DNA from: Escherichia phage PHB12
Sequence record: MK524178.1
DNA: 64,000 nucleotides
Reading direction: 5' to 3' (one strand)
In this document: positions 1 through 64,000 of the stretch, one piece after another
How the letters are laid out: each line of letters begins with the position of its first letter
Numbering within the stretch: the stretch's first letter is position 1
Made by a program: the position numbers and the translations under genes
Notes under the pieces: model-generated
The model's input: the letters and a program-made list of their open reading frames with translations, nothing else
Databases searched by the model: none
What the model was told of the DNA's origin: nothing

Positions 1-1009
1 ATGTGTCAGTGAATTCTAATACAGCTTTTGTGTAAAGCGCAACTACTTCTTTCTTAGGAGTAGAGGAATCAATTTCTACACGCACAGTATCTGGGTCGTA
101 TTCAAATGTCGCATGAGGATAATCCTTAAAAACTAACTGGATTACAGGGACACCTTTAGAGATGGCTTCAATAGAACTATTCTCTACCGTACCTGTGTTA
201 GGACACGTATTAATAAGTGCTTTAGCTGTTTTAAGACGTTCCATGATTTCACTGTGTGGAGCATCAATAATAACAGGATATTTAGCTGGTGGTGCCCATT
301 TGCTTGGACAGTATCCTACACCATTTTCGCCTAGTGCTTTAATCGCTTCAAGAGCAACATCAGTACGACGCATTTTAGTGTCATAACGTTGTGCACTAAT
401 AATCAGATCAGTCGCCGGAAGAACTTCAGGTTTCTCATTCAAACAAATAACCGGATAATCTTCGGCTTCAAACAACGGATTTGCTCGCCAATAATCATAA
501 TCAATTTTGTCAGTCAGACCTGAAGTCATATAACAATATTTGCGTTCAAATTCACGGAAGGCTTTAGTAGGAGCATAACTCTTACCACCATTCTTATGAA
601 TTTGAATAGTCTGGTCCCAAATTTGAACAATGCCACGAGATACAGGTTCAAATGGTGTTGCCATAAAATTCTTATGAACTTTAGAGAGACCTGCGTCTTT
701 AATTGCCTGAACGGTTAGTTTAGTCGGTTCCATAGTAACAACAAAATCGTATTCATGGATGCCGGCTAGTTCAACAATCTTACGAGCCATAGTATAACTC
801 ATACCTAGACTGAATTTAGTCAGATGACCAACAGGATGGTGTGTAACTTTCCAGTCACCAAACGTGTCATTATCAAAACCGATATAATCAATATCAGCAC
901 CAATAGAAACTAAATATTTCAACACATTTAAATGTACTGCTTCAAGGCCACCTTGTACACGGTCAGGATTAAATGGGACTGCACGAGATGGGATAAACAT
1001 AACTTTCAT
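1..1009 (-). CDS. GT-B fold glycosyltransferase, N-terminal ~336 aa (C-terminus lies beyond window edge); candidate DNA sugar transferase
   Basis: Minus-strand translation from ATG at 1009..1007 gives MKVMFIPSRAVPFNPDRVQGGLEAVHLNVLKYLVSIGADIDYIGFD..., open to position 1; absent from ORF track because its stop is outside the window. N-terminus resembles GT1/GT4 and T4 alpha-glucosyltransferase (hydrophobic strand, then GG-x-E). Confidence 0.5.
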   Translation of the reverse strand, partial: MKVMFIPSRAVPFNPDRVQGGLEAVHLNVLKYLVSIGADIDYIGFDNDTFGDWKVTHHPVGHLTKFSLGMSYTMARKIVELAGIHEYDFVVTMEPTKLTVQAIKDAGLSKVHKNFMATPFEPVSRGIVQIWDQTIQIHKNGGKSYAPTKAFREFERKYCYMTSGLTDKIDYDYWRANPLFEAEDYPVICLNEKPEVLPATDLIISAQRYDTKMRRTDVALEAIKALGENGVGYCPSKWAPPAKYPVIIDAPHSEIMERLKTAKALINTCPNTGTVENSSIEAISKGVPVIQLVFKDYPHATFEYDPDTVRVEIDSSTPKKEVVALYTKAVLEFTDT

Positions 1010-1034
1010 AATTAAGCCTTATTAAATTAAAATG

Positions 1035-1052
1035 AAGCTCCCGAAGGAGCTT
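1035..1052 (-). terminator. hairpin terminator after gene 39 (UUCG loop)
   Basis: AAGCTCC-cgaa-GGAGCTT on plus; U-rich tract follows on minus strand. Confidence 0.5.
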
Positions 1053-2868
1053 AGGACATCCATTCTTTACGAAGTTCTGAATCATCACCCAACAACATTT
1101 CAAAGAGTTCTTTCCAATTTTCAGGAAGTTTAACTACGTCGTACACAGGGTTTTGAATCATTTCACGATATTCTGACTTTTCAAGGGAGCCCAATCCCTT
1201 GATGTATCGAATACTATGCTTAGGCAGTGTATCTTTAGCTTCTTCATACTCAGCTACAGTATAAAACCATTTTTGAGTTTTGCCAATTTGTGCAATAATT
1301 ACAGGCGTTTTAACAAAGCGAATACGTCCTTGTTCAAACAATTCAGGCCAATTACTAAAGAAAGCAAGCAAAGCCGGATAAATACTTCCAAGACCGTCAT
1401 GATCGGCATCGGTCATAATTGCAATATTACGATAGTTCGTATTCTCTGCCTTTTCACCAAGAATAAGACCTGTGATAGCACAGATATCAAAGAGCTCTTT
1501 GTTCTTCATCATATCAGCATATGACATACCCCAGCTATTCATTACCTTACCACGTAATGGGAACCCGCCGTGTAGTTCACGGTCACGAACATCAATGAGA
1601 TAACCAATTGCCGAATCACCTTCTGTTAAAAACAATGTCGTATCTGCATCTTTACCACATTGGTTAGCTTTAATATGCTTATGAACCTTAGCTTTAGTTG
1701 CCTTTTTAGCTGCTTTAGTTTCTGCAGCCTTTTCTGCTGCCAATTTACGAGCTAATGCTGCTTCAACAATAGGCATAATCAAGGCTTCGTTTTTAAGAAG
1801 TGCCTGAGCAATTTTCTTAGTATCTAATTGGATATGATTACGAATATCACCATACGTTGACGTTAAACGTTCTTTAGTCTGAGAATCAAAACGCATGTTG
1901 CTCATGTCTCTAATAAACATCAACATTGTGAGACATTCTTTAACACGAGCTTTAGTGACTTCAATACCCTTATATTTCTTTTTAATACCAGGCAAAAGAT
2001 GTTCGCAGATATCATCCATTACACATTCAACGTGATGACCGCCATTTTTAGTATGGATGTTATTCACATAAGTTAAATGTCGGAAGCCATCTGGTGATGT
2101 TGTGAATGCTATAGAGACTTTATCATTTTCTTGAATGATGTTATCTTCGCCAAATTGTTTAGCAAATCGTTTAAAATTACCATCAACCTTTTTACCATTA
2201 AATGTGAACTTGATATCAGGATAAACGACTGCCAATGTTTGAAGTCGGTCTAAAGTAATATCTAAATAAATTTGAGATAAATTATGCTCTTCAAATGAAG
2301 AGAAATCAGGAGTGAAGATTACTTTAGTGCCTTTACCTTTAGATTTCTTAGAAGACCATGATTTGTTTTCCATTCCGTTTGAACAGTTAACAGTGATTTC
2401 ATTTTCGCCATCTGACGTGATGCCTGTAAACAACGTAGAGAAGATATTAGTTAAACTACTCCCGACGCCGTTCATACCACCAGTCTTACGTTCAGAGTCA
2501 TCGCCAAAGTTACCACCAGCCTTTGGAATAGTCCAGGCTGCTACAGGCCCAGGAATTTGTTCACCTGTTTGGTCGGTAACTAAACCTTGAGGAATACCAC
2601 GCCCGTTATCTTCCACCGAAACTTGATTATTTTTAATTTGCACATCAATTTTATTTGCAAACTTAAATGATGTACGAATAGCTTCATCAACCGAGTTGTC
2701 AATAATCTCATCGATTAATTTAACCAGACCAGGAACATATTCAACTTGTTGATATTTACCAAACAAAAAACGCTCGTGGGCTTCTTTGGCCGAAGAACCA
2801 ATATACATGCCACTACGTTTCTTAATATGTTCTACATCTGACAATACCTTAATTTCATTTTTAATCAT
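1051..2868 (-). CDS. 39: DNA topoisomerase II large (ATPase) subunit, fused 39+60 form
   Basis: 605 aa; N-terminus MIKNEIKVLSDVEHIKKRSGMYIGS and GHKL motif DNGRGIP match T4 gp39; length implies the region that is separate gene 60 in T4 is fused in. Confidence 0.9.
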   Translation of the reverse strand: MIKNEIKVLSDVEHIKKRSGMYIGSSAKEAHERFLFGKYQQVEYVPGLVKLIDEIIDNSVDEAIRTSFKFANKIDVQIKNNQVSVEDNGRGIPQGLVTDQTGEQIPGPVAAWTIPKAGGNFGDDSERKTGGMNGVGSSLTNIFSTLFTGITSDGENEITVNCSNGMENKSWSSKKSKGKGTKVIFTPDFSSFEEHNLSQIYLDITLDRLQTLAVVYPDIKFTFNGKKVDGNFKRFAKQFGEDNIIQENDKVSIAFTTSPDGFRHLTYVNNIHTKNGGHHVECVMDDICEHLLPGIKKKYKGIEVTKARVKECLTMLMFIRDMSNMRFDSQTKERLTSTYGDIRNHIQLDTKKIAQALLKNEALIMPIVEAALARKLAAEKAAETKAAKKATKAKVHKHIKANQCGKDADTTLFLTEGDSAIGYLIDVRDRELHGGFPLRGKVMNSWGMSYADMMKNKELFDICAITGLILGEKAENTNYRNIAIMTDADHDGLGSIYPALLAFFSNWPELFEQGRIRFVKTPVIIAQIGKTQKWFYTVAEYEEAKDTLPKHSIRYIKGLGSLEKSEYREMIQNPVYDVVKLPENWKELFEMLLGDDSELRKEWMS

Positions 2869-2914
2869 GTTGTCTCCTCGTTATGAAGGTATTCTATCAT
2901 CCGAAATCTAAAGC

Positions 2915-2933
2915 AAAAAGGGCCGAAGCCCTT
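2915..2933 (-). terminator. hairpin terminator (GGGC-UUCG-GCCC + U-run)
   Basis: aaaaaGGGCcgaaGCCCtt on plus; sits between 2932..3357 and gene 39. Confidence 0.5.
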
Positions 2934-3357
2934 ATTTAAATTTAATTTTCTGAAGTGCATCAATTGCAGCCAAACGCCCTTGTTCACTTTTAACTGTAAT
3001 GACCACATCACCTGATACGATCACCGAACCATCAACAAATTCTACAGAGCCTTTTTTGAAATCGACAGATGTATCTGGTTCCGGAACTTCTTCAAAGAAT
3101 TTAAATTCTGCACCATAAAGCAGAATATCACCTTGCATACTATGAATAGTTCGGCCATAATCGCCTACGGCTTCTACGGCAATAACCGAAACGCCGTAAC
3201 CAATCATCTCTTCCACAATAAAATCTTTGGACAATAAAGTAGTATGCAGATTAGTATTAAGACGTTTACCAGTCGTATTAAGAATTCTCAAGAAATTATC
3301 TTCCTGTCCTTTGATAATACGATATTTCTTACCAACTTCAAAACCTTTAAAAGCCAT
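2932..3357 (-). CDS. hypothetical protein (39.1 position)
   Basis: 141-aa ORF directly upstream of gene 39, co-directional; no recognisable motif. Confidence 0.4.
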   Translation of the reverse strand: MAFKGFEVGKKYRIIKGQEDNFLRILNTTGKRLNTNLHTTLLSKDFIVEEMIGYGVSVIAVEAVGDYGRTIHSMQGDILLYGAEFKFFEEVPEPDTSVDFKKGSVEFVDGSVIVSGDVVITVKSEQGRLAAIDALQKIKFK

Positions 3358-3359
3358 AA

Positions 3360-3539
3360 TTAACCCTTCTTAAGTAAGTCGTAAAAACCACCGTTCACAT
3401 GTTTAGGAGCAGAAACCCGACGAGTAGACAGACGATGACATTCAGGGCAAACATCGTTTTCTCGTTCAGAAATTCTTTTAATTTTTTCATATTCATGGCC
3501 ACAATCTTCAGATTGACATTTATAGTCGTATAACGGCAT
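3360..3539 (-). CDS. small zinc-ribbon protein, FmdB-like (59 aa)
   Basis: Not in ORF track (<60 aa). MPLYDYKCQSEDCGHEYEKIKRISERENDVCPECHRLSTRRV... has two CxxC pairs and the MP-x-Y-x-Y-x-C start typical of FmdB zinc ribbons. Confidence 0.4.
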   Translation of the reverse strand: MPLYDYKCQSEDCGHEYEKIKRISERENDVCPECHRLSTRRVSAPKHVNGGFYDLLKKG

Positions 3540-3541
3540 TA

Positions 3542-3970
3542 TTATTCCTTAAAATGTGCTTTCAACATTTGATACAAAGACCATGCCTGGTCGTTATTTT
3601 CGATAGTAATCGTCATCACCGGAAATTCAGACAATTCGCCAAGTTCACCAGAATCTTGCTCTTCGGACGCTTGATATGGATTTCCCACTTCATCAAAAAA
3701 CTCTGCTTCACTAGTAGAGAGCCAGATAAAGTTTTCATCAAGGATATCACCGCCTGTTGCGTATCCAACCGTGCCAGTAGATGTCACAATTTTAGTAGGA
3801 CGACCAAGATGGTCAACATCTAATACTTTAAATGGTTCCATGCCAAGACGTCGTGCATAAATCCCATTATCAGTGTGGTTTTTAATAAACTCTTTTTGGG
3901 TACGTTTATCTTTAAATTGGTACCATGAGTTAACGCGGAATTTATTAGCCATTAGTAAGTTTCCTTCCAA
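3542..3970 (-). CDS. hypothetical protein
   Basis: 142-aa ORF in the 39-dexA interval; no motif. Confidence 0.45.
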
Positions 3971-4224
3971 TAAGTTGTACCGTTTTCAGTGATTTCACGG
4001 AAGATACCATAGATAGGCATTTCGTCACCGAGTTTTTCGTAAACGTAAACCACTTCGGTGTAGCATAAAAATTCGGTCCAGTTTTTCTGTACAACAACTA
4101 AATCAGGATTAAACAGAACATCTTCAAACTCATCGATGTTTGAATCAGTAGTTACGTTTTTAATGATTTGACGTTTCATAATATTCTCCTCTTGTTTTGA
4201 TAGGTCTATAGTATCATAGACCAT
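3952..4224 (-). CDS. hypothetical protein
   Basis: 90-aa ORF; promoter-like palindrome upstream near 4201-4240. Confidence 0.4.
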
Positions 4225-4236
4225 AGTTGTTGTACA

Positions 4237-4761
4237 TCATTTTAGCAAAATAAAATCAACTTGTTCTGCCAATGAACGTCTAAACATTAATTGACAACTT
4301 CCGAGGATGAAATCAGGTGCTTCATAGACCGCGATGTAGTATCCTTTAGCTTTCAAGAGTTCAACATCCACCTGGTCATCAAACCATGCATAAACCGCGT
4401 CAACACTTTCAAATCCAAAATAGAACCCTTGGGCCCAATCTTCACTCAATTCAAATGTGTGCTCAATTCTATAGTATCTTAAGATATTTTGTTCAAGGAG
4501 TTTGTCTTCATTTACTGTAGGACGATTAGGGACATTATAGTTGTCACCGTGATGGTAGAAGTTACCTGAGATTATTCCATGTTTATCAAGGAACTCCCAT
4601 GTTTCTTCAGAGTTGTCGGTGCCCGACCAACCGTATGGTGAACGAGGTTCTTTATTCCAAGAGGTTTCCCAAATTCTGACGGCTTTACCGTCTTCGATAG
4701 CAATTCCTGGTAATGATTCACGTTGAGTACAAAAACTACGTTCTACACGATAAACTAACAT
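4237..4761 (-). CDS. hypothetical protein (start moved to internal ATG after GAGGAG)
   Basis: Track ORF 4237..4818 begins upstream of the promoter; MLVYRVERSF at 4761 has RBS GAGGAG. Confidence 0.45.
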   Translation of the reverse strand: MLVYRVERSFCTQRESLPGIAIEDGKAVRIWETSWNKEPRSPYGWSGTDNSEETWEFLDKHGIISGNFYHHGDNYNVPNRPTVNEDKLLEQNILRYYRIEHTFELSEDWAQGFYFGFESVDAVYAWFDDQVDVELLKAKGYYIAVYEAPDFILGSCQLMFRRSLAEQVDFILLK

Positions 4762-4787
4762 ATTATTCTCCTCTGGTTGATATGGGT

Positions 4788-4816
4788 ATAATATCAAAAC
4801 CAGAGGAGAAGTAAAC
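4788..4816 (-). promoter_or_regulatory. early promoter (-35 GTTTAC, 17-bp spacer, -10 TATTAT) nested in 11-bp inverted repeat
   Basis: Minus strand GTTTAC-ttctcctctggttttga-TATTAT; arms 4768-4778 and 4798-4808, downstream arm carries the RBS GAGGAG. Confidence 0.55.
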
Positions 4817-4820
4817 AACT

Positions 4821-5240
4821 TTATGCGAAAGCAGCTGGGGTATATTTTTTAATTTGGAATTCAGGAACTACCATGAACTGACCAGCGAAAACGATGTTAT
4901 AAAGCTTAACACCATCTTCAACCCATTGGTCGCTGATAAATCCGGCGATTTGCTTAGTTTTCCACGGTGTTCCATCAGTTGCCGCAGCAATAGTGAATTC
5001 ATGGTCTTTTTCAACAGAAACTGATCTGCATAGTCCCCATTTGAACGCTTTTTCTTCTGGTTCAATGAATTGGCTTGAGACGTAGCCAATATTACCATTA
5101 GCATCACGAACTTTAACTTGGTTACGACCAAAAACCGGATCACTCACAGAAAGAACTTCAACCAACTTCCCGGCAACTTTAGAGCGAGAAGCAACAGATA
5201 CATATACGTAATCACCTGTAGAGAGATTTACAATATTCAT
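4821..5240 (-). CDS. hypothetical protein, member 1 of tandem paralogue family
   Basis: C-terminal FISDQWVEDGVKLYNIVF shared with the next two genes; N-terminal SVASRSKVAGKLVEV shared with 5250..5705. Confidence 0.5.
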   Translation of the reverse strand: MNIVNLSTGDYVYVSVASRSKVAGKLVEVLSVSDPVFGRNQVKVRDANGNIGYVSSQFIEPEEKAFKWGLCRSVSVEKDHEFTIAAATDGTPWKTKQIAGFISDQWVEDGVKLYNIVFAGQFMVVPEFQIKKYTPAAFA

Positions 5241-5249
5241 AATAATTCC

Positions 5250-5705
5250 TTAAGCTTTACGAGGAGACACATAGCGAGTGATTTCAGATTCTTTAACAAC
5301 TCGGAAGTCACCTAAGAATACGATATTGTATAACTTTTCACCATCTTCAACCCATTGGTCACTAATGAAGCCACACATAGTATCAGTTTTGCTTGGATAA
5401 CCGTATTCATCGATGAAGTCAAATTCTTTATCAGTCTGGAATTCAACGCCTTTGCAAAGGGCCCATTTGAACTGTACATTAGGTTCAGTGGAAGCAAAAT
5501 GAGCGCTCACAGGAGTTTCCAAGAATTTAGGACTTACGTAAGCGTACTGAGTATCCTGACGTCCAAAACTAGGAATGATTCGAACTTTAACTTCTTTAAT
5601 ACGTCCCATGCCATTTGTGCGAAGTCCGATAACTTCAACCAGACGACCTGCGGCTTTAGACCGGGATGCAATTGATACACGCTTAATTTCACCAATAGTA
5701 ATCAT
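5250..5705 (-). CDS. hypothetical protein, member 2 of tandem paralogue family
   Basis: GFISDQWVEDGEKLYNIVF and SIASRSKAAGRLVEV motifs. Confidence 0.5.
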   Translation of the reverse strand: MITIGEIKRVSIASRSKAAGRLVEVIGLRTNGMGRIKEVKVRIIPSFGRQDTQYAYVSPKFLETPVSAHFASTEPNVQFKWALCKGVEFQTDKEFDFIDEYGYPSKTDTMCGFISDQWVEDGEKLYNIVFLGDFRVVKESEITRYVSPRKA

Positions 5706-5734
5706 AATTTCTCTCTCTTTGTTAAATTGAATTC

Positions 5735-5764
5735 ACTATACTCCATCCGTCCTTGGATGTACAA
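5735..5764 (-). promoter_or_regulatory. early promoter-like (TTGTAC / TATAGT)
   Basis: Minus strand TTGTACAtccaaggacggatggagTATAGT upstream of 5250..5705. Confidence 0.4.
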
Positions 5765-5766
5765 CA

Positions 5767-6261
5767 TTAATTAAGGATATTAACCACAGCACTACGTGGA
5801 ACTACACTAAAATCACTTGAGTGAACAACGTTCAGAAGTTCAACACCGTCTTCAATCCATTGGTCAGTTACCCATCCATTTACTGGACCAGCGAATGGGC
5901 GTCGAATTGAAACATATTTACACAATAAATCAGTAGGCTCAATAGGCTTAATCAGAGTACCGTACATACAAGCGATATCCATATCAATACAGATGTCTTT
6001 AACGGGTTCTACTTCTTCAATCAACAGTTCAAAGTCGGTGCTTGGGATGGCAGTAGTAGAAATTGTACCGTATGAATTTTTAATTTCTAAGAATAACCAA
6101 GGGCCTTCAGCTTGTTTAATGAAGTTAACAATAGTGAAACTATTACCTTGAGTGGCACCTAAAATTTCACAAAACTTTTCATAAGCTCGCACTGAAGCAC
6201 CGTACCAGTTGATTTGTTTTTCGTCTTTCAGGATGTAAGTAGCCGTAGTATTGATATTCAT
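5767..6261 (-). CDS. hypothetical protein, member 3 of tandem paralogue family
   Basis: C-terminal GWVTDQWIEDGVELLNVV motif; own early promoter upstream. Confidence 0.5.
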   Translation of the reverse strand: MNINTTATYILKDEKQINWYGASVRAYEKFCEILGATQGNSFTIVNFIKQAEGPWLFLEIKNSYGTISTTAIPSTDFELLIEEVEPVKDICIDMDIACMYGTLIKPIEPTDLLCKYVSIRRPFAGPVNGWVTDQWIEDGVELLNVVHSSDFSVVPRSAVVNILN

Positions 6262-6292
6262 AATGTTTTTCCTGTTTGGTTAAGATAGAAAG

Positions 6293-6322
6293 ATTATACT
6301 CCAACCATCCTTGGTTGTAAAC
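6293..6322 (-). promoter_or_regulatory. early promoter (GTTTAC / TATAAT)
   Basis: GTTTACAACCAAGGATGGTTGGAGTATAAT; near-identical copies at 46653-46682 and 47643-47671. Confidence 0.55.
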
Positions 6323-6327
6323 TGGTT

Positions 6328-7005
6328 TTATCGCTGTTTTACACTTAACGGGTCAGGATTCTCAGGGACATCTTCAAGGCCAAGCGCATAACGCTGAGCA
6401 TATTTTAACATCAAAATATCTTTAGCACAATCATGAATACTATCATGGGCAACGAATCCTTTTAACGTACCCATCGGTAATGGACACATACTTAATCCTC
6501 GTGTCAACGAGTAAGCTTCGATTGCCGTACGAATATCGCGTTGAGCCCAGAATTTAACTGGTTCTAAGTTATCAGTATCGATCTCTGGTTCAAGAACACC
6601 TTCATCACGATAGAGGTCACGAATCAAATCGACCAAGATCGGGAAGTCAAAGCTCATACCACGGCACCACATCTGTGATTTCCATTGGTCGACTTTATTA
6701 GCTCGGCAATAGTCTAAAAAGATTTTAATACCTTCAAGCGTAGTGACATCGTCTTCAGACGGAGCCAAGTTTTTACGTGCTTCAGCCGATTGTTCTTTCC
6801 ACCATTTCATAGTGGATTTAGCGAAAACTCGCTTCCCTTTCTGAGAAGCTAAATTAAATTTAATTCGCTTACCTCGTTGAACAAGTTCTTCAAATGATTC
6901 AACAACTTCAGGGTCGGAATTATATGCAATAACCGCAAGGTCAATAACAGCCGCTTTTGATGTATTGCCGAATGTTTCAAAATCTATAATAACATCAGTG
7001 CTCAT
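6328..7005 (-). CDS. dexA: exonuclease A (DEDDh 3'-5' exonuclease)
   Basis: 225 aa; DFETFG (Exo I) and HDSIHDCAKD (Exo III) motifs; sits immediately before dda as in T4. Confidence 0.75.
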   Translation of the reverse strand: MSTDVIIDFETFGNTSKAAVIDLAVIAYNSDPEVVESFEELVQRGKRIKFNLASQKGKRVFAKSTMKWWKEQSAEARKNLAPSEDDVTTLEGIKIFLDYCRANKVDQWKSQMWCRGMSFDFPILVDLIRDLYRDEGVLEPEIDTDNLEPVKFWAQRDIRTAIEAYSLTRGLSMCPLPMGTLKGFVAHDSIHDCAKDILMLKYAQRYALGLEDVPENPDPLSVKQR

Positions 7006-7014
7006 AATTTTCTC

Positions 7015-8328
7015 TCAAATAAAATGGACGTCAAAACGACCACGAGTTGTACCGACATACAATAACTGTTTAGCTAATTCTGAATCGGCATAATGGATAC
7101 ACGGTGTATAAACAAAGGCCGTGTCAACAGACATACCCTGGGCCTTATGGAAGGTTGATACTGGTAGTGCCTTCACCTTAGTGAACATACGTTTAGCATC
7201 CCAGAATTCGCTCCATGGAGCTTTACCACCTTTATTCCAAAATTTGTATGTTTCTGCGGTCTTAGCCAAAAACAAATTGAATTTATAAAGCTCTTCTTCA
7301 GAAGAAATAACCTTTATATCTTCGCGGATGTATTCTTCATCATCCCCATATGTTTCTACTGTAAGATTCCAGTATCGTATCATATATTCGCCTGAAACAC
7401 CACGTGCTTTAACGAATGTAGACGTTTCTACAGCATCTCGAATACGAACGAATTGGCCGTTATTGAAAAGCATTTCGGTCATATTTTTACCATCTAGCTT
7501 ATATGTCTTAGTAAATGGCTCTTGTAGAACAATGACTTCGTCTTTAATAAATGGTTTTTCTGTTTCAAGAAGTTTTCGTCGAATAATTGAATTTAACTTG
7601 TCCACTGACTTATTTGTGAATGCCATCATTCGATTTTCGAAAAGGTCTTCAGGAGTTTTAACGACGTTAAAATAGTTCATCATATACGATTTAAGGTCTG
7701 TATATCCGTGAACACCGTGCCCATCAACTACTTTATCGTAAATCCATTTGCCATTACGAATATCAGTCGCAACATCAATAATTGGTGCATTGCTACGTTT
7801 AACTTCTGTAAGGTTGCATTGCACGAAGTCTTTGTGAGTGAAGAAAGGACTTAGATACGCAGTTGATTCGCCTGGGTCTACCGGACGAATCTGGCATCGG
7901 TCACCGATTCCAATTACTGTACACCATTTAGGGATACTAGCTAACATTATTTTAAACAGAGAACGGTCGCACATTGACGCTTCATCAAATAACAGTACAC
8001 GGCACAAGGCTAAGTCGGGGACCTTTTTCTGTTCAAACAATACGTTTTCTTCGTATGTAGTTGGGTTGATTTTAAGAATGCTATGAATAGTCGATGCTTC
8101 TTGACCAGCAAGTTTGCTTAGAACCTTTTTAGCAGCATGTGTAGGGGCTGCTAAAATAATACCTGATTCTCCAGAAGAAATAAGGGCTTCAACGATGAAT
8201 CTAGTAAGGGTTGTTTTACCTGTACCAGCAGGCCCATTAATAGTTACGTGATGTTTCTTTTCTTTAATAGCGTTCATAACAACGTTGAAGGCGTTTTTCT
8301 GGCCTTCAGTCAAATCATCAAATGTCAT
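7015..8328 (-). CDS. dda: Dda DNA helicase (SF1)
   Basis: 437 aa; Walker A GPAGTGKTT, Walker B LLFDEASM, T4 Dda-like N-terminus. Confidence 0.85.
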   Translation of the reverse strand: MTFDDLTEGQKNAFNVVMNAIKEKKHHVTINGPAGTGKTTLTRFIVEALISSGESGIILAAPTHAAKKVLSKLAGQEASTIHSILKINPTTYEENVLFEQKKVPDLALCRVLLFDEASMCDRSLFKIMLASIPKWCTVIGIGDRCQIRPVDPGESTAYLSPFFTHKDFVQCNLTEVKRSNAPIIDVATDIRNGKWIYDKVVDGHGVHGYTDLKSYMMNYFNVVKTPEDLFENRMMAFTNKSVDKLNSIIRRKLLETEKPFIKDEVIVLQEPFTKTYKLDGKNMTEMLFNNGQFVRIRDAVETSTFVKARGVSGEYMIRYWNLTVETYGDDEEYIREDIKVISSEEELYKFNLFLAKTAETYKFWNKGGKAPWSEFWDAKRMFTKVKALPVSTFHKAQGMSVDTAFVYTPCIHYADSELAKQLLYVGTTRGRFDVHFI

Positions 8329-8636
8329 CGTAAAGTCCCTGCAATTGGAATACTAACAATACGGCCTGTATCCAGGATTCGTTGATACAATTTTTGCGTC
8401 TCCGCATCTAGTTTAATGTGTTTCATTTCAAGCTTATTAAACCAGAACTTACGCGGAGTTTCGACCATTCTTAGAACTCCCATTTTTAAATCTGTTTTAT
8501 ATTGGGTTTTCAAAGTATCGAAAACTTTATCTGCAATATCCTTTCTAAAAAATACTGCAGGACGATGCTCATCAAGTGGAACCGGGACAGTAAATCCTTC
8601 CATATCTCGATAAACTATTGCATATACATAAACCAT
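8325..8636 (-). CDS. hypothetical protein (dda.1 position)
   Basis: 103-aa ORF overlapping dda start by 4 nt. Confidence 0.4.
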   Translation of the reverse strand: MVYVYAIVYRDMEGFTVPVPLDEHRPAVFFRKDIADKVFDTLKTQYKTDLKMGVLRMVETPRKFWFNKLEMKHIKLDAETQKLYQRILDTGRIVSIPIAGTLR

Positions 8637-8638
8637 AA

Positions 8639-9385
8639 TTAACCTTTAATCAGTTGGAATAATGATGCGCTAAGTGGTAAGCCACGTTTCAATTTTAATT
8701 TACCAATGAAACCGATCTTTTCAAAACGTTGCAGACCTTGGATAACTTTATCATATGTATCGAAAAGCGATTCAGCGTCAGTTAATTTAGTTTTAGTTTT
8801 CCAGTCAGAGCCTTTAAGAAGAACGTTGAGTTTAGTAAGTTCATGGCCTTCTGCTTGATGTGAGCCATTAATGCGTGCTTTCAAAGCAACAATTCTAAGT
8901 TTAGATTCGTTAGATAAAGGTTGATTTTTCATCATGTTCGCCATATGCTTAACACGATTTTCACGTTTTGCTCGGATTTTTAAAATAGTACCATAAACCT
9001 TTTTAATTTGGGCCCATTTCTTCTCGTCGAGATTAAGTTTCTCTACTTTACGGACAGAAGGATTAGCGATACGTCTTGCAATGGCATCACGTTTTTCAAT
9101 AAGTTCTTCTAATGTTAAATCAGAACGAGCCGTGTTATATTTTTTCTTAACTGGGATAACATTACCTTTAATGTAGCCTATATCATTATTAAAACGTTCT
9201 AAGGATAATTTCTCACCTTCAACAGAGTTATTGAAAGATTCACCTGAGTAAGCGCAGACCTTTTGATCAAGAATGTTTTTAAGGTAATTAAAGTCTAAGT
9301 TAAAATCCTTAGAGCGTCTCTTCGCAGAAGCTCTGGTGTGGTCAAGACGACGATTAATTTTGTTAATTTTATTATTTGATAACAT
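8639..9385 (-). CDS. hypothetical basic protein with HNH-like motif
   Basis: 248 aa; CAYSGESF...LERFNNDIGYIKGNV resembles His-Me finger/HNH endonuclease signatures; lysine/arginine rich. Confidence 0.4.
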   Translation of the reverse strand: MLSNNKINKINRRLDHTRASAKRRSKDFNLDFNYLKNILDQKVCAYSGESFNNSVEGEKLSLERFNNDIGYIKGNVIPVKKKYNTARSDLTLEELIEKRDAIARRIANPSVRKVEKLNLDEKKWAQIKKVYGTILKIRAKRENRVKHMANMMKNQPLSNESKLRIVALKARINGSHQAEGHELTKLNVLLKGSDWKTKTKLTDAESLFDTYDKVIQGLQRFEKIGFIGKLKLKRGLPLSASLFQLIKG

Positions 9386-9435
9386 AATATTTTCCTCTGT
9401 CTTACGGACGTTAGGTCATTTAGCTGATAGGTCTT

Positions 9436-9464
9436 ATAATATCATGCCCTCAGGTAGTGTACAC
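9436..9464 (-). promoter_or_regulatory. early promoter-like (GTGTAC / TATTAT)
   Basis: gtGTACACtacctgagggcatgaTATTATaagacctatc upstream of 8639..9385. Confidence 0.4.
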
Positions 9465-9538
9465 TCTTTTTTCGTAAAATGCTTTAATTTTTTATGTGTT
9501 ATAATGGTTCTGAGTTCCATCCGGTTATTCCAATCTAG

Positions 9539-10147
9539 TCAGTAACCGACAATAGACAGATTCCAGATTGTATAACTTCCATCTTGAATAATAGAATCTA
9601 CACGCAGTGTAGTCCCTATAGGGAGCATAAATTCACATTCGTCAGATATAAGTCTAGCATTAGACCGTCTTGTCGCTTCAGGGAAAGCTCCATTGAACTC
9701 ACAAGATGGCGCAGCCAGAATCATATTAAGCATATGTTCACGGAAGTTGAAAGCAAATGGTGCATCTTTGACGCAGAACATATTAAATGTTCCATAAAAA
9801 TTATATGAAGCGAAGTTACGTGCTACACCGAACACTGGACTAAAGCTCATTACTCTGTCAAATTTAATAATACTACCAACGCCTTTATCGTCGAGTGTGG
9901 ACATAGTTTTCTTAGAGATTCCACGATACATTGTCTCAGGAACAGAAGACGACCAATTTCTACGAACAATTGCACTTAAATCTTGTTGGATGCTGTCTGG
10001 CTTGTTTTCCATACATTGCCACAGTACACTTTGTTCAATGTCACTGAATTGCTCATCGATTTTGTACTGAAGTTCATCCTGATAGTCTGGGCATTGAGCA
10101 CGTCGAACCATTTCTTCAATTTCACACTCGTTATACGGCATAAACAT
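9539..10147 (-). CDS. modA: ADP-ribosyltransferase, ModA/ModB-like
   Basis: 202 aa (T4 ModA about 200 aa); candidate R-S-E triad: YRG, FS, DECEF; position after dda as in T4. Confidence 0.5.
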   Translation of the reverse strand: MFMPYNECEIEEMVRRAQCPDYQDELQYKIDEQFSDIEQSVLWQCMENKPDSIQQDLSAIVRRNWSSSVPETMYRGISKKTMSTLDDKGVGSIIKFDRVMSFSPVFGVARNFASYNFYGTFNMFCVKDAPFAFNFREHMLNMILAAPSCEFNGAFPEATRRSNARLISDECEFMLPIGTTLRVDSIIQDGSYTIWNLSIVGY

Positions 10148-10175
10148 TTAGGTTTCTCCTGTGGTTGATAAAAGT

Positions 10176-10204
10176 ATAGTATCATCGTCGGTAGAGTTTG
10201 TACA
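10176..10204 (-). promoter_or_regulatory. early promoter-like (TGTACA / TACTAT)
   Basis: Upstream of modA-like start; a second GTTTAC/TATGAT element at about 10306-10334. Confidence 0.4.
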
Positions 10205-10494
10205 CTAAAAATTCAACATTTTCAAATGAATGTTTTTGTTAGGTATTCGCGTTCTTGAAGTTCAGATTGACATGTCATGATAGACCTCCATTTAAAGATA
10301 AGCCTATCATAACACGAGAGGAGGGAATGTAAACTACTTTTTAAGCTTTCCTACTAAAGGTCCATCAGGACCAGGTTGTTCTAACATGAATAAGGATGCT
10401 TTAAAAAGCAATGTCAACCCTTTCACCATTCGATACCATGTCTCAAAGTCTTTTTCCTTGATTTCTAGTAAGAATTTCTCTTTAAATTTCTCTT

Positions 10495-10683
10495 TCATTT
10501 CCAAGGACTCCATGGTGGAGGGTCGTCATAATAAGAGGCAAGGTCTTTCAAGGCTTCAACAGGTAAACTAAAGCCATGTCGTTGTATAATACTATCTAGT
10601 TCATCAACAAGTTCACTACGATGCACTTTAGGAGCCTCAACTTCAGGCTCATCAAACATACTCATCAAGTCCATATTATTCAC
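10495..10683 (-). CDS. hypothetical acidic protein
   Basis: 62-aa ORF. Confidence 0.35.
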   Translation of the reverse strand: MNNMDLMSMFDEPEVEAPKVHRSELVDELDSIIQRHGFSLPVEALKDLASYYDDPPPWSPWK

Positions 10684-11140
10684 CGAGATAAAAACTAGCA
10701 GGTTCAGAGAATGTTTCTAGTGCTACACCTTTTGTCTTAAAAAATTTCCAAATAGCTCGTTGCAAATGGATTAAATCTGCTAATGATGTAATAAAGTATT
10801 TTTTGGCAAAATACTTATGGTCTCGCTTTTCAAACAAGTCTAAACGCTTTTCAGGATTCACATAAACGGCATTTTCCGTAGATTCATAACCTAAGTCCTT
10901 TATGCCTTCTTCAAGACTAAATGGAGAATTTTTAGAACGAGTAATAGCTCCAACTCGCTCTACACGAATTTTGTAACCTTTAGGAATCTGCAATTTGCAG
11001 AATTCTTCTACGATATATTGCGGATTATTTAGACTTTTGTTAATGAGAATAGCTATTTCTAGTGGAGTCTTATCTTCTACTGGTATATGTTTAAATGACT
11101 TGGCTTCAAGCAAATACATTTTAAATAACATAGCATCCAT
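10676..11140 (-). CDS. hypothetical protein
   Basis: 154-aa ORF. Confidence 0.4.
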   Translation of the reverse strand: MDAMLFKMYLLEAKSFKHIPVEDKTPLEIAILINKSLNNPQYIVEEFCKLQIPKGYKIRVERVGAITRSKNSPFSLEEGIKDLGYESTENAVYVNPEKRLDLFEKRDHKYFAKKYFITSLADLIHLQRAIWKFFKTKGVALETFSEPASFYLGE

Positions 11141-11315
11141 TATAATTTCCTCGATGGTTCACCCATATAAAGTTTTACAATACGTTCGCCTTCATCTTCG
11201 ACGAGCTTCTCTTCATGTTTCTGGAGTTCTTTGACCATTTTCTCTTCAAAAACATCTAACCAATCTTCTGGTCCGACTCCATCATTCCAGCTTTTAAACC
11301 ATTTTACTATTCTGT

Positions 11316-11516
11316 TCATTCACAGCTCCCTGAGCTTGAACCACAATCAGAATAACTTGACCCAGAATCACCAGGCCAAGACGATACGTATGAATGATTA
11401 TAACTTGAAGAGCTTGAAACATTAACCTGTTTTGTTTTTGGACGAACAACTTCTTCCATCATTCCATCACCGATATATTCCCAACTTTTTTCATGTGTAT
11501 CAGGAATAGGCATCAT
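11316..11516 (-). CDS. small protein with serine-rich C-terminus
   Basis: Internal start MMPIPDTHEK...; C-terminus SSSSSYNHSYVSSWPGDSGSSYSDCGSSSGSCE. Confidence 0.3.
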   Translation of the reverse strand: MMPIPDTHEKSWEYIGDGMMEEVVRPKTKQVNVSSSSSYNHSYVSSWPGDSGSSYSDCGSSSGSCE

Positions 11517-11529
11517 ACCTTCGCCTGGA

Positions 11530-11759
11530 TTAACAGCAAACAACTTCTTCAGTATCGTAAGCATTAATTGTTCCTCGAACAAAACGAACACCACCGTCAT
11601 CCCAGCGGATTTCGGCATTAAATTTGACGTCTTCACCGTCCATCATGAATGAGTGTACGACTACATCATCATAATATCCAAGACCGTATTTCAACGAAAC
11701 TTCTTGAGCAATTAAAGCACCTAATGTGTTATTAGGTTTAATCCAACGATTTAACATAT
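11530..11759 (-). CDS. hypothetical protein
   Basis: Start moved to MLNRWIKPNN after GAGGAG, downstream of promoter. Confidence 0.35.
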
Positions 11760-11823
11760 TGTTCTCCTCTTGAGTAAGTAAGAATATCTTAACACAGTTT
11801 TTAGTGGTTGTAAACTGTAGAAA

Positions 11824-11853
11824 CAAAAAAAAAGGAATCCCGAAGGATTCCTT
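11824..11853 (-). terminator. strong rho-independent terminator after soc
   Basis: 9-bp stem AAGGAATCC/GGATTCCTT, loop UUCG, then nine U on minus strand. Confidence 0.7.
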
Positions 11854-11860
11854 AAATTAT

Positions 11861-12097
11861 TTAACCACTTACTGGTGTAGGGGTAAACATTGCAGCATTC
11901 TTAGTTTTCCAAGTTGCTGCATCAGAAACTACAGTAGAATATGCTGCCTTTTCTGATGGAAAGATTTGGTAATGAGAATCTGCAATCCGATGTTCGTTTG
12001 AATAAATCTCAAACGGTACAGAAACTTCCATACCTTTAACTTCTTTACCTTCACCGGCAGGATGCGTAAAGGTTTTGATGTTTACATAACCACCCAT
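11861..12097 (-). CDS. soc: small outer capsid protein Soc
   Basis: 78 aa; GYVNIKTF...HYQIFPSEKAAYSTV matches T4 Soc; UUCG terminator directly downstream. Confidence 0.8.
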   Translation of the reverse strand: MGGYVNIKTFTHPAGEGKEVKGMEVSVPFEIYSNEHRIADSHYQIFPSEKAAYSTVVSDAATWKTKNAAMFTPTPVSG

Positions 12098-12142
12098 AAT
12101 TAACTCCTTTGTTGTTTAATTACAGGTGTATTTATAACTTAA

Positions 12143-12664
12143 TCAGTAACCATTATCCTGGCGTTCAAAGTTGTGTTGGTTTTTCAAGTAGTAAAGTTTA
12201 AAGATTTCTTCAGCGGAAAGACCCAGACCTTGGAACATATTCAGAACGAAATGCAGAATATCAATCATCTCGAATTTAATTTCAAGCTGGTCTTCAGGAG
12301 ACAGTTCATCGATACGACGATTTCGATATTCAGCATGTTGAGCTTTCCAAGGCTTCCATACAGAGCTAGCGGCTTTTTCACCATTGCTCATACCACCAAG
12401 TGAAGTCAGCAGTTCACGGAATTCATCATCAATATAATCTTTTTGATTACGCAGCCAATCAACAACATCGCCAGCAGTGGCCAATTCATCAGGATGTTTG
12501 TTATGTTCAGGCTTGTCATTTGCCAGACGAACCTGTAAAGATTTCTGCATATCAAGCATTACCTGCAGAGGGTCTTTATCTTCGTGAATCAGAGCATTAA
12601 AATAAGCTTCTTCTGCTTTATCAACACCAGAAATAAGTTGTGAACATTCGTTAAAGTGTGCCAT
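12143..12664 (-). CDS. 56: dCTP pyrophosphatase (MazG-like)
   Basis: MAHFNEC...DPLQVMLDMQ...LEIKFE..IDILHFVLNMF...FKLYYLKN..NF.RQDNGY matches T4 gp56. Confidence 0.85.
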   Translation of the reverse strand: MAHFNECSQLISGVDKAEEAYFNALIHEDKDPLQVMLDMQKSLQVRLANDKPEHNKHPDELATAGDVVDWLRNQKDYIDDEFRELLTSLGGMSNGEKAASSVWKPWKAQHAEYRNRRIDELSPEDQLEIKFEMIDILHFVLNMFQGLGLSAEEIFKLYYLKNQHNFERQDNGY

Positions 12665-12754
12665 TATTTTTCCTTTCAATTCAGTATAAGAGAAGTTAAT
12701 TCTAACATTAATTTTATAAAGCGTAATAAATAATAAGGTAACTAAGGAGATATT

Positions 12755-12952
12755 ATGTTTAAACTTCCATCGTTAATCAACGCTATTAAAGGCAATAAAA
12801 AGAAAACTGCTATCGCTGCAATAGTTGTAGGTGGCATTATTTCATGGAACTTCGGGATTGCACCATTGTTAGTTGCTAATGGTATTATAGTTCCTTCTGT
12901 TCCATTGGATACTGTAGTTGATTTGGCCTTTGCTATTATAGGGCTTGTTTAA
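12755..12952 (+). CDS. small hydrophobic membrane protein on plus strand
   Basis: 65 aa; RBS AAGGAG 6 nt before ATG; two hydrophobic helices; convergent with gene 61. Confidence 0.35.
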   Translation: MFKLPSLINAIKGNKKKTAIAAIVVGGIISWNFGIAPLLVANGIIVPSVPLDTVVDLAFAIIGLV

Positions 12953-13971
12953 ATCTTAGAATAACGAGATAATCTCATTTTAGCATGCAACCCACTTGAA
13001 ATATTCTGTTTCATATATTCTAAAATTTCTTGTGGTGTTGCATTTTCTTTCATTACCATATCATTCACATCCTTTGATCTCCATGGAGCTCGGTCCCAGA
13101 ACATAACACGTTCGCCTGCATCAACTAATCGCTTCATGCGAGCTATAGTATCCGGATGCCTAGGTTCATTATCCATTACCCATACCCGACGTTCTTTAAA
13201 TGGTGCCACATCTAAATCTATTGAGCCGCCTGTAATAGCGATTGCATTGGGTATGAATAAACTATCAATAGGGCCTTCCATTACCCAGACGTCTCCTTCC
13301 TTAACACGTTCAACACCATAAATTTTTGTTGCAGACTCAAACGCTTTAATAGTGATATATTTCTGAGGAGCATCTTTACGAAGTGCACGTCCTTGGAATG
13401 ACTCGGCCTTCCCGTCTTTATTAAAAATAGGAATCACTAAACGTGGTTCGGGAATCTCTTTCTTATACGTACCAGGTTGAATCTTGTTGACCAATTTAGG
13501 CCATTCTAATGTGAACCATAATCTGTTCCATGATTCTTTAGGAATGCATCGAGACTTAACATATTTCACAATAGGATGCTCTTCAGGCAGCTTGTCCAGA
13601 CGAGAACAAGACGGCAAAGAATTTATAGTCTTTTTCTCTGGCTCCGGCTTAGCTTCAGGAACCTTTTCAATCTTTGGTTCCATTCTAGCTTTTTCTTTAC
13701 GAACTTCCATTAGATACTCGCGATAAAGCTCTTCATCATACTCTTTTAAGTATCCGGAAATTGTATTGTGGTATTGACAATTATAGCAATGTACATTACC
13801 AGGAGTACCACCATAATACCATCCGCGGGCTTTCATTGCATCTGTCTGAGAGTCACCACAAACTGGACATCGAAATGTTAATTTAAACGTGCTTGAATTA
13901 TTGATTTGTCTAAAACGAGGTAGGTGAGAAAACGCACGATAAGCAAATTCATTATCTATCCATTCAGCCAT
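12949..13971 (-). CDS. 61: DNA primase
   Basis: 340 aa; zinc motif CPVCGDS...CYNC; strong match to T4 gp61 N- and C-termini. Confidence 0.9.
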   Translation of the reverse strand: MAEWIDNEFAYRAFSHLPRFRQINNSSTFKLTFRCPVCGDSQTDAMKARGWYYGGTPGNVHCYNCQYHNTISGYLKEYDEELYREYLMEVRKEKARMEPKIEKVPEAKPEPEKKTINSLPSCSRLDKLPEEHPIVKYVKSRCIPKESWNRLWFTLEWPKLVNKIQPGTYKKEIPEPRLVIPIFNKDGKAESFQGRALRKDAPQKYITIKAFESATKIYGVERVKEGDVWVMEGPIDSLFIPNAIAITGGSIDLDVAPFKERRVWVMDNEPRHPDTIARMKRLVDAGERVMFWDRAPWRSKDVNDMVMKENATPQEILEYMKQNISSGLHAKMRLSRYSKI

Positions 13972-14010
13972 AGTATTCTCCAGAGGCCTTAAATTAATAA
14001 GGCCATCATA

Positions 14011-14505
14011 TCACAACTTATTAATATTTACTTTAATTCGCTTTCTTTTCTTGGAAGGAATTTGTTCTGGACCTTTATTTACGACTGCACCTGTAGTTGT
14101 TCCTGATGCAATAGCTTGAGGACTACCGCCTGAATCACCAGCAACCATATCCTCAAATAAAGGGAGTTCTTTAAATATTTCTTTCTGTTGTTCTTCCGTA
14201 ATGTTATAGCGTGAAGCTACAGCACTCCAGGCAGACATCATTGAGGCCATTCCATTAAGACCTGGAACAGTGCTCATCATTCGCTTCATTGAACGAACTG
14301 AAGCATGAAAAGGTGTATACGCCGCTTTCTCTTCGGGAGTAGAAGGACGTTTAAGAACACTTCCACGTTCATCGATGATTTTGGCTTCGTATGCTTTCCA
14401 TTCGGTAAAAGGTTTTTGCATTAGTCGAATAAACTTATATGCATAAACAGAATCTATTGCAGTGTTAATAATACCCATAGGTACCTCCTGAGTATATTTA
14501 ATCAA
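14011..14505 (-). CDS. hypothetical protein (61.1 position)
   Basis: 164-aa ORF. Confidence 0.4.
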   Translation of the reverse strand: MIKYTQEVPMGIINTAIDSVYAYKFIRLMQKPFTEWKAYEAKIIDERGSVLKRPSTPEEKAAYTPFHASVRSMKRMMSTVPGLNGMASMMSAWSAVASRYNITEEQQKEIFKELPLFEDMVAGDSGGSPQAIASGTTTGAVVNKGPEQIPSKKRKRIKVNINKL

Positions 14506-14695
14506 TTACAAAGATTGCTTTGTCACCATTTATATCTGTGACTTCATATGTAGTGCCTTCATACTGTGGAATATTCCAAATTACACCGTCATTGGCTTTT
14601 ACGCTAATATGGTATTGGTGTTTTGAAACAACTTCATAATCTTCAAAACTTGTAAAAACACTAATTTTGGAACCAGTGCAAATTGCAGTAGTCAT
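14498..14695 (-). CDS. hypothetical protein
   Basis: 65-aa ORF, overlapping neighbours. Confidence 0.3.
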   Translation of the reverse strand: MTTAICTGSKISVFTSFEDYEVVSKHQYHISVKANDGVIWNIPQYEGTTYEVTDINGDKAIFVID

Positions 14696-14696
14696 T

Positions 14697-15356
14697 TTAA
14701 CCTCGATTCATAAATGCATTAAATATTTGGTCATCAACAGAAATTTCTAATTCGACTTCAATTGTTTCAGCCTTTTCTTCAGGTGGTAATTCGTATCCAC
14801 ACACTACAATTTTTTCATCGATATCAAAATATACAGAAGCAATACGATTAATGTTATTTTCGGTTAAGTCTAAATCAACATCAACGTCTTTTTGACCTAC
14901 ACTTAAAGGATAACTAATACGGGTTATTTTATTATCTTTAACAAAGAGTCCACCGACATACTCTGTACTACGTTTGAAGTTTACACGTTTCCGAAATGAA
15001 AGATATGATGCATCTTTACCGTGAGCTCGGCTCATAGGACATAATGAATAGCTAGAATAAGAGATGTCAAATCCTACACCTTCAATATGAGCCAACGCGT
15101 CATGATTAAACCAATTATAATCATATGCCAAATCCATTATATTGTAATATGTGAAAGGCACCGGATTAACATCGTACGTTGTACCTTTAAAATCTGCCCA
15201 GGCAACGATTTCGTTATCTTTAACAATTACAAAAATTACACCAATATGGTATCCGTTATTATTTTCATTCGGCGTTATATTATAACATTGTGCATTAGGA
15301 AATTTACCATATTTAAACGGCGCATTTTTGTGCATATAATAAATCATATTATTCAC
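14697..15356 (-). CDS. hypothetical protein (61.2 position)
   Basis: 219-aa ORF. Confidence 0.45.
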   Translation of the reverse strand: MNNMIYYMHKNAPFKYGKFPNAQCYNITPNENNNGYHIGVIFVIVKDNEIVAWADFKGTTYDVNPVPFTYYNIMDLAYDYNWFNHDALAHIEGVGFDISYSSYSLCPMSRAHGKDASYLSFRKRVNFKRSTEYVGGLFVKDNKITRISYPLSVGQKDVDVDLDLTENNINRIASVYFDIDEKIVVCGYELPPEEKAETIEVELEISVDDQIFNAFMNRG

Positions 15357-15642
15357 CTGTGATTTCGGTTACGATATCTTTGTTATCGAAATTAGGGTCA
15401 CAATACAAAACATAATTGTACTGCATGATACCACCAGACTTAAGTTGTTCAACAACTTTATTAACCATATTAGGACGGTCTCGTTTAGTGATGTTCATGA
15501 TATCAGAGAAGATTTGTTGTTCAACATCTTCTTGATTTGCAGTCATTGACCACTCACAGAGGTCTTTATCATAACCTGCCGTAACTGGAGCTGGTGCACA
15601 TGATACTGCAAGTAAGATTGCTGCCAATGATAACTTTTTCAT
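15349..15642 (-). CDS. sp: spackle periplasmic protein
   Basis: 97 aa with signal peptide; GYDKDLCEWSMTA...SGG.MQYNYVLYCD matches T4 Sp. Confidence 0.75.
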   Translation of the reverse strand: MKKLSLAAILLAVSCAPAPVTAGYDKDLCEWSMTANQEDVEQQIFSDIMNITKRDRPNMVNKVVEQLKSGGIMQYNYVLYCDPNFDNKDIVTEITGE

Positions 15643-15705
15643 TTTAACTCCTTAGTTGATTTGATAGGACTACTATACTATAGTCCATCTATAATGTAAA
15701 CAAGT

Positions 15706-15954
15706 TTATTCTTTTTCGCGAATAATAATTACTTGTTGAGGCTGCTGAGCAGATTTCTTTTCGGCAACGATAGACCAAATTAAAGTTCCAATCCAACCAA
15801 TCATCGTCCAGTTAAAGAGTAAAGATACAAAGAAGATTGCTGTTGTGCTTTTTGTGCCACGAATAAGTGCGATTACCCAAGGCAACATGTAAATGATGAT
15901 TGAACCAATACCTGCGATTAAAACTGCTACTGAACTAGCTACGAATAATTCCAT
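15706..15954 (-). CDS. small inner-membrane protein, Imm-like
   Basis: 82 aa, two TM helices, motif PWVIALIRG similar to superinfection-immunity family. Confidence 0.45.
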   Translation of the reverse strand: MELFVASSVAVLIAGIGSIIIYMLPWVIALIRGTKSTTAIFFVSLLFNWTMIGWIGTLIWSIVAEKKSAQQPQQVIIIREKE

Positions 15955-16015
15955 GTTAATTTCCTCTTGATTTGTTATGTTTATAATATCTTGTTTTAAC
16001 TTTGGTGTAAACCAA

Positions 16016-16384
16016 TTAATTAAATTTGTTTAAACGTTCAATACACTGGACGTAGTTATTCGCAATTTGTTTCTGGGTAGGCTCTTTACCAGTTGTTTCA
16101 ACATGGCGAATGAATGCGATTTCAGTAGCCTGTAGACAATGTTCTTTAACGCGTTGTTCTTTTGACAATGCTACAGTATCAGAATCACGATAACGTTGAG
16201 CATGAGCATCAGCTTGAATCATTCGATTGCCTACAGTAACCGGGTCTTCCACTTCAACTTTAGGTTGGTCGTACTGTTTAACATTCGGATTGTAAATCAG
16301 TTGGCCAACGTTATTAGGGATAAAGCCATGGGCACCACATCCAGTTAATCCAAATATCATTGTTAAAGCGATTAATTTTTTCAT
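16016..16384 (-). CDS. lipoprotein
   Basis: Signal peptide with lipobox LTGC (MKKLIALTMIFGLTGCGA). Confidence 0.5.
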   Translation of the reverse strand: MKKLIALTMIFGLTGCGAHGFIPNNVGQLIYNPNVKQYDQPKVEVEDPVTVGNRMIQADAHAQRYRDSDTVALSKEQRVKEHCLQATEIAFIRHVETTGKEPTQKQIANNYVQCIERLNKFN

Positions 16385-16454
16385 TTTAATTTCCTCTGTA
16401 GTTGATAAAAAGATAGTAACACAGTATGTGGTGCTTGTAAACAGTTATTTAAAA

Positions 16455-16643
16455 TTATCGAAAATCTGCTTCGAAAACTTTCTCGTCATTAACAAATGCT
16501 TTAACTAATGCGTTGTTCACTTCAGCAAGTTGTACCGCAACCCACTCGATTTCTTCGCGATCACCTGATAACATGATATCTTTAGTGAACATCTCACCGC
16601 TTTTAAACCAACCAATAAAAGTAACTTTAGTTAATTTGCTCAT
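16455..16643 (-). CDS. dmd: Dmd antitoxin (inhibitor of host RnlA/LsoA)
   Basis: MSKLTKVTFIGWFKSGEMFTKDI...AEVNNALVKAF.ND.KV.E.D.R matches T4 Dmd (about 60 aa). Confidence 0.75.
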   Translation of the reverse strand: MSKLTKVTFIGWFKSGEMFTKDIMLSGDREEIEWVAVQLAEVNNALVKAFVNDEKVFEADFR

Positions 16644-16957
16644 ATTTCCTCGCAAAATGCCCATTCAGCGTGATAAACTGTGGCGCCTTTAGTATTATTC
16701 ATTTGAACTACGTCTACCGGAGAAATTACTCGATAGAGACGTGGTTCACCTCCATAAGAGCGTGCTGCTCGTCCTGCATAAATCTTTGCTAAACCGATAT
16801 CTTCAGTAAAGAATACACGATCCAAGTTTTTCTTACGTCCAGTTTCAGACAGAACTCCTGTTTCCTCAGGAGGACAAAGCATGTTTTCGATGTTAGCTGA
16901 ACTACTTGAACCGTGATAAAAAATCTTAAATTCTGCTTTACAATCGATGGTTTTCAT
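16640..16957 (-). CDS. hypothetical protein
   Basis: 105 aa; stop overlaps dmd start (ATGA); promoter within RBS-sequestering inverted repeat upstream. Confidence 0.45.
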   Translation of the reverse strand: MKTIDCKAEFKIFYHGSSSSANIENMLCPPEETGVLSETGRKKNLDRVFFTEDIGLAKIYAGRAARSYGGEPRLYRVISPVDVVQMNNTKGATVYHAEWAFCEEI

Positions 16958-16983
16958 TTTGTTCTCCAGTAGTTGATAGGTCT

Positions 16984-17012
16984 ATAATAACACAACTACT
17001 GGAGAAGTAAAC
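16984..17012 (-). promoter_or_regulatory. early promoter (GTTTAC / TATTAT) nested in 12-bp inverted repeat
   Basis: Arms ctccagtagttg (16964-16975) and caactactggag (16993-17004); downstream arm contains the RBS. Confidence 0.55.
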
Positions 17013-17387
17013 TTAAAAATGTAATTTAGATATATCTGCGTTGATTTCGTTTTGGTTTGCGTCATATGCAATTAAACGAACCGCTTTAGATGGGTCATTC
17101 AATGCATAGAAATGATGGAACATTGCTCGAACGATATCACCATTTACGAGTTTTACCTGGATAGGAGAACCTTTTTCGAGTTGGAAATGTTCATAAGCTT
17201 TGATGGTTCGCAGATAATCAAGTTTTTGATTTCCGGCTCCAACAATTTGTACGATACGTTTGCCCATGTTTTCCATACGAGATACAATAGTTTTAGGAGC
17301 AAGAATAACATAGGTTGCCAGCGGAGAATCTACTTCAACAGTTGTGTTTTCGGTGATTGCAGTAAAAATTGCTTGAGACATATTCAT
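17013..17387 (-). CDS. hypothetical protein
   Basis: 124-aa ORF with promoter at about 17417-17446. Confidence 0.45.
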   Translation of the reverse strand: MNMSQAIFTAITENTTVEVDSPLATYVILAPKTIVSRMENMGKRIVQIVGAGNQKLDYLRTIKAYEHFQLEKGSPIQVKLVNGDIVRAMFHHFYALNDPSKAVRLIAYDANQNEINADISKLHF

Positions 17388-17416
17388 AGTGTTTTCCTCT
17401 TGGTTGGTGTAAGTAC

Positions 17417-17446
17417 ATCATATCATGCCTAGAGGAAGATGTAAAC
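17417..17446 (-). promoter_or_regulatory. early promoter-like (GTTTAC / TATGAT)
   Basis: gGTTTACatcttcctctaggcatgaTATGAT upstream of 17013..17387. Confidence 0.45.
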
Positions 17447-17452
17447 CCCGAA

Positions 17453-17475
17453 AGGAGACCGAAGTCTCCTTTTTA
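17453..17475. terminator. hairpin after gene 41 (orientation ambiguous)
   Basis: AGGAGAC-cgaa-GTCTCCT followed by TTTTT on plus; on minus followed by UUUCGGGG. Confidence 0.4.
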
Positions 17476-18918
17476 TTAAAATTTTAACTCATTGGCTAAG
17501 CTATCTAGGTCAGCACGTGTTGTTTTGGCTTTACCTACGCGTTCCGTACGATTCACCTCTGCCTGACGCATCTGAGCACCTGCGTTTTCATTTACTGTGT
17601 TAGGTGTGTTCATGCCTTCTTGCTCAATCTCAATCCATTTCTGGTTGCCTTTACGTACACCCATCAGGAATTTATTCCACTTATTCTTATCACCATATCG
17701 TGATTTGATTTGTTTGATAAGTTGTTGTTCAGCTTGTGCAAGTTCTTCGGTTTCAATTACGGCCAACATGAAATCTGCCGTTGCTGGTAAACCTGCTGAT
17801 TCTGCAATATCGCGCATGTTCATATCCGAAGCATCCCATGCTGCACGTCCTACTTGAGCTGCAGTCCATAGAACTGTTTCAGATTCTACTGCTAATGCAC
17901 GAAGTTCTTCTGCGATAGCTTTAACTAATGTGTAGCTATTTTCAGTGTAAACTCTGATACGACAAGACCCACAAATACCTAAGTAATCAACCATGATTAC
18001 AGATGGCACAAAGTTCTTCTTAAGTTTTAACTCATTAAGCAATGCACGGAATGTATTAGCATTAGCTCCGCCAGTAGGATACTGTTTAACTACTAAACGT
18101 CCTAATGTGGATTTTGAACGCCATTTTTCCATCTTGGCTTTATATTCAGCATAAGATACGTTACCATCATCAATATCATCAAGTGATACGTCAAGCATGT
18201 TTGCATCTATACGCTTAGCGCAAACTTCTTCAGCCATTTCCATGGAAATATAAAGAACATTATGACCTGTTTGAAGATAATCTGCAGCAAGTGAACAAAG
18301 GCCTAAAGATTTACCAACGTTAACACCGGCCATTAAAACATTCAGTGTACCGGTTTCAGCACCACCTTTAGTGATTTTATTCAGAATGTTTAATTTGAAC
18401 GGGACCTTACGTGCTTTGTTCAGATAAGAAAGCCAGCGTGCTTCATAGTCTTCCATCCAGTCATGCCCAACATAACTATCAAACGAAATTGAAAGTGCTT
18501 GACGCATAATATCAGGAATAGCTCCTACGTCAGGCATTTTCTTGTTACGTTGTTCTGGAGGTAGTTCAGCATTAGATTGAATCTCAATGATTTTAGATGT
18601 AGCATTATACATCGCTTTTTGCTGGACATATTTCTCAGTTTCTTTAACCAACCATTCGTGGTCTTCAGGAGTATCAGCCAATTTTTCAATTAGGTCTGAA
18701 GTTCCTTTATATTCGGCTTCAGTTAAAGAACTGTTATCTAAAGCCACCTTTAACGCATTGATAGATGGCATTGCATTATATTCGTTAACGTGGCTCTTTA
18801 TAATTTTAAAGACGTTTTTTGCCGGTCCACGCTCAAAATACTCAGAATCCATATAAGGCCAGACCTTAGAAAAATAAGCCTGGTCATATACTAGATGAGA
18901 CAAAATAATTTCTACCAC
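17476..18918 (-). CDS. 41: replicative DNA helicase (DnaB-like)
   Basis: 480 aa; Walker A GVNVGKS and RecA-like core; T4 gp41-like. Confidence 0.9.
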   Translation of the reverse strand: MVEIILSHLVYDQAYFSKVWPYMDSEYFERGPAKNVFKIIKSHVNEYNAMPSINALKVALDNSSLTEAEYKGTSDLIEKLADTPEDHEWLVKETEKYVQQKAMYNATSKIIEIQSNAELPPEQRNKKMPDVGAIPDIMRQALSISFDSYVGHDWMEDYEARWLSYLNKARKVPFKLNILNKITKGGAETGTLNVLMAGVNVGKSLGLCSLAADYLQTGHNVLYISMEMAEEVCAKRIDANMLDVSLDDIDDGNVSYAEYKAKMEKWRSKSTLGRLVVKQYPTGGANANTFRALLNELKLKKNFVPSVIMVDYLGICGSCRIRVYTENSYTLVKAIAEELRALAVESETVLWTAAQVGRAAWDASDMNMRDIAESAGLPATADFMLAVIETEELAQAEQQLIKQIKSRYGDKNKWNKFLMGVRKGNQKWIEIEQEGMNTPNTVNENAGAQMRQAEVNRTERVGKAKTTRADLDSLANELKF

Positions 18919-18927
18919 GATAACTCC

Positions 18928-19269
18928 TTAAAAGAATTTAAATTTTTTCTTGGTCCGTTCATTAAAAGCTTGTTGTACTTGCATTGTAACACATTTTTCA
19001 ACATGTGGTGCAAGTTCTGCTTTTCTGTCCTGGTCAAGAACTGCAAAGTCCATTACGATTTTACCATCAACCCAGTCTAGTTTTGTAATATAGACTATAT
19101 GATGAGAACCATCTTCAAGTGTAATCAGAATCTCTTGAATGACATTTTCCATTGCTGAACGGATAATTTTAAGAGATTCATTAAACACTCGTTCTTTGCG
19201 AATGTCTTCCCCTTCCGAAGAAGGGGATTCATCAACGATTTCTAGATTTAAATCATCGAGATTATTCAT
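18928..19269 (-). CDS. hypothetical protein at gene 40 position
   Basis: Between 41 and uvsX as T4 gene 40; start moved to MNNLDDL. Confidence 0.4.
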   Translation of the reverse strand: MNNLDDLNLEIVDESPSSEGEDIRKERVFNESLKIIRSAMENVIQEILITLEDGSHHIVYITKLDWVDGKIVMDFAVLDQDRKAELAPHVEKCVTMQVQQAFNERTKKKFKFF

Positions 19270-20434
19270 CGAAATCTTCCATTTCGTCAAGGTCGTTTTC
19301 TATATCTGCTGCAGACGGAGCATCAGAAGTTTTAACTGGAACTTTAGTTGTTGCTTTGCAATTAATAAGGTCGTTAACAGCGTCATCAACTTCTTTAATA
19401 GAAGAGATAGCACCTAGTTTATATTTAGTTTCAATTGCATCTCGGAAAGGTTTGTGTTTAAACAAAGGTCCCCAGAATTCTACACAATCAGTAGCTTTAG
19501 CACGCCATGATTTCTCTTCACGAATCATTTCGCCTGTTTCTTCGTCAAGGAATTCTCGAGCATACCACCCGGCTTTAGGCTTAACTACAAAACCAATTTC
19601 AGTTGCCATTTCTAACAAGCCACTGAATGGGTCAATACCACCATCAAAATTAACCGTGATCGGGAAAGTAGATTTTTCTTTAACGGTTCGAGATTTTTCT
19701 GCTTTCAACGTGAAGTCATAACCGGTCAATTCTGTGCCTTCTTTAACCTGACGTTTAGAGATAAAGAATACAGTGTTAGCAGAGTAAAGAATACCTGTAC
19801 CACCACCCATAATCTCTTTAGGATATAGACCGCCGATTTCCATTGCTGTATGGTTGATTGCAACACATGGAATATCTTTAATAGTCAGATAAGGAGTCAC
19901 AATGCGGAACAGAGATTTAAGTGCCTTAGCACGAGACATATCACCTACGACTTTCTCGTTCAATGCATCTTCGGTTTCTTTCTTAGATGCAGTATTACCA
20001 ATCGAGTCAATAAAGATAATAACTTTATCACCACGTTCAATCGCGTCAAGCTGATTAGTCATATCAACTTTAAGTTGTTCGACAGATTGAATCGGAGTAT
20101 GAACTACACGGTCTAAATCAACACCCATTGAACGAAAATAAGATTCTGAAGCACCAAATTCTGAATCATAGAACAAACAAATTGCATCTTTATATTTCTT
20201 CATATATGCTGCAACCATGGTCAGTCCAAACAACGTTTTAAAGTGTTTAGAAGGAGCAGCAAAAATAGTTAAGCCTGATTGCAACCCAGCATTCAGTGCA
20301 CCACCTAATGCAATATTCAACATCGGAATACGAGTAGGGACTTCATCGCGATTATTAAACAACTTAGACTTAGTCAAGTCTGCAGTCATTTTAGAAGTAG
20401 AAGCTTTAATCAGACGAGATTTTAAATCAGACAT
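19262..20434 (-). CDS. uvsX: UvsX recombinase (RecA/Rad51 family)
   Basis: 390 aa; MSDLKSRLIKASTSK... N-terminus and RecA core match T4 UvsX. Confidence 0.9.
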   Translation of the reverse strand: MSDLKSRLIKASTSKMTADLTKSKLFNNRDEVPTRIPMLNIALGGALNAGLQSGLTIFAAPSKHFKTLFGLTMVAAYMKKYKDAICLFYDSEFGASESYFRSMGVDLDRVVHTPIQSVEQLKVDMTNQLDAIERGDKVIIFIDSIGNTASKKETEDALNEKVVGDMSRAKALKSLFRIVTPYLTIKDIPCVAINHTAMEIGGLYPKEIMGGGTGILYSANTVFFISKRQVKEGTELTGYDFTLKAEKSRTVKEKSTFPITVNFDGGIDPFSGLLEMATEIGFVVKPKAGWYAREFLDEETGEMIREEKSWRAKATDCVEFWGPLFKHKPFRDAIETKYKLGAISSIKEVDDAVNDLINCKATTKVPVKTSDAPSAADIENDLDEMEDFDE

Positions 20435-20533
20435 TGTATTTTTCCATAGGCATCATTATATTTTACTCATGTTTAAAAGATAAGACGATTATATACTAAG
20501 GGTTATACAGCATTTAAAACTTTAAACAGGCTC

Positions 20534-21082
20534 TTAACGAGCCCATTTGATAATTTCTGTAATCAAATTATTACGTTCGCTTGCATTAAATCCTATAACT
20601 TTGTTAGCACCATCATGATTAAGTAATTGATACGTTTGGATTTTGTTATGAATTGCAAACTCTTCAAAATATGAAATGACTGTATTAAAACCAAATGAAG
20701 ACAAAGTAATAAGGTCGTCTTCAAAACTTTCAGTCATTTCGTTACGTGTTAAAATAATTGTGAACACATCATGGTTTTGGCAAAGACGAACATAATCCTG
20801 TTCATAAACGTCAAGAACCGAGTCCACATCTTGTCGAATACGTCCATAAACCCAGTTACTAATATATCCACGGTCTAACAGATAAATCTTAGTAGGGTCT
20901 AAATAATTCAACATCGTTTCGAAACAGCCAACTTCATTTCGAGACTTAACATCGAAACGTCCATCAACTGTTCGTTTAGGGAAATCAATCTTTACATATC
21001 TTTCACTAATTTCCATTATGTCATTAATGAAAGTTGTTTTACCAGCATTATCCGGGCCATCTACTAAAATAATTTTAGCCAT
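20534..21082 (-). CDS. P-loop kinase-like protein (nucleoside/nucleotide or sugar kinase fold)
   Basis: 182 aa; Walker A GPDNAGKTT at residues 9-17; DRGY lid-like motif; not a T4 gene at this position. Confidence 0.5.
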   Translation of the reverse strand: MAKIILVDGPDNAGKTTFINDIMEISERYVKIDFPKRTVDGRFDVKSRNEVGCFETMLNYLDPTKIYLLDRGYISNWVYGRIRQDVDSVLDVYEQDYVRLCQNHDVFTIILTRNEMTESFEDDLITLSSFGFNTVISYFEEFAIHNKIQTYQLLNHDGANKVIGFNASERNNLITEIIKWAR

Positions 21083-21083
21083 T

Positions 21084-21983
21084 TTATTCCTCGATTATGA
21101 CATCTTCGTATTTAGGTATATTATACGGTGAAGAAATTAAAGCATTAAAGTAGATGAACTCACCAAGACCTGGATGGAATACTTCTTCAGGATTTTCGAA
21201 ATATTGAATCTTCGGCCGTCCTTTAAGAATTTGATAGTACTCAGTTTTAGTTGGTTTAAAAATTCGAATCAGTGCTTCTTCAGGATACTTATTTCTGTCG
21301 AAGCTATTATTTGGATCGGTTATATAAAGCGGTTGACCTAATTGAATTGCACATTCAACCACTTGTTCAAAACGATAACACGGGTCACTAATTCGAAATG
21401 GATGAAAAATACCATCTAGATGAATAGGAGCCAAATCACCTACAAGACGCTGCATGATGGAAGGACGTATAACTTTCTGCGTTACGATAATCTTATTACC
21501 ATCTGCACCTGCGTTAACCAGCACTTCTTTTTGACGTTCATTCAACACAGTAGTTTGAAGTGAACGATTAACAGACAACATGTCGGTTTTTAAGAATTCG
21601 TCAATATAAAAACGTGGTTTATTAGAGTCTGCAGTAATATTGAAATTGAATTCTACGTCAAAAGTGCCGTCATATCCAGTGATATCTGTGATTAGAAAAT
21701 CACAATCATAATAATCAATTAATGAATCAACCACAAATTCATTTTCAGACCAGAAATATTTACGAGTGTTATATGCGTTATCTTTATACCATAATGGAAC
21801 AAACTTAAATTCTGGGAAAAGACGTTCACATTCTTTAATATCAGATGCATTACGTGGATATGTAATTACATCACCCGGATTAGCACGGTGCAAATGAAGT
21901 TGGAAGTTGCCATCCTTAAGGATAGCATACTGTCCAGTTTCATAAGACCGCATACTCAAGATAGGTACGCGGAAAATAGCCAT
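21084..21983 (-). CDS. hypothetical protein at the beta-glucosyltransferase position
   Basis: 299 aa; no resemblance by eye to T4 Bgt; tightly packed between P-loop gene and gene 42 homologue. Confidence 0.5.
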   Translation of the reverse strand: MAIFRVPILSMRSYETGQYAILKDGNFQLHLHRANPGDVITYPRNASDIKECERLFPEFKFVPLWYKDNAYNTRKYFWSENEFVVDSLIDYYDCDFLITDITGYDGTFDVEFNFNITADSNKPRFYIDEFLKTDMLSVNRSLQTTVLNERQKEVLVNAGADGNKIIVTQKVIRPSIMQRLVGDLAPIHLDGIFHPFRISDPCYRFEQVVECAIQLGQPLYITDPNNSFDRNKYPEEALIRIFKPTKTEYYQILKGRPKIQYFENPEEVFHPGLGEFIYFNALISSPYNIPKYEDVIIEE

Positions 21984-22699
21984 TAGTCAAGGAATCCTTT
22001 AACATAATCAAAATCACGTTCAAACACATGGGCACTTACCATGGTATGAGTATAATCACCAACTTCTACACCACATTCGTTAGCGATATAATGAAGTAAT
22101 TTTCCTTGGAGATAAAAATCCAACTGCATAACAACAGCACAGTTCTGAGAACGCATATGACAGTGGGTATAAAGCTTACCATCACGAATATAATAAGTCA
22201 CTGAGTCAGTACATGGATATTCAAGTGTTTCATCCGAATCAAGCAAAGCCTGATCTGAACTTTCAAGAATTTGAAACACAACTCTTCGTGAATTAGGTTT
22301 CTCTTTAAGTTCTTTTAGAAGAGTTGGTAACTGGGCCGCAATGCGAGGACCATAGAAAGTGTTGAAGTTCGCAGGCAAAGCATCTGATTTTGGTTTAGAA
22401 ATAAATTTAGCGACGTTAGGATATGCCTTAAATGCTTCTTCTGCATCAGTACCACCAGAAATCATAAATTTCCAGAAATCTTCAGCATATTCATAAGAGA
22501 TGCGATTAATACGTGGGTCGGTCATTTTGAATGATGAAGGGGTATCAACAACTACTGTCATAGACCCAATTTCATTACAACGTCCAATACGAGAGTCAGT
22601 AACGAACTGTGGATTTTCTAAAATTTCACGATTGACAGCTTTAAATGCGGATTGAAAATCTGCGGCTTTAATATATTTCATTGTGTTATGTTTTCCCAT
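21983..22699 (-). CDS. 42: thymidylate-synthase-fold pyrimidine C5 hydroxymethylase (gene 42-like, divergent)
   Basis: 238 aa; catalytic-Cys block YPCTDSVTYYIRDGK...HMRSQN parallels T4 gp42 FMCTNTVQYLIRD...NMRSND. Confidence 0.6.
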   Translation of the reverse strand: MGKHNTMKYIKAADFQSAFKAVNREILENPQFVTDSRIGRCNEIGSMTVVVDTPSSFKMTDPRINRISYEYAEDFWKFMISGGTDAEEAFKAYPNVAKFISKPKSDALPANFNTFYGPRIAAQLPTLLKELKEKPNSRRVVFQILESSDQALLDSDETLEYPCTDSVTYYIRDGKLYTHCHMRSQNCAVVMQLDFYLQGKLLHYIANECGVEVGDYTHTMVSAHVFERDFDYVKGFLD

Positions 22700-22978
22700 G
22701 TTTACCTCAATACAGTTATTATATACTCAATTCATAAAAGCTTATTTGAATTTCTTAGCGATGTTGATATAACGTAAAGCTTCAGCATCGATACTTCCAA
22801 GAACACTATGAAGAAATGCATCAGCGTAGTATTCTAGTTGAACAGGTTTCTTTAATCACTTTAGCCGCTTTAGTTTCAAACAGGCCCATAAGGGCCTTTT
22901 TAAGAATTTGTTCGTTGCTGTTAATTTTCATAGTCAAAATCTCTTCATTAAGTTGGTGGTTAAAAGTTTTTCTAGAAA

Positions 22979-24139
22979 TCATTCCGGGTACCTCAAAGCG
23001 TCATCAGAGTTAGTTATATCAATAATAGATATAGAGTTTTCTGCTAACCCATTTTTAGATAACTGACGTTTATAATATCTTTCACAATATGTACACGTCG
23101 TCCCGCAGATTTCATTAGCACAATCGAAATCTGGATGTCTGAACCACCTTTTTTCTAAAAAGCCATCTAACAAAGAGGTTTCAATATTTACTGTATGTGA
23201 AAACTCGGTTTCGTTTTCAAGAGTGAAAATAGTCTCTAAAGGCTTCCACAATTCCAACAAATTACCTTCAAATTTTTCAGAAGCATAAGCTTCAAGAACT
23301 TTCAAAATGTAGTCTGTGCTACCTGTACGTCCTGAAACTTTGAATTGAGTGATACCAATATCATTATAAAGTTTCAAATCTTGAGGACGAACAAAACGAG
23401 TTCTCAACCAGTTAAATGGGTCTGTATCACGAGCTTTAATACAGTGTTGCATTGGATATCCATTTAAGGATTTGGCATCATCTACTGTAACGTCGGTGCT
23501 ATGGAAAATATAGCAAGAGTCACGATAGCTACAATGTGTTGTATACCCTTTACCAGCATTAGAACAGAACTCATTTACAAGAACTTCAAATATTATATTG
23601 TTCTTATTACAAAACTCTGCTGCGCGTTTCAGGAAAGAAACTGAACGGTTCTTATGAATTCCACAGCAGACCTTTTTGATATTATATTGGTCATGCAAAT
23701 ATTTGATTTGAGTTACAGCATCAACATGTAGAATTGTTGAAACTTCAATCTCAATGTCTTTATTGACTTCACGAACAATTTCCATAACAACAGGGTTAGC
23801 GATAGTAATACGCCATACGCCTATTGACCAAAGATACTGAACATAATCCTGAATAGCTTTCTTCTTCCACTCAACTAGTTCTCTTTTTGAACCAGGATTT
23901 ATCGTGTTGAGTGTATAGTTAAAGCAAATACCTAATTCGTTACAACGTTTAACATAATCTTCTAACATCTTTTTGTCAACGTCAGGAAGCCTAAAATCAG
24001 GTCTGGCTGCTACAAAAGCCATTTCTCTTGTAGAGCCGTATACTTCGTTTATCAAGCTATTAGGATAAGTTTTATTGAGCTCTACGATTTTATCAAGAAG
24101 AGCTAAATCAAAATTCGTTCCGATTTTAAAGGTATTCAT
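22979..24139 (-). CDS. cysteine-cluster enzyme-like protein, unknown function
   Basis: 386 aa, 14 Cys including C-terminal CANEICGTTCTYC (C-x3-C-x3-C-x2-C); possible Fe-S or Zn site. Confidence 0.5.
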   Translation of the reverse strand: MNTFKIGTNFDLALLDKIVELNKTYPNSLINEVYGSTREMAFVAARPDFRLPDVDKKMLEDYVKRCNELGICFNYTLNTINPGSKRELVEWKKKAIQDYVQYLWSIGVWRITIANPVVMEIVREVNKDIEIEVSTILHVDAVTQIKYLHDQYNIKKVCCGIHKNRSVSFLKRAAEFCNKNNIIFEVLVNEFCSNAGKGYTTHCSYRDSCYIFHSTDVTVDDAKSLNGYPMQHCIKARDTDPFNWLRTRFVRPQDLKLYNDIGITQFKVSGRTGSTDYILKVLEAYASEKFEGNLLELWKPLETIFTLENETEFSHTVNIETSLLDGFLEKRWFRHPDFDCANEICGTTCTYCERYYKRQLSKNGLAENSISIIDITNSDDALRYPE

Positions 24140-24193
24140 TTTTGCATCTCGCGTTAATTGTTGCGATGGTTTTTGCAGGTCTTACTTAAATTA

Positions 24194-24595
24194 TTATAGA
24201 TTCGGTTTATATGATTTAAATGTTTCGAATTCGCCTTTATTCATAAGAGCTTTGAATTCGTCAGGACGCATAGCTTTGTCGTCGATAATCCAATCATATA
24301 CTGGTTTATGTGTTAGCAAATTATGGTACTTCAATCCAATGTTTGCCAAGTTCTGAATCAGACTTGGGAGAATGTCAATTGCTATACGACCAGGACCGAC
24401 TGACTTCATACCGCGAGCAGTGTAAAGAGTTATTGTATGCCCTGCATCATACAGGGCATTAATGGCAGACACCATTTCGACGTCTGGTTTGAAGTTCACG
24501 TAATCACGATTGTTATTCCACTCTGTTATACAATCATCGACATCAAAACAAAGATTAAGCATGTTTTCTACACGGTGCATTAGATTCGTTCCCAT
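24194..24595 (-). CDS. HAD-superfamily phosphatase-like protein
   Basis: 133 aa; motif I FDVDDCIT and motif II TLYTARG. Confidence 0.5.
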   Translation of the reverse strand: MGTNLMHRVENMLNLCFDVDDCITEWNNNRDYVNFKPDVEMVSAINALYDAGHTITLYTARGMKSVGPGRIAIDILPSLIQNLANIGLKYHNLLTHKPVYDWIIDDKAMRPDEFKALMNKGEFETFKSYKPNL

Positions 24596-26265
24596 TGATG
24601 AGTGATATCGCCACCGATTGGACGATAGGAAACACCAGTTTCTTTATCAGTTAGTACCCATTTACCAGGATTTTTTGTAATCAGAGTAGCCGTTACAGGT
24701 TCTGCTACGTCATAACTAATAGAGCCGTCTTGAAGTACACGGCCCATGTTACGTAATTGCTTAGTCAGAAGTTCCATACCTTTATAATATGCGGCTACCG
24801 CTTTAAGTGGATTATTCTTGAAATAACCACCTAATGCAATCCAGATAATTGCTACAGCCAAATGATGATATTCATTAAACGAACTCATCTTTCCATATTT
24901 GTAAACTAATGGATTGATGTTAATAGTCACATTACAAGTTGTTTCATCAATAGTAAACTGTCCCCAGGTCGGATTAGCGTTGAATTCATCATAACCTGAA
25001 ACAGCATAAAGCACTTTAGCTTCATCGTACAATTTTGGCCCATAAATCTTGGTTTCGCCAAAATATCCACGAGGGTCGATAAACTTAACTTCGCCGTTAT
25101 CAGTAATCATAGTATTACTGAAGTTCGGGTCACCATGAATAACAGAGTACTGTCCCTGAGAACGATTATGATAACGAATAAGGTGTTCTAAAGCTTGTTT
25201 CAGCATTGGCTTCAGACGTCCAATCTTAGTGTAGTTCACATGTGTGATTTTACCAAATGAATCAATCAATGGTTGAATGCTTTCACAACGATCAATAACT
25301 TTCGTATAGAATTCTTTAGTGAAATCACGACGAACAGTTTCAGGACTTACAAAATAAGTGTCTGTGCTGAATTTCAGTGCATCTAAAATTGCATCAACAA
25401 TTTGTGGACGAGCAAGACTCGATTTGGATTTAATATATTCAAATGCCGGCTTACCTTTAATGCGTTCCATTTCAAAGTTATTTTCATTAACAGAAACTAA
25501 CTGAGGAACTGAATCTGATTTCACTTTAAGATACCATGAAATCTCATCTTTCTGAAGAGCTCGGCCCTGTTCGGTTAATGCGAATTTAGTTACAGTTTCT
25601 TCACCAATTTCAACTGCATTAAAACTACGATTAAGTTCACGAACTTCATGAGCTTTTTCAAGTTTAGGCATATCACCTAAATCAATTAGATTCATAAGCT
25701 CTGATTTATTGAATGCGCTGCCGTAAAGGAATTCTACGAAATCACGTCCTTTGCAGTATTCATGAATTTCCTCATCAGTAGAACCCATATAGAATTCCCA
25801 GTCTTTGAACTGATAAATTCCTACAACATTACCACCTGTTGAACCTACGTTAGTGATATTTTCACCGTCGAAATTATATCGACATTCGTCACCCTTAACA
25901 TAGATTGCGTTAACATTCCAAGACCATGAGCCAAAATCAGGAATAATATCACACCAGTTAACAATTACATTATGGCCGTCTAAATCTTTGTGTAATTTAG
26001 CAAGAGCATAAGCAGAACCATACGCTTCATCAACTGTACGAATAGTCACATTGAACCCTTCTTGCTCACAATAAGCTCGAACAGTTTCAGCAAATTTTGA
26101 ATGAACTACTACAATAATTTCATCTGCGCCAAGGTCAGAATAAATTGTATACAAATTGCTCAGAATAGTGTCTTGTTTATAGTTAACAAGCACCTTAGGA
26201 ATATGATGCGTTATTGGATACAAACGAGTTGCCAGTCCAGCACCAAGAATAACAGCTTTTTTCAT
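24580..26265 (-). CDS. bifunctional sugar-1-phosphate nucleotidyltransferase / APH-like sugar kinase
   Basis: 561 aa; N-terminal ILGAGLATRL (NTP-transferase G-x-G-x-R) and C-terminal HGDPNFSNTM...IDPRG (kinase catalytic/DFG-like). Confidence 0.65.
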   Translation of the reverse strand: MKKAVILGAGLATRLYPITHHIPKVLVNYKQDTILSNLYTIYSDLGADEIIVVVHSKFAETVRAYCEQEGFNVTIRTVDEAYGSAYALAKLHKDLDGHNVIVNWCDIIPDFGSWSWNVNAIYVKGDECRYNFDGENITNVGSTGGNVVGIYQFKDWEFYMGSTDEEIHEYCKGRDFVEFLYGSAFNKSELMNLIDLGDMPKLEKAHEVRELNRSFNAVEIGEETVTKFALTEQGRALQKDEISWYLKVKSDSVPQLVSVNENNFEMERIKGKPAFEYIKSKSSLARPQIVDAILDALKFSTDTYFVSPETVRRDFTKEFYTKVIDRCESIQPLIDSFGKITHVNYTKIGRLKPMLKQALEHLIRYHNRSQGQYSVIHGDPNFSNTMITDNGEVKFIDPRGYFGETKIYGPKLYDEAKVLYAVSGYDEFNANPTWGQFTIDETTCNVTININPLVYKYGKMSSFNEYHHLAVAIIWIALGGYFKNNPLKAVAAYYKGMELLTKQLRNMGRVLQDGSISYDVAEPVTATLITKNPGKWVLTDKETGVSYRPIGGDITHQWERI

Positions 26266-26306
26266 GTTGTGGTCCTCATTGGTAAGTAGGAGTATTGTAC
26301 ACTATT

Positions 26307-26450
26307 CTAGTTAAAGCATTCATACTTTGCTTGTAGTCCAATCATAATCCATCCGATTATAAGAGTCGGAATCATTACTGGAGCCGTTAAGCTCCAGTAG
26401 ATAGTCATGACAAGCATCAATAGTAAAAGTCCTATTGTTATTGCTTTCAT
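26307..26450 (-). CDS. small hydrophobic ORF coupled to isomerase gene
   Basis: 47 aa MKAITIGLLLLMLVMTIYW...; ATG overlaps stop of 26447..27082 (ATGA). Confidence 0.3.
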   Translation of the reverse strand: MKAITIGLLLLMLVMTIYWSLTAPVMIPTLIIGWIMIGLQAKYECFN

Positions 26451-27082
26451 TGTTCGCCTCGTAACATGGCACCTAGTGCACCGCCAGGGTGGAACTTAAG
26501 GAAGTCATTAGAGGTAAATCCACGTTCAGACGAAAGGTTGATAGCAAACGTATCGATAAGCGCTAACAACAATGTAGTGGACATGGTCGGAGCCAGAGAA
26601 TTCTCATCGACCTCTACTGCGATGCCTGTACAGAACGTATAATCAAAAAGAGCTTCGTATTCTTGTGGAATGTCTGGGTTACAATGCAACAGAATCTGTT
26701 TGACGTTCGGACGAATCATTTTAAGATGCTTAGCCACGCCTATCATTTCTTCAGTTTTACCGGAACGACTAATATGAATCAACACATCATTAGGCGCAAT
26801 GAATCCTGCATCACCGTGAGAATAATGCCCAGTGTTCAAGTACATACTCGGGATACCGAGTGAAGCAAATGTCTCAGAAGCTTTAGTTGCAATATTAGCA
26901 TTCTTACCAACACCTGTAATAATTACTCGGCTTTCATAATTACTAAGTCCAGGGCGTCGAAGAGTTTCTAGAATAGCATTATAACGAGCAGGGTTTTGAC
27001 TAATTACTTTGGCCATAGCGGCCAAAGAAGAAGCTTGTTTTATGATTGCGTCAATAGCGATAGTAATAGGAGTAGTTTTCAT
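26447..27082 (-). CDS. SIS-domain sugar-phosphate isomerase (KdsD/GutQ/GmhA-like)
   Basis: 211 aa; VIITGVGKNANIATKASETFASLGIPS and SRSGKTEE resemble SIS phosphosugar-binding motifs. Confidence 0.65.
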   Translation of the reverse strand: MKTTPITIAIDAIIKQASSLAAMAKVISQNPARYNAILETLRRPGLSNYESRVIITGVGKNANIATKASETFASLGIPSMYLNTGHYSHGDAGFIAPNDVLIHISRSGKTEEMIGVAKHLKMIRPNVKQILLHCNPDIPQEYEALFDYTFCTGIAVEVDENSLAPTMSTTLLLALIDTFAINLSSERGFTSNDFLKFHPGGALGAMLRGEQ

Positions 27083-27122
27083 ATTTCTCTCATTTAATTA
27101 GTTTGCCGTCAATGTCATTATA

Positions 27123-29834
27123 TCAAAAATCGAACATATCGAACAGAGATGCTTTCTTCTCGTAATCGAGTTTCGCTGCTGATGTGAATCCTTCAAGTGG
27201 TTTAATAAATGTCTTCTCAAGGAGAACAGTGTAGTCCATCCAATGAAGTACGTCGTCTTTAATTAAATCTGTGATTTCAGTGCCAGAAGGCCATGCGATA
27301 CATTTATCACCGAATGGGTTTCCTTCACGTAAAGGCAGAACATATACTTTTTCACCTTCTACAACTTGTGGTGCATCGATATTACCTTTGATAGCCCGGT
27401 TATACGTCAGAATTCCACGAATATGGAATGGGCATTTGGGACCAGGGAATCCACCTACGTCATATTTAGCAATGTTATTCGCAGAAGATACCGACGCGAT
27501 GCTAATATAATTCAATTGACGGAATTCTTTTTCAAACTCTTTAAAATATTCTTGTAATGATTCTTCACCTTCTTGAAGCATACGACGAATACATTCTTTA
27601 AGAGCTTTCTGTACTGCTTTAGGAGTCGAAGATTTCTGAGTCTCTAGACCCATGATTTTGAGTTTAGGCTCAGCGTAACGAGTACCTTCCATATCCCACA
27701 CGTTTAATGCATAACGTTTCTTACCAGTCCAGAATCCACCAATACCTTTAGAACCTAATGGAGGCCCAGCGATAGCTTCTCGGTCCATGAACATTAAGTG
27801 TTGTTTATTGTTCATGTATTCACACATTTCACGGAAACCTCTATCAATAGCTGGTTCCATACGTTCACGTGCAAACTTATCTAAGAAGTCTACCCAATGG
27901 TTGGTATCACGGAATTTAGATTCACCAACCTTATCGATAATTTTATCAGCAGATACGTAAATAGAGTCTGTATCACCATAAAGAACGAAAGCTTCACCTT
28001 CTGTACCACAAACTTCATTCAGATATTCATTAACTTTACGTTCAATCCACTGTAAAGCCATTTGACCAAATGTTGTGATTGCAGTAGCATTACGCAAATC
28101 ATAATAACGGAACCAAACGTTTCCAAGTGCACCATAAAGTGAGTTGATAAGCAATTTACGGTTAATTTGAGCAGTCATACCTGCAACTTCAGTACGTTGA
28201 GCTCTAAACAACATTTCATTAAGAGATTTAGCAGACAACTTTTTAATCTTTTCTTTAATCTCATCACTGAAGTCGAAACGATAATCAACATCTAATGGTT
28301 CGTCAACAGAAAGATTAGGATTATGCAATGCCTCTTTAATTATTTCACCATTACGTTGAGCTGCAAGCATGTAACCTTTATGTTCTTTACGTTGATTAAA
28401 GACCTTAGTGATTTCAGTTGGAACTACACCATCACGGTCTTTATAATACATCATGCCGTTAGGAGAGCAACTGTACACATCTGAAGGACGTTCAGCAACA
28501 GCGTTAATATAATCATGCAATGGAGCTACTTTAAACGTTCCTGCTATTGTTTCTGGGCTAATATTCACTTGGCGAATAATACTTGGATACAGAGATGTAA
28601 GGTCGAAACTCATTACATATTTGTATCGATTCGGAATAGGTTCCTTAACAAAAGCGCCGGGATAAGGTTGAACCGGGTGAGAACGACCTTGTGGAATCAC
28701 CTTGTTCTGCTCTTTAAGGCTATTAAAAATAATAGCATCCCATGTTTTAATTGGACTAAACACAGATTGAATCTGTATCTTAGCATAATAACCCATGTCC
28801 AAACTCAAGTTGATGAACTGACGCTTAGCATCAATTTGCAATACACGGTACACGTCGATAATGTTATAAGAAATATATCGTTGGTGATTGCTTTCACGAA
28901 GCTTAGAAATAGGGCCGTCATATTTCAGTTTACCAACGTTCAATTCAAATTCTGAAATGTAATCCAGAGAATATGATGGTTGATTGGTAAAAGAGAATTT
29001 TTTGTAAAGGTCAATGTAATCAAGAACAGAGATACCGAACAATGTAATGATTTCACGAGAACCATACATGTTTTCGATAACTTTAACACGAGTTTTACGA
29101 TGTGGTGATAAACGTTTCGCAGTAGATTCGCCAAAAATATTCTTGATTCGGTTATACACATACGGAATATCAAATGACTCAACGTTCCATCCAGTCAAAA
29201 TGACAGGAGTTTTCTGTTGCCAGAAGTTGAGATATTCCATCAACAATTCTTTTTCGTTATCGAACGGCATATAAATGATTTTATCGATAATTTCAGATGG
29301 AACTTCATCACCACCTTGTTCTTGAAGCTTAGCAGCGATTTCAATAGACCATTCTTCTACATTACCATATGGAGAATTCAATAGATCAAATACATAGAAC
29401 CTGTCGTCAATTGAGTCATAATGGGTGATAGCATCAATCGGATGTTTTGCTTGTGACGGCTCAGGGAACCCATCCGGAGATGTTACTTCGATGTCGAAGT
29501 TAGCCACACGAATTTTTGTATGGTCATATTTGATTTCATAGTTATAAGTGTCAGACAAATACGCCAATTTGAAATCGTCCATGCCAAGTGCTTCAAGTCC
29601 GATATCTTCCATGCGTTTAATCCATTGGGAGGCATCACGCATATTGGCGAACAACTTACGAGTACACGGCTTACCGTAGATATCGAAATATTTCGTAGCC
29701 TGACTTTCTGGGCAATGAGCAAACAGTGATGGTTTATATTCTACTTCACGAGTACGTTCACGGCCATTAGAATCGATGTAACGTTCAAAAATTGAATCAC
29801 CAATCTGTTCAACCGTTAAGTAAAATTCTTTCAT
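27123..29834 (-). CDS. 43: DNA polymerase (family B)
   Basis: 903 aa; MKEFYLTVEQIGDSIFERYIDSNGRERTREV...; exo motifs FDIE and YNIIDV, pol motifs DLTSLYPS and YGDTDS; matches RB69 gp43 from memory. Confidence 0.97.
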   Translation of the reverse strand: MKEFYLTVEQIGDSIFERYIDSNGRERTREVEYKPSLFAHCPESQATKYFDIYGKPCTRKLFANMRDASQWIKRMEDIGLEALGMDDFKLAYLSDTYNYEIKYDHTKIRVANFDIEVTSPDGFPEPSQAKHPIDAITHYDSIDDRFYVFDLLNSPYGNVEEWSIEIAAKLQEQGGDEVPSEIIDKIIYMPFDNEKELLMEYLNFWQQKTPVILTGWNVESFDIPYVYNRIKNIFGESTAKRLSPHRKTRVKVIENMYGSREIITLFGISVLDYIDLYKKFSFTNQPSYSLDYISEFELNVGKLKYDGPISKLRESNHQRYISYNIIDVYRVLQIDAKRQFINLSLDMGYYAKIQIQSVFSPIKTWDAIIFNSLKEQNKVIPQGRSHPVQPYPGAFVKEPIPNRYKYVMSFDLTSLYPSIIRQVNISPETIAGTFKVAPLHDYINAVAERPSDVYSCSPNGMMYYKDRDGVVPTEITKVFNQRKEHKGYMLAAQRNGEIIKEALHNPNLSVDEPLDVDYRFDFSDEIKEKIKKLSAKSLNEMLFRAQRTEVAGMTAQINRKLLINSLYGALGNVWFRYYDLRNATAITTFGQMALQWIERKVNEYLNEVCGTEGEAFVLYGDTDSIYVSADKIIDKVGESKFRDTNHWVDFLDKFARERMEPAIDRGFREMCEYMNNKQHLMFMDREAIAGPPLGSKGIGGFWTGKKRYALNVWDMEGTRYAEPKLKIMGLETQKSSTPKAVQKALKECIRRMLQEGEESLQEYFKEFEKEFRQLNYISIASVSSANNIAKYDVGGFPGPKCPFHIRGILTYNRAIKGNIDAPQVVEGEKVYVLPLREGNPFGDKCIAWPSGTEITDLIKDDVLHWMDYTVLLEKTFIKPLEGFTSAAKLDYEKKASLFDMFDF

Positions 29835-29846
29835 TTAATTTCCTTT

Positions 29847-29862
29847 AGACGAGTTATTGTCT
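29847..29862 (-). promoter_or_regulatory. gene 43 translational operator hairpin (autoregulation site)
   Basis: Minus strand AGAC-AAUAACUC-GUCU immediately 5' of RBS AAGGAAA and ATG; same architecture and loop core as the T4 gp43 operator. Confidence 0.6.
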
Positions 29863-29892
29863 TTTGTTTGTTGATGAACTTATTATACTCCA

Positions 29893-29912
29893 AATGGGAC
29901 CGAAGTCCCATT
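29893..29912 (-). terminator. hairpin after regA (8-bp stem, UUCG loop)
   Basis: AATGGGAC-cgaa-GTCCCATT immediately 3' of regA stop; separates regA from gene 43. Confidence 0.5.
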
Positions 29913-29915
29913 GCT

Positions 29916-30293
29916 TTAATTACCAATTGTATATTTTGCTTTCAAAGTCCAGTCATCTTTCTGTTTAAAAGAGATAACACGGAAGTTATTAGTCAGGCCA
30001 AACAGATCTTCACGAGCAGAGTCTTCAATAACAATCAATCCCCAGTCTTCAAGCAACTGAGCAATCGAATCACGTCGCTGATAGTCTTCACCATCAATAT
30101 CAACCTGACGTCCGTCCATACGCAGCATTTCTTTAAAGTGGACGATGTAATATTTACCTTGCTTTTGGAGGATATGACAAGACTGGTAAAGGACTTTATC
30201 CTTGTTATTAGCGATGCCCATACGGGTCAGAGTCTCTTTGACTTTCAGAAAATCTTCAGGGTTCTTCAATTTAATTTCAATCATTTTTACCAT
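29916..30293 (-). CDS. regA: translational repressor RegA
   Basis: 125 aa; [41 protein letters not shown]... matches T4 RegA. Confidence 0.9.
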
Positions 30294-30871
30294 TCCAATG
30301 CTAATTTTTTAAATTGTTTTTGTTCTTTCACGTTTTTGGTAACTTCTTTGAGAAATTCATCAGTGACCATGGCCTTCAGTTCTTTAAGGACTATCGGCAA
30401 CTTGTTATTTTTTTCAAGGAGCCGCTTATACTCAGTAGCATCGTTCATGTTGATTGTGTAATGTTTCATCAACAGTTTGATAACTAGTAACTCTGAAGTG
30501 TCTTCTACTAGTTTAGCCCATTTAGAGAATCGACGACCACGCGGAATTGCCGCCATCATATAGTTGAAGTGCGCTTCATCACTTAATTCAGAACCGACTA
30601 AGTTCATCATGTAAACAGCTGGCATACATTCTGGGAACTGGGATAATGAGTTCTCAACCATAAATTTTGAGTAGTCGACCTGAGCAATTGACATAGATTT
30701 CTTTTCATTAATAGCATTAATGATTTTAAAGAATTCATTCTCAGGTTTTTCTTTAAACATATCAGCACATTTTTGAATCGCATCAGTGTCATTAGACTTC
30801 CATGCAATTTGGTGCTCGTTAAGCCGGACGTCATCATCGAATAAGTTCATATTATTTCCAAGTAAGTTCAC
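30287..30871 (-). CDS. 62: clamp loader small subunit
   Basis: 194 aa; LNEHQ.AW...[20 protein letters not shown]...KEQKQ.KKLALEW matches T4 gp62. Confidence 0.85.
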
Positions 30872-31814
30872 AGGTCAGTTGAAGAAGCATATACATAACA
30901 TGTAATTCAATATTACTTGCTAATCCATGAAACTTATTGTTTTCGCCTGCAATTTCATAAAGCGAAATAATACTTTTACCAGGTGCAACTTGGTCATAAC
31001 ATTCTGAAACTAATTTATCGATGAACCATGAATAATCTGCGGCATATTTTGGAGCTAATGCACGAAGCTGTTTGATATCTTTGTTCTTCATTGCTTCAAT
31101 AACATCAGAGACTGTGCCACGGTCATTAGTTACGATAGACAAAATACCTGCATCAAGAACACCTTTAGACGAGTACTGGTCTAATTGACCAATTGTGCGA
31201 CGAAAGTCTGGGAAGTTCTTTTTAACCAGAGCTGCAACAACTTTCATATCAGCGATTTCGATATTTTCGTTCTTACAGATTTCAACCATACGATGAATCA
31301 TTTTCTTCATCATCGAGATTTTATCTTCTTCGGTTGGACGTCCGAATTCGATAACTCGACAACGACTACGTAATGGTTCAATAATTCCATCGATGTTGTT
31401 AGCAGTAATAACAATAGAGCAGTTACTAGAGAATTCTTCCATAAACGTACGAAGGTGACGTTGTGATTCGGCGAGGCCACTACGGTCAAATTCATCAATA
31501 ACAATAACTTTAGGCTTGCCTTCCATTGAGACTGAACGAGCGAATGCGGTTAACGGACCCCGCACAAAATCAATCTTACAATCAGAACCGTTGACAAACA
31601 TCATTTCGGCATTGATATCATTGCATAATGCTTTTGCCACGGTTGTTTTACCTGTACCAGGAGAAGGAGAGTGCAAAATAATATGAGGAAGTTTTCCTTT
31701 AGATACTAAAGACTTGAATGTTTCATGGTCATACGCAGGCAGAATACATTCGTCAATGGAAGAAGGACGATATTTCTGTTCTAGAATGTGTTCTTTGGAA
31801 TTGATAGTAATCAT
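30852..31814 (-). CDS. 44: clamp loader ATPase subunit
   Basis: 320 aa; Walker [15 protein letters not shown] box, SRC motif; overlaps gene 62 start as in T4. Confidence 0.9.
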
Positions 31815-31889
31815 GTAATTTTCCTCATTATCATTAAACTGGAGGATTTCTCCTCCATAATCGTATCACAATAAACGTAAAGCTTTGAC

Positions 31890-32576
31890 TTAGAAGTCGT
31901 GAGTAGAATCGGCTTCCATCGCAATAACATAACTTACTTGAGAGCTTTCAAACTTGGCTGCAACTTTATCACCAGCTCCCCACAACATTACTTTATAGTT
32001 ACCTGGCTGGATTTTCATATTAGCCATATTGATTACGAAGTTAAAGTTGTTAGAACCATCATAATCGGTAAGAGTCAAAGAATACTTAGGACGAGTTAGT
32101 CCGGAATCTTCAACTTTATTATAGCCATTGATAACAATTTTACCATCTTTATTTGTAATAGCAATTGTATCAATCTGAAGACCACGTGAAACTCGAAGCA
32201 ATTGTTGAAGGTCTTCAGCTTTAATTTCAGTAATCACAGAAGCCACTGGGAATTGAATTGGCTTATTAGGAAAAACAATGGTGCTCTTGTCAGCGGCAGG
32301 CCAATAAACCGTGGAACGTGTATCTGCAATTTTAATATTGCCATCGGTGTGCATTGAAATTTCAGCATCATCAGACACTAGACTCAAAATGCTTAAGAAG
32401 CTATTCAAATCATAAAGTGCTACGTCAAAATCAATTTCATCAGAGATATTTGCTTCCGCATAAGTGGTGCCGTTAACTGCACGAGTCATAATAAATTTAC
32501 CTTGACTCAGCAGAATGCCGGAGTTAATAGAGGCAAAGTTTTTCAGAATAGCGATAGTATCTTTAGACAGTTTCAT
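31890..32576 (-). CDS. 45: sliding clamp
   Basis: Start moved to MKLSKDTIAILKNF (RBS AAGGAA); matches T4 gp45 throughout. Confidence 0.9.
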   Translation of the reverse strand: MKLSKDTIAILKNFASINSGILLSQGKFIMTRAVNGTTYAEANISDEIDFDVALYDLNSFLSILSLVSDDAEISMHTDGNIKIADTRSTVYWPAADKSTIVFPNKPIQFPVASVITEIKAEDLQQLLRVSRGLQIDTIAITNKDGKIVINGYNKVEDSGLTRPKYSLTLTDYDGSNNFNFVINMANMKIQPGNYKVMLWGAGDKVAAKFESSQVSYVIAMEADSTHDF

Positions 32577-32618
32577 TTTATTTCCTTTCAAGACAATTCA
32601 AAGTTTATAACAAATTTA

Positions 32619-33035
32619 TTATGCAGCAACCATCTGCTTTTTAATAGCTTCAGGCAGTGATTCAATATATTCTGGAATTTTGGAAGCAACAATTTCGCCA
32701 GCTGCAATTAGTTGTTCGTCGGCATCAACACAATAGAAATCTTCCAGACGCTCAGAACCGTCTTTATCAAGAACGATTTTTCCGCCGGCTTCAATAGAAT
32801 CTTTATAGTGCTTACGCATCAGATGAATCCACATATCAGATACATCGTTATCAATAAAACCATAAATCATAAAACGAGTTTCTTGTGGCAAAGATTGGAG
32901 TTTTTTAGCACTTGCGTCATCACAATGCAGGACCCATGCTTTACGAACACGATTATGGTTATGTGGGTTAGCGTCAGTACGGATAGAAGTAACTTTCAGA
33001 TCAGCAGCAGTGAAACCTTTAGCAGTAGTAAACAT
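32619..33035 (-). CDS. rpbA: hypothetical protein at rpbA position
   Basis: 138 aa, directly downstream of gene 45; assignment positional only. Confidence 0.4.
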   Translation of the reverse strand: MFTTAKGFTAADLKVTSIRTDANPHNHNRVRKAWVLHCDDASAKKLQSLPQETRFMIYGFIDNDVSDMWIHLMRKHYKDSIEAGGKIVLDKDGSERLEDFYCVDADEQLIAAGEIVASKIPEYIESLPEAIKKQMVAA

Positions 33036-33047
33036 ATTATTTCTCTC

Positions 33048-33248
33048 TTATTCGTAGAAGTCGGTAACTGTCCATGCGGAATTGCGATTAGACATTATTT
33101 TATTATACTCATCTTTAAAAGCAGATTTGAGCATTTGTTCAGTAACAATATGTTCTTCACCTGAAAACGTATTGGTCAAAACATATTTTTTAATTTCAGG
33201 GACAACGAGAAGATGTTGGCCAGTTGAATACTCCATGTTGTTCTCCAT
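33048..33248 (-). CDS. hypothetical protein (45.2 position)
   Basis: 66-aa ORF. Confidence 0.4.
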   Translation of the reverse strand: MENNMEYSTGQHLLVVPEIKKYVLTNTFSGEEHIVTEQMLKSAFKDEYNKIMSNRNSAWTVTDFYE

Positions 33249-33290
33249 TTAATTTGATGTGGTCATTATAACCACATCGTGTTAAAGCGT

Positions 33291-34979
33291 TTATGAAACA
33301 GTCATTACAGTAAATCGTCCAACTTTGCTCATTTGAAGATGTTGTCCATAAGCTTGTGGGTCATGGTCTCTGTGACTAATTATAAACACGTTTGCATCGG
33401 TTAGAGAGTTAAGAATTGTTGAAATAGCTTTAATACCTTCAGAATCAGTCGCGGAATCCATGACTTCGTCCATAATTAATGTATTGATTCTAACACCAGA
33501 GACCTTTTCAGCAATATCTCGCCATGTAAACAACAATGCGATATCGATACGCGCTTTTTCGCCTTGACTAAATGAAGCATAACTGAACTCTTCACGGCCA
33601 CGTGATTTTATAGATTCATTGAATTCTTCGTCAATAGAAAACACGTAATCAGCTTCCATGATTTTAAGATAATGGTTAATCTGCTTGTTGAACAGAGGCA
33701 CATATTTTTTAATGATAGCACCTTTAATACCAGAATCTTTTAACATATCTGTGATAATACCACGATGGTATTTTTCAAGAACGATATCTGATTTTGTTTT
33801 AATGATTTTATCAAGTTCTTTTTGAAGCAAAGCTATCTCATCGGCATGGTCGATAAATTCAGCTGAGGCTTGTTCTATTGCAGCTTTAACTTTCTTAGCT
33901 TTATCAATAGTGGCAATCATTGCTTGTTTCTTGGTACGAATATCAGATGCAAGGTCCTGTTTAGTCTTAACATTAGCTCTATATTCGTCCACTAGGACAC
34001 TCAGATTATCTCTGTGACATGTAAGTTGCTCGAATGAGTGATTACATTCTTGAAGCTTATTGGTAATCTTAGAGACAATAGGATCACCCTGGTGCAACTG
34101 TGATGCACAAGTAGGACATGTACCACCGTCATGATACATCTTAATAACTTTGTTATATGAGTCGATTTTAGATTTAATCAAGAATGCTTCTTGTCCGATC
34201 TTGTTGAATGCCTCAGTAGGGTCTTCGTCAAGAACGATATTAAGTAGTCGCTCATTAGCTTCTTCGATTTCTGCTTTTAATGAACGAGCTTCTTTGGCTA
34301 GGTCGTCATACATATTCTGTAGACGCGCTACATTATCACCAGATAATTTCTTTTGACGTTCGATATTCTCGTTATAAATCTTAATTTGTTGGATAATACC
34401 ATCTTTCTTGGCATCGAGAACTTGTCCTTGGGAATTAAGTTCTCGAACTTGAGACTTATTGATTTTATCCATTTCAGCGAGTGTGCCGACTTCTAAAAGG
34501 TCTTCGACAAGTTTTCTACGAGCAGGGGTGCTAAGAGCCATGAAAGGGGTATACCCTGCCGTCCCAAGCACAACGATTTGTTTAAAAGACGAGTATGACA
34601 TTCCGATGCTACGTTCAAATTCTTCTTGGAAGTCCCGACTGCTGGCAGATTCATCAAGACGAACACCGTCAACGGAGATTTCGAAAATATTGGGCTTTTG
34701 GCCACGTTTAATGAAGTATTTTTTATCATCGAATTCCATCCAAAGCTCAACTAAGAGCTCTTTCTTGTTCGTGCTATTAATGATTTGTCCTTTCTTAACA
34801 TCACGAAATGGTTTACCGAAAAGTCCGAAAGTAATGGCTTCTAACATCGTAGATTTACCACCGCCATTTTTACCAGTGATTAATGTCTTTTGGACTTTAT
34901 CTAATTGGATATCAATAGGATTCCCACCTACTGACATGATGTTTTGATAACGAACACGATTTAATTTAAATGATTTCAT
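33291..34979 (-). CDS. 46: recombination nuclease ATPase subunit (Rad50/SbcC-like)
   Basis: 562 aa; Walker A GKNGGGKST, coiled-coil with CPTC zinc hook, signature SQGEKARIDIA, Walker B LIMDEV. Confidence 0.9.
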   Translation of the reverse strand: MKSFKLNRVRYQNIMSVGGNPIDIQLDKVQKTLITGKNGGGKSTMLEAITFGLFGKPFRDVKKGQIINSTNKKELLVELWMEFDDKKYFIKRGQKPNIFEISVDGVRLDESASSRDFQEEFERSIGMSYSSFKQIVVLGTAGYTPFMALSTPARRKLVEDLLEVGTLAEMDKINKSQVRELNSQGQVLDAKKDGIIQQIKIYNENIERQKKLSGDNVARLQNMYDDLAKEARSLKAEIEEANERLLNIVLDEDPTEAFNKIGQEAFLIKSKIDSYNKVIKMYHDGGTCPTCASQLHQGDPIVSKITNKLQECNHSFEQLTCHRDNLSVLVDEYRANVKTKQDLASDIRTKKQAMIATIDKAKKVKAAIEQASAEFIDHADEIALLQKELDKIIKTKSDIVLEKYHRGIITDMLKDSGIKGAIIKKYVPLFNKQINHYLKIMEADYVFSIDEEFNESIKSRGREEFSYASFSQGEKARIDIALLFTWRDIAEKVSGVRINTLIMDEVMDSATDSEGIKAISTILNSLTDANVFIISHRDHDPQAYGQHLQMSKVGRFTVMTVS

Positions 34980-35230
34980 ATGTATTCTCTTCGAATGAAG
35001 TCCTCTACATATTTTAACATGTCATCTCTATCAGCAAAATATTCATCTAGTTCTGCATACATAACAACACCTGGTGCGTACTCACAGGTAACATACATTG
35101 TTCCAAAGAAACGAGGAGTTGATTCCTCGCAATTCTCAGTCCATTCAACGATACCAATATAACCGTCACCAATACTAAATTCATGACGATGGATTTCATA
35201 ATCAGTCTTCGTCATTATACGCATCCTCAA
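34976..35230 (-). CDS. hypothetical protein (46.1 position)
   Basis: 84-aa ORF. Confidence 0.4.
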   Translation of the reverse strand: MRMRIMTKTDYEIHRHEFSIGDGYIGIVEWTENCEESTPRFFGTMYVTCEYAPGVVMYAELDEYFADRDDMLKYVEDFIRREYI

Positions 35231-35459
35231 TACACGCTTCAGCCATTTTAAGAATAGAGCCAGGAGTATCGTTGTCCATTATATTAAAGCTAAATTCAAT
35301 AGCCCAGTCGGTACAAACATGAACAGCTTTAACTTCATTGCCTTCAACACGTAATGGTTCAATCCAATACGTGATAGTGTTCTCGAATCCATCATCATCT
35401 TTAACGTCCATTTCAACTTCAAGCCCGAGCCCAGCATTGTTAAATTCATCTAAAGTCAT
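35202..35459 (-). CDS. hypothetical acidic protein (46.2 position)
   Basis: 85-aa ORF. Confidence 0.4.
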   Translation of the reverse strand: MTLDEFNNAGLGLEVEMDVKDDDGFENTITYWIEPLRVEGNEVKAVHVCTDWAIEFSFNIMDNDTPGSILKMAEACIEDAYNDED

Positions 35460-36475
35460 TGTGTTGCCTCAATATAAAGTTCGTTGGAATATTTGACCAG
35501 TGCTTCTCTGTCTTCGTCTGAGATATCTGGAATCGCGTCAATATATTCTTTAATGATATCTTGAAGTGATTTAATCTCGATTTCCTGGTCGTCATCAGAT
35601 TCAACACTGTTATCAACTTTAGAAACCATACGAAGAGAGTGAACTACTTTTTCAAGTTCAGATTCAAACTTAGTCAACTCTGAATCAATTTCTGATACTA
35701 TAACACGTAAGGCTAGATTAGTATAATCAGAATAATTGATTTTGCCTTTAAACGGATAAGTGATTCGTCGATGCCATGTTGTTTCATTAGGAATAAATTC
35801 CATACGTTCAACATCAGTGTCAAATACCCAGAATCCGCGCGGGTCGTTCTCATCACCCGCAGTAAGGGTCCATGGTGTCCCAATATATTTGACGTTAGCA
35901 GCTTCAGAGATTGTGTGGAAGTGGCCGGACCAGACTTGTTTATAGGTCTTTAAGAAATCAGGTTCAAGCCCATGAGACTTCATTCCTTTATAGAAATAAA
36001 AGCCGTTCAGTTCCCAGTGCCCAACACAATACGCTGCAGAAGAAGTCTTGATGTGCTCTAAGATTTCACCTGTATTTTCTTCACACATCCATGGAACGAT
36101 ATCAATCAGACATCCGTCAAAATCTACAGTAGTTGGATGTTCGTAAATAGTAAAGTTTTCAAATTGAGTTAACAATTCAGAAACAGTGTTAGGTGTTATT
36201 GTATTCTTAAACGCCATGTCATGGTTTCCTATCGTGACATGAACGTGAATGCCTGCTTTAGAAATCATATCAACGATTTCACGATTGAATTCCATTGTAC
36301 GATGTGTAATTGCTTTACGGACGTCAAACCAATCACCATACTGAATCCAAGTTTTAATCCCGTGTTTCTTAGAGTATTCAATTGCTTGACGAATACCATC
36401 ACGTTGAATATCTTGGACCCATGGGTCGTCTTGTTTGACTCCGATATGGAAGTCGCCTAAGTGCAAAATTTTCAT
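35456..36475 (-). CDS. 47: recombination nuclease subunit (Mre11/SbcD-like)
   Basis: 339 aa; phosphoesterase motifs MKILHLGDFH, GDWFD, GNHD. Confidence 0.9.
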   Translation of the reverse strand: MKILHLGDFHIGVKQDDPWVQDIQRDGIRQAIEYSKKHGIKTWIQYGDWFDVRKAITHRTMEFNREIVDMISKAGIHVHVTIGNHDMAFKNTITPNTVSELLTQFENFTIYEHPTTVDFDGCLIDIVPWMCEENTGEILEHIKTSSAAYCVGHWELNGFYFYKGMKSHGLEPDFLKTYKQVWSGHFHTISEAANVKYIGTPWTLTAGDENDPRGFWVFDTDVERMEFIPNETTWHRRITYPFKGKINYSDYTNLALRVIVSEIDSELTKFESELEKVVHSLRMVSKVDNSVESDDDQEIEIKSLQDIIKEYIDAIPDISDEDREALVKYSNELYIEATQ

Positions 36476-36521
36476 ATTATTTCCTCATTAGTTAATTCAT
36501 TCTATCATCCGTTTATAAAGC

Positions 36522-36545
36522 AAAAAAGGAACTCCGAAGAGTTCC
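36522..36545 (-). terminator. rho-independent terminator (GGAACTC-UUCG-GAGTTCC + U6)
   Basis: aaaaaaGGAACTCcgaaGAGTTCC on plus, between small ORF 36545..36718 and gene 47. Confidence 0.65.
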
Positions 36546-36718
36546 TATCCACATAGTACACCGTACAGAGGCTCATTTGAACTTTTAAATCGAATGGGCT
36601 TGTACGTAATAGTTCCTTCGGCTTTAGCTTTATCATAAGACTCTTTAAAACGTCTCATTCTTTCTGCTTTGCCTTTACGGATTTTATCGAAATTTTCAGA
36701 AGTCGGGATGTTCGTCAT
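36545..36718 (-). CDS. small basic ORF (57 aa)
   Basis: Not in track; MTNIPTSENFDKIRKGKAERMRRFKESYDKAKAEG...; terminator hairpin at its 3' end. Confidence 0.3.
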   Translation of the reverse strand: MTNIPTSENFDKIRKGKAERMRRFKESYDKAKAEGTITYKPIRFKSSNEPLYGVLCG

Positions 36719-36757
36719 GCATAAGCACCTCTCAGAAAATGCCTAAATCGATTTCTC

Positions 36758-36979
36758 TCATCGTTTCCACCATTTCTTAACTTGAAATGAATCAACCCAC
36801 ACGAGTTGTTTTGGGTCTGCCTTTACAATAGGCGGACAAATTTCTGTAATAGAACCGTCGTGATATTCCTTTTCGGAAATTTTAACACAAAGAGGACCAC
36901 CCAATTTAACGGTGAACCCTGCGTTCAGCTTCAGACGTTTAAACTTTGTTTGAACTAGCGCCATTAATGATGTCCTCAA
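36758..36979 (-). CDS. hypothetical protein
   Basis: 73-aa ORF. Confidence 0.35.
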   Translation of the reverse strand: MRTSLMALVQTKFKRLKLNAGFTVKLGGPLCVKISEKEYHDGSITEICPPIVKADPKQLVWVDSFQVKKWWKR

Positions 36980-37262
36980 TAGCCTGACGAGTAGTAACCC
37001 ACTGGATTTTAATTAACTTGTCATTATACGGTTGTCGTAGAATACCCCGAGATTTCTTAATAGCATATTCGTAAGCTTCGAAGTTGTTTTGAATTGCTGC
37101 TTCTTGAGCATGTGCATAAAGACGGTTTAGTTCAAAACGATTCTTTTTAAGAATCTTTTCGGATTTTTTACGTGCTTCAGCTTCATTTTTCTTTTGGATT
37201 TCTTGTAGCATTTTAGCTACTGCATCTTCTGCTTCTTTATTTTCAATAATCTCGGTAGTCAT
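36939..37262 (-). CDS. hypothetical protein
   Basis: 107-aa ORF. Confidence 0.4.
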   Translation of the reverse strand: MTTEIIENKEAEDAVAKMLQEIQKKNEAEARKKSEKILKKNRFELNRLYAHAQEAAIQNNFEAYEYAIKKSRGILRQPYNDKLIKIQWVTTRQAIEDIINGASSNKV

Positions 37263-37263
37263 A

Positions 37264-37479
37264 TTATCTCATTAAATTAAAATAAAAACGTCCGTCCTCT
37301 TCAATGCAGAACTCGTACTCAACCGGAGTCCCATTTATCGAAAATGACACGTCGTGTGGGTTCAAAGGATCGATGTCAAAATTAATTTTAAATTCTCGAC
37401 CCAACAGTTTTACCAAATAAGGGATTGCTTCGTCAAAAGGTTCTTCTAAGTAGTTAGAGATATCAATTGTCATCCTCAT
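37264..37479 (-). CDS. hypothetical protein
   Basis: Start moved to internal [10 protein letters not shown]. Confidence 0.35.
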
Positions 37480-38020
37480 ATAAAAAATCCAAACTAGGCG
37501 AATCGCTAACAACTTCCTTCTTTTCAGCCCCAGGAGCTTTATAAGCGGATTCTTCATAATGCGTCATTTTATCGTAGATGTCTTGAATAAACGTTTCATC
37601 TACCAACGCTACCATATCATCGTCATGACTGTCGTAGACATTATGAACGAAGTAACTATATTTCTTTGCAACTTCCTTACGTTCTTTTTTGATACGTTGG
37701 ACAAAAGCATTAAAACAAGCTCGAGTTATGTATGCATGTGGGTTATTGTACTTAGTTTCGTCGAAATTATGAAGTCCCTTAATAGAGGCTTCAATCCCAT
37801 CTGCGATCATCTCCTGCTTCCAAGACTGGGTGTATCCTGAAAAGTTGAAACGTTTGGACAGGCCTTCGGCGATAAGCATAATTGCTAAACCGATGGTATC
37901 ATTCTGACGAATAATTTTGTTTGGGTCTTTATTATTTAAGAGCTCCTTTTTCCACTCGATTATAGCGGCGAGAAGCTCTTTATTATTCACATAGTTATTT
38001 TTAGGTTTTTGTTCAGTCAT
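37463..38020 (-). CDS. 55: late-transcription sigma factor
   Basis: 185 aa; [33 protein letters not shown] parallels the T4 gp55 N-terminus. Confidence 0.85.
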
Positions 38021-38175
38021 AAGTACCTCTTAGCTCAATTCATAGGTCTATTATATCATAATATTTAGAGACCTATCTTAAAGCACGAGATACTATCAAA
38101 GATACATAACTTTCATAAAGTTGTTGACTTAAAATTCACCAAACTTTTCTTCAGTTATACTGATTCGAGTTAATT

Positions 38176-38403
38176 TCATTCTAGTTCCTTTGCTGCTTCA
38201 AGAGCAGCATCCAGCGAATCAAATTGGTCAACGAAATCAATATTCAACGCATCGTCAACCGTAGCATATAACCACCATTGTTTGAATTCATATTCTAGGA
38301 TAAATCCAGGCCCTTCAATCTGAGGAAGACCTAGGCTATTTGTACCAACTTCGTAACCAGCTAGACGCAGGTCATTAATCAAAGTTTCTGTTAATACGCT
38401 CAT
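38176..38403 (-). CDS. hypothetical acidic protein
   Basis: 75-aa ORF. Confidence 0.4.
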   Translation of the reverse strand: MSVLTETLINDLRLAGYEVGTNSLGLPQIEGPGFILEYEFKQWWLYATVDDALNIDFVDQFDSLDAALEAAKELE

Positions 38404-38732
38404 TTTACCGCCTTAACAATTTTCAGGTCAACGAATTTTTTCTTACGTTGATTTTTCATACGACGGATAGTCTTTTCAGAGATTTCATGTTTCTGATAAG
38501 CTTTAGATTCAACACCAAATGCAGCAACGTCAAATTCAGAAAGAATATATTGTACTAGAATTTCGCGAATAGAATTACGTCCAATTTTCTGGCCATGTTT
38601 TTGCATGATTTCATAAAGACGGAATTCCCACGCGTCAAGAACTTGAGGAGTAACAATATTGCCGGATTCCAGAAGAGCAACAACTTTATCGAAAGCGAAA
38701 GAATTAACTACGTTTTTGATTTTAGTAGACAT
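38400..38732 (-). CDS. hypothetical protein
   Basis: Start at MSTKIKNVVN with RBS GAGGAAA. Confidence 0.4.
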   Translation of the reverse strand: MSTKIKNVVNSFAFDKVVALLESGNIVTPQVLDAWEFRLYEIMQKHGQKIGRNSIREILVQYILSEFDVAAFGVESKAYQKHEISEKTIRRMKNQRKKKFVDLKIVKAVK

Positions 38733-38797
38733 ATTATTTTCCTCGGTTATTTTATTATCCAACTAGAGAATTATACTCATCTCTCAAGAGTTGTATA

Positions 38798-39037
38798 TTA
38801 TTTTTTAAGCATGAAAAGTAAGTAATTTGTATCACGTGGAGTGATATCAACACCCATATCAAAGATGCCTTTATAGATTGGGTATTTGTTTTCGGTTGTA
38901 TCGAAGCTGAAACTATTTCCATCACAACTAACAGTAATAGCATCTGTTAAAATGTCATACTCAATCCTAACAATTGAATCCCCAATTTTAACGTCGAGGT
39001 GTTTTTTGAATTTGATAAAATCTAATTCTTGGGCCAT
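38798..39037 (-). CDS. hypothetical protein
   Basis: 79-aa ORF. Confidence 0.4.
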   Translation of the reverse strand: MAQELDFIKFKKHLDVKIGDSIVRIEYDILTDAITVSCDGNSFSFDTTENKYPIYKGIFDMGVDITPRDTNYLLFMLKK

Positions 39038-39100
39038 GATATTTTCCTCATTTTAAGACGATAGGAAGATAATAACATGTCTTCCTATCGTTGTACATTA

Positions 39101-39301
39101 TTAACCGAACTTTTTAGCGCCTTTCCAGCCTTCGTACATAACTGCACAAGTCAGTAGTACAGCGTGCTGGAATTCTTTGTATTTGTAAATCCAGAACCAA
39201 CGTAAGAAGTCTTCATCCTCAACGCCGTTGAGTTTCATATTGGCAAAGAATTCTGCACGTTCTTCACGAAGTTGCCATGACACAATATTTTCAGGATTCA
39301 T
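39101..39301 (-). CDS. hypothetical protein
   Basis: 66-aa ORF. Confidence 0.35.
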   Translation of the reverse strand: MNPENIVSWQLREERAEFFANMKLNGVEDEDFLRWFWIYKYKEFQHAVLLTCAVMYEGWKGAKKFG

Positions 39302-39440
39302 TTAAATTTTCCAGTTACCGTTTTCATCAATAAATTTAATCCAGTCATTTACTGACCACTTAGTTGTATCGCCTTTTGGAGCAGAATTTAAAGTGTAGAA
39401 CCCTTGCTTAAAAAGCCAGCGTTTGATATTCATAATTTCC

Positions 39441-39734
39441 TCAACTGTAACGATAACATTCGTTAGCTTTACGTTTGGCTTCAGTATGAGAAGTATTATA
39501 ATCATAATCTTCTTTACTGTAAACATCTTTTTTCAACTTACGAACTTCTTTGCGGAGTTGTCGATTCATTTCGTTCTTGACTTCAGAATCAACACCTTTC
39601 ATACGTTTCCATTTATCTGAGCGGAAGATGTTTTCAACCATGTCTTTGTGGCTAACACCGTCAGGAGCTTTACGCTTACCAAAATAGTCGTAATCGCGAA
39701 CTTTCAAATCTTTACGACGATATGTTTTACCCAT
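39441..39734 (-). CDS. small highly basic protein (possible nucleic-acid binder)
   Basis: Start at MGKTYRRKDLK; Lys/Arg-rich throughout. Confidence 0.4.
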   Translation of the reverse strand: MGKTYRRKDLKVRDYDYFGKRKAPDGVSHKDMVENIFRSDKWKRMKGVDSEVKNEMNRQLRKEVRKLKKDVYSKEDYDYNTSHTEAKRKANECYRYS

Positions 39735-39741
39735 AAGTACC

Positions 39742-39990
39742 TCAGAGGTTGATTGATACAATGCGTTTGATAAAATTCACTTCACTTACTGAAAGGTCTT
39801 TAAGACCGATTGATTCTAAACGCTGAGTAAGCGTCAACATTGGGATATAGTCCCAATGAGTTTTATTTGCTTGATAAGTACGAACGCCATTAGCAATTTC
39901 AACATGCAAATCGGAAATGGTAATGAATACCGGATGCTCGTCATTAACTTTAAGGGTTAGAACAACCTTCTTTGAATCTAAACTAATCAT
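39742..39990 (-). CDS. hypothetical protein
   Basis: 82-aa ORF. Confidence 0.4.
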   Translation of the reverse strand: MISLDSKKVVLTLKVNDEHPVFITISDLHVEIANGVRTYQANKTHWDYIPMLTLTQRLESIGLKDLSVSEVNFIKRIVSINL

Positions 39991-40169
39991 GGCTTAATTT
40001 CCTTCGCAATTGAACAGAAGATACTACGGTCACAAAGCATTTCACCAATTTCTGGATATTTGATTGAACGGTACCAAACATCCAGGCTTGAAACTCCGGT
40101 TATCTGTACTGCGTTACCGTTGACAGAATAGTACTGGTCAACCTTAATTTCTTTATCTTCAATTGTCAT
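39987..40169 (-). CDS. hypothetical protein
   Basis: Start moved to MTIEDKEIKV after AGGAAA. Confidence 0.3.
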   Translation of the reverse strand: MTIEDKEIKVDQYYSVNGNAVQITGVSSLDVWYRSIKYPEIGEMLCDRSIFCSIAKEIKP

Positions 40170-40335
40170 TTTGTTTTCCTCTATAGCAGTTGGTTTAATC
40201 TTAACACATCTATCGAGGATGTAAACTGTTTTATGAAAAATATTTTTGATTTGAGAGGGGCACAAGGAGATAGTGAAGTGAAGATTCCAATGGATTATAT
40301 TAGAAATGAGATAAAGAAGACCAGGCGGCACCTGG

Positions 40336-40659
40336 TCAATCTTCTATGATATCAGAGTCGTATCCTAATGAAATCAAGGACTTTTTAAACTCTGCAATAT
40401 TCTTTTGTTTCTTATCATTTAAAAATATGACAGGATAACGAATATTAAGTGAAGTGAATCCTGCACGTTTAGCAAGAGATACAATTAAAGGACGGTCGTA
40501 TTCAATCTTACCATTATTAGTGAGGACTTTATAAAATGTATAAGGAGCATTGAGCTCCTTTAAAAGTTTTGTAACAGTATAACATCCCGGACAACGTCCT
40601 ACTTCTTCAGGGATGCCATAGATTTCAATCTTGTTCTTTAAGTTCGAGTTTTGTTCCAC
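40336..40659 (-). CDS. thioredoxin/glutaredoxin-fold protein with CPGC motif (NrdH-like)
   Basis: IEIYGIPEEVGRCPGCYTV...YPVIFLND; start uncertain (GTG at 40659 after AAGGAA). Confidence 0.4.
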   Translation of the reverse strand: MEQNSNLKNKIEIYGIPEEVGRCPGCYTVTKLLKELNAPYTFYKVLTNNGKIEYDRPLIVSLAKRAGFTSLNIRYPVIFLNDKKQKNIAEFKKSLISLGYDSDIIED

Positions 40660-40942
40660 GAGAAATAATTCCTTGGTAAGCCCAATAAGGAGGATTAACA
40701 GAATCCTCACCCGAGTTTTCTTCAGGAAAATAAACCTGGATAACGAAGCCGGATTCATCAAATGTAAAATAAACTGTAGGCAGTTCACCTAACAATTCGG
40801 CACGAGCATTAATTTCTTCGAGATCTCGTTCACGTCCAGCCCAAAAACTAGGATTTAGATTACATTCGTAAAAATAATAGTCATTACCGAACATATCAAA
40901 CCCATTCCAACTCTCTACCACGTACCGCTCAAAACTAATCAT
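40625..40942 (-). CDS. hypothetical protein
   Basis: 105-aa ORF. Confidence 0.4.
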   Translation of the reverse strand: MISFERYVVESWNGFDMFGNDYYFYECNLNPSFWAGRERDLEEINARAELLGELPTVYFTFDESGFVIQVYFPEENSGEDSVNPPYWAYQGIISRGTKLELKEQD

Positions 40943-40944
40943 AA

Positions 40945-41160
40945 TTAAGCCTTTTTATCAAGAACAGAATTCAGTTTGTTAGTAATTTTGTCCAAACGTT
41001 CATTGAATTCGCTGGAGGATAATCCCTTTTCCGGAGAAATTAAACTAATCACGAAAAATACAACAGTAAAAGGAATAAGAAAAATAGCTCCAACTGCCAT
41101 AAACAGAAAGAATGTTACAGTTGTAAGAAAATCAGCTAAACCTTTACGAAATTTATACAT
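40945..41160 (-). CDS. small membrane protein
   Basis: 71 aa with central hydrophobic helix. Confidence 0.4.
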   Translation of the reverse strand: MYKFRKGLADFLTTVTFFLFMAVGAIFLIPFTVVFFVISLISPEKGLSSSEFNERLDKITNKLNSVLDKKA

Positions 41161-41274
41161 ATTTTACCCTAATTGATTAACCAAGCATTGATAAGCACTA
41201 AACTATACTGCGAATAAAATTCTGGACCAAAATGAAAAATCATATCATTTATAGTATCCATAATATAATTCAAT

Positions 41275-41745
41275 TTAATCATGTTTCCACACCCCATCGG
41301 TATTTGACCAAAGTCGCTGATTATCTGATCCTCGCCACAGTTTTTTGGTCGGAAAATTTTTCTCATACTTCCCATCAATAATAACATCAACATATTTAAG
41401 CATTTCTAGTTGTTTAATATCTTCAAACTTATATCCTGTCCACAACCAAATGCTTTTATTGGGATAAAGATTTTTTACTGTTTGAGCAATGCAATGAACA
41501 ACATCTCTGTTATCAGGATAGAGAGGGTCTCCTCCAGTTATAGTTAATCCTTCTATATAATCATTATTCAAACATTCAATTAATTGTTCTAGCGTTTCAT
41601 CCGTGAATGGAATACCATTTCTAGCATTCCATGTTGATTTATTATAACACCCTTCACATTTATGCAAACAACCTGTAACGAAAAGAACGACCCTGCATCC
41701 AGGGCCATTCACAAAATCGCAGGGATAAAATCTATCATAATTCAT
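41275..41745 (-). CDS. nrdG: anaerobic ribonucleotide reductase activating protein (radical SAM)
   Basis: 156 aa; CLHKCEGC (C-x3-C-x2-C) near N-terminus. Confidence 0.9.
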   Translation of the reverse strand: MNYDRFYPCDFVNGPGCRVVLFVTGCLHKCEGCYNKSTWNARNGIPFTDETLEQLIECLNNDYIEGLTITGGDPLYPDNRDVVHCIAQTVKNLYPNKSIWLWTGYKFEDIKQLEMLKYVDVIIDGKYEKNFPTKKLWRGSDNQRLWSNTDGVWKHD

Positions 41746-43559
41746 TGGTGTTTAACCCTATGCATGATTTCTTTATTTTTACCGAGATTAAATCCGCGTT
41801 CGTTCGGATTTCCAAGATAACCGCATGTTCTTCTTATGGTGTTCATCTTTTTAGGATCAGTTTCTCCACAAACTGAACAAACAAATCCGTTTTCAGTAGG
41901 AGTCATTTCATGGGTACTTCCGCATGTAAAACATTTATCTACTGGCATGTTAACACCAAAATAATCTAAATGTTGCGCAGCATAATCCCATACGGCCTCA
42001 AGTCCTTTTAAGTTATTTTTCATATCAGGAAGTTCAACATAAGAAATGTGTCCGCCGGTCGCAATGAAATGATATGGTGCTTCGCGAGAAATCTTTTCAA
42101 ACGGAGTAATATTTTCTTCTACCGAAACGTGGAAACTATTAGTGTACCAGCCTTTATCAGTAACATCTTTTACACTTCCATATTTCTCAGTATCAAGTTT
42201 ACAGAAGCGATAGCACAGGTTTTCAGCGGGTGTAGAATACAAGCTAAAAGCAAAACCAGTTCTTTCGGTCCACTGCTTAAGACGAGCATTCATTTTAGTT
42301 AAAATTTCTTGTCCAATATCACGACCGACAAGAATATTCAATTCGTGAATACCAATGTATCCTAAGGACACCGAACTTCTACCGTTTTTAAATAACTCAA
42401 TTATATCATCGTCAGGTTTCAGACGAACCCCAAATGCACCTTCTTGGTAAAGAATAGGAGCAACTGTTGCTTTAACTCCTTTTAATGAACTAATTCTACA
42501 CATCAATGCTTCAAAACACAGATCCATTCGTTCATTAAATAGCTCAACAAATTTCTGTTCATTGAATTGTGTTCCAATATAAGAATCTAACGCAATACGA
42601 GGAAGATTCAGTGTTACAACACCAAGATTATTACGTCCATCAAGAATTTCATTACCAGTCGAATCTTTCCATACACTCAAGAAACTACGACAACCCATTG
42701 GAGAAACAGGAATAGATGAACCAGTGATAGCTTTATTGTTCTTAACTGAAATAATATCAGGATACATTCTTTTGCTTGCACACTCTAGAGCAAGCTGCTT
42801 AATATCATAGTTCGGGTCGTCTTTATAAAGATTGACACCCTCTTCAACGAACATAACAAGTTTAGGGAAAATAGGAGTTATTCCATCACGACCAAGGCCT
42901 TTAATGCGGTTTTTAAGAATTGCCTTCTGAATCATTCGTTCAGTCCAATCGGTTCCCGTACCAAATGTAATTGTTACAAAAGGCGTTTGTCCGTTTGAAC
43001 TAAAGAGAGTATTTACTTCATATTCATAAGCTTGGAATGCATCGTATACGTCTTTTTCTGTTTTAGATTGGGCATAATTCAACGCATCAGCGATTTGCCA
43101 TTTTTCTGCATCCTCAATATGTTTTGCATAGGTGCGTTTAACATAAGGAGAAAGTACTTTATCTACATTCGCAAAAGTCGTTCCGCCATATTGATGGGAA
43201 GCGACCTGTGCAGTAATTTGTGCCATAATTGCAGTAGCAACACCGATCGATTTAGGCGTTTCAATTTGAGCATTACCTAGCTTAAATCCGTTCTCAAGCA
43301 TTCCTTTTAAATCTACTAAACAGCAATTAGTAAACGGAAGAGCAGGAGAATAATCAATATCATGGAAATGGATAATTCCGCTTTCATGTGCTTTCATAAT
43401 AAAAGACGGGACCATATTTTTGGCAATGTGCTTAGACACAATACCAGCCATAAGGTCCCGTTGAGTTGGAAAAACACGAGAATCTTTATTAGCATTCTCG
43501 TTCAAAAGATCTTTATTAGTTTTATGAATTAATCCTTCAATTTCTTTTTCAATTTTCAT
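41742..43559 (-). CDS. nrdD: anaerobic ribonucleotide reductase (glycyl radical enzyme), uninterrupted
   Basis: 605 aa; C-terminal Zn cysteines and glycyl-radical motif RTCGYLG; continuous frame, no intron. Confidence 0.95.
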   Translation of the reverse strand: MKIEKEIEGLIHKTNKDLLNENANKDSRVFPTQRDLMAGIVSKHIAKNMVPSFIMKAHESGIIHFHDIDYSPALPFTNCCLVDLKGMLENGFKLGNAQIETPKSIGVATAIMAQITAQVASHQYGGTTFANVDKVLSPYVKRTYAKHIEDAEKWQIADALNYAQSKTEKDVYDAFQAYEYEVNTLFSSNGQTPFVTITFGTGTDWTERMIQKAILKNRIKGLGRDGITPIFPKLVMFVEEGVNLYKDDPNYDIKQLALECASKRMYPDIISVKNNKAITGSSIPVSPMGCRSFLSVWKDSTGNEILDGRNNLGVVTLNLPRIALDSYIGTQFNEQKFVELFNERMDLCFEALMCRISSLKGVKATVAPILYQEGAFGVRLKPDDDIIELFKNGRSSVSLGYIGIHELNILVGRDIGQEILTKMNARLKQWTERTGFAFSLYSTPAENLCYRFCKLDTEKYGSVKDVTDKGWYTNSFHVSVEENITPFEKISREAPYHFIATGGHISYVELPDMKNNLKGLEAVWDYAAQHLDYFGVNMPVDKCFTCGSTHEMTPTENGFVCSVCGETDPKKMNTIRRTCGYLGNPNERGFNLGKNKEIMHRVKHQ

Positions 43560-44029
43560 TTTAAACTCTTTCTAAGCTGCTTTTTGAATGAAGCTATTAA
43601 TTGTGTTTTGGTATCAGATTCATTATATTCAAATCCTCTTTGAAGCATCTCAGCCATCATTTCCTCTTTACCTAGTCTTGAGAACTCTTTAGTTTTGTCT
43701 GGAACAAAATTAGGATGGATATTATTATCAGAATAATCTTGTTTCAAATAAGCAAGAAGAGCTTCAAGCCATTCTAAGTAGTCAACGTTTTGTCCTTTCA
43801 AACCGGAACGGTTGAACTTATGCTTCATTTGGCCTTCTGCTGCGTTGCACAGATTACAGAGTAACCCACGAACTCTACCTGCTTTTGGCCCGTTTAATTC
43901 GTGGTCGTGGTCAAGATGGTTACCTTGAACATCAGGGTCTAATTCACGGTGGCAAATAGGACACTTACCATTCTGTGCATCATAAAATTTTTGTTTTTCT
44001 TCTTTATATTTTGCGCCTGATAATAACAT
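43556..44029 (-). CDS. 49: endonuclease VII (Holliday junction resolvase)
   Basis: 157 aa; CPICHREL, HLDHDHE, CNLCN motifs; TATAAATA late promoter upstream. Confidence 0.85.
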   Translation of the reverse strand: MLLSGAKYKEEKQKFYDAQNGKCPICHRELDPDVQGNHLDHDHELNGPKAGRVRGLLCNLCNAAEGQMKHKFNRSGLKGQNVDYLEWLEALLAYLKQDYSDNNIHPNFVPDKTKEFSRLGKEEMMAEMLQRGFEYNESDTKTQLIASFKKQLRKSLK

Positions 44030-44058
44030 GATAAACCCTTACCTTAAATAGATAAGGG

Positions 44059-44066
44059 TATTTATA
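44059..44066 (-). promoter_or_regulatory. late promoter TATAAATA upstream of gene 49
   Basis: Exact TATAAATA on minus strand about 30 nt before the ATG. Confidence 0.55.
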
Positions 44067-44068
44067 AT

Positions 44069-44239
44069 TTAGTAAACGTTATAAAAGTTACGATGAGAAC
44101 GTTTAGCTTTGCGAAGCTGACGTTTAGTAGGACGAACTGTAAATGGTTGTCCAGAGAAAAAATTCGGATCGGTTTTAATAAGCAAATACCAATCATGCTT
44201 GCCATTTTTTAATAAACGGTACAATAATTTAACTTGCAT
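44069..44239 (-). CDS. small basic protein
   Basis: Start at MQVKLLYRLL. Confidence 0.3.
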   Translation of the reverse strand: MQVKLLYRLLKNGKHDWYLLIKTDPNFFSGQPFTVRPTKRQLRKAKRSHRNFYNVY

Positions 44240-44367
44240 AATAATCTCTTCCCATTTCCATATCAATTAATTCATTTATTGAAGGCTCATCATAACATGT
44301 TTCTTCGTCGTTGTAAACTGTTTCGACGTCTGGCTCAACAGTCTCCCATCGAGCCGAATACCACGGT

Positions 44368-44703
44368 TTAACCGCGGAGCTTATTGAGCTCTTCATAATA
44401 AATCCAGGATTCTAGCCCAGACGGCAAATCAGATTCAACATTCCACAGAAGCTCTTCGATGGCTTGTAGGCGATTATATTCTTCAACAGTAATAGTAACC
44501 ATTGTTTCAGGCTTTTTAACCATCATGTCATTCATCAGAATGTACAGGTCTTCACAAACAGCCGGGTCGTCCCATGTCCATATTTCAGCATCTCGAACCA
44601 ATGAAGTCGGAATCGAATTTAAAACTTCAAGCTTAGTAGGAGCGTCAGGGCCGAGAAGAGTTGCTACAAATTTATATGCTTTGGCGAAATCAATATCGTT
44701 CAT
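44368..44703 (-). CDS. hypothetical protein
   Basis: 111-aa ORF. Confidence 0.4.
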   Translation of the reverse strand: MNDIDFAKAYKFVATLLGPDAPTKLEVLNSIPTSLVRDAEIWTWDDPAVCEDLYILMNDMMVKKPETMVTITVEEYNRLQAIEELLWNVESDLPSGLESWIYYEELNKLRG

Positions 44704-44963
44704 TTAAAATATTCTCGCAGTTGGTCGAATCCACCAATATGACTTCCGTCAGGAGCAAACACTTGAGGCATAGTCAATCCGACTTGTGATTCACGTCCAA
44801 GCTTAACCAGAAGCTCAGCAATTTTCTCATCATCAAAAACACCCTTTTCTGGCATAACATTAATGAATTCGAATGGCTGTTTCTTAACAGTCAGCAATCG
44901 TTTCGCATTATCGCAATAAATGCATTTATGAATAGTAGAGTCGTACCCGTACACTTTAAACAT
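44700..44963 (-). CDS. nrdC: thioredoxin (glutaredoxin-like)
   Basis: MFKVYGYDSTIHKCIYCDNAKRLL...FAPDGSHIGGFDQLREYFK matches T4 NrdC. Confidence 0.85.
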   Translation of the reverse strand: MFKVYGYDSTIHKCIYCDNAKRLLTVKKQPFEFINVMPEKGVFDDEKIAELLVKLGRESQVGLTMPQVFAPDGSHIGGFDQLREYFK

Positions 44964-45369
44964 TATTTTTCCTTTCATCAATTAAATATGCAACGCCAAA
45001 TACAATACATGTAATAAAACCTGTGATACAGATAGAAACCAACAACACTGTACCAAAGAACCAAATCAAGTTATCTTTAGTAGTTTGTTTGATATCCATC
45101 TCACGAATTTCTATAGCTATCGTATCACCTTTATTCAGAAGCGTATAAAACGATGGCGATACACGCCTGTCAAAAACTCGACCTTGTTCATCTTTATAAA
45201 CTGCAATAAATTCCAATTTAGAATATTTTCCTGTAGATTGTCCTGAAATTAATTCCACTACCTCTACAGGAATTACTTTAGTTTCCATGTAAGTATTCTG
45301 GCTGTTCCAAATGAATGGAATGATGGCAAAAACTAAAGCTGCAATAAAACAACGAAGGCTATATCTCAT
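44956..45369 (-). CDS. membrane protein
   Basis: 137 aa with N- and C-terminal hydrophobic helices. Confidence 0.4.
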   Translation of the reverse strand: MRYSLRCFIAALVFAIIPFIWNSQNTYMETKVIPVEVVELISGQSTGKYSKLEFIAVYKDEQGRVFDRRVSPSFYTLLNKGDTIAIEIREMDIKQTTKDNLIWFFGTVLLVSICITGFITCIVFGVAYLIDERKNNV

Positions 45370-45674
45370 TATAATGTTCTCTCAAATTTGTGGAAGCATT
45401 TACGGCATTTCAATTTCAAGTTATCAGTGGTCCAGTTAACCAGTTGGACTTGGATAGTTCCACATTCCGGGCATGGATGTTTTGCTGCCGATTTGGCAGC
45501 ATTTTCACGTCGTTCAACCATTTTCATTATTTCGTTCCATGCCGGAGGAACGAACTCTTCTTCACCGTGGATTTTATCTCGCTGAACAAATTCAATCTTT
45601 GAACTATCGTCAATAAACTTAACCAAGCCATGATTAGTGCTCATATCAATATCCTCTAAAAGACGTAGTTTCAT
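45369..45674 (-). CDS. zinc-ribbon protein
   Basis: 101 aa; CPECG...CRKC. Confidence 0.4.
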   Translation of the reverse strand: MKLRLLEDIDMSTNHGLVKFIDDSSKIEFVQRDKIHGEEEFVPPAWNEIMKMVERRENAAKSAAKHPCPECGTIQVQLVNWTTDNLKLKCRKCFHKFERTL

Positions 45675-46624
45675 TATAAAACCTCAATAGCATTTCGTAA
45701 ACCATCAGCTTTTGCATTCAGAGCTTTTAATGATTTAGTTTGTTCTGCAATCTGGGCTTCGACTTCTTTCAGACGAGATTTGAGATATTCGCGTTCTTCT
45801 CTTAAATTATCAACTTTTTCTACTTTAGTCTCTTTAATAGGCTTAGGTTTATACTCGTTAGGGTTCTTCAACTTAATTTGAATGCGAGAACTGTATAACA
45901 TTGAACCATTATCTTCAGTTTCATCATACATTTCTACCACGTCCATAGTCTGTAACATCATACGAAGTTTATAAGACAGCGAACGAACGGTTTTGTTGCG
46001 CTTATTAATTTCTTCGGCTTTCATGGTACCGAGATTACGTGAGTAGTAATAAGGAACCTGGATATCAATTGATAACGATGCAGCGCCATTACCGGTTGGT
46101 TTGAATACTGCAGTAACCCAATCTTTAACATGAACTTTATTTGTACGACCATCACCGCCTGTGAATAATTTACGTGAATGTTTAAAAAGCATATTCACTT
46201 GGTTATTGAATTCACAAGCAAATTTATCAGCAAATTTAGTTTCAGGAATGGTAGATAACCAATCAGCCAAATGAGTCTTTTTAACATCGTTAATAATAGT
46301 AAATTCAACCAAATCAGTTTTAGATGTCACAGATTTAATAAAGCTCGGCTTCATAAAGTTTTTAATGTTATCTCGAGCTACAGTAGAAGATAATAAACGA
46401 GAACGTTTGAACCATTGAAGCAGTGTCCCTAATGAATGAGAATACGCATTCTGAGTATCTTTACAGATATGATTTTCTTGGCCTGTGTATGTACCAAAAT
46501 CGCGAAGAATGCCACTTACTACAACTCGGTGTGGAACATCAAATCCTAATAAACCAGAAGCACGTTGGGCATGAACGTTAGCGATAAGACCTGCAAAATA
46601 ATCAACATAATGTGAACGTGTCAT
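45674..46624 (-). CDS. hypothetical protein with C-terminal coiled coil
   Basis: 316 aa; identical early promoter copy upstream. Confidence 0.5.
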   Translation of the reverse strand: MTRSHYVDYFAGLIANVHAQRASGLLGFDVPHRVVVSGILRDFGTYTGQENHICKDTQNAYSHSLGTLLQWFKRSRLLSSTVARDNIKNFMKPSFIKSVTSKTDLVEFTIINDVKKTHLADWLSTIPETKFADKFACEFNNQVNMLFKHSRKLFTGGDGRTNKVHVKDWVTAVFKPTGNGAASLSIDIQVPYYYSRNLGTMKAEEINKRNKTVRSLSYKLRMMLQTMDVVEMYDETEDNGSMLYSSRIQIKLKNPNEYKPKPIKETKVEKVDNLREEREYLKSRLKEVEAQIAEQTKSLKALNAKADGLRNAIEVL

Positions 46625-46652
46625 AATATTTTCCTCTCGTTAAGATAGAAAG

Positions 46653-46682
46653 ATTATACTCCAACCATCCTTGGTTGTAAAC
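46653..46682 (-). promoter_or_regulatory. early promoter (copy of the 6293 element)
   Basis: Same ~45-bp sequence gttaagatagaaagattatactccaaccatccttggttgtaaactg. Confidence 0.55.
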
Positions 46683-46686
46683 TGAT

Positions 46687-47616
46687 TTATGATTTTAATG
46701 CATTCATTGCATTAAAAAGTTTAGAGTATTGCAACTGGAGTTTGGTAACTACTTGTTGAGCATCACGAAGCTTAGCTTGTGCTTTGTCAAGTTCAACAGA
46801 CAGTTGGTCCACAGTGGCTTTGATTTGATTATAATAGTAATCTTCGGCAGGAAGAAGACCGTTAGAGATTTCCAGTTTAGTCGACGGTGTGCCGTTAAAC
46901 ATAACAGGTTGTGCTGAAGCTGCATTAATCTTACCGATAGTCGGGGCGACAATAATTGACGCTTCGAACGTTGCATTTTCCTTTTTAAGATTTTGATAGT
47001 ATTCAGAGTCTTTGTGCCACCATGGCGCAGGAACCTTTTTACCAATAGATACACGAGCCTGGATAGCGATATGGCCCTTATTCTTGATAACGTCGATAAT
47101 ATTAAGCTCACGAGAATAAATTGCTTTAATCTGGTGGATATTATCACCTAACACTTCCAACGCTTGGTGGAATACACGAGCAACGTTATCATTCTTAGGT
47201 TTATACGTAAGAGTGAACTCGTTCTCACTGATAACCATGATTTCTAACTTATCGTAAGTATATTTCAAATGTTTCATGTTAATTGCTTGAGGACGAATAC
47301 GAGAAGCAATGGCCATCAGATTGTTAAGGTTATTCCGGAACTGCTTAGCGAAATATTGTCCTTCACCGCCAATACAAAAATTACGAAGTTTCTGTTTGGC
47401 TAATAAACGGCTGAACTCACCATTTTTAATGAACTCTTTAACGGGTGTGTTAGTAACGCATTCAAATTGAGTAAACTTACGAGAAGTAATCCCATAATAT
47501 GAACAGATTTCCTCAATCTCTTCAGGAGTCTTTACAGGCATACGGATAGGATTAGGACCTGGGGTATATGCGTTAGAGGTAAATTCTTTGATAAGTTCTC
47601 TACGTGTAATAGCCAT
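46687..47616 (-). CDS. hypothetical protein with C-terminal coiled coil
   Basis: 309 aa; near-identical promoter copy upstream. Confidence 0.5.
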   Translation of the reverse strand: MAITRRELIKEFTSNAYTPGPNPIRMPVKTPEEIEEICSYYGITSRKFTQFECVTNTPVKEFIKNGEFSRLLAKQKLRNFCIGGEGQYFAKQFRNNLNNLMAIASRIRPQAINMKHLKYTYDKLEIMVISENEFTLTYKPKNDNVARVFHQALEVLGDNIHQIKAIYSRELNIIDVIKNKGHIAIQARVSIGKKVPAPWWHKDSEYYQNLKKENATFEASIIVAPTIGKINAASAQPVMFNGTPSTKLEISNGLLPAEDYYYNQIKATVDQLSVELDKAQAKLRDAQQVVTKLQLQYSKLFNAMNALKS

Positions 47617-47642
47617 TTTATATTCCTCATGTTGAAAAATTT

Positions 47643-47671
47643 ATTATACTCCAACCATCCTTGGTTGTACA
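47643..47671 (-). promoter_or_regulatory. early promoter (variant copy, -35 TGTACA)
   Basis: ttattatactccaaccatccttggttgtacatc upstream of 46687..47616. Confidence 0.45.
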
Positions 47672-48667
47672 TCATTCCTTAAGAAGTTTTACTACTTGAA
47701 TAAGATTAGCTCGTTCTGTTTTATTTTTACTGTTTAAGCCTGCTAATCGTGAGATTTCATCATCAGTCTGTTGAATAGTTACATTAAGTTCGCTAATCAA
47801 AGCTTCAAAGTATTTGATTTGCTCAGCATGTTTTGATTCAAATTTCTGAACCGGAATAACGTCCTGGTTTAGTTCATCAATAAGGTCTTTAAGAGCATCT
47901 TCTTGATTGATATCATATTCAACTTCTTTTATTTCTTCAACGAGCTCGTCTTTATATCTAACGTCTTTTAGTCCTGGTGATGGTCCTGAAATCTCTTCTT
48001 TAAGAGTACAAACATATCCAATACGGTATCCAATGCCGTCTCGCTTGATATCAACTTCGTCAATAAATCCACAATGTTTAAGACCAGAGCCGATTAGGTC
48101 AAAATATCCTTGACGTCGTCCTTCAAACGTTACACGAACTACTAAGACAGTTTTACCTGCAACCTTTTGAAGCTCACATTTATAAAAGTCTGTTGAACCT
48201 GAATAACGTGGATGAGTTTTAAAGTTCATCTGACGATCTAGGCCCATTTGTAAGCGTGCTGATACGGCCATAAAACGTGTTTGGTTCTCGTTAAGATGAG
48301 CAACAATCCATTTCAAAGGCATTTTACACTGTTCACGACCGAACAAATCAGTACGTCCTAGATTACGCAGGATGTTGTTAGAGTTAATCATCGACAGAAC
48401 GTTAAGTTTATTCAGCGCGCTGAAGATTCCATCGGCCATTGATTTTCCGTAACCTTTACACGCTTTAATAAGCGCTCGCGGTAGATTAGTATAAATTTCA
48501 GACGGCATATGAAAATCAAATTTACTAGTCAGTAATTGATGAACTTGGATAGCAATTTGCTCATAATTAAGTGCTCTGCGATCATTATGGTCTTTAAACC
48601 ACACTTTAATCTGTGAAGCACATAAACCGTTAATTTCATGTTTTACCGCATCAGATGTAATGCTCAT
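47672..48667 (-). CDS. hypothetical protein with C-terminal coiled coil
   Basis: 331-aa ORF. Confidence 0.5.
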   Translation of the reverse strand: MSITSDAVKHEINGLCASQIKVWFKDHNDRRALNYEQIAIQVHQLLTSKFDFHMPSEIYTNLPRALIKACKGYGKSMADGIFSALNKLNVLSMINSNNILRNLGRTDLFGREQCKMPLKWIVAHLNENQTRFMAVSARLQMGLDRQMNFKTHPRYSGSTDFYKCELQKVAGKTVLVVRVTFEGRRQGYFDLIGSGLKHCGFIDEVDIKRDGIGYRIGYVCTLKEEISGPSPGLKDVRYKDELVEEIKEVEYDINQEDALKDLIDELNQDVIPVQKFESKHAEQIKYFEALISELNVTIQQTDDEISRLAGLNSKNKTERANLIQVVKLLKE

Positions 48668-48729
48668 AACTATTTCCTCAGATTGAATTGGAACTCAAAA
48701 CCATTATAACCCGTCCTTGGGTAAAGCGT

Positions 48730-49257
48730 TTATGCGTGAACCGTCTTTAAACGTTCTTCAAATTTCCGAAGAGTACTAATACGTTCTGCTTTCTGTTTTG
48801 TATAGTTTGCAATACGTTCTGAAGTGAGAGCGTATCGTTCGTTTACTGTTTCTTTCATGAAGTCAGGGATTTCACGAGAAGCTTTAATTTCATCAAACTT
48901 ATCGAGTACTGCCTGGTCTTCAGCGATTAAATTTTCGTACATCTCGATATCTTTCTTGATAAACTCGATATCTTCCTGGGTTACTTTGGATAAACGAGAT
49001 GCTTTATCCTTTTTGTACTGCTCGTTAGTTTCACGAGACCAGAATAATGTACGTTTTTTGTTAGTGTTTTTGTAGACTTCCACAATTCCAACTGAATCGA
49101 TGATAGCAATCCAATTCCAGTGAGATTTGAAAATCTGACCTCCGTCCACGGTAATCTCGTTACCATAAGCAACGTCATTAAAGAACTTGCTTTGTGCTTC
49201 AGATTTAAATTTACCGTCGTTATAATTTACCAGGTTGAAAATATCTTTAGCGTTCAT
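48730..49257 (-). CDS. hypothetical protein
   Basis: 175 aa; RBS GGAGG; promoter upstream. Confidence 0.45.
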   Translation of the reverse strand: MNAKDIFNLVNYNDGKFKSEAQSKFFNDVAYGNEITVDGGQIFKSHWNWIAIIDSVGIVEVYKNTNKKRTLFWSRETNEQYKKDKASRLSKVTQEDIEFIKKDIEMYENLIAEDQAVLDKFDEIKASREIPDFMKETVNERYALTSERIANYTKQKAERISTLRKFEERLKTVHA

Positions 49258-49284
49258 GTTTTACCTCCAGTAGTTGATAGGTCT

Positions 49285-49313
49285 ATAATAACATAACCAT
49301 AGACCTTGTAAAC
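49285..49313 (-). promoter_or_regulatory. early promoter (GTTTAC / TATTAT) with ATAGACC palindrome around -10
   Basis: GTTTACaaggtctatggttatgtTATTATagacctatc; inverted repeat AGGTCTAT / ATAGACCT at 49279-49306. Confidence 0.55.
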
Positions 49314-49315
49314 AA

Positions 49316-49657
49316 CTAAAAGAAACTTTTTTCGGTATTTTTTCCACTGAACCAAGCGGATTGGGTAGTATTTTTCCGTTGGTGTTCGATACGAATGCGA
49401 TATTCATTCCTGATGGCGCAGAGTTCACCTCGGAAGTCGCCTGCCAACTTTACCTGCTTTCGGTCTAGATTTATTAAGGCCTGAGTCTTCGCGGCCAAGA
49501 GCAGTCTCTTGTAGTCTCCTTCTTCACAATCGGTTTTATAAACTCTATTGGTATATCCGTTGATAACTTCTTTATCATAGTCCTCGACGGATTGTTTCAT
49601 AGCTTTGGAAAAAGTCTGACCTGCGTTATAAAGATTGTAAATAAATTGTTCAAACAT
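49316..49657 (-). CDS. hypothetical protein
   Basis: 113-aa ORF. Confidence 0.4.
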   Translation of the reverse strand: MFEQFIYNLYNAGQTFSKAMKQSVEDYDKEVINGYTNRVYKTDCEEGDYKRLLLAAKTQALINLDRKQVKLAGDFRGELCAIRNEYRIRIEHQRKNTTQSAWFSGKNTEKSFF

Positions 49658-49667
49658 AATTTCACCT

Positions 49668-50648
49668 TTATTTCAGAAGTGTAACTTCAGAGATTTCCTC
49701 CCAACCGTCTTTATCAGTTGAAATAAAATCTGCTACATAAAGAGCCGTACGTAATGATACATTGCGAAGACGAGATACGTTAGCCTTCATCCAGGACAAT
49801 GCTTTATACGTTTCTGCATCTGTCAGACCACGTTTCTGCATCATGTCAGTAGATAATATTACATCTTCAACTCGAACCATAATCTCTTCATTAGAGTGTA
49901 CTCCAAGGTCGAGATACACTGAACGAGATACTAAAGCTTGAAGGTGCGGGGCAAGCTTCGAACCGCGTTCTAACTCTTTATCGATATCAACGTTTGTAAT
50001 GAAAACGATAGTACCTTCAAACACAAATTCTTTATCAATACCCTTATCATCGAGATAAGACGACGCAGTGCTCCAGCAAACTTTGCGTTTATCTCCAGTA
50101 TCTAATGCTGCTTTAAGAAGGTTCAAGATGTCCATATCCGAGAATACGTCAACGTCGTCGATTAAGAGAACGCTGTCTGCATCACGGTTGAGCCAAAGTT
50201 GTTCGTAAAGGCCTATACCAGAGATTTTACCATTAATGCTTTTGTATTTGATGAAACCGTTATCATTAGCATTATTAAGCGCTTTATCCAGAGAATACGT
50301 CTTACCAATACCTGCTGCACCTGAAATAATGAGTGAACGAATTTTGCCATCGATAATGCCATTCGTCATCATGTTCATTACTTTAAAGCGTTTGTTGATA
50401 CGAGTTTTCATATCTTCACTGCTTTCAACAACTGCAACTGGTGATGTCTCAGCTCCTTCCATTACGATGTCTGATTTGAAGACCCATACTCCACGTTCAG
50501 AACCATCAATCATAACGAAAATTTTACCATCACCTAAGTGGGAACATTCAGGATTAAGCTTTGCCGGGAACCATGTCTTTGTGGCAACATAAGAACCAGA
50601 GATTTCGTTATTACGATAGATACCTTTTTTGATTTGAACGTTGAACAT
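49668..50648 (-). CDS. P-loop ATPase (AAA-like), unknown function
   Basis: Walker A ISGAAGIGKTY and Walker B VLLIDDVD; start at MFNVQIKKG after GGAGAA. Confidence 0.5.
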   Translation of the reverse strand: MFNVQIKKGIYRNNEISGSYVATKTWFPAKLNPECSHLGDGKIFVMIDGSERGVWVFKSDIVMEGAETSPVAVVESSEDMKTRINKRFKVMNMMTNGIIDGKIRSLIISGAAGIGKTYSLDKALNNANDNGFIKYKSINGKISGIGLYEQLWLNRDADSVLLIDDVDVFSDMDILNLLKAALDTGDKRKVCWSTASSYLDDKGIDKEFVFEGTIVFITNVDIDKELERGSKLAPHLQALVSRSVYLDLGVHSNEEIMVRVEDVILSTDMMQKRGLTDAETYKALSWMKANVSRLRNVSLRTALYVADFISTDKDGWEEISEVTLLK

Positions 50649-50686
50649 TTTATTCTCCAATTTACTCATTTCGTTTCGATAGGTCT

Positions 50687-50715
50687 ATAATAACATGTTT
50701 AAAGCAAAAGTAAAC
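50687..50715 (-). promoter_or_regulatory. early promoter (GTTTAC / TATTAT)
   Basis: GTTTACttttgctttaaacatgtTATTATagacctatc upstream of the P-loop ATPase gene. Confidence 0.55.
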
Positions 50716-50717
50716 AA

Positions 50718-50936
50718 TTATTTGCGACGAGATTTTTTGGTAAGAGGTTGAAAGAACACTGCTTTACCTGCAGGAGTCAAAGTAACTCGTAATGCATTAC
50801 CGATTCCCAAGGATGCTTTAACAAGACCTTTAGATTTCAGTTCACCGAATGCTTGACGTTGGTCTGCATCACGAGTGTTAACCATAAGACCTTTATCACC
50901 AGCTTCACGAATCATTTCTAACATTTTGGTTTTCAT
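50718..50936 (-). CDS. small hypothetical protein
   Basis: Start at MKTKMLEMIREAG after GAGGAG. Confidence 0.35.
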   Translation of the reverse strand: MKTKMLEMIREAGDKGLMVNTRDADQRQAFGELKSKGLVKASLGIGNALRVTLTPAGKAVFFQPLTKKSRRK

Positions 50937-50964
50937 TTTGTTCTCCTCTTGTTTTGATAGGTCT

Positions 50965-50993
50965 ATAATAACATATCCTAAAAGCATGTACAC
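50965..50993 (-). promoter_or_regulatory. early promoter-like (GTGTAC / TATTAT)
   Basis: GTGTACatgcttttaggatatgtTATTATagacctatc. Confidence 0.45.
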
Positions 50994-51021
50994 CACTTTT
51001 TAAAAATATTTTGACCCCCTA

Positions 51022-51039
51022 AAGGGCCCGAAGGCCCTT
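51022..51039 (-). terminator. 3' stabilising hairpin after nucleotidyltransferase gene
   Basis: AAGGGCC-cgaa-GGCCCTT; weak U tract on minus strand. Confidence 0.35.
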
Positions 51040-51040
51040 A

Positions 51041-52030
51041 TCATTTATAGTACGAATTGTGGTTTTCTAAGTAGACTTGCTCAAGGAAATCATCCCAGAA
51101 ACTCATATCTACTTTTTGTTGCATACCGTTCTTGGCAGCTTGTTCTGATGCTTGTTCAACTTTGTCAACGATATCTTCTAGGAATTCTTGTACAGTTTTA
51201 AACGTATGTTTACCAAGCTTAACATCTAGAATAAATGGAGCATCCCGAAGTGGGTAAACCAGGTCGCCGGTTTTATAAATTTCTAATAGTTGAAGTCCAC
51301 CACGACATGCATGACTCAATGCTTTCCAGTCAATACCTTCGTTAGCTTCTGCCTTACGAGCACGTTCGCCATAGTTCTCTTCCAGTTTAACCAGGATGGC
51401 ATTGAACTCTTTATTGGTTAATGTGTCTTGGAATTTACGGTCTAACAGATTATAGAACGTTTGCTTACCTGTTTTCTCGTTTTCGGTTTCAACCCACGAA
51501 GCAAATTCACCTACGGGCAGAACATTCTTCATATGTGATAAACGAATTACTGCACCATTATCAAAGTATTGTCCCCATTCGTTAGAACGTTTAAGGGCTT
51601 GTCGAAGAACAGCCAGTCGAGAACCCTTGACACCATATTTAGAAGCTTGCTTACGGACATACCCTAAATAAGATTTCATGTTAGTAGTATAGAAACGAGA
51701 CCTGTTGTCTTGAATATACTTCCACACGTCAGGCAAATCAGATTTAACTACTAGACTTTGCGGAGTGTGAAGCATATCTAATGCGACAGTTTCACCATCC
51801 ATAGCTAGTTTAAAGAAATATTTGAGACTATACAACTCGTGGTCCACGTCGTCTTTTGTGTTCTTAGAAGATGTGTTATTCGTGTTCTTGCTCATGTGTT
51901 CTTTAACGTTACCAGTCAAGATATCACGAGCATGAGGGACATAAATTTCTTTAAAATCGACGTCAGATTCAGGAGTAGACGTTCCATAAAGGTGACTACC
52001 AAAGTAGCCTTTCATAATTGTTTTCATCAT
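51041..52030 (-). CDS. Pol-beta-superfamily nucleotidyltransferase, unknown substrate
   Basis: 329 aa; N-terminal GSHLYGTSTPESDVDF (G-S...D-x-D). Confidence 0.5.
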   Translation of the reverse strand: MMKTIMKGYFGSHLYGTSTPESDVDFKEIYVPHARDILTGNVKEHMSKNTNNTSSKNTKDDVDHELYSLKYFFKLAMDGETVALDMLHTPQSLVVKSDLPDVWKYIQDNRSRFYTTNMKSYLGYVRKQASKYGVKGSRLAVLRQALKRSNEWGQYFDNGAVIRLSHMKNVLPVGEFASWVETENEKTGKQTFYNLLDRKFQDTLTNKEFNAILVKLEENYGERARKAEANEGIDWKALSHACRGGLQLLEIYKTGDLVYPLRDAPFILDVKLGKHTFKTVQEFLEDIVDKVEQASEQAAKNGMQQKVDMSFWDDFLEQVYLENHNSYYK

Positions 52031-52500
52031 TTAGCCTTATATTCAAGAGTAGGACAGACTTTTTCTTTACGAGCTTTAAGGTATTCACCTATTAATGATT
52101 TCTTACGTTCAATAGGCTCAAGTCCATTTTTAATTCGTTCTTGGTTTTTCGCAATGAGCTCGATTTCTTTATAATATTTTCTGTCGTTATATTTGTCTAA
52201 CAACCAAGACGGACCAATTATCAACCCGGCAGCAATAAAAGCCATGACTGCTACTATTAAAATGCCTACGCCAATTGAGGCTGGAACTAATGTCCATAGA
52301 CTGCTAAAAACAAAGAATTTAGTTAAAATTTCCTGGCCAATGATTACGACTGCTGCTAAAATCGCAAATCCGATAATTGAAACAGACAATACCGGGATTA
52401 ACGTTTTCCAAAAATAAGCACACAACGTTTTCGGGCGATTCCATGTACTATTGAACGCGGCATAAATTTTAAAGTGCCAAGAGTTTTCATTGATAATCAT
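52027..52500 (-). CDS. membrane protein
   Basis: 157 aa with two or three TM helices. Confidence 0.4.
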   Translation of the reverse strand: MIINENSWHFKIYAAFNSTWNRPKTLCAYFWKTLIPVLSVSIIGFAILAAVVIIGQEILTKFFVFSSLWTLVPASIGVGILIVAVMAFIAAGLIIGPSWLLDKYNDRKYYKEIELIAKNQERIKNGLEPIERKKSLIGEYLKARKEKVCPTLEYKAK

Positions 52501-52509
52501 AATAATTCC

Positions 52510-53040
52510 TTATTTCAAAGTCGGGATAATAGAATCAAGATAAGCTTTAAGAGCAACTGCTTCATCTTTGTCTAATGTAATGATATGTTGACGAAGGTCA
52601 TCAATTTGACGAATAACTACGACATCACCATCTTCATAAGAAGGATTAACGCCTAAGACCGTTGTAGAGTCAGAGTTGGCCGGATTTGTAATAAAAGCAT
52701 TACGGCATTTAGCCCATTGAAGTTTGGCCTTTTTGGCTGTTTCAGATTCCACGAATTCTTTCACCTTAGTGACGAATGTTTTCCAATTATTAATAGAAAA
52801 ACATTCGTCTTCAGTTTCGATATTAACCCCACTATAAAGTCCATGATAAAAACGAACTTGAAGGTCTTCGTCAATGTTAATTACAGATGCATGGCCCGGT
52901 GGATTGAGTTTCAAAATCTTGTCCAGTTCCATAGGAAGAATAGTAACCGCATCATCTTCTTGTGTCAGAACGTAAGCACAACCACGTTTTTCTATACATA
53001 AATCACCAAACAACTCAGTCGTTTCAATTACCGTTTTCAT
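52510..53040 (-). CDS. hypothetical protein
   Basis: Start at ATG MKTVIETTELF (track start is TTG). Confidence 0.4.
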   Translation of the reverse strand: MKTVIETTELFGDLCIEKRGCAYVLTQEDDAVTILPMELDKILKLNPPGHASVINIDEDLQVRFYHGLYSGVNIETEDECFSINNWKTFVTKVKEFVESETAKKAKLQWAKCRNAFITNPANSDSTTVLGVNPSYEDGDVVVIRQIDDLRQHIITLDKDEAVALKAYLDSIIPTLK

Positions 53041-53385
53041 ATTATTCACCAATTAAAGTTTCAACAAAATTCACTAAATCATTCTGACAAGCATCAACCT
53101 GATTTTCATAAAAATCTCCGTTATCATTTACCGCGTGATAAGCTACATCATTCAAATCTGAATCGGCTTCACGTAAGTCACGGATAAGGTCCATCAATTT
53201 ATTAGCTTGTTCACGGGTCATTTTACCATACTCGTTTCAATAAGATTCACTATGCCGTTTACCATGTTATAAGTAAACATCGGATAATTGTATTGTACTA
53301 CAACATAAGCGATAAGCAAAAGTTTCATTTTGTTCTCCATTTGTTTTGGTAGGATTACTATATCATAGTCCTACCAAGACGTAAA

Positions 53386-53619
53386 CTACCGATTGTGTTT
53401 TAAATGTTGATAAAGCTCTTCAACTTGTTTAGGGTCCAAAACAATTAAGTCATTTTCTTGGCGAAGATAAATCCATCCCTTATCCCCAGGACCATTTTTA
53501 CAAAACATCACCACCGTATCATCATCTTCAGCGCTTTCAGGTAAAAGTTCAAGTACACCGTCTTCAGATTTTCCAGTATAATCGTAAAGCATAATGACCT
53601 CACATAATCTCGTTAACAT
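53386..53619 (-). CDS. hypothetical protein
   Basis: 77-aa ORF. Confidence 0.35.
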   Translation of the reverse strand: MLTRLCEVIMLYDYTGKSEDGVLELLPESAEDDDTVVMFCKNGPGDKGWIYLRQENDLIVLDPKQVEELYQHLKHNR

Positions 53620-53779
53620 ACATTTGCAATTCGGTGTGGGCAGATGCCATCTTTTTCATTGCCTTATTGATATCGATATCACCGTCTTCACACCCGTGGG
53701 CATTTTCCCAATCGGATACAGCGTTAGCGTACTCTTCAATCAAAAACATTAACTTAGAAATTTTTTCTTTACGTGACAT
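53600..53779 (-). CDS. hypothetical protein
   Basis: Start at MSRKEKISKL after GAGGAG. Confidence 0.35.
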   Translation of the reverse strand: MSRKEKISKLMFLIEEYANAVSDWENAHGCEDGDIDINKAMKKMASAHTELQMYVNEIM

Positions 53780-53806
53780 AACGTTCTCCTCTAGTAAGTA
53801 AGGTCT

Positions 53807-53835
53807 ACTATAACACAACCTGAGGAGAAGTAAAC
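53807..53835 (-). promoter_or_regulatory. early promoter (GTTTAC / TATAGT) flanked by CTCCTC/GAGGAG repeat
   Basis: GTTTACttctcctcaggttgtgtTATAGT; 6-bp arms at about 53786-53791 and 53822-53827. Confidence 0.5.
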
Positions 53836-53845
53836 TGCTAAATGC

Positions 53846-53874
53846 AAAAAAAGCCCCAACCTTTCGGAAGGGGC
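53846..53874 (-). terminator. rho-independent terminator, repeat copy 1
   Basis: aaaaaaaGCCCCaaCCtttcGGaaGGGGC on plus; U-run on minus strand after hairpin. Confidence 0.65.
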
Positions 53875-53879
53875 TTTGA

Positions 53880-54437
53880 TTAGTTTTTGTAATATCGTAA
53901 AGGGTTGATATGGAATGAAAGCATTGCGCGTGGAATAGGACGACTCAAAAGACTCTTAAGTTTCCAACCACAATAAACACGCAGATAAAATGTAATACCA
54001 CCAACCTTAAGATAAGGTATAGCAGCGAATAATCCCCATGCAGACTCGTTCCAAACTAAAAGATATCCATGATGTGCCGGATCAGGAGATCCAGATTTAG
54101 TTTCGGCGTTGCCTTTATAGTGCCATTCTGATGAAGCTTCGCGACCTAAAACATGATACGAAAAATTATATGCTTTGTTGCGCCATAGCCAAGCTACGCG
54201 TTGAGCATATTTACCTATAACAGGAATTTTACGTATTTTAGACCAACGTTCAACATGGCCGCGGTCACCATCGATAGGATTATCGTAAGTCATCATCCAG
54301 TCAAAGCCATAAGGTAGTTTACCGGTTTTTTCACTATGGAATGGAACTACAAATGGTGCTAGAATAATTGCTAAAATCGCTGCGATCCAATCTATAGGAA
54401 CAAGAACAACCCAACTTATATATTTTAAAAATTTCAT
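53880..54437 (-). CDS. membrane protein with late promoter (rI.-1 position)
   Basis: 185 aa, N-terminal TM helix; TATAAATA upstream; bracketed by two identical terminator hairpins. Confidence 0.5.
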   Translation of the reverse strand: MKFLKYISWVVLVPIDWIAAILAIILAPFVVPFHSEKTGKLPYGFDWMMTYDNPIDGDRGHVERWSKIRKIPVIGKYAQRVAWLWRNKAYNFSYHVLGREASSEWHYKGNAETKSGSPDPAHHGYLLVWNESAWGLFAAIPYLKVGGITFYLRVYCGWKLKSLLSRPIPRAMLSFHINPLRYYKN

Positions 54438-54461
54438 ATATCCTCTCTTAGTTTACAAGGA

Positions 54462-54469
54462 TATTTATA
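54462..54469 (-). promoter_or_regulatory. late promoter TATAAATA upstream of 53880..54437
   Basis: gTATAAATAtccttgtaaactaagagaggatatATG. Confidence 0.55.
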
Positions 54470-54470
54470 C

Positions 54471-54497
54471 AAAAAGCCCCAACCTTTCGGAAGGGGC
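54471..54497 (-). terminator. rho-independent terminator, repeat copy 2 (identical)
   Basis: aaaaaGCCCCaacctttcggaaGGGGC, identical to 53848-53874, directly after rI. Confidence 0.65.
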
Positions 54498-54504
54498 AGG
54501 TAAA

Positions 54505-54807
54505 TTAGATAGATGTAGGCTCTAATTTTATTTTCATGAACTCGGCAAATTGTCTGGCAGTTTTTATGCCTTGTTCATGACATTCAAATGCATCATCACA
54601 GGGGCTATTTTTGTAATGCTTTACCATATACTTATAGAATTTTTCAGAATTCTCGACATTTTGAATTTCAAACAAAGTATATACGTTTTTAATCCCTGAT
54701 TCCATAAAGTTATCAAAATATGGGTCGGTATACGCAGTGCCAACGATAGGAGTTGTTGCTGCAAAAAACCCCAGCATCGCCACAATGGCTATCGCTCTTA
54801 AGGCCAT
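54505..54807 (-). CDS. rI: lysis inhibition protein RI
   Basis: 100 aa; signal anchor MALRAIAIVAMLG, FMESGI..VY.LFE, YKN.PC...FEC match T4 RI. Confidence 0.8.
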   Translation of the reverse strand: MALRAIAIVAMLGFFAATTPIVGTAYTDPYFDNFMESGIKNVYTLFEIQNVENSEKFYKYMVKHYKNSPCDDAFECHEQGIKTARQFAEFMKIKLEPTSI

Positions 54808-54819
54808 ATAGGCCTCCTG

Positions 54820-55032
54820 TTAATTTTGGCCAGTATTTATTTTTCGCCTTTGGACGGCCTTAACATCTGCGAGGTATTTTTCCAGCTTACGCTTACGAGT
54901 ATAATCTGCTTTAGAACCGGTTTGACGGATATCCTCATTTAAATGAGAAATAGAATGTCCTAATTCTCTTCGGATTTCATCCAATTGGGTTACAGTAAGA
55001 TTACGAAGTTGTCTTTCGTTTAATTGCTGCAT
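54820..55032 (-). CDS. hypothetical protein
   Basis: 70 aa; TATAAATA late promoter upstream. Confidence 0.4.
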
Positions 55033-55056
55033 ATATACCTCTTGGTTAGATATTAG

Positions 55057-55064
55057 TATTTATA
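55057..55064 (-). promoter_or_regulatory. late promoter TATAAATA upstream of 54820..55032
   Basis: gttaTAAATActaatatctaaccaagaggtatatATG. Confidence 0.5.
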
Positions 55065-55641
55065 ACAACCCTGTCAAATCATTCCAATGCTTCCGGCATA
55101 ATGACACATATCTATCGGTGTCACCAATTTCAATTTGACTGCCATCTGTAATTGGAAGTCCGTCTTCAGTGACTCTAGCTACCATTGTGGCCTTTTTACC
55201 ACAATGACAGACACCTTTAAGTTCAACAAGCTTATCGGCAATAGCCATTAATGCTTGAGAACCTTCAAATAGATTACCTTTAAAATCTGTTCGTAGTCCA
55301 TATGCCATTACCGGCACATTGTATACGTCAACAATACGACTAAGTTGATACACCTTTTCAGTAGTTAAGAACTGAGCTTCGTCAACAAATACACAATGAA
55401 TATCCTTTTGTGCTGCAGCCCATTTATAGAATTCAAAGATATCCATGTCTTTTGTAATTATATTGGCGTCCTGACGAATACCAATACGAGAGACTATTTC
55501 ACCTTTTGAATCGCGAGTATCAATAGCCGGTTTAAGAACTAATACACCCATGCCACGTTCTTTATAGTTATGTGCGGCAGTAAGTAATGAAGCAGACTTA
55601 CCAGCGTTCATAGCGGCATATGTAAAAATTAAACTAGCCAT
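55060..55641 (-). CDS. tk: thymidine kinase
   Basis: 193 aa; MASLIFTYAAMNAGKSASLL P-loop, CHCGKKA zinc site; matches T4 Tk. Confidence 0.9.
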   Translation of the reverse strand: MASLIFTYAAMNAGKSASLLTAAHNYKERGMGVLVLKPAIDTRDSKGEIVSRIGIRQDANIITKDMDIFEFYKWAAAQKDIHCVFVDEAQFLTTEKVYQLSRIVDVYNVPVMAYGLRTDFKGNLFEGSQALMAIADKLVELKGVCHCGKKATMVARVTEDGLPITDGSQIEIGDTDRYVSLCRKHWNDLTGLL

Positions 55642-55831
55642 AAGAGTCCTTAGTTAAATTTTCTAAATATGTTTCTAAATCATTTTCAGCTTTATCGATA
55701 GATTTTACTAATTCGTAGTATGTTTCAGCATCTCCATAATCCGAAGCCAATTCAAAAGATAAATCTCGTTCTAAACCAATAATTTCGCTGATTAAAAATC
55801 GTATTTCATTCTTTTGTTCGCGAGTAATCAT
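55634..55831 (-). CDS. hypothetical protein (tk.1 position)
   Basis: 65-aa acidic ORF. Confidence 0.35.
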   Translation of the reverse strand: MITREQKNEIRFLISEIIGLERDLSFELASDYGDAETYYELVKSIDKAENDLETYLENLTKDSYG

Positions 55832-56019
55832 AAGGAATTTATATAATCAATAAGTTCTTGTTCTTTATCGTCGAAATCTTTACACAGTTCTTCATATTCA
55901 TCGGTATTAAAAGGACCGCATTCATCACAAACTTTTTCCAATTCATTGTTTTTATCCATAACTTCATGAATAAGAGAAAACAGTCTGTCTTTTTGTTCTT
56001 TGCTTAAACTCATAACCAT
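55828..56019 (-). CDS. hypothetical protein
   Basis: 63-aa acidic ORF. Confidence 0.35.
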   Translation of the reverse strand: MVMSLSKEQKDRLFSLIHEVMDKNNELEKVCDECGPFNTDEYEELCKDFDDKEQELIDYINSL

Positions 56020-56237
56020 GTCACCTTTAAGCAGTATTCTTCTACATGTTGTTTACGACCTTTCTTATCAATAAAGGTATATTCAACGAATGTTCCAATG
56101 TAGTCTTTATCTACATCATGTGGACTATTAATTGGGCATTTAGTACGACAAATGCGTTCCCATTGACGAATAATTACTGCCTTATTCTTTGGGTCGTATG
56201 GATGTGGATAATGTATATTCATAATAATGGTTCCCAA
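56010..56237 (-). CDS. hypothetical protein
   Basis: 75-aa ORF. Confidence 0.35.
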   Translation of the reverse strand: MGTIIMNIHYPHPYDPKNKAVIIRQWERICRTKCPINSPHDVDKDYIGTFVEYTFIDKKGRKQHVEEYCLKVTWL

Positions 56238-56716
56238 TCAACAATCACAATTTCTAGTTTAGTGGAATACGTATCTAAAATCTCTTCGATGACAACCCAG
56301 TTTCCACCACCGATACCTGCACCAATTCTTGGCATATAAATTACAGGCTTTGTTATCTTATTCTTTCCGAATTCATTTAATTCTATTATACAATTCATTA
56401 AAGCAAAGTACTCAAAATTAGGTCCCGGCTCAAACTGTGTATAAAGATTAAAGCAATAAGCTTTATGGGTCTTAAAATATTTTTCATAAACCGAATAAGT
56501 CCCGAGTTTAGACTCGTCTCCGAATTCGGTTTGAAGTTTATCGGCTTCTAAAATTTTTGGATAAGCCTTTGCTAATTGTCCTGCCACACCAGCGCCCATT
56601 GTATGAAAACAATTACACCCATGAGCAATATTATTACCTTTAGAAAACAGGGCGACAATATCGCCCTTGATATAGTTTTTAATCACTTGCTGCAAGTCCT
56701 CTAGTATAAGAGTCAA
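56219..56716 (-). CDS. macro-domain protein (ADP-ribose binding/hydrolase fold)
   Basis: 165 aa; GCNCFHTMGAGVAGQLAKAYP and PRIGAGIGGGNW resemble the two macro-domain glycine-rich motifs. Confidence 0.55.
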   Translation of the reverse strand: MTLILEDLQQVIKNYIKGDIVALFSKGNNIAHGCNCFHTMGAGVAGQLAKAYPKILEADKLQTEFGDESKLGTYSVYEKYFKTHKAYCFNLYTQFEPGPNFEYFALMNCIIELNEFGKNKITKPVIYMPRIGAGIGGGNWVVIEEILDTYSTKLEIVIVDWEPLL

Positions 56717-57026
56717 CTAGACGGTCCACCATAGAATTGCATGCTGCCTTATCTTTAGGTTCCGCCACCGAGCATTCTAATATTTGCCATTTTTTATGAT
56801 ATCGTTTAATTAAGGTAGACGCCTTGAACCTACTAGACGCCCCATCTTTTTCTCCGTCTTTATATGCGTATAACAATTTTTGTGAAAAATCTACTTTACA
56901 CTCTTGACTTTTACCACAATAATCAGATGCCGTTCTGTTTGTATACTCCGTTACATCAGTATATGTAGTATTAGCAAGAGCGTTAAATGAAACCAAGCCA
57001 ACTATTAAAGCCAACATTTTGGTCAT
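56679..57026 (-). CDS. secreted protein
   Basis: 115 aa with N-terminal signal peptide; four Cys. Confidence 0.4.
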   Translation of the reverse strand: MTKMLALIVGLVSFNALANTTYTDVTEYTNRTASDYCGKSQECKVDFSQKLLYAYKDGEKDGASSRFKASTLIKRYHKKWQILECSVAEPKDKAACNSMVDRLVDSYTRGLAASD

Positions 57027-57565
57027 TCTTTTATTTCCAGTAGTTTATTTGATTTAAGGTAATTAGCCTTTTCTAGGACTTCAGAAGCATATTTACTTCC
57101 AGCACTTGTCTTCCATCCCGCATTATATGAGGATATAGCTTTTCTTATATCCCCGTTATGTATATTTAACCAATAAGAAAATTCGATATAAGCCCATCTG
57201 GCTGAATTAGACCGCTTAGATAGCATTTTCTTAATTTGGGCATCAGTCATATTATAACCAAGCTGGTTAATTCTTGCCCTCATTGTCGGTAGATAATTTT
57301 GGAACATTCCATACGCATGGTGACCTTTCTTATCTTTAAGATTAATACCGGCAGATGATTCCTGCCATAGTATTGCGGCCATTATGTATCCAAGTCCTTT
57401 CTTATGCATATTTTCATGCGTTTTAAATTTTCCATCCTTAGAAAACTGTTCCCCAAACTGATAAGCATAATTCAAGTTATCGAGTTGGACATTACTAAAA
57501 GTATGCTCGGAGCTATGTGCTGATAACGAAAGAGCAAATAGACCAGCGAGTAGTGCTTTTCTCAT
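57023..57565 (-). CDS. secreted lytic-transglycosylase-like protein (SLT domain)
   Basis: Signal peptide MRKALLAGLFALSLSA; WQESS, AYGMFQ, SSYNAGW motifs. Confidence 0.55.
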   Translation of the reverse strand: MRKALLAGLFALSLSAHSSEHTFSNVQLDNLNYAYQFGEQFSKDGKFKTHENMHKKGLGYIMAAILWQESSAGINLKDKKGHHAYGMFQNYLPTMRARINQLGYNMTDAQIKKMLSKRSNSARWAYIEFSYWLNIHNGDIRKAISSYNAGWKTSAGSKYASEVLEKANYLKSNKLLEIKE

Positions 57566-57573
57566 GTTTACCT

Positions 57574-58032
57574 CTAGATTTTAATCACTGCTTTAGAAGC
57601 TTTTCCTGGTAGTCGTTTATTGTTAATAATAGCCATTCTGCATTGAAGAGTCTTCATTTTGAATGCTGGATTTTCACGACAAACTGTAAGTCCTAACCAA
57701 AGATTTCCATCAGTTATTTCTAAACGGCCTGGGCGATATTCGACACCTTCGACAAAATCTTCATCAACATCTGGACGGGCCGGCATTGATAAAAATTCTG
57801 CAACTTCTTTAACATGATTTTTTACTTTACGAAATAATTCAAAAACGTAGTTCTCATCTATTTCTCTCTGGATGGCACGATCTAAGAGATGTTGAGAATA
57901 CTTGATATGAAAGCCTGGTAGTCCAAGAGACTTTGCAGCATCTTTTATACCGGCATTTATTTTGCGGAACTCCGTTTCAAAGATTCGACGGAGTTTATTA
58001 CGGCGGATAAAAACGTCTGAATTGATAGTCAT
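57574..58032 (-). CDS. regB: endoribonuclease RegB
   Basis: 152 aa; FIRRNKLRR.FE.EFR.IN, YSQHLLDRAIQREIDE, GRLEITDGNLWLG match T4 RegB. Confidence 0.85.
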   Translation of the reverse strand: MTINSDVFIRRNKLRRIFETEFRKINAGIKDAAKSLGLPGFHIKYSQHLLDRAIQREIDENYVFELFRKVKNHVKEVAEFLSMPARPDVDEDFVEGVEYRPGRLEITDGNLWLGLTVCRENPAFKMKTLQCRMAIINNKRLPGKASKAVIKI

Positions 58033-58060
58033 TTTGATTTCTCCTCTAGTTGACAGGTCT

Positions 58061-58089
58061 ATAGTAACACAACTAGAGGAGAAGTAAAC
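58061..58089 (-). promoter_or_regulatory. early promoter for regB (GTTTAC / TACTAT) nested in 12-bp inverted repeat
   Basis: Arms ctcctctagttg (58041-58052) and caactagaggag (58070-58081); downstream arm holds the RBS GAGGAG. Confidence 0.55.
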
Positions 58090-58093
58090 TACT

Positions 58094-58309
58094 TTATTGA
58101 TAAAATGGAGTTAAAGCCCAAGATTCTTTAGATACCATGTTGGCGAAATGCCTCATCTCTTCGATTTGGCGACGACGCTGGTCAGCATAGTCTTCTTCGC
58201 CTTCTTCCTTACAATCTTCAAGGTCTTCTTCAAGATACTTTAAGTATTCACTACAAATTTTGTTGACCTTTTCTTGAAAGTCCAATAACCCAGTAATAGT
58301 AGAAGCCAT
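58094..58309 (-). CDS. hypothetical acidic protein
   Basis: 71-aa ORF. Confidence 0.35.
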   Translation of the reverse strand: MASTITGLLDFQEKVNKICSEYLKYLEEDLEDCKEEGEEDYADQRRRQIEEMRHFANMVSKESWALTPFYQ

Positions 58310-58575
58310 TAGTATTTTTCCTCAGGTCGAAATACTGCACGACATGCCCACATGCTGGCTTCTTTTAGATGTTGCTTAGCATACTTAAGAGCCTGCACTG
58401 CATCCATATCTTCTTTGGTTTGTTGCTCTGATTCATTTTCTTTCAAGATATATGCTTCTTCAATCAGAGCATCAAACATCAATCCAAGACGGACTTCTGC
58501 ATCTTTAATAGCGTTCACTTTACTGATTTTATCATCGGTATGCGGCTTGTAGCCTTTGATGTCTTCAATCGACAT
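58309..58575 (-). CDS. hypothetical protein
   Basis: Start at MSIEDIKGYK after GAGGAAA; the track's longer N-terminus is out-of-frame overlap. Confidence 0.4.
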   Translation of the reverse strand: MSIEDIKGYKPHTDDKISKVNAIKDAEVRLGLMFDALIEEAYILKENESEQQTKEDMDAVQALKYAKQHLKEASMWACRAVFRPEEKY

Positions 58576-58789
58576 AAGGAATTTCCTCATCGGTGGCAAG
58601 GTCATATTCGACCAATTGGATAGGCTCGTTAATACCATATCCACGTACAGTGATATCGGTTGTCGGATATTTTCCAGTAATATCACCCATTCTAAATGCT
58701 TCAGTGAATGATTGCTCGCCTGAGCAACTAAACCAGGCGGCAAAACATTTTAAAACATCTTCAGACCCTTCTATAATCAATTTAGCCAT
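58565..58789 (-). CDS. hypothetical protein
   Basis: 74-aa ORF. Confidence 0.35.
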   Translation of the reverse strand: MAKLIIEGSEDVLKCFAAWFSCSGEQSFTEAFRMGDITGKYPTTDITVRGYGINEPIQLVEYDLATDEEIPYVD

Positions 58790-59151
58790 TATAGACTCTC
58801 AGTAAAGGTACGAGCGATAACGTCGCGTTGCTGTTCTGGAGTCAGAGAGTTAAAGCGAACTGCATAACCGGATACACGGATGGTCAGCTGTGGATATTTT
58901 TCCGGATGCTTAACTGCATCTTCCAGAGTTTCACGACGCAGAACGTTAACGTTCAGATGTTGACCACCTTCAATTTTAACTTTAGGTTGATGTTCAATTT
59001 CAATTTCACGGGCATTCAAACCGTAGAAAATTTCCGGGTCTACAATAGCGTCTTCTTTAAAAGTCTTAGAGACGATAATCCGGGCTTGAGTACCGTCTTC
59101 AAAATAAATAGTGCCTTTATGTGCACCTTCAAGAATTTGATATGCTTTCAT
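58789..59151 (-). CDS. autonomous glycyl radical cofactor (GrcA/YfiD-like)
   Basis: 120 aa; C-terminal [56 protein letters not shown] is the glycyl-radical domain of PFL/GrcA (radical Gly in RVSGYAV). Confidence 0.8.
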
Positions 59152-59157
59152 ATAACC

Positions 59158-59466
59158 TCAATTAGAAAATAAATTTATCCAAGATTTTTCTTTAATCAAA
59201 AATGGGTCGGAATTAAACGCCATTAAACTTTGAGTGATTAATCCCTTAAATGGCCCATCAATAAATTCCATTTTGAAATGTGGAATACTAGTCATCAACC
59301 GTGCATTAGGAGCAGTACAAAGAACGTGCTGCCCTGCGAACGGACCTTTAGTCAAACGATATCGTTTAGGTTTAAAATGGTAAATCTCGTAATTTTCTAC
59401 AAGAGCCCTTTTATTGCATACTGGGCTGTTATAACAATACTCAAAAACTTCAATAGTGGTCATCAT
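59158..59466 (-). CDS. hypothetical protein
   Basis: Start at MMTTIEVFEY. Confidence 0.4.
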   Translation of the reverse strand: MMTTIEVFEYCYNSPVCNKRALVENYEIYHFKPKRYRLTKGPFAGQHVLCTAPNARLMTSIPHFKMEFIDGPFKGLITQSLMAFNSDPFLIKEKSWINLFSN

Positions 59467-60002
59467 TGCATTCCAATCACAAAAAATTGAGGACGAGCAA
59501 TACCGCCGATGCAATATTTGCTTTTGCAGCAGTGCTGTACTGATTTAATATGGACATTGTAAATCTTATCCATATCAGGAGCTTTAATAGGCTCGTCAAT
59601 TATATACAGAATACGAGAAAGCGTTAATCCACGGAATTTAGAACCTTCATTGCCAATAAAACTACGGACAGAATCAGTAAATAAACGGAATCGAATATCA
59701 TCGCTAGAATAACGAGAAAATTCTTTTTTAATGTTGCCAACAGAAATTTTAGCATAAGCTGAAGTATTAGAAAGAACAATAACTGTTCCACCGTCGTACA
59801 GCCAATTAACAGCAAAATTAGTTACTGCGGTCGATTTACCTGATTGTCTGCCGCCGTCTAAACGAAGTGTACAGTACTGCTTGAGTACGTCTTCAAATGG
59901 CGGGATATAACCATTCTTACAAATTTCTTCTACTCTAGCATCAGAATGGTGTGTAAAAGCATTCATCAGGGATAGATAAGGTCCGGTTAAAAATGTTCTC
60001 AT
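59463..60002 (-). CDS. small P-loop NTPase
   Basis: 179 aa; Walker A GGRQSGKST, Walker B ILYIIDEP. Confidence 0.45.
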   Translation of the reverse strand: MRTFLTGPYLSLMNAFTHHSDARVEEICKNGYIPPFEDVLKQYCTLRLDGGRQSGKSTAVTNFAVNWLYDGGTVIVLSNTSAYAKISVGNIKKEFSRYSSDDIRFRLFTDSVRSFIGNEGSKFRGLTLSRILYIIDEPIKAPDMDKIYNVHIKSVQHCCKSKYCIGGIARPQFFVIGMQ

Positions 60003-60243
60003 TTAGTTTCTCTTTTAGGTTGGGCTGTTCCGTGGCACATGAATTGTCCATTTCTGTATTTACCCATTACCGCACTTGGGCTCGACCTTATTACAGGTTG
60101 GCGGGAATCCCTCATAGAATCATGAGGTCCAGGTTGTTCCCATGTTATTTGAATGTAAATATTTTTGCCTTAATACTTATACCAGTGTGGCTTCATTAAA
60201 ATTTTTTCATCGAGTCATTTTACCTCTCCAAGTAATTATGAAT

Positions 60244-60273
60244 ATACTATCACAATTTTAGGAGAAAGTAAAC
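60244..60273 (-). promoter_or_regulatory. early promoter-like element heading a ~250-nt untranslated leader
   Basis: GTTTACtttctcctaaaattgtgATAGTAT; next sizeable ORF starts at 60002. Confidence 0.45.
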
Positions 60274-60275
60274 TG

Positions 60276-60578
60276 TTATTTACCTTTAATTACTTTAGCT
60301 GCTTCGATAGCCGCTTGCTGAAGGTCGTCCATAGACATACCGAATTTAGAAGCAAAGTTATCAATTTTCTTTTCGACAGCATTCAAAGGCTTGGCCTGTT
60401 TACCTTCATTAGCGCCAGGAAGAGCGAGAATACGCTCTTTGTCAATATAAAGGCTTACAAGTTTCTTACGGTCTTTATCGGATAAATCATGAAATGAATG
60501 GGCCTTTTTATTTATAGCGGCTTCTAATTTACCTGCACTCACTCGCGCTTCAGTAATAAATTCTTGATATGTTTTCAT
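60276..60578 (-). CDS. ipII: internal protein II (capsid-targeted)
   Basis: 100 aa; capsid targeting sequence MKTYQEFITEA. Confidence 0.7.
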   Translation of the reverse strand: MKTYQEFITEARVSAGKLEAAINKKAHSFHDLSDKDRKKLVSLYIDKERILALPGANEGKQAKPLNAVEKKIDNFASKFGMSMDDLQQAAIEAAKVIKGK

Positions 60579-60619
60579 ATGTTTCCTTTAAATGTAAATA
60601 GGCCTAAGTATCGGCCTTA

Positions 60620-61198
60620 TTAATTACCACGGGCTGCATTAGCAACGGCATAAGCGTACTGAACATTAGCGTCTTTAAACGTACCTTTAGAGGTGTCTAT
60701 TTCTGCCTTAAAGCCGCCTTTAGCCATAACATCGGCAAATTCTTTACGGAAGGCCATTGCATCAAGACCCTTCCATGATGATTTATGCTTGGCAAATTCA
60801 AGACCTGCGAAGTTGACAGCTTTAGCCAATTTATTATCAATGACCCATTTACCGGCTTTAGGCACAAACTTCGGGCCTTTTTGTTTAGAGAACAGTTTTA
60901 AATTCCAGCGACGAAGATCACTGTCGGCTTTAACAAAAGCTGCGTCTAAGTTACTAGCAACAACATCTTCAATATGAGCAAATTTAAGTCCGTCAACTTC
61001 AATATTTAGATCGTTACGCCAGCGAAGTCCTTCCCAAGCGAAGGCTTTAAAATCAGAAGCTTTTGTGGCTAGATATCGTTCAAGTGGAGCAGTTTTAGGG
61101 TCGAAGCCGTTTCCACCACGATAAGTCCACTCGTCCTTATTAATGCCTTGAGCTTTTCCTGCAAAGGCCTCGGCGATAAATTCTTTATATGTTTTCAT
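60620..61198 (-). CDS. ipIII: internal protein III (capsid-targeted)
   Basis: 192 aa; capsid targeting sequence MKTYKEFIAEA. Confidence 0.7.
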   Translation of the reverse strand: MKTYKEFIAEAFAGKAQGINKDEWTYRGGNGFDPKTAPLERYLATKASDFKAFAWEGLRWRNDLNIEVDGLKFAHIEDVVASNLDAAFVKADSDLRRWNLKLFSKQKGPKFVPKAGKWVIDNKLAKAVNFAGLEFAKHKSSWKGLDAMAFRKEFADVMAKGGFKAEIDTSKGTFKDANVQYAYAVANAARGN

Positions 61199-61228
61199 TT
61201 TTGTTTCCTTGTTTGTTTTGATAGAGTA

Positions 61229-61258
61229 ATTATACCATATTAATACTTAAGCGTAAAC
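61229..61258 (-). promoter_or_regulatory. early promoter for ipIII (GTTTAC / TATAAT)
   Basis: GTTTACgcttaagtattaatatggTATAAT. Confidence 0.5.
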
Positions 61259-61261
61259 TGT

Positions 61262-61522
61262 TTAAGCTTTACCGCCGGAAATAATTCCGAAGTTGTTAAA
61301 ATCGTATCCAATATCGTCGACATCTACTTTAGGGCTTGCTACAACATAAGCAATTTCACTACGTTTTGCATAGGTGTTGATTTCTTTACCATCGCCACCT
61401 AAGAAAGAATACCCATTACGTTTTAATGAGCCAAAGTCTTCCGCATCACCAATGAAAGCTTTAACTTTAAATTTGGGGTCTTTGGCATCTGCTTCAATGA
61501 TAAATTCTTGATACATTTTCAT
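61262..61522 (-). CDS. internal-protein-like ORF with capsid targeting sequence
   Basis: 86 aa; MKMYQEFIIEA then unrelated cargo. Confidence 0.55.
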   Translation of the reverse strand: MKMYQEFIIEADAKDPKFKVKAFIGDAEDFGSLKRNGYSFLGGDGKEINTYAKRSEIAYVVASPKVDVDDIGYDFNNFGIISGGKA

Positions 61523-61530
61523 TTTTTTCC

Positions 61531-61944
61531 TTAGTAAATTGATTTACCATAGTATTTGTACCAAGTCGGACGTTGAGCAATTTTTTCATCTAAGCGTGCT
61601 TGACTTATCGCAATGGACGCTTCGGACGGGACGTAATTATTACGAAATTCTACAGGAATGTCGGAAATATCCTGGACTGTCGTGTCCTTGATTTTGAAAC
61701 CACGTTTCAAACATTCGGTGATTAGCTCGATTTGACGTAAACGTAAAAATTCGAGTTTGTCGTAAAAGAATGTTACGTGACCTGTGCCTAAGATAAATGT
61801 TGGAGAGATTTTAAAATCTTTTACACGTTTACCGTTTTGAACATGTTTACGGACTGCACCAAATACGCGTGGTAATTCACGATACTCAGCCATAAGATGT
61901 TGGTCGGTCAGTTCGGAAACGAGTGTTAAATTGATACGAGTCAT
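61531..61944 (-). CDS. denV: endonuclease V (pyrimidine dimer DNA glycosylase)
   Basis: Start at [34 protein letters not shown]; near-identical to T4 DenV over its length. Confidence 0.9.
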
Positions 61945-61971
61945 AATTTCCTCCAAGTAGTTGATGAATGT

Positions 61972-62001
61972 ATAGTATCAAAGTCCTTGGAGGAAGTAAA
62001 C
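61972..62001 (-). promoter_or_regulatory. early promoter for denV nested in 8-bp inverted repeat
   Basis: GTTTAC at 61996-62001; arms CCTCCAAG / CTTGGAGG at 61950-61957 and 61986-61993, downstream arm holds the RBS GGAGG. Confidence 0.5.
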
Positions 62002-62002
62002 A

Positions 62003-62284
62003 CTATTTTTCTGAAGCGCCCGAAATATATTTTTCAAGACGTTGTTTCATCAGCGAGCCGTTCTTAGCGATTTCTTCCGGTTTATCGCACATACGCAACA
62101 AGGCTTCAAGCTTAACGATATCACTGGTACGTTCAAATTTGCGAGTATCTATCTTACTAGCAAGTTCAGAAATACGTGCTAATAGACTTTCAGCTTCAAC
62201 CAAAGCTGCACCTAGCTTAGTTGCAAATGTGTCAGTAGCTTCGTTAAGAATAGATTCTGATAAAAATTCACTATATGTTTTCAT
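62003..62284 (-). CDS. internal-protein-like ORF with capsid targeting sequence
   Basis: Start at [11 protein letters not shown]; ATG overlaps lysozyme stop (ATGA). Confidence 0.5.
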
Positions 62285-62769
62285 ATATACGCTTTCCAAG
62301 TTCCTGTTTTAAATGTTGAGATTACGCGTTTCGCGCGATTAGGTGTCTGACGATACCATTTAGATTGGGCTAGATTTACTGCCGCTTCGTCCCAACGTTT
62401 CTGTTGAAGCATACGAAGAGAATTAGTAAAACCAGCGACGCCTGCTACACCCATTTGGAAGACCATATTGACCAATGCACATCGACGAACTGCATCTAAA
62501 GAATCATATACCGGTTTAAGTTTAGCATTACCCAAGATTCCGCGAACGGCTTTATCAACGTCTTCATTAAATAGCTTTTCAGCCTCATCAAGGGTAATTG
62601 TACCGTTGCATTTACGTCCGATCATTCTGTCAAGTTCAGCTTTAGCTACGGCTAAAGACGGGTTCTTTGTTACTAAATGGCCTATGCCAATCGTCCAAAA
62701 GCCTTCAGTGTCTTTGTATAAAGACAGTCTAAGACCTTCGTCATTACGAAGCATTTCAAATATATTCAT
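62281..62769 (-). CDS. e: lysozyme (endolysin)
   Basis: [32 protein letters not shown]... near-identical to T4 lysozyme; catalytic E11, D20, T26 conserved. Confidence 0.9.
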
Positions 62770-62772
62770 AAT

Positions 62773-62794
62773 ACCTCCCACGTTTATAGGAGGT
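62773..62794 (-). promoter_or_regulatory. lysozyme RBS-sequestering hairpin with late-promoter-like box in loop
   Basis: Minus strand ACCTCC-TATAAACGTG-GGAGGT-ATT-ATG; downstream arm is the RBS. Confidence 0.6.
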
Positions 62795-62803
62795 ATTTAT
62801 TAC

Positions 62804-63262
62804 TTATAAGAGGGTAGTGAGCACCTTATATAATGATTTGCCCATTACATATTCCCATTGAGAAGGTTTAATTAAAGCGAATGCATCAAATTCAGGAATC
62901 TGTCGTCCATCCGGGAACGTATGATAGGAATTACAAACACTGTTTCTGAATTGCTCGTGCTCTACAGGGATGGTATATAAGAACAGATGAATATTCTTAT
63001 TGTCTGAGTAATGATGTTCACCTAGGTCTTTCAGGAAGGCAGGGTCATATTGTGTAAACCCAGTTTCTTCTTCGCATTCACGAATAGCGGCTTCGATAGG
63101 AGATTCACCGGGCTCGACACGACCTTTAGGAATATCCCACCGATGAGCTAATGCACCTTTAGGACGAGAACCAGTTACACGGCCCATGAATAACTCTTTA
63201 TCTTCGGTAAGGAAAATAATACCGGCTGATAGTTCTTTCACTTTATTTTTCTTACTCATCAT
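62804..63262 (-). CDS. nudE: Nudix hydrolase
   Basis: 152 aa; Nudix box GRVEPGESPIEAAIRECEEETGF. Confidence 0.85.
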   Translation of the reverse strand: MMSKKNKVKELSAGIIFLTEDKELFMGRVTGSRPKGALAHRWDIPKGRVEPGESPIEAAIRECEEETGFTQYDPAFLKDLGEHHYSDNKNIHLFLYTIPVEHEQFRNSVCNSYHTFPDGRQIPEFDAFALIKPSQWEYVMGKSLYKVLTTLL

Positions 63263-63503
63263 CTCGGTCCCATGATTTGGCCATTAATTCGGACATAAAT
63301 TCTTCAATGCGCGTTTCTTTAGATGGACTTTCACTATTAGAGACCGCAAGTTTGTAATCTGCAATAGGACAGAACATATCAAGGTCCATATTAAGGTCGT
63401 CTTTGATTTTTTCTTCTGACACATCTTTATCGTATGTGTACAGATAACTATCACATGATTCTGATTTAATGTAAATTGCTATACTCATCTCAAATTCCTG
63501 CAT
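63252..63503 (-). CDS. hypothetical acidic protein
   Basis: 83-aa ORF. Confidence 0.4.
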   Translation of the reverse strand: MQEFEMSIAIYIKSESCDSYLYTYDKDVSEEKIKDDLNMDLDMFCPIADYKLAVSNSESPSKETRIEEFMSELMAKSWDRDDE

Positions 63504-63964
63504 TCGGTAATAAAACGTTCAACTTCATTATTCTTGGCTTTTATCTTGTCTTTATGTTCTTGTAAACTACTTTTAATAAGATTAATAATGATGGCGGCGG
63601 TACCGCCGCCAATGATGCCACCAACAACGCTTATGATACTAGATGCTAATAAGATAGCAATAATATCAACAAAACCGAAAGAACTCACCTTAGTACTGAA
63701 AAACCATATAGATGGTACAAATATAATCCATCCTGTTATCCATTGGCACTTATTGAAAAACTTTTCAAGCTCAGCTTGAGTTGTTCGTATTACTTCATCG
63801 ATAGGTTGATATCCATTAATGTATCTGTTCACGATAATACCTGCTGGCTGGTCGATTTTAAATTCTTGGCAAATATGTTTCACTAAGTAGGATGGACATC
63901 CTGTCCAATCTACTGAATAGTATGAAATACCTTCATTGCCATCGTCTATATTATTGTTAATCAT
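63485..63964 (-). CDS. membrane protein
   Basis: 159 aa with glycine-rich TM segment VVGGIIGGGTAAIII. Confidence 0.4.
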   Translation of the reverse strand: MINNNIDDGNEGISYYSVDWTGCPSYLVKHICQEFKIDQPAGIIVNRYINGYQPIDEVIRTTQAELEKFFNKCQWITGWIIFVPSIWFFSTKVSSFGFVDIIAILLASSIISVVGGIIGGGTAAIIINLIKSSLQEHKDKIKAKNNEVERFITECRNLR

Positions 63965-64000
63965 TACCAGCCTTCCATAGGGAATTCCAGATAAACTTGA

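Follow-up and report, generated by a model that had tools for sequence, protein, structure and literature searches.

Early promoters of T4-type phages (Pe) are the closest described counterparts of the element analyzed here. Nolan et al. (2006) predicted 58 such promoters in RB69, noted a preference for C at positions -3 to -1, and annotated the AGACC promoters of that phage as '1 bp del'. Like the Pe promoters, the sites described below lie before early genes, carry GTTTAC as the -35 and a TAnnnT -10 with TGn, and have an upstream region rich in A/T. The published model ends at the start site, and the TC(AAC) at +2 to +6, the link between AGACC and the '1 bp del', and the boxes preferred in different lineages are not discussed there. 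T4 early promoters have additional consensus regions that are thought to optimise the interaction with RNA polymerase, and they are grouped by strength with T7 A1 and lambda PL (Hinton 2010). The sequences CAGCC-ATCGAG of T7 A1 (annotated start 498), GAGCAC-ATCAGC of lambda PL and AGACCT-ATCAAC of our sites all display an A start followed by TC and a C-rich stretch before it, but the resemblance concerns three to five bases only and implies no shared ancestry.

Two other systems are similar in architecture. The promoter-early stem-loop (PeSL) elements (Arbiol 2010; Comeau 2014) are, like the sites studied here, compact cassettes of an early promoter, a stem-loop and a Shine-Dalgarno sequence (SD) in plastic genome regions, and crossover between their copies deletes or exchanges genes, as at the L015 junction and beside promoter 49285 in RB69 (see below). 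However, the PeSL stem-loop is described upstream of the -35 and with a terminator role, whereas the arms of the hairpins in our sequence flank the -10. No T run follows the 3' arm of these hairpins, and separate terminator-like hairpins are located upstream of only a few promoters. In the hairpin-gated T4 genes e, soc, 49, I-TevI and segB, a promoter lies in the 5' part of the hairpin and the SD in the 3' arm, as at some of our sites, so that long transcripts fold while transcripts from the internal promoter cannot. A review assigns all known T4 genes of this hairpin-gated kind to the late genes, with late promoters (TATAAATA). In contrast, the internal promoter of the hairpins described here is of the early sigma70 type, and only some of the hairpins include the SD, which the one at 49285 does not. 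Since the known cases in the review are all late genes, the early-promoter version may be under-described, although we do not claim that it is new.

The DNA analyzed here, referred to as the window, is a stretch of 64,000 nucleotides from Escherichia phage PHB12 (record MK524178.1). It represents an RB69-like T4-type coliphage of the genus Mosigvirus; over 48-52 kb, its identity is 98.8% with phage SF and 96.8% with RB69. It contains the early region, from cef/motB to gene 43, gene 55, nrdC, tk, and regB to denV. The positions of the features are summarized in Table 1. Based on the results below, we consider it established that the sites are T4-type promoters with a box at a fixed place from -6 to +3, that the core of the box is found across the promoter class and across genera, that the copies recombine, and that spacer and leader co-vary.

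Table 1. Positions of promoter elements, hairpins and related features in the window.
Feature	Position	Strand	Remarks
Start box AGACCTATC of the nrdC.8-homolog promoter, -6 to +3	49276..49284	-	predicted +1 is the A at 49278; the RB69 Pe:53683 model also ends there
Extended -10, TGT + TATTAT (hexamer 49285-49290), nrdC.8-homolog promoter	49285..49293	-	
-35 GTTTAC (T4-type), nrdC.8-homolog promoter	49308..49313	-	17 nt from the -10; stop of the upstream ORF ends 2 nt before
Inverted repeat AGGTCTAT (49299-49306, spacer) / ATAGACCT (49279-49286, -8 to -1)	49279..49306	-	perfect 8 bp; hairpin with the -10 in the loop; z -2.66
SD GGAG (49265-49268) and ATG (49255-49257) of the nrdC.8 homolog	49255..49268	-	175 aa, ORF 48730-49257
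Exact 18-mer TGTTATTATAGACCTATC, nrdC.10-homolog promoter	50678..50695	-	no hairpin; RB69 Pe:55018
Exact 18-mer, RB69ORF102c-homolog promoter	50956..50973	-	no hairpin; RB69 Pe:55296
Segment between the nrdC.10 and ORF102c promoter copies	50697..50933	-	missing from related contig L015, junction inside the shared cassette
Exact 18-mer, RB69ORF040c-homolog promoter (upstream of dmd)	16975..16992	-	RB69 Pe:20537
SD-burying hairpin, ORF040c: 5' arm TTCTCCAGTAGTTG (16993-17006, spacer), 3' arm CAACTACTGGAGAA (16962-16975)	16962..17006	-	z -4.92, 0/200 shuffles
Stop codon of an upstream ORF beside the -35 (example)	stop 17013-17015, -35 17007-17012		
Variant TGTTACTATAGACCTGTC, regB promoter	58052..58069	-	
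SD-burying hairpin, regB promoter: TTCTCCTCTAGTTG / CAACTAGAGGAGAA	58039..58083	-	z -3.47
Variant TGATACTATAGACCTATC, cef promoter	4199..4216	-	N18 spacer; imperfect inverted copy, 4218-4225 with 4201-4208; RB69 Pe:6863
TATTAT-A-AGACCTATC, srd promoter	9426..9441	-	box offset by 1 nt; RB69 Pe:12088
TATAGT-AGACCTTAC, promoter of the 59-aa ORF near tk	53798..53812	-	
Gene 55 promoter, TGATATAAT-AGACCTATG, with upstream copy ATAGGTCTC (38068-38076, pairs with 38042-38050)	38041..38076	-	no GTTTAC -35; ortholog of T4 P55

Recurrence and composition of the start-site box

An initial annotation of the window had noticed a short string that recurs downstream of several -10 elements, and our search confirmed four exact copies as well as variants, at positions within 1-2 nt of those first given. 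The 18-mer GATAGGTCTATAATAACA (plus strand) matched exactly at 16975, 49276, 50678 and 50956 and with two to three mismatches at 4199, 38041 and 58052; looser matches, also in promoters, were located at 10297 and 39060. With up to three mismatches there were nine matches in the window as compared to 0.09 expected, a number equalled in none of 100 shuffles. For the 10-mer TAGACCTATC, ten matches with at most one mismatch were obtained against 2.76 expected in the window. The variants noted near 9425 and 53801 are both present, the former as AAGACCTATC with the box offset by 1 nt and the latter as AGACCTTAC.

All copies are located on the minus strand and each immediately adjoins a -10 hexamer; thus, the position relative to the -10 is absolutely constrained. 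On that strand they read GTTTAC/GTGTAC/ATGTAC, a spacer of N17 (once N18), TAYTAT and AGACCTATC, and an SD with an ATG follows 26-50 nt downstream of the motif, co-oriented with the coding strand. TGn is present next to the -10 at all nine motif copies, and a GTTTAC-like -35 was found 17-18 nt from a TAnnnT -10 at eight of the nine sites, the exception being gene 55. The genes behind the nine sites are cef, srd, RB69ORF040c, gene 55, nrdC.8, nrdC.10, RB69ORF102c, the 59-aa ORF near tk, and regB. As expected of Pe promoters, the sites of cef, srd, ORF040c, nrdC.8, nrdC.10, ORF102c and regB lie just upstream of these genes and in the same orientation. Moreover, the RB69 list of Nolan et al. (2006) includes orthologs of the motif sites, among them Pe:6863, 12088, 20537, 53683, 55018 and 55296. 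The element is thus real and non-random but largely ordinary: it is the start-site box of early promoters that had already been predicted in RB69 in 2006.

A generic sigma70 scan identified the promoters at 49285, 50687, 50965 and 53807 with TG, but its total of 24 promoter-like sites was not above the 25 in shuffled sequence, and it confirms individual sites rather than establishing them. An Rfam scan of the whole window matched no family.

To analyze the conservation of the class, we took 26 early promoters from the minus strand of the window and aligned them on their -10 hexamers. Past the hexamer, the conserved positions were A at -6 (18 of 26 promoters), C at -3 (16), C at -2 (15) and T at -1 (22), and on the transcribed side A at +1 (22), T at +2 (17), C at +3 (21) and A at +5 (18). 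Position +3 carries 1.54 bits, which is equal to the G of TGn (G-14), and the columns from -43 to -39 are A/T in 17-25 of the promoters, resembling an UP element. Thus, CCTATC(AAC) is common to the whole promoter class and occurs in most of the 26 promoters, while AGA at -6 to -4 marks a subclass. In line with the initial annotation, the element keeps a fixed place just downstream of the -10, and its conservation exceeds what recognition of the -35 and -10 by sigma70 accounts for.

The members of the AGACC subfamily share a pairwise identity of 0.77-1.0 over -17 to +3, as compared to 0.38 in the spacer, 0.40 over +4 to +9 and 0.27 in random sequence. Since the block is alike and the flanks are unrelated, the sites are not simple copies of one promoter. 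That possibility, duplication with no positional constraint, had been named at the outset as a test of the element, and it is at odds with the nine matches against 0.09 expected, the unrelated flanks and the fixed register. The AGACC box is tightly coupled to a spacer that is shorter by one base. Of 31 distinct AGACC promoters, 29 have N17, whereas N18 is the spacer in 71 of 83 promoters with other boxes (window, T4 sequences L003 and L113, and IMG/VR loci). In T4, the sole N17 promoter among 26, that of denV (65385), is also the sole AGACCTATCAAC promoter. We did not find this link between AGACC and N17 in the searchable literature.

The +1 is predicted to be the A of TAT, the seventh nucleotide after the -10, as judged from the promoter geometry, from the end of the Nolan model and from one orthologous start in T4. 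Pe:53683 has its left end (53634) at a distance of 21 nt from the nrdC.8 ATG, and this end coincides with the A predicted as +1 at window position 49278. A literature search found no genome-wide mapping of start sites for T4 or RB69, and the only experimental anchor is the T4 gene 55 promoter, P55, with a mapped start at 40180 that is tabulated as a middle promoter (Hinton 2010). In the T4 sequence, 40180 is the A at the seventh nucleotide after the -10 (TATAAT-AGATCT-A-TG). Since the mapped start is the A of TAT, AGACCTATC spans -6 to +3. The initial annotation had left open whether the element is a start-site context or a protein-binding site; the end of the Nolan model and the P55 start favor the former, and nothing indicates a separate site for a protein.

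The gene 55 site was not correctly described as an early promoter, since it is the ortholog of the T4 middle promoter P55; the two read TGATATAAT-AGACCT-A-TGAATTG in the window and TGATATAAT-AGATCT-A-TGAATTG in T4. It appears in neither the early nor the middle promoter list of RB69. A MotA box was defined as (a/t)(a/t)(a/t)TGCTTtA centred at -30 and 12+/-1 bp from the -10. Both in T4 (40180-40215, L003) and in the window, TGCTTTA is located 23 nt from TATAAT, too far for a canonical MotA box, and where the box is expected there is only a weak GTCT(T/C) match. In the window site (38041-38076), the upstream copy of the start box occupies the place expected for the MotA box. In T4 P55, the pairing with the upstream copy is kept through a G.U pair.

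Two further readings of the box were considered. A promoter on the plus strand was rejected as the primary reading: a perfect TATAAT is visible there because the -10 together with A(-6) creates a TAnnnTA symmetry, and neither a gene nor a -35 or TGn is found on that side. As a separate observation, at 49260-49289 (plus strand) a TTTACC stands 18 nt before the plus-strand TATAAT in the complement of the leader; divergent antisense initiation is conceivable, although neither a gene nor TGn nor any other feature speaks for it. The consensus for NAD capping is R at -1 and A at +1, and the box with T at -1 does not fit this context.

Distribution and recombination of the cassette

A 50-nt query with the 49285 cassette matched 438 phage records. 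An identical cassette is present in Mosigvirus, JS98-like phages carry it at up to 10-13 places per genome, T4 has it once, and it was also identified in Gaprivervirus and in T4-like phages of Serratia, Klebsiella and Yersinia. The majority form at the JS98-like loci is TACTAT-AGACCTATCAAC-TAC, and the form preferred in T4 is TACTAT-ACAACTATCAAC-TAC, with four exact copies plus the variant ACAACCATCGGA. A scan of IMG/VR for TATTATAGACCTATC gave 88 matches, of which only about 24 were T4-type promoters; the remainder were coding or chance matches, as must be expected when a 15-mer is searched in a database of this size.

Within a genome, paralogous promoters have the same box, whereas orthologous promoters differ between phages: those of nrdC.8 and nrdC.10 have ACAAC in T4 and AGACC in the window, and the reverse holds for denV. 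This is a pattern of concerted evolution. The same cassette precedes different genes in other phages, and two rearrangements have their ends in or just beside cassettes of the window. In the Mosigvirus contig L015, which lacks the ORF102c homolog, a single hybrid promoter remains, with the junction inside the two copies. In RB69, a gene replacement ends just upstream of the 49285 cassette. Because the flanks are unrelated and the L015 junction falls inside two copies, the box looks both selected and homogenised by recombination.

These data could also be taken to mean that the identity of the copies has no function and reflects recent duplication or gene conversion between portable cassettes, in the manner of the PeSL-mediated shuffling documented in RB49/phi1, PST/T4 and nt-1/KVP40. 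The deletion with a hybrid promoter at its junction, the gene replacement in RB69, the agreement of paralogs where orthologs differ, and the mobility of the cassette between genes are all consistent with this hypothesis. We nevertheless find it unlikely. The identical block of about 18 nt stands between unrelated flanks and is short for unselected tracts to stay intact, the core C-T-A(+1) and C(+3) is kept across subfamilies and genera even where the box differs, and the position of the box is fixed to the nucleotide. Conversion accounts for the homogeneity of the copies and not for the conserved core, and hence complements rather than replaces the explanation by recognition of the box by RNA polymerase given below.

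Several other observations on promoters and exchanged segments were made in the course of this analysis. In RB69, nrdC.9 (91 aa) takes the place of the 113-aa ORF (49316-49657) that lies upstream of the 49285 promoter in the window; the replaced segment is 49356-49654 in the window versus 1857-2089 in RB69 L090, and the two sequences are homologous again from about 70 nt before the -10. A second repeated promoter family with an identical 18-nt spacer, AACCAAGGATGGTTGGAG, before TATAAT was found at 47643-47670, 46653-46680 and 6293-6320 (variant at 5735-5762), preceding nrdC.4/5-like genes and motB.1. At 60207-60275, a complete early-promoter cassette of the IP-locus type with an SD-burying hairpin is followed only by ATGACTCGATGA (3 codons), which resembles the first codons of denV (ATGACTCGT...) and looks like a relic of recombination. 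An unrelated group of marine viral contigs in IMG/VR (L013, L031, L034, L036, L039, L053, L056, L064 and L073) shares TTGACTaaata..GGGTCTATTATAGACCTATCgttcatc, a sigma70-type promoter that has its -10 within a perfect palindrome of 15 bp. Next to it comes a conserved stretch with gacgcaagtaagtcgcggaacgga that looks non-coding. In the IMG/VR sequences L008 and L017 (166 kb and 115 kb), AGACCTATC after TATTAT is the 5' arm of a terminator-like hairpin, AGACCTATCgttaactcgGTAGGTCTttttttt.

Hairpins around the -10 element

We folded the segment from -30 to +26 of the 26 window promoters and calculated z-scores against shuffled sequences. The mean z was -1.82, with 11 of 26 promoters below -2, and the -10 was always in the loop. 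The corresponding values in T4 were -2.53 and 12 of 26, as compared to a mean z of -0.11 and 6 of 47 below -2 at control gene starts without an early promoter. The mean best stem between a spacer and its own leader was also stronger than that with the leaders of other promoters, both in the window (6.24 versus 4.78) and in T4 (6.65 versus 4.62), and this partner specificity was significant in each phage (permutation p <= 2e-4). In a MAFFT alignment of regB and paralogous cassettes, the arms were out of register between lineages, and therefore folds of individual sequences and the shuffled-partner test were used.

The hairpins display two geometries. In type A (16984, 58061, 4788, 61972, 40198, 17417 and 60244), the 5' arm begins immediately behind the -35 (..CTCC..) and the SD is part of the 3' arm; the loop of the hairpin at 16962..17006 holds the -10 and the AGACCTAT box. 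In type B, the middle of the spacer pairs with -8 to +3, as at 49285, 39069 (GATAGGAAG/CTTCCTATC), 53357 (GGTAGGA/TCCTACC), 15672 and 4208, and the SD is not within the 3' arm at any of these five. The regB orthologs of four lineages keep a hairpin whose arms differ: CTCCTCTAGTTG/CAACTAGAGGAG in the window, CCTCTTGACTG/CAGTTAAGAGG for the T4-type phages and, for the two remaining lineages, TCTCCTGTAAG/CTTACAGGAGA and TTTCTCCTCTTTAT/ATAAAGAGGAGAAA. The hairpin of the nrdC.8 promoter is of type B in the window and of type A in T4-type and JS98-like phages. Motif and hairpins are separable, since the promoters 50687 and 50965 have the motif without a hairpin and many hairpins occur without the motif.

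The three inverted copies that had been described as bracketing the -10 all exist, but only the hairpin at 49285 clearly exceeds the shuffled sequences, those at 38050 and 4208 being weak (z -1.53 and -1.46, as compared to -2.66). Such a palindrome is one case of a wider feature: in T4-type early promoters, the spacer pairs with the leader of the same promoter. The sequence of the upstream arm changes from one promoter to another together with that of its leader, as is typical of a structure and not of a single sequence-specific dimeric binder. The idea that the palindrome is a binding site is therefore not upheld; in addition, four of the nine copies are without such an inverted copy.

A related hypothesis takes the box itself as an operator, to which a phage-encoded factor would bind between the -10 and +3 and block initiation, for example the activity responsible for the early shut-off a few minutes into infection. 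The inverted copy would then create a stronger, dimeric site at some promoters, and the AGACC/N17 class would be a separately regulated subset. Neither AsiA nor ModA accounts for the T4 early shut-off, which is described as unknown, and the box is located where a repressor would occlude the polymerase. Furthermore, the box is present in the ortholog of the middle promoter P55, and it differs between phages with the same host polymerase (AGACC in RB69- and JS98-like phages, ACAAC in T4), as if it co-evolved with a phage factor. However, the inverted partner occurs at only three of the nine copies, and the remaining arms differ and co-vary with their own leaders, which suggests a structure. About two thirds of the window early promoters lack AGA and vary at -6 to -4, and these would need to be shut off too. 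No protein emerged as a candidate. We consider an operator very improbable, since the inverted arms do not form a conserved sequence and AGA is missing from most early promoters.

It could also be argued that the element acts as RNA, either because AUCAAC(UAC) is a common 5' leader with a role in mRNA stability or translation, or because the box serves as the 3' arm when read-through RNA folds into a hairpin. In line with this, ATCAAC at +1 to +6 is transcribed and conserved, CAAC(TAC) is within the SD-burying stem in several promoters, the box itself is the 3' arm at 49285, 38050 and 4208, and the P55 pairing in T4 is maintained by the G.U pair. On the other hand, no part of the subfamily is more invariant than AGACCT at -6 to -1, yet transcripts that start at the promoter do not contain it. 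Four of the motif copies lack a complementary partner, and the free variation of hairpin arms at other places does not extend to the box. An RNA role for the box thus appears highly unlikely. A comparison of mismatches in the stems, which could distinguish RNA from DNA, gave three G.U versus two A.C and was uninformative.

The location of the promoters may bear on the hairpins. The stop codon of the upstream ORF ends -1 to +5 nt from the -35 in 18 of the 26 promoters and overlaps the -35 in four. Since the stops adjoin the -35, the UP-like region is coding sequence, and core plus leader make up the whole intergenic space. This limited space may explain why the hairpins use spacer and leader. 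A terminating ribosome would be positioned at the foot of the 5' hairpin arm, and translational coupling is possible. The few promoters that do not abut an upstream stop are preceded by terminator-like GC hairpins with T runs (regions 17420-17450, 53835-53860 and 11790-11830), for example ggagacttcggtctcctttcggg before 17417 and ggggctttttttg before 53807. Hairpins that bracket the -10 of early promoters and often bury the ribosome-binding site were not found in the searchable literature, although Liebig and Rueger (1989) and Wilkens and Rueger (1994) could describe them.

Proposed role of the box and its implications

We consider it likely that TAGACCTATC represents the discriminator, the start site and the first transcribed bases of a T4-type sigma70 cassette that is read by the host RNA polymerase. 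The box at -6 to +3, continuing as ATCAAC to +6, would be recognized directly by the polymerase, and no extra protein would be needed. Judging from what is generally known of sigma70 promoters, it would set the start at the A located 7 nt downstream of the -10, in the context of a pyrimidine at -1 and A at +1, and would probably tune the behavior of the open complex and promoter escape. These promoters otherwise appear to grip the polymerase very tightly, with UP, -35, TGn and -10 all near consensus. All transcripts of the class would be given the common beginning AUC(AAC). Besides selection, recombination or gene conversion between cassettes would homogenise the copies within a lineage, and the same recombination would remove or swap genes between cassettes. 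T4, RB69-like and JS98-like phages share the E. coli RNA polymerase but differ at -5 to -3 (ACAAC versus AGACC), which indicates that the identity of AGA/CC is not dictated by the polymerase alone. It may be due to drift plus gene conversion, or to a phage-specific factor.

The inverted copy would be a separate feature that overlaps the box, and approximately 40% of the promoters appear to have a spacer complementary to their own discriminator or leader. We infer that the hairpins act in read-through RNA. RNA arriving from upstream could fold the hairpin with the -10 in the loop, while RNA started at the promoter would be without the 5' arm. Where the SD is in the 3' arm (type A), translation should then be limited to the early transcripts of the gene itself. 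The hairpin at 49285 does not cover the SD, so translational gating fails to explain this case.

Annotators could use the box to locate the beginning of early transcripts in RB69-, JS98- and T4-like phages and to recognize genes with a promoter of their own. The cassettes are short patches of homology for the loss and exchange of genes, which helps to explain the mosaic early regions of therapeutic T4-like phages. The link between AGACC and N17 and the early-promoter hairpins are the parts that merit the attention of specialists. If the hairpins act in RNA, they would stop the translation of early genes once their own promoters have been silenced, despite read-through from upstream. Such gating, if true, bears on the incompletely understood shut-off of early genes in T4.

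Follow-up and report, generated by a model that had tools for sequence, protein, structure and literature searches.

Organization of the rI locus

The window (the whole 64-kb stretch of DNA that was analyzed, 64,000 nucleotides in length) derives from a virulent, Mosigvirus-type T4-like phage (Straboviridae), and all features of the locus described here are located on its minus strand. In the direction of transcription, the tk gene (55060..55641) is followed by a 70-aa rI.1-like ORF (54820..55032) and by the 100-aa rI antiholin gene (54505..54807; PF24205 Antiholin, 1.2e-23), which is annotated as rI in relatives. A perfect late promoter motif TATAAATA (55057..55064) overlaps the end of tk and precedes a Shine-Dalgarno sequence (SD) and the ATG of the 70-aa ORF. 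Beyond rI lie the upstream copy of a 27-nt repeat (54471..54497), a second T4-type late promoter (54462..54469), the SD GAGAGGA (54441..54447, read from the sequence), a gene encoding a 185-aa protein of the DUF7338/phrog_2143 families (53880..54437; the cargo), and a downstream hairpin with its U-run (53846..53874) that includes the other repeat copy (53848-53874). An early-type sigma-70 promoter, GTTTAC-N17-(TG)TATAGT (53807..53835), which the promoter scan reported as TTTACT-16-TATAGT with a TG (53834-53807) and which belongs to a family of eight near-identical early promoters in the window (D3), leads into the downstream neighbor, a 60-aa DUF7438 gene (53600..53782). Along the locus, the first late promoter, the rI.1-like ORF and rI are followed by a hairpin, the second late promoter and DUF7338, and these by the other hairpin, the early promoter and DUF7438. 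The 64-kb window contains no tRNA genes.

Late promoter, DUF7338 gene and terminator hairpin together form a unit of 623 bp, the cassette. Its sole ORF of at least 60 aa is the cargo, and the cassette therefore has no recombinase or enzyme gene of its own. The late promoter that the original prediction had assigned to the cargo gene is indeed a perfect octamer (54469-54462), situated 2 nt past the U-run of the upstream hairpin, preceded by a G, and separated from the cargo ATG by 24 nt that include the SD. Five perfect TATAAATA motifs were found in the window, all of them on the minus (coding) strand and none on the plus strand. The arrangement at the cargo gene matches that of a T4-type late unit, which has TATAAATA at about -10, no -35 element, and SD and ATG downstream. 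Compositional foreignness of the cassette was rejected, since the GC content of the cargo CDS is 0.385 compared with 0.370 +/- 0.021 for the window; 26% of equal-sized windows are equally or more GC-rich, and the GC3 of the cargo (0.26) is similar to that of tk.

The two predicted copies of the repeat, AAAAAGCCCCAACCTTTCGGAAGGGGC, were located exactly at 53848-53874 and 54471-54497, and a search allowing up to three mismatches revealed no further copy in the 64-kb window. None of 100 dinucleotide-preserving shuffles matched the 27-nt repeat, for which the chance expectation is approximately 0. The repeated stretch is exactly 27 nt in length, as the bases outside it differ between the copies. 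On the minus (coding) strand both copies read GCCCCUUCCGAAAGGUUGGGGC, followed by U5 in the upstream copy (hairpin 54497-54476, U5 54475-54471) and by U7 in the downstream copy (hairpin 53874-53853, U7 53852-53846). Each is an intrinsic-terminator-like hairpin plus U-run, predicted to fold into a GC-clamped stem that is interrupted by a 2x2 U/U internal loop and capped by a GAAA tetraloop, with folding energies of -15.1 (upstream) and -18.2 kcal/mol (downstream; z = -3.2 and -4.0 against shuffles). The terminator scanner overlooked both hairpins because of the 2x2 internal loop, while folding revealed them clearly. Rfam holds no family for the hairpins or the region, and its only match (IsrM, 15 bits against a gathering threshold of 376) is noise. 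The design GCCCC-NN-CCGAAAGG-NN-GGGGC is frequent in viral contigs (at least 120 matches; a T-run follows in 108/127), so that selection for a good terminator, and not mobility, could partly explain why different loci have hairpin sequence in common.

Presence and absence of the cassette among Mosigvirus-type relatives

A 1271-bp query spanning the locus retrieved about 158 records at 90% identity or more. The full locus, consisting of the gene with two hairpins, was present in 22 of these and is carried by a minority of these phages. All sampled remaining records gave a two-piece match spanning 647-648 bp (1271 - 623), being about 623 bp shorter with a single hairpin, and the pattern of a gene accompanied by only one hairpin in all relatives was not what was found. 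Comparing relatives for presence or absence between the repeats, as the original prediction suggested, gave the outcome it anticipated. An assembly artefact was rejected, as the unit is carried by 22 independent genomes.

Fifteen rI loci were read base by base and classified by their status at this locus into eight carriers (the window, FL18, TH58, LF82-4, NHEP29, ESh27, AV109 and PTK), in which the hairpins are 623-624 bp apart, and seven non-carriers (SF, SQ17, L010, moskry, Mizar, HY126 and JS09), which exhibit the rI stop codon, one hairpin and the same flanks. In the non-carriers rI, hairpin and early promoter adjoin DUF7438 directly, and rI is the upstream neighbor in carriers and non-carriers alike. 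The upstream hairpin, being present with or without the cassette, is the predicted resident terminator of rI. The proposal that the hairpins insulate the gene from rI transcription needs qualification in consequence, since the upstream copy was not added for this purpose. The stem sequence was identical in 15/15 loci. The loops of the carriers were GAAA in both copies, apart from one G-to-T change in AV109, while the non-carriers had GAAA (n=3; SF, SQ17 and L010), TTAT (n=3) or TTAC (n=1; JS09). Non-carriers with TTAT or TTAC loops are therefore not deletion products of GAAA/GAAA carriers. For those with a GAAA loop, an ancestral state and a deletion product explain the sequence equally well.

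Neighbor-joining trees were built from 1.1 kb of upstream and 0.8 kb of downstream flank, and carriers and non-carriers were intermixed on both. The carrier TH58 was sister to the non-carrier JS09, with its TTAC loop, on both flank trees. A clonal origin of the carriers was rejected on the basis of this interleaving. In PTK, the upstream hairpin has had its five 5'-flanking bases replaced by those of the downstream copy, such that CTAATCAAA, hairpin and T5 are present on both sides and the repeat extends to 36 nt compared with 27 nt in the window. This pattern is a gene-conversion footprint between the two hairpin copies.

The unit and its junction at other loci

Dhakavirus MX01 carries a 72%-identical gene in its tRNA.3/e.8 region, a locus unrelated to rI, and this gene is bracketed by two identical hairpins, GGCCCTTCCGAAAGGTTGGGCC, that are again 623 bp apart. 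The first hairpin is followed by TTTTTTGTATAAATAT, comprising the T-run and GTATAAATAT as in the window, and the second by an early promoter, GTTTAC-N17-TACTAT. One compensatory pair change relative to the window, C2:G21 to G2:C21, is found in both MX01 copies. Comparing the window with MX01 from 5' to 3', identity was 39% (unrelated) over the 60 nt upstream of hairpin 1, 20/22 in hairpin 1, 15/17 in the T-run and late promoter, 56% in the rest of the 5'UTR, 72% in the CDS, 20/22 in hairpin 2, 8/8 in the T-run that follows it, and 36% (unrelated) over the next 60 nt. With unrelated flanks and matching hairpins, the homologous unit therefore runs from hairpin to hairpin.

Other genes occupy the same kind of junction. 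In Dhakavirus dhaeg, an MX01-type hairpin and TTTTTTGTATAAATA precede another gene, of 207 aa, with a terminator unlike that of MX01, and the combination of hairpin, T-run and (G)TATAAATA is also present in L016 and L083 as well as in MX01 and dhaeg. The Gapriverviruses DK-13 and L008 have the identical 22-nt hairpin, T-run and ATAAAT(A) in front of the gene and another terminator behind it. Among Gaprivervirus-type contigs, L004 and L008 combine hairpin and late promoter with DUF7338, L014-L016 carry other ORFs behind this junction, and L011 represents the matching empty site. In L083 and L120, another gene with a late promoter is located between 31-nt hairpin repeats. The sequence 5' of the hairpin in the Dhaka- and Gapriverviruses is a conserved module for which Rfam has no model and which corresponds to rnaD/rnaC in the annotations of T4-type records; the hairpin closes the tRNA/stable-RNA (rnaC-rnaD) cluster in these phages.

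A tblastn search with the cargo matched 553 phage records, 22 of them at 95% identity or more (the Mosigvirus carriers) and the rest at no more than 77%; the closest genes outside Mosigvirus share about 72% DNA identity with it. The gene is found within or adjacent to tRNA clusters in Gelderlandvirus STP4-a, Pseudotevenvirus RB16, Karamvirus PG7 and Dhakavirus MX01, and inside a tRNA array in Felixounavirus. Given this position in the examined genera outside Mosigvirus, the rI position is therefore derived. In T4, rI is followed by rI.-1, which overlaps the rI stop codon with neither hairpin nor late promoter in between, and mobD-named ORFs are present in the region downstream of rI.

Proposed transcription and mobility of the cassette

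In some Mosigvirus-type phages, the intrinsic terminator of rI has likely received this 623-bp cassette as an insertion, with the two identical hairpins flanking the cargo as its joints. From the sequence and established T4 biology we infer a scheme in which late transcription from the promoter at 55064 would cover the rI.1-like ORF and rI and end at the first hairpin. The gp55-type TATAAATA right after the U-run would begin a separate late DUF7338 mRNA ending at the second hairpin, and the early sigma-70 promoter past this hairpin would serve the DUF7438 gene.

Comparative evidence further leads us to infer that the cassette may be gained and lost via general homologous recombination of the phage acting on the hairpin, the T-run and the adjacent promoter, a specific step that we favor slightly. 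Since the 623-bp unit is without an enzyme gene, the general recombination system of the phage would perform the exchange. A crossover between the direct repeats of 27-36 nt would delete the unit and could free a 623-bp circle, while insertion would either reverse this step or result from two crossovers, within the hairpin and promoter homology, between co-infecting phages. Any locus with the same hairpin could receive the unit. The efficiency of T4 homologous recombination drops steeply below about 50 bp, and 27 nt is short by that measure.

That the cassette was ancestral at rI, with its polymorphism resulting only from repeated loss between the 27-nt repeats and without any insertion or mobility, is unlikely. 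Direct repeats of such size are classic deletion substrates, the non-carriers SF, SQ17 and L010 with their GAAA loops look like the expected deletion product, and the scattering of carriers on the flank trees is what recurrent loss predicts. However, in four of the seven sampled non-carriers the loop is TTAT or TTAC, sequences unobtainable by recombination between two GAAA copies, T4 holds a different gene (rI.-1) at this site without a hairpin between it and rI, and the cargo gene is located at the tRNA region and not beside rI in every other genus examined. In addition, the 623-bp unit is bounded by hairpins at a second locus (MX01). Pure loss from an ancestral carrier is disfavored because of the TTAT/TTAC empty sites and the outgroup positions, while loss probably contributes to the empty sites of the GAAA type.

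Duplication of the hairpin as a target site by a transposase, a homing endonuclease or a structure-specific nuclease, in place of general recombination, appears improbable. It would account for both copies carrying the resident variant of their genus (C2:G21 in Mosigvirus, G2:C21 in Dhakavirus), although gene conversion of the PTK type accounts for the identity of the copies as well. Homing endonucleases are frequent in these phages (PMC4122927) and mobD-named ORFs lie downstream of T4 rI, but an enzyme gene would not fit into the 623-bp unit. Moreover, the repeats vary in extent, from 27 nt in the window to 36 nt in PTK and with runs of T5-T7, which is unlike target duplications of fixed length, and the Gaprivervirus cargo has the hairpin on one side only. 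The possibility that the hairpins are two independently optimized, convergent terminators around a resident gene without any insertion history can practically be dismissed. The commonness of the hairpin design among viral contigs speaks for it, yet the 27-nt identity between the copies is exact and extends to the loop and to the unpaired UU/UU internal loop (chance approximately 0), most relatives have a precise empty site with one hairpin, and the homology with MX01 is bounded by the hairpins. Empty sites as assembly collapses are unlikely given more than 100 independent assemblies and a unique insert of 623 bp.

Relationship to known systems

The proposed insertion and loss at shared hairpins has its closest parallel in the PeSLs (promoter-early stem-loops), regulatory cassettes of T4-like phages described by Arbiol, Comeau & Krisch 2010 (PMC2839356). 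In RB49/phi1, ORFs are deleted and mini-circles formed when the stem-loop/promoter motifs on either side recombine (PMC2839356), and such motifs mark exchange points in other pairs of T4-like phages (Comeau et al. 2014, PMC4122927). Like a PeSL, the locus described here combines a terminator stem-loop and a promoter flanking small non-essential ORFs in variable regions, and its stem-loop is of the same kind, with both copies at -15 to -18 kcal/mol and a U5-U7 tail. The end-points of the indel lie in the motif, as the presence or absence of 623 bp leaves one hairpin, the cargo is swapped at the same junction (MX01 compared with dhaeg), and gain and loss would proceed through recombination of the flanking copies and require no dedicated recombinase. 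The 3' junction of the cassette (hairpin and GTTTAC-N17-TATAGT), in front of DUF7438, is itself a PeSL by consensus. In contrast, the 5' junction carries the late, gp55-type TATAAATA and not a sigma-70 early promoter, the repeated part consists of hairpin and T-run only, and two genera carry the unit at loci unrelated to each other. Late promoters do not figure in either PeSL paper (PMC2839356, PMC4122927).

The original prediction had regarded the repeats around the gene as a moron-like signature, morons having been defined for lambdoid/temperate phages (as summarized in Nolan et al. 2006, PMC1524935). Its architectural part stood. The cassette is extra DNA between rI and DUF7438, which are adjacent in SF, SQ17, JS09, moskry, Mizar, HY126 and L010, and the layout of a self-contained promoter-gene-terminator unit was confirmed at the sequence level, with its own promoter (54469-54462) and its own terminator hairpin and U7 (53874-53846). 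Unlike a moron, however, the cassette shows no %GC anomaly, its late lytic promoter and its residence in a virulent phage leave no place for prophage expression, and its cargo comes from a T4-like/Felixounavirus gene pool and not from a host. The lack of a %GC anomaly and the virulent phage restrict the likeness to architecture, and the data support PeSL-type shuffling of regulatory cassettes (PMC2839356, PMC4122927) as the better fit.

Deletions between short direct repeats are known from T4, through rII deletion studies, and from E. coli. As in the deletions between such repeats reported by Albertini et al. 1982 (cited in PMC4122927), the segment enclosed by the repeats of 27-36 nt is missing exactly in relatives, which retain one repeat copy. 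Here, however, the repeat is a regulatory element and the segment a whole expression unit that occurs at another locus as well, which therefore implies gain besides loss. Arbiol et al. drew an analogy between PeSL cassettes and integrons (PMC2839356), and the present unit shares with integron cassettes its small size with a single gene, a structured and imperfectly palindromic boundary, a matching insertion site and, in the model, possible circles. It differs from the attC system in that the model does without an integrase, the cassette carries its own promoter, and the hairpin is a predicted transcription terminator and, as far as is known, no recombinase substrate. The rI.-1 gene of T4 occupies the same variable position downstream of rI and is likewise followed by a stem-loop and an early-type promoter, but it is in our reading a different gene, set apart from the cargo by its length (128 compared with 185 aa) and by the absence of T4 from the listed tblastn matches of the cargo.

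Tentatively, the composites of hairpin and late promoter may represent a distinct, "late" counterpart of PeSLs, i.e. portable, integrase-free docking sites at which the 623-bp unit would have moved between the tRNA/rnaC-rnaD terminator (Dhaka- and Gapriverviruses) and the rI terminator (Mosigviruses), and which would exchange other late cargo as well. Such an extension of the PeSL idea from early to late units would allow new genes to plug directly into the late program. Gene swapping at shared regulatory motifs has already been described for early-promoter motifs, and the cassette is a clean example of it. Comparative data support this reading well, and its mechanism would not surprise T4 specialists. 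The locus offers a natural example of gain and loss of an accessory gene in virulent T4-like phages without dedicated recombinases, with its strengths being the carriers and precise empty sites, the second locus, the other cargo at the same junction and the gene-conversion footprint.

The cargo protein

The ORF that had been predicted to encode a membrane protein is real, matching Pfam DUF7338 (PF24027) over residues 1-184 with E = 5e-62 (209 bits against a cut-off of 27) and phrog_2143 with 4e-79. The protein contains one hydrophobic segment, at its N-terminus, and its charge bias weakly favors an N-in/C-out topology. It is probably synthesized late in infection as a type II inner-membrane protein. 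PADLOC and NCBIfam returned no match, and no similarity to a described holin family or fold was found, leaving the "holin" label of homologs in several public records unsupported. Our best guess, made with little confidence, is an accessory protein that is produced late and faces the envelope.

The AlphaFold model (pLDDT 93.8, pTM 0.83) features a long N-terminal helix (residues 2-33), short helices and an antiparallel sheet, corresponding to a membrane helix at the N-terminus followed by an alpha/beta domain that is conserved. No solved structure in the PDB resembles this predicted fold, and the structural relatives in BFVD are uncharacterized proteins. DUF7338 deserves attention as a widespread and well conserved family of T4-like phages and Felixounavirus, whose fold is predicted with confidence and has no counterpart among solved structures. 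Invariant across 28 aligned members are T50, D52, G57, H61, R64, W65 and WLWRN83-87 as well as Y90, G98, R153, GWK157-159 and M172, and the conserved polar residues suggest a predicted enzyme or specific binding site.

Predicted transcription units and early-promoter element at the rI locus

A perfect late promoter (TATAAATA, 55057-55064, - strand) overlaps the last codons and the stop of tk and precedes an rI.1-like ORF and rI. It would place rI in a separate late transcription unit with its end at the first hairpin. An early-promoter element with an inverted repeat (53780-53846, - strand) was observed 3' of the downstream hairpin and before the next gene, which encodes a DUF7438 protein. The -35/-10 spacer of this element (TTCTCCTC) has its complement in that gene's Shine-Dalgarno region (GAGGAGAA). 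In read-through RNA from upstream the Shine-Dalgarno sequence is buried (fold of -17.1 kcal/mol), while it is free in the transcript begun at the early promoter (-2.0 kcal/mol). This pairing resembles a trick known from T4, in which translation depends on the promoter used. Similar elements are present at 4766-4824, 16962-17020 and 58039-58097, and, within the early-promoter repeat families of the window, several elements share the inverted repeat between spacer and Shine-Dalgarno region.

Hairpin-associated elements in related phages

Two 168-kb T4-type contigs, L083 (3019-3597) and L120 (871-1451), contain a late cassette of another kind that is likewise bracketed by hairpins; here 31-nt repeats (CTTAGCCCCGACCGAAAGGTTGGGGCTTTTT) stand on both sides of the same late promoter sequence and a 157-aa ORF (MKSYTQFLNEAV...). 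Since the next gene downstream (MKTYAEFLTEAAK...) is a paralog of this ORF, tandem duplication of a unit comprising hairpin, promoter and gene is an alternative origin for the cassette in these contigs.

In Dhaka-, Gapriver- and Tequatrovirus-type genomes, a conserved module of ~50 nt (AACACTTGCCTAGCAGGTGGAACCCCGACAAGG...) was observed upstream of the hairpin, preceded by a tRNA-like sequence. It is located at 1380-1437 in L144 and at 415-473 in L146, and also lies upstream of the hairpin in L011 (a Gaprivervirus-type empty site), L015, L016 and L083. The corresponding region is annotated as rnaD/rnaC in T4-type records; Rfam lacks a model for the module, a search having given no match at the gathering threshold.

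Genomic context and naming of DUF7338 genes

Genes of the cargo family, DUF7338, were repeatedly located within or adjoining tRNA gene clusters, as in Felixounavirus bumzen (L007), Karamvirus PG7 (L145), L005, L006 and L144. This location spans distant phage groups, namely Felixounavirus and several T4-like genera, and could reflect either a functional link or simply the insertion tolerance of tRNA regions. Some database entries (e.g. UPEC03, vB_Si_35FD, HMD-P10 and vB_CbrM_HP1) name the homologs "holin", a designation without support from any family library or fold search run.

The IMG/VR contig L010 (120,938 bp) exhibits a Mosigvirus-type empty site (tk-rI-hairpin-DUF7438), and the Av-05 record contains a DUF7338 match at 57% identity, which is the Felixounavirus level. 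The assembly behind the L010/Av-05 record may be mixed or partial.

Indels downstream of rI

The mobD-like region downstream of rI is, as a whole, rich in indels. Compared with the window, both the cassette carrier TH58 and the non-carrier JS09 have ~265 bp extra, holding additional small ORFs, in the interval from DUF7438 to the next gene in common, while AV109 lacks ~60 bp in the same stretch downstream of DUF7438.

Follow-up and report, generated by a model that had tools for sequence, protein, structure and literature searches.

The tk.4/adfM ortholog of an RB69-like T-even phage encodes an ALC1-like macrodomain with a predicted glutamine-type active site

The DNA analyzed here, a stretch of 64,000 nucleotides from Escherichia phage PHB12 (MK524178.1) that we refer to as the window, encodes a single-domain macrodomain protein of 155 amino acids at 56219..56686 on the minus strand. 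The identification rests on 83% protein identity to Tk.4 (AdfM) of phage T4, on matches to Pfam Macro and PHROG 335, and on an AlphaFold (AF2) model. A previous sequence-only reading had described a macrodomain gene near tk, and the thymidine kinase gene, recognized as an open reading frame and by its annotation in close relatives and T4, does lie nearby at 55060..55641 (minus strand), with tk.1, tk.2 and tk.3 in between. The gene order tk, tk.1, tk.2, tk.3, tk.4, vs, vs.1, regB is common to the window and T4. The upstream neighbor of tk.4 is vs, which encodes the valyl-tRNA synthetase modifier (56679..57026, minus strand; PHROG 1256, order as in T4), and the downstream neighbor is tk.3 (56010..56222, minus strand; Pfam DUF7202, E 2e-38). 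The TAA stop codon of vs (56681-56679) begins 2 nt past the tk.4 GTG (GTGATTAA), and the ATG of tk.3 (56222-56220) overlaps the tk.4 stop codon (ATGA), a layout that is identical in phage moskry. Such tight packing is typical of the early region of T-even phages. Over the 3.1 kb surrounding the gene, the window shares 97-98% identity with many coliphages of the genus Mosigvirus, and it stems from a Mosigvirus, an RB69-like T-even phage.

The longest open reading frame at the locus extends from 56219 to 56716 on the minus strand and would encode 165 amino acids from a TTG codon. This is the span originally assigned to the gene, and it does contain both of the motifs then quoted, GCNCFHTMGAGVAGQLAKAYP and PRIGAGIGGGNW, but its start requires revision. 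Most likely, translation begins at the GTG codon at 56686-56684 and yields 155 amino acids up to the TGA stop codon at 56221-56219: in the alignment, the start ATG of T4 tk.4 falls on this GTG, and in T4 a TAG in the same frame directly precedes that ATG. The T4 alignment begins at residue 11 of the window open reading frame and is gap-free from there. Five further T-even phages have an ATG in the column of the window GTG, and in phage moskry, which is 97% identical, the GTG is also present and a 468-nt coding sequence is annotated from it. In view of the T4 alignment, the ATG column and the moskry annotation, the TTG at 56716 was discarded as a start codon for tk.4. The 30 nt 5' of position 56686 are the 3' end of vs.

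The beginning of the gene contains a terminator-like element, a hairpin of 8 bp with a U-rich tail, which occupies codons 7-13 (56649..56667, minus strand). The hairpin, AGGGCGAU-AUU-GUCGCCCU GUUUUCU, is GC-rich and lies 17 nt past the start codon. Its 19 nt are unchanged in T4 and in slur04 (whose protein is 58% identical to that of the window), and a single base change, in the loop, distinguishes the version of Dhakavirus UP19; in CC31 and a Jiaodavirus the hairpin is lost. The conservation of the hairpin codons (6/7, vs ~0.55 elsewhere) corresponds to P ~0.1 per pair and is therefore only suggestive. The element might serve as an attenuator, mark the end of a transcript or couple translation, and its significance is uncertain. 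A promoter scan found 12 sites, fewer than the 16.8 in shuffled controls, and for this reason no promoter was assigned. Rfam families had no match across 55000-59000. The vs.1 homolog on the other side of vs (57023-57565, minus strand) encodes 180 amino acids with a signal-peptide-like N-terminus and matches the SLT lytic transglycosylase domain only weakly (18.8 bits, below the threshold of 21.3). In public records vs.1 is labeled either "endoribonuclease" or "lytic transglycosylase", so that some of these labels look wrong.

By sequence comparison, the tk.4 ortholog is a genuine gene under purifying selection. It is 81% identical to T4 tk.4 at the DNA level, and the proteins share 128 of 155 residues in a gap-free alignment (E 8e-102). 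The dN/dS ratio against T4 (0.074), the accumulation of differences at third codon positions (62 of 91), the existence of phage homologs and the Pfam Macro score all argue against a chance open reading frame. The PHROG 335 match has an E value of 5e-65. By tblastn, 2,788 of 50,697 phage records, or about 5%, contain a homolog, and the carriers include T-even genera, Felixounavirus, Pakpunavirus, Pseudomonas phages of ~91-93 kb and other large myoviruses. Tk.4-like macrodomains with 35-45% identity and the same NxYTQ motif, and with no DarT2 nearby, also occur in bacteria. They are common in Rhodobacteraceae (Ruegeria, Shimia, Roseovarius), Verrucomicrobiota, Hyphomicrobiaceae, Desulfobacteraceae and Hymenobacter; one of the bacterial homologs (P0095) sits on a short, phage-like contig.

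That the protein contains a macrodomain, as first proposed from two glycine-rich motifs, is borne out by several lines of evidence. The Pfam Macro profile (PF01661) scores 23.8 bits, above the gathering score of 22, and the match covers 111 of 118 profile positions. The AF2 model, computed from an alignment of 55 homologs from which the T4 row was left out, has a mean pLDDT of 95.8 and the three-layer alpha/beta macro fold. A fold search gave the same answer: the top Foldseek matches in the PDB are TARG1, Poa1p, DarG and BT1257, all of them macrodomains. The protein is an ALC1-like macrodomain and belongs to the class of TARG1, DarG, Poa1p and SCO6735 (described in PMC9967889).

The two quoted motifs align with loops of SCO6735, which is consistent with their predicted role as ADP-ribose-binding motifs. 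According to family alignments, the first of them, GCNCFHTMGAGVAGQLAKAYP, comprises residues 23-43 (56558..56620, minus strand) and holds the invariant N25 and G31-x-G33, with H22 just upstream (56621-56623). H22, N25 and the GxG all have counterparts in SCO6735, which for the former two are His24 and Asn27, and N25 also aligns with N23 of the PhiKZ protein AdfM, the mutation of which lowers activity (PMC13309987). The second, PRIGAGIGGGNW, would be the phosphate-binding loop, with residues 119-130 (56297..56332, minus strand), and it aligns with PRIGCGLAGGTW of SCO6735 and PRIGCGLAGGKW of BT1257. G122 and G124 of the window protein take the positions of Gly126 and Gly128 in SCO6735. The residue correspondence with SCO6735 was read from a multiple alignment and from a chimeric query, made of the window N-terminus and a C-terminal fragment of SCO6735, which serves only to bring out the alignment and the score of which is no evidence.

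Between the two motifs lies Gln84 (codon CAG, 56435..56437, minus strand), which aligns with K80 of DarG, K84 of TARG1 and Gln85 of SCO6735. The placement relies on a profile alignment to TARG1 and BT1257 and on a MAFFT alignment of the window protein with DarG, TARG1, BT1257, SCO6735 and PhiKZ gp104. All 55 aligned family members and all 80 bacterial homologs have Gln84; as the latter were retrieved by patterns from two other motifs, their count is not a selection artefact. K80 of DarG and K84 of TARG1 are catalytic lysines, and TARG1 additionally uses D125 (PMC9967889). In human TARG1, also called OARD1, K84 and D125 correspond to Q84 and G126 of the window protein. Taken together, these alignments suggest an active site of Gln type, with H22, N25, Q84, G122 and G124, and not of the Lys type of DarG and TARG1.

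The Gln type is shared with two ALC1-like proteins of known structure, SCO6735 of Streptomyces coelicolor (PDB 5E3B) and BT1257 of Bacteroides (2AFC/2FG1). SCO6735 removes thymidine-linked ADP-ribose from DNA, and the Q85A mutation abolishes this activity; the proposed mechanism relies on a positioned water molecule and dispenses with a nucleophilic lysine. The similarity has limits, however. SCO6735 and BT1257 are just 23-31% identical to the window protein, and they have NMIGQ where the window protein has NLYTQ. A mobile loop after the Gln carries Lys89 and Lys94 in SCO6735, whereas in the window protein this loop lacks these lysines and is some 6 residues shorter, and Lys34 of SCO6735 is replaced by Ala. 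A role in DNA binding has been proposed for the Lys89/Lys94 loop and for Lys34. Moreover, SCO6735 and BT1257 are basic, whereas the window protein, with a pI of 5.9, is mildly acidic. PhiKZ AdfM, which has been validated biochemically, is even more acidic, and neither net charge nor pI separates DNA-acting macrodomains from others.

Two further macrodomains are relevant for their connection with DarT toxins, and both differ from the window protein. The DarG macrodomain (Thermus aquaticus 5M31/5M3E, M. tuberculosis 5M3I) is about 21% identical to it. Lys80 of DarG is a Gln in the window protein, the DarG motif FPTKxHWR with Trp83 is missing, and the C-terminal DarT-binding domain of DarG has no equivalent, as the protein covers only positions 4-145 of a profile with 329 positions. 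The scores against NCBIfam DarG (NF048014; 28.1 bits, cut-off 250) and PADLOC DarG (29.5 bits) are low. A tblastn search of the window with a single DarT2 query, which has limited sensitivity, gave nothing better than E 0.5 for darT, and the same kind of search with a single DarT2 query found no darT with an E value of 1 or lower at a distance of up to 4 kb from the 80 bacterial homologs. We therefore rejected membership in the DarG family proper, for which the scores are far below the cut-offs and the K80 motif, the DarT-binding domain and, in the single-query search, an adjacent darT are all missing. PhiKZ gp104, also named AdfM, resembles Tk.4 in being a free-standing macrodomain that a phage encodes and that acts against DarTG2 (PMC13309987), and its conserved Asn (N23) corresponds to N25 of the window protein. 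Removal of the DarT2 mark by gp104 has been proven biochemically, and the protein is imported into the phage nucleus, which does not apply to the window protein (Cell Rep 2026, PMC13309987). Unlike the window protein, however, gp104 is of true DarG type: it scores 132.9 bits with PADLOC DarG, matches DarG of M. tuberculosis with an E value of 9e-25 and has kept the Lys of FPTK. BLASTP aligns no more than 23 residues of gp104 and the window protein. By these comparisons, T4 Tk.4 and PhiKZ gp104 belong to two distinct subfamilies of macrodomains, although they presumably do the same job.

T4 Tk.4, now AdfM for "anti-DarT factor Macrodomain", likewise has 155 residues and is encoded between vs and tk.3. 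All family-invariant residues of T4 Tk.4 are also present in the window protein. The two differ by 27 substitutions and in their start codons (ATG in T4, GTG in the window); residue 127 is K in T4 and G, the family consensus, in the window. By position and similarity, the window gene is the syntenic ortholog of T4 tk.4. A long-standing note in the T4 RefSeq record reads "Tk.4; contains A1pp phosphatase motif", and several phage records label the ortholog "macro domain protein". In earlier work, T4 lacking adfA and adfN had kept its resistance to DarTG2, so that a further anti-DarTG2 factor was predicted. When a T4 transposon library was grown on a DarTG2 host, tk.4 was the single significant hit (bioRxiv 10.1101/2025.11.20.689424, November 2025). 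Because a clean deletion of tk.4 made T4 sensitive to DarTG2, the gene was renamed adfM, and the authors state that an enzymatic activity of Tk.4 that takes ADP-ribose off DNA "seems likely" (bioRxiv 10.1101/2025.11.20.689424). The earlier suggestion that the window macrodomain could reverse DarT-like DNA ADP-ribosylation agrees with these genetic data and gains support from them by way of the T4 ortholog (bioRxiv 10.1101/2025.11.20.689424). As the T4 adfM genetics are already published, the finding itself is not new: the gene is an ordinary ortholog, and gene and role were known beforehand. Our comparisons would add two points, an active site of Gln type and the apparent non-orthology with PhiKZ AdfM.

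Other genes of the window also relate to ADP-ribosylation or to toxins. The sequence-only reading had noted an ADP-ribosyltransferase in the same genome, and a Mod-type gene is indeed present, as the only one in the window, at 9539..10147 (minus strand). It encodes 202 amino acids, matches PHROG 832 ("RNA polymerase ADP-ribosylase", E 2e-38) and is 32% identical to T4 ModB and 34% identical to ModA by tblastn. This single copy compares with modA and modB in T4 and with two annotated copies in Mosigvirus SF; the adjacent interval (10148-10680) contains only small open reading frames, including a modA.2 homolog at ~10495-10683. A homolog of T4 gene 61.2 (adfA, anti-DarT1 factor) lies at 14697..15347 (minus strand; tblastn 66% identity, E 9e-89). 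The presence of both adfA and tk.4 in one window points to a layered anti-DarT toolkit. In ...TENNINRIASVYFD, the adfA homolog carries an Arg in place of the His of T4; the Arg is residue 168 if numbering begins at the first Met and 164 if it begins at the second, and corresponds to the RB69-type R164 allele, which has been reported not to neutralize E. coli DarT1 (PMC11825919). A homolog of dmd, an anti-RnlA antitoxin-like factor, is encoded at 16458..16634 (minus strand). With 54% identity to its T4 counterpart, it shares an "anti-TA island" with adfA, as described for T4 (PMC9391042).

Together, our data make it probable that the window gene is the adfM of a Mosigvirus, a free-standing macrodomain with a Gln-type site that acts in counter-defense by hydrolyzing DarT2-attached ADP-ribose off phage DNA. 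In this model, the DarT2 toxin of the host would put ADP-ribose onto thymidines of single-stranded phage DNA. The Tk.4 ortholog would hold the ADP-ribose with its two glycine-rich loops and cleave the bond between thymidine and ribose, so that the DNA could be replicated again. Given the Gln-type active site, catalysis would follow the proposal for SCO6735: the Gln would position the distal ribose, a water molecule held by the backbone would attack the bond, and a lysine nucleophile would not be needed. While fold, orthology, synteny, purifying selection and active-site residues are matters of observation, and the need for the gene on a DarTG2 host has been published for T4, we infer both the removal of ADP-ribose from DNA by the window protein and its Gln-based mechanism. 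Points against the model are the missing DarG lysine, the missing Lys89/Lys94 loop and Lys34 of SCO6735, and the mild acidity of the protein, although PhiKZ AdfM exceeds it in this respect. The presence of the family in about 5% of phage records and in many genera may indicate a substrate range broader than DarT2 products.

It is conceivable, if unlikely, that the Tk.4 ortholog blocks DarT2 mainly by binding, in a stoichiometric manner, and not by cleaning up the DNA. The catalytically dead variants SCO6735 Q85A, DarG K80A and TARG1 K84A still inhibit DarT in vitro, SCO6735 most strongly; AdfA and AdfB, two other factors from phages, seem to work by toxin binding (PMC11825919); and the catalytic Lys of DarG is missing from the window protein. 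The window protein also has no counterpart of the DarG domain that binds DarT, however, and its ADP-ribose pocket residues are invariant in distant phage and bacterial homologs. As this holds even for homologs without a DarT nearby, the pattern is that of an enzyme.

Slightly less credit still is due to a role in small-molecule housekeeping, either as an ADP-ribose-1''-phosphate phosphatase, like Poa1p, or as an O-acetyl-ADP-ribose deacetylase. Yeast Poa1p, a phosphatase of this kind with a long insertion, is in the same macrodomain class as the window protein and among its best sequence and structure matches, and H23 and S30 of Poa1p correspond to H22 and T29. Database names point in the same direction, with the A1pp note in T4 RefSeq, the phosphatase label of PHROG 335 and the label "O-acetyl-ADP-ribose deacetylase" of JGI homologs. 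The sole reported phenotype of tk.4 is, however, specific to DarTG2 (bioRxiv 10.1101/2025.11.20.689424). Moreover, the phosphatase and deacetylase names have been transferred from the domain. No source of ADP-ribose-1''-phosphate is known for T4 infection.

Highly improbable, finally, is the remaining suggestion of the sequence-only reading, a tuning of ModA-type marks, or more generally that the Tk.4 ortholog erases or tunes the phage's own Alt/Mod ADP-ribosylation or RNAylation on host proteins: one genome often holds eraser and writer genes and the window does encode a Mod-type transferase, but Alt, ModA and ModB modify arginine, whereas the targets of ALC1-like macrodomains are esters of acidic residues and thymidine, not arginine. 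The spread of the Tk.4 family beyond T-even phages, to Felixounavirus, Pakpunavirus and bacteria, may also speak against this role, and no growth phenotype of tk.4 has been reported without DarTG2 (bioRxiv 10.1101/2025.11.20.689424).

Returning to the counter-defense model, the origin of the enzyme deserves comment. The lack of DarT2 near the homologs, in a search with a single DarT2 query, speaks against a family that would simply be a DarG antitoxin stolen by phages. We lean, though not strongly, towards the view that Tk.4/AdfM represents an independent, ancient Gln-type lineage, present in about 5% of sequenced phages and, with no DarT partner, in many bacteria, that was not captured from DarG and that removes thymidine-linked, perhaps also other nucleic-acid-linked, ADP-ribose in a lysine-independent manner. 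DNA de-ADP-ribosylases would then have been taken up by phages on at least two occasions, out of different subfamilies of macrodomains, and T4 Tk.4 and PhiKZ gp104 would be non-orthologous. Caution is warranted with the name AdfM, which now spans two macrodomain subfamilies. The Gln in place of the Lys suggests that the chemistry of DarG is not simply transferable to the T-even enzyme, which makes this a question for enzymology. Biologically, tk.4/adfM helps to explain the natural resistance of T-even phages to DarTG2, which matters for the choice and engineering of therapeutic coliphages.

Follow-up and report, generated by a model that had tools for sequence, protein, structure and literature searches.

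Two neighbouring genes of Escherichia phage PHB12 are orthologs of T4 vs.1 and vs, and they lie in a packed early unit that runs regB, vs.1, vs, tk.4. Taken as a whole, we consider it fairly probable that the first gene encodes an exported GH23 lytic transglycosylase and that the second most likely encodes an exported protein too. The genes come from a window of 64,000 nt (the whole stretch of DNA that was analysed; sequence record MK524178.1) belonging to a Tequatrovirus, a T4-type phage. The identification is largely ordinary, as it rediscovers two catalogued T4 genes; the question raised by Vs.1 is one of biology—what role it has beside the tail lysozyme and the endolysin that T4 already carries.

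All real genes of the region are carried by the minus strand, and the plus-strand ORFs nearby, which are short and sit inside conserved minus-strand genes, were treated as spurious. A check of the ORFs confirmed that both frames are real. The genes of the unit, in the direction of transcription, and the junction between the two central ones are as follows:

57574 to 58032, minus strand: regB (endoribonuclease), first gene of the unit; Pfam REGB_T4, E 5.2e-69
57023 to 57565, minus strand: vs.1 ortholog; 180-aa precursor, putative periplasmic peptidoglycan glycosidase of the SLT/GH23 fold
57023 to 57026, minus strand: ATGA, overlap of the vs.1 stop with the vs start, read from the sequence
56679 to 57026, minus strand: vs ortholog; 115-aa precursor of a predicted exported four-helix protein with four invariant cysteines, annotated as valyl-tRNA synthetase modifier
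56219 to 56686, minus strand: tk.4 ortholog (macro domain), directly downstream of vs; Pfam Macro, E 4.6e-5

The 1.9-kb stretch around vs.1 and vs has 98.7% DNA identity to Escherichia phages AV111 and APCEc01 and to many other Tequatrovirus records, and the gene order is identical to that of T4. The 180-aa ORF is 83% identical to T4 Vs.1 over 178 residues and matches phrog_600 ("unknown function", E 3.7e-67, residues 1-178); the 115-aa ORF is 67% identical to T4 Vs and matches phrog_1256 ("valyl tRNA synthetase modifier", E 1.8e-35). Full-length matches and gene position thus place the two proteins in the T4 Vs.1 family (phrog_600) and the T4 Vs family (phrog_1256, PF26829), the latter with relatives that carry a precomputed PF26829 match. 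T4 Vs.1 (T4p112, UniProt P13311, Y06E_BPT4) has the same length, signal peptide and motifs and the same place between regB and vs, and the two putative enzymes appear to be only sequence drift apart. T4 Vs (T4p111, UniProt P13310) is likewise 115 aa long, with the same four cysteines, the same SMVDRLVDSYxRGL block and the same place after vs.1, and shows no structural difference. The original prediction had put both ORFs upstream of regB; they are indeed close to it (8 nt separate the regB stop from the vs.1 start in the junction sequence), but in the direction of transcription they lie downstream.

The start of the tk.4 ortholog deserves a separate remark—GTG at 56686 is the likely start, giving 155 aa as in T4 (where tk.4 is 468 nt long) and an overlap of 8 nt with the vs stop, whereas the mechanical ORF listing begins at TTG 56716 (56219..56716, minus strand).

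The case for Vs.1 as a peptidoglycan enzyme begins with its motifs, which are present as originally described, as are the four cysteines of the 115-aa ORF:

57353 to 57367, minus strand: WQESS motif, containing the GAA codon of Glu69 (57359 to 57361), the predicted catalytic acid/base, invariant in 35 sequences
57299 to 57316, minus strand: AYGMFQ motif (GLMQ-type, as in family 1 lytic transglycosylases), aligned to ASGLMQ of Slt70; G86 and Q89 invariant
57113 to 57127, minus strand: YNAGW motif (AYNxG-type); Y147, N148 and G150 invariant

In an alignment of 35 Vs.1 sequences that reaches down to 39% identity, eight residues are invariant: E69, S71, G86, Q89, Y147, N148, G150 and Y159. The original prediction would have been undone by a catalytic Glu that varies among relatives, and E69 does not vary. 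This Glu is followed at position 70 by Ser in PHB12 and by Ser or Thr in relatives, and the GLMQ-type and AYNxG-type motifs both lie downstream of it. The Pfam SLT model (PF01464) scores Vs.1 at 18.8 bits, below the gathering threshold of 21.3 (E 0.0013), and matches 32 of the 35 close relatives at E<=0.01 (best 1.3e-7), several of which have a precomputed PF01464 match; a search of NCBIfam returned no match. Alignment with E. coli Slt70 by hhalign sets WQES on RQES and GMFQ on GLMQ, although this single-sequence alignment is not significant; the RQES of Slt70 holds its catalytic Glu478 (mature Slt70 numbering). The reading of the 180-aa ORF as a bearer of a lytic-transglycosylase signature is right, but the SLT-like nature of vs.1 is already known, having been described in print by 2006 at the latest. 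A match to SLT was reported for vs.1 in six of six T4-like genomes, with earlier PSI-BLAST results cited there (Nolan et al. 2006, PMC1524935), and several GenBank and UniRef records of vs.1 orthologs are already named SLT-domain protein, with "transglycosylase SLT domain-containing protein" as the product name in many GenBank entries.

The AlphaFold model of Vs.1 is confident (pLDDT 90.2) and has the all-helical catalytic fold of lysozyme-like enzymes; the first 20 residues are modelled poorly (pLDDT 64-67), as expected for a signal peptide. Foldseek searches with the model gave weak E-values (best 0.016); MltF and P. aeruginosa Slt were the best matches, and Slt70 ranked high as well. Single-sequence searches of the PDB gave nothing useful for either Vs.1 or Vs, and the 35-sequence Vs.1 profile found chance-level matches only among PDB sequences (goose lysozyme, E 1.3). 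A word-indexed protein search yielded 128 relatives at E <= 0.001, in T4-like phages of Enterobacterales, Acinetobacter and Aeromonas, and tblastn placed the family in 2060 phage records that extend as far as Vibrio phages and Ackermannviridae. Taken together, the sequence points to Vs.1 as a minimal protein of the GH23 fold that is exported and keeps its active-site signature intact, and we regard its predicted fold and export as highly probable.

Export was judged for both proteins by one explicit home-made rule, a heuristic, applied to every ATG-initiated ORF of at least 60 aa in the window. The predicted Sec signal peptides are:

57512 to 57565, minus strand: vs.1 codons 1-18, MRKALLAGLFALSLSAHS, with SEH following the predicted cleavage site; n/h/c-region layout
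56973 to 57026, minus strand: vs codons 1-18, MTKMLALIVGLVSFNALA, with NTTY following the predicted cleavage site; n/h/c-region layout

Both N-termini have the type I layout: one or two K/R come first, followed by a hydrophobic stretch of 10-15 residues and then by a small-x-small site close to residue 18. By this heuristic Vs.1 and Vs both rank as soluble periplasmic proteins exported by Sec. Of the 118 minus-strand ORFs in the window, only four pass the rule (vs.1, vs, the Spackle ortholog and an ORF with an LTGC sequence); since these include the known periplasmic Spackle ortholog, the rule is selective and recovers a true positive. The Spackle ortholog itself lies at 15349..15642 (minus strand; phrog_1586, E 3e-42). 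The LTGC ORF (16016..16384, minus strand) encodes an uncharacterised 122-aa protein with a lipobox-like N-terminus that belongs to phrog_1754, of unknown function. As for other kinds of N-terminus, a lipoprotein was rejected for Vs.1 and Vs for want of a lipobox and of a Cys at the cleavage site, and the hydrophobic cores (about 13 residues in Vs.1 and about 15 in Vs) are too short for a SAR or transmembrane anchor, which also led us to reject a SAR endolysin.

The relatives of both proteins share this layout, in keeping with the claim that the two ORFs encode secreted proteins. It was found in 34 of 35 Vs.1 relatives—the exception, P0118, is called with a longer N-terminal extension, which puts the layout some 30 residues from the start—and in every one of the 36 full-length Vs sequences among the 37 aligned (P0158 has no N-terminus). 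The segment is less conserved than the rest: mean identity in the Vs.1 family is 0.31 in residues 1-18 and 0.55 elsewhere, and in the Vs family identity is 0.38 in the signal segment and 0.51 elsewhere, the N-terminal segment diverging faster. The predicted mature N-terminus is NTTYTDVTEYTNR for PHB12 Vs, DTSYTEIR for T4 Vs and SEHTFSNVQLDNMR for T4 Vs.1. The Ackermannviridae relative of Vs.1 also has a signal peptide together with the same motifs. Export of either protein is what these N-termini predict.

Vs.1 would thus be made as a 180-aa precursor and exported by Sec, with cleavage of the signal peptide at about residue 18. This would yield a basic mature protein of about 18.7 kDa, presumably of lysozyme-like GH23 (SLT) fold, that cleaves the MurNAc-beta-1,4-GlcNAc bond of peptidoglycan in the periplasm and relies on Glu69 as its only acid/base. 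The likeliest reaction is that of a lytic transglycosylase, whose products would end in 1,6-anhydroMurNAc. We rate this putative chemistry as somewhat better than an even bet. A hydrolytic GH23 enzyme, either a goose-type lysozyme or a chitinase-like glycosidase, would be the nearest substitute, and seems improbable: the E-S...G-x-x-Q...Y-N-x-G set found in Vs.1 reportedly defines family 1 lytic transglycosylases, the best structural matches are transglycosylases (MltF and P. aeruginosa Slt, then Slt70), and the 35-sequence alignment has no conserved acidic residue after GMFQ, the stretch to which the second catalytic Asp of goose lysozyme presumably corresponds. Vs.1 might instead be a catalytically silent binder of peptidoglycan, one that could compete with host transglycosylases or with a superinfecting phage's lysozyme, or serve as a decoy for either. 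Such a role would suit the marginal SLT sequence similarity and the literature, where we found no report of muralytic activity or of a phenotype for any Vs.1 protein; however, Glu69 and all the signature residues show no variation among the 35 sequences, even at identities as low as 39%, and are found again in the Ackermannviridae relative, which is the pattern expected of an active site and not of a scaffold that only binds. We therefore think a silent Vs.1 very improbable.

As a lytic transglycosylase, Vs.1 would be an accessory enzyme made early, and one for local remodelling or loosening of the sacculus rather than for cell lysis, because its level from early mRNA is modest and the gene is dispensable. 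Candidate purposes are preparation of the wall for lysis, alteration of the wall met by superinfecting phages, and release of muropeptides. Remodelling of the wall at injection, which had also been proposed, has to be dropped for the parental phage: Vs.1 is made only after injection and so cannot help it.

The closest known enzymes are the family 1 lytic transglycosylases (GH23)—E. coli Slt70, MltC and MltE, P. aeruginosa MltF, Slt and MltD, and EtgA of type III secretion systems (T3SS). Vs.1 differs from phage virion and endolysin transglycosylases (phiKZ gp144, T7 gp16, lambda R), and from T4 e and gp5, in having its own signal peptide, early expression and dispensability, and to our knowledge it is not a component of the T4 virion. 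T4 gene e and gp5 encode GH24 enzymes, unlike Vs.1, and a T4-type endolysin or virion lysozyme was rejected as a candidate, as Vs.1 has neither the T4-lysozyme fold nor the Glu-Asp-Thr catalytic set. In the HIDEN-SEQ transposon study, insertions in gene e are strongly under-represented and gp5 tolerates none.

Turning to Vs, its family appears from the searches to be confined to T4-like phages. An exhaustive HMMER search of 1.84 billion representatives returned seven matches, all of them orthologs or fragments except one marginal hit to a low-complexity repeat protein (E 9.6e-4); a profile search found 41 proteins, and tblastn 795 phage records. The alignment of 37 sequences shows little or no variation in a central KDG block and in the SMVDRLVDSYxRGL block at the C-terminus. 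The four cysteines are invariant in all 37; together with the predicted signal-peptide layout, this agrees with the original description of a 115-aa secreted protein with four cysteines. T4-like phages of Acinetobacter have a much diverged form (hhalign E 1.3e-5) that keeps the same four cysteines and the signal peptide and overlaps the vs.1 stop by 1 nt. The AF2 model is a confident four-helix bundle (pLDDT 87; helices 20-37, 41-64, 69-85 and 90-114) that leaves residues 1-19 unstructured and outside the fold (pLDDT about 50). In this model the cysteines sit at helix ends, with C37 and C43 bracketing the first helix hairpin and C85 and C96 the second, and each pair would staple its hairpin as a disulfide; the exported protein would then be an 11-kDa four-helix bundle.

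These features—signal peptide, four invariant cysteines and adjacency to vs.1—fit an envelope protein and are in tension with the role under which Vs is known. In PMC8076793, Vs is catalogued as binding the host's cytoplasmic valyl-tRNA synthetase (ValRS), with Mueller and Marchin 1975/1977 cited, and the HIDEN-SEQ preprint likewise cites Vs as a modifier of that enzyme. Binding to ValRS would need a cytoplasmic location. The protein would then be a cytoplasmic polypeptide, Marchin's tau factor, whose N-terminus is unused or inefficiently used for export; its four cysteines would bind metal, the position of vs would reflect dense packing, and Vs.1 would act alone in the periplasm.

Several observations speak for a cytoplasmic Vs. 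Every annotated record and the PHROG entry name the family valyl-tRNA synthetase modifier, and secondary sources trace ValRS binding to Mueller and Marchin 1975/1977; the four cysteines, lying at one end of the bundle, could hold Zn rather than form disulfides; and growth in M9 glucose specifically depletes vs mutants of T4, which suits aminoacylation under amino-acid limitation. Furthermore, vs.1 is present without vs in phages of Aeromonas and in Ackermannviridae, so Vs.1 does not need Vs. Against these stand the canonical signal-peptide layout in 36 of 36 full-length relatives despite the faster divergence of that segment, the exclusion of residues 1-19 from the modelled fold, and the four invariant cysteines, a feature typical of proteins in oxidising compartments. 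The full-length T4 protein, carrying a His tag, was insoluble in the E. coli cytoplasm (PMC8076793), as expected from an uncleaved signal peptide and unformed disulfides, but this behaviour is not specific.

Mass gives a further hint. The predicted mature Vs is 11.0 kDa and the precursor 12.8-13.1 kDa, and the tau factor has a mass of roughly 10 kDa; the mature form fits better, which would imply processing and argues against a protein that stays in the cytoplasm. On the signal-peptide layout of 36 full-length members and the four invariant cysteines (a heuristic rule and not a localisation experiment), we judge export of Vs to be likely, and a purely cytoplasmic Vs to be rather unlikely. A protein that looks exported and disulfide-bonded, and whose gene is so tightly joined to vs.1, does not sit easily with binding of a cytoplasmic aminoacyl-tRNA synthetase, and localisation of Vs would either clean up or overturn the old annotation.

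Expression and insertion data are available for T4. Both vs and vs.1 belong to the early transcript class and the middle protein class, and both proteins were detected by MS (PMC9697503 supplement). Both genes are non-essential in the HIDEN-SEQ study, with insertions about ten-fold under-represented in LB relative to neighbours (Extended Data Table 6, sheet S8): reads per site are 26.6 for vs and 22.6 for vs.1 against 290 for tk.4, 179 for regB and 652 for vs.3. In M9 glucose the log2FC is -2.19 for vs (adjusted p reported as 0) and -0.87 for vs.1, the latter not significant (p 0.0055, adjusted p 0.155), with -0.07 for tk.4, -0.06 for vs.3 and +1.17 for regB; the authors confirmed the vs phenotype in M9 with a deletion. 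The shared insertion behaviour of vs and vs.1 may mean that the two genes serve one function, or just that vs.1 insertions are polar on the coupled vs. A role of Vs in translation would likewise suit its minimal-medium phenotype.

If Vs is exported, it could be more than a neighbour of Vs.1. We entertain, as a doubtful proposal, that Vs, instead of modifying ValRS in the cytoplasm or in addition to doing so, is an exported, disulfide-stapled partner of periplasmic Vs.1—a regulator, inhibitor or targeting subunit. Were this true, T4-like phages of Enterobacterales and Acinetobacter would share a conserved envelope module made up of Vs.1 and Vs and coupled in translation, and the 50-year-old label of valyl-tRNA synthetase modifier would stem from a mis-assigned vs mutation or describe a secondary association. 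The ATGA overlap makes translational coupling of vs.1 and vs likely, and at all 31 loci examined the distance from the vs.1 stop to the vs start is between -8 and +3 nt; however, adjacency alone is weak evidence of joint function, because tight packing is the general rule among T4 early genes (regB and vs.1 are 8 nt apart, and vs and tk.4 overlap by 8 nt).

One pattern in the insertion data fits an antidote-like relation, in that loss of vs alone is worse in M9 than insertion in vs.1, which probably removes both functions (log2FC -2.19 against -0.87, the latter with adjusted p 0.155 and not significant); partial polarity of vs.1 insertions on vs explains the pattern equally well. A simple toxin-antidote pair was set aside, as the under-representation in LB of vs.1 insertions themselves argues against its simplest version. 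A working partnership of Vs and Vs.1 is thus a tentative, minority possibility. T4 Spackle (gp61.3) suggests, by analogy, a role that an exported Vs might have—Spackle is a small early protein with a Sec signal peptide that acts in the periplasm on a muralytic enzyme, reportedly by inhibiting the gp5 tail lysozyme of a superinfecting phage.

The start of the unit has its own control-like element:

58039 to 58089, minus strand: early-promoter-like GTTTAC-17 nt-TACTAT with a hairpin that pairs the regB Shine-Dalgarno GGAG (promoter by eye, hairpin by folding)

The GTTTAC box lies at 58089..58084 and the TACTAT box at 58066..58061, 17 nt apart. The 14-bp hairpin (58083..58039; -21.6 kcal/mol, z -4.4) pairs the regB SD GGAG with its 5' arm and holds the -10 box in its loop, so transcripts from this promoter would leave the SD free, whereas transcripts reading through from vs.3 would hide it. 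T4 has the same promoter and hairpin layout upstream of regB with different arm sequences. A generic scan for consensus sigma-70 promoters listed none before regB, and the T4-type GTTTAC/TACTAT pair was found by eye.

Two vs.1 homologs are annotated with internal start codons. The vs.1 homolog of Shigella phage Ag3 (L007 1399..2013) is annotated from an internal start at 1624 and so loses the signal peptide and the catalytic WRES motif, both of which the full ORF carries. That of Aeromonas phage SW69-9 (L006, about 1430..1983) is annotated from an internal start at 1564 and loses its signal peptide; here too the full ORF keeps signal peptide and motif. Names have drifted as well—several vs.1 orthologs bear a name that belongs to the neighbouring gene ("endoribonuclease", "RegB" or "site-specific RNA endonuclease"), and several Vs orthologs are called "valyl-tRNA synthetase", as though they were that enzyme.

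In Acinetobacter phage Mokit (L005 1438..3305), vs.1, the diverged vs, two small proteins (141 and 99 aa) and the antiholin gene rI stand in a row. The 141- and 99-aa proteins have signal-peptide or membrane-anchor N-termini, and on its predicted products the run from vs.1 to rI reads as a cluster of envelope-directed early genes.
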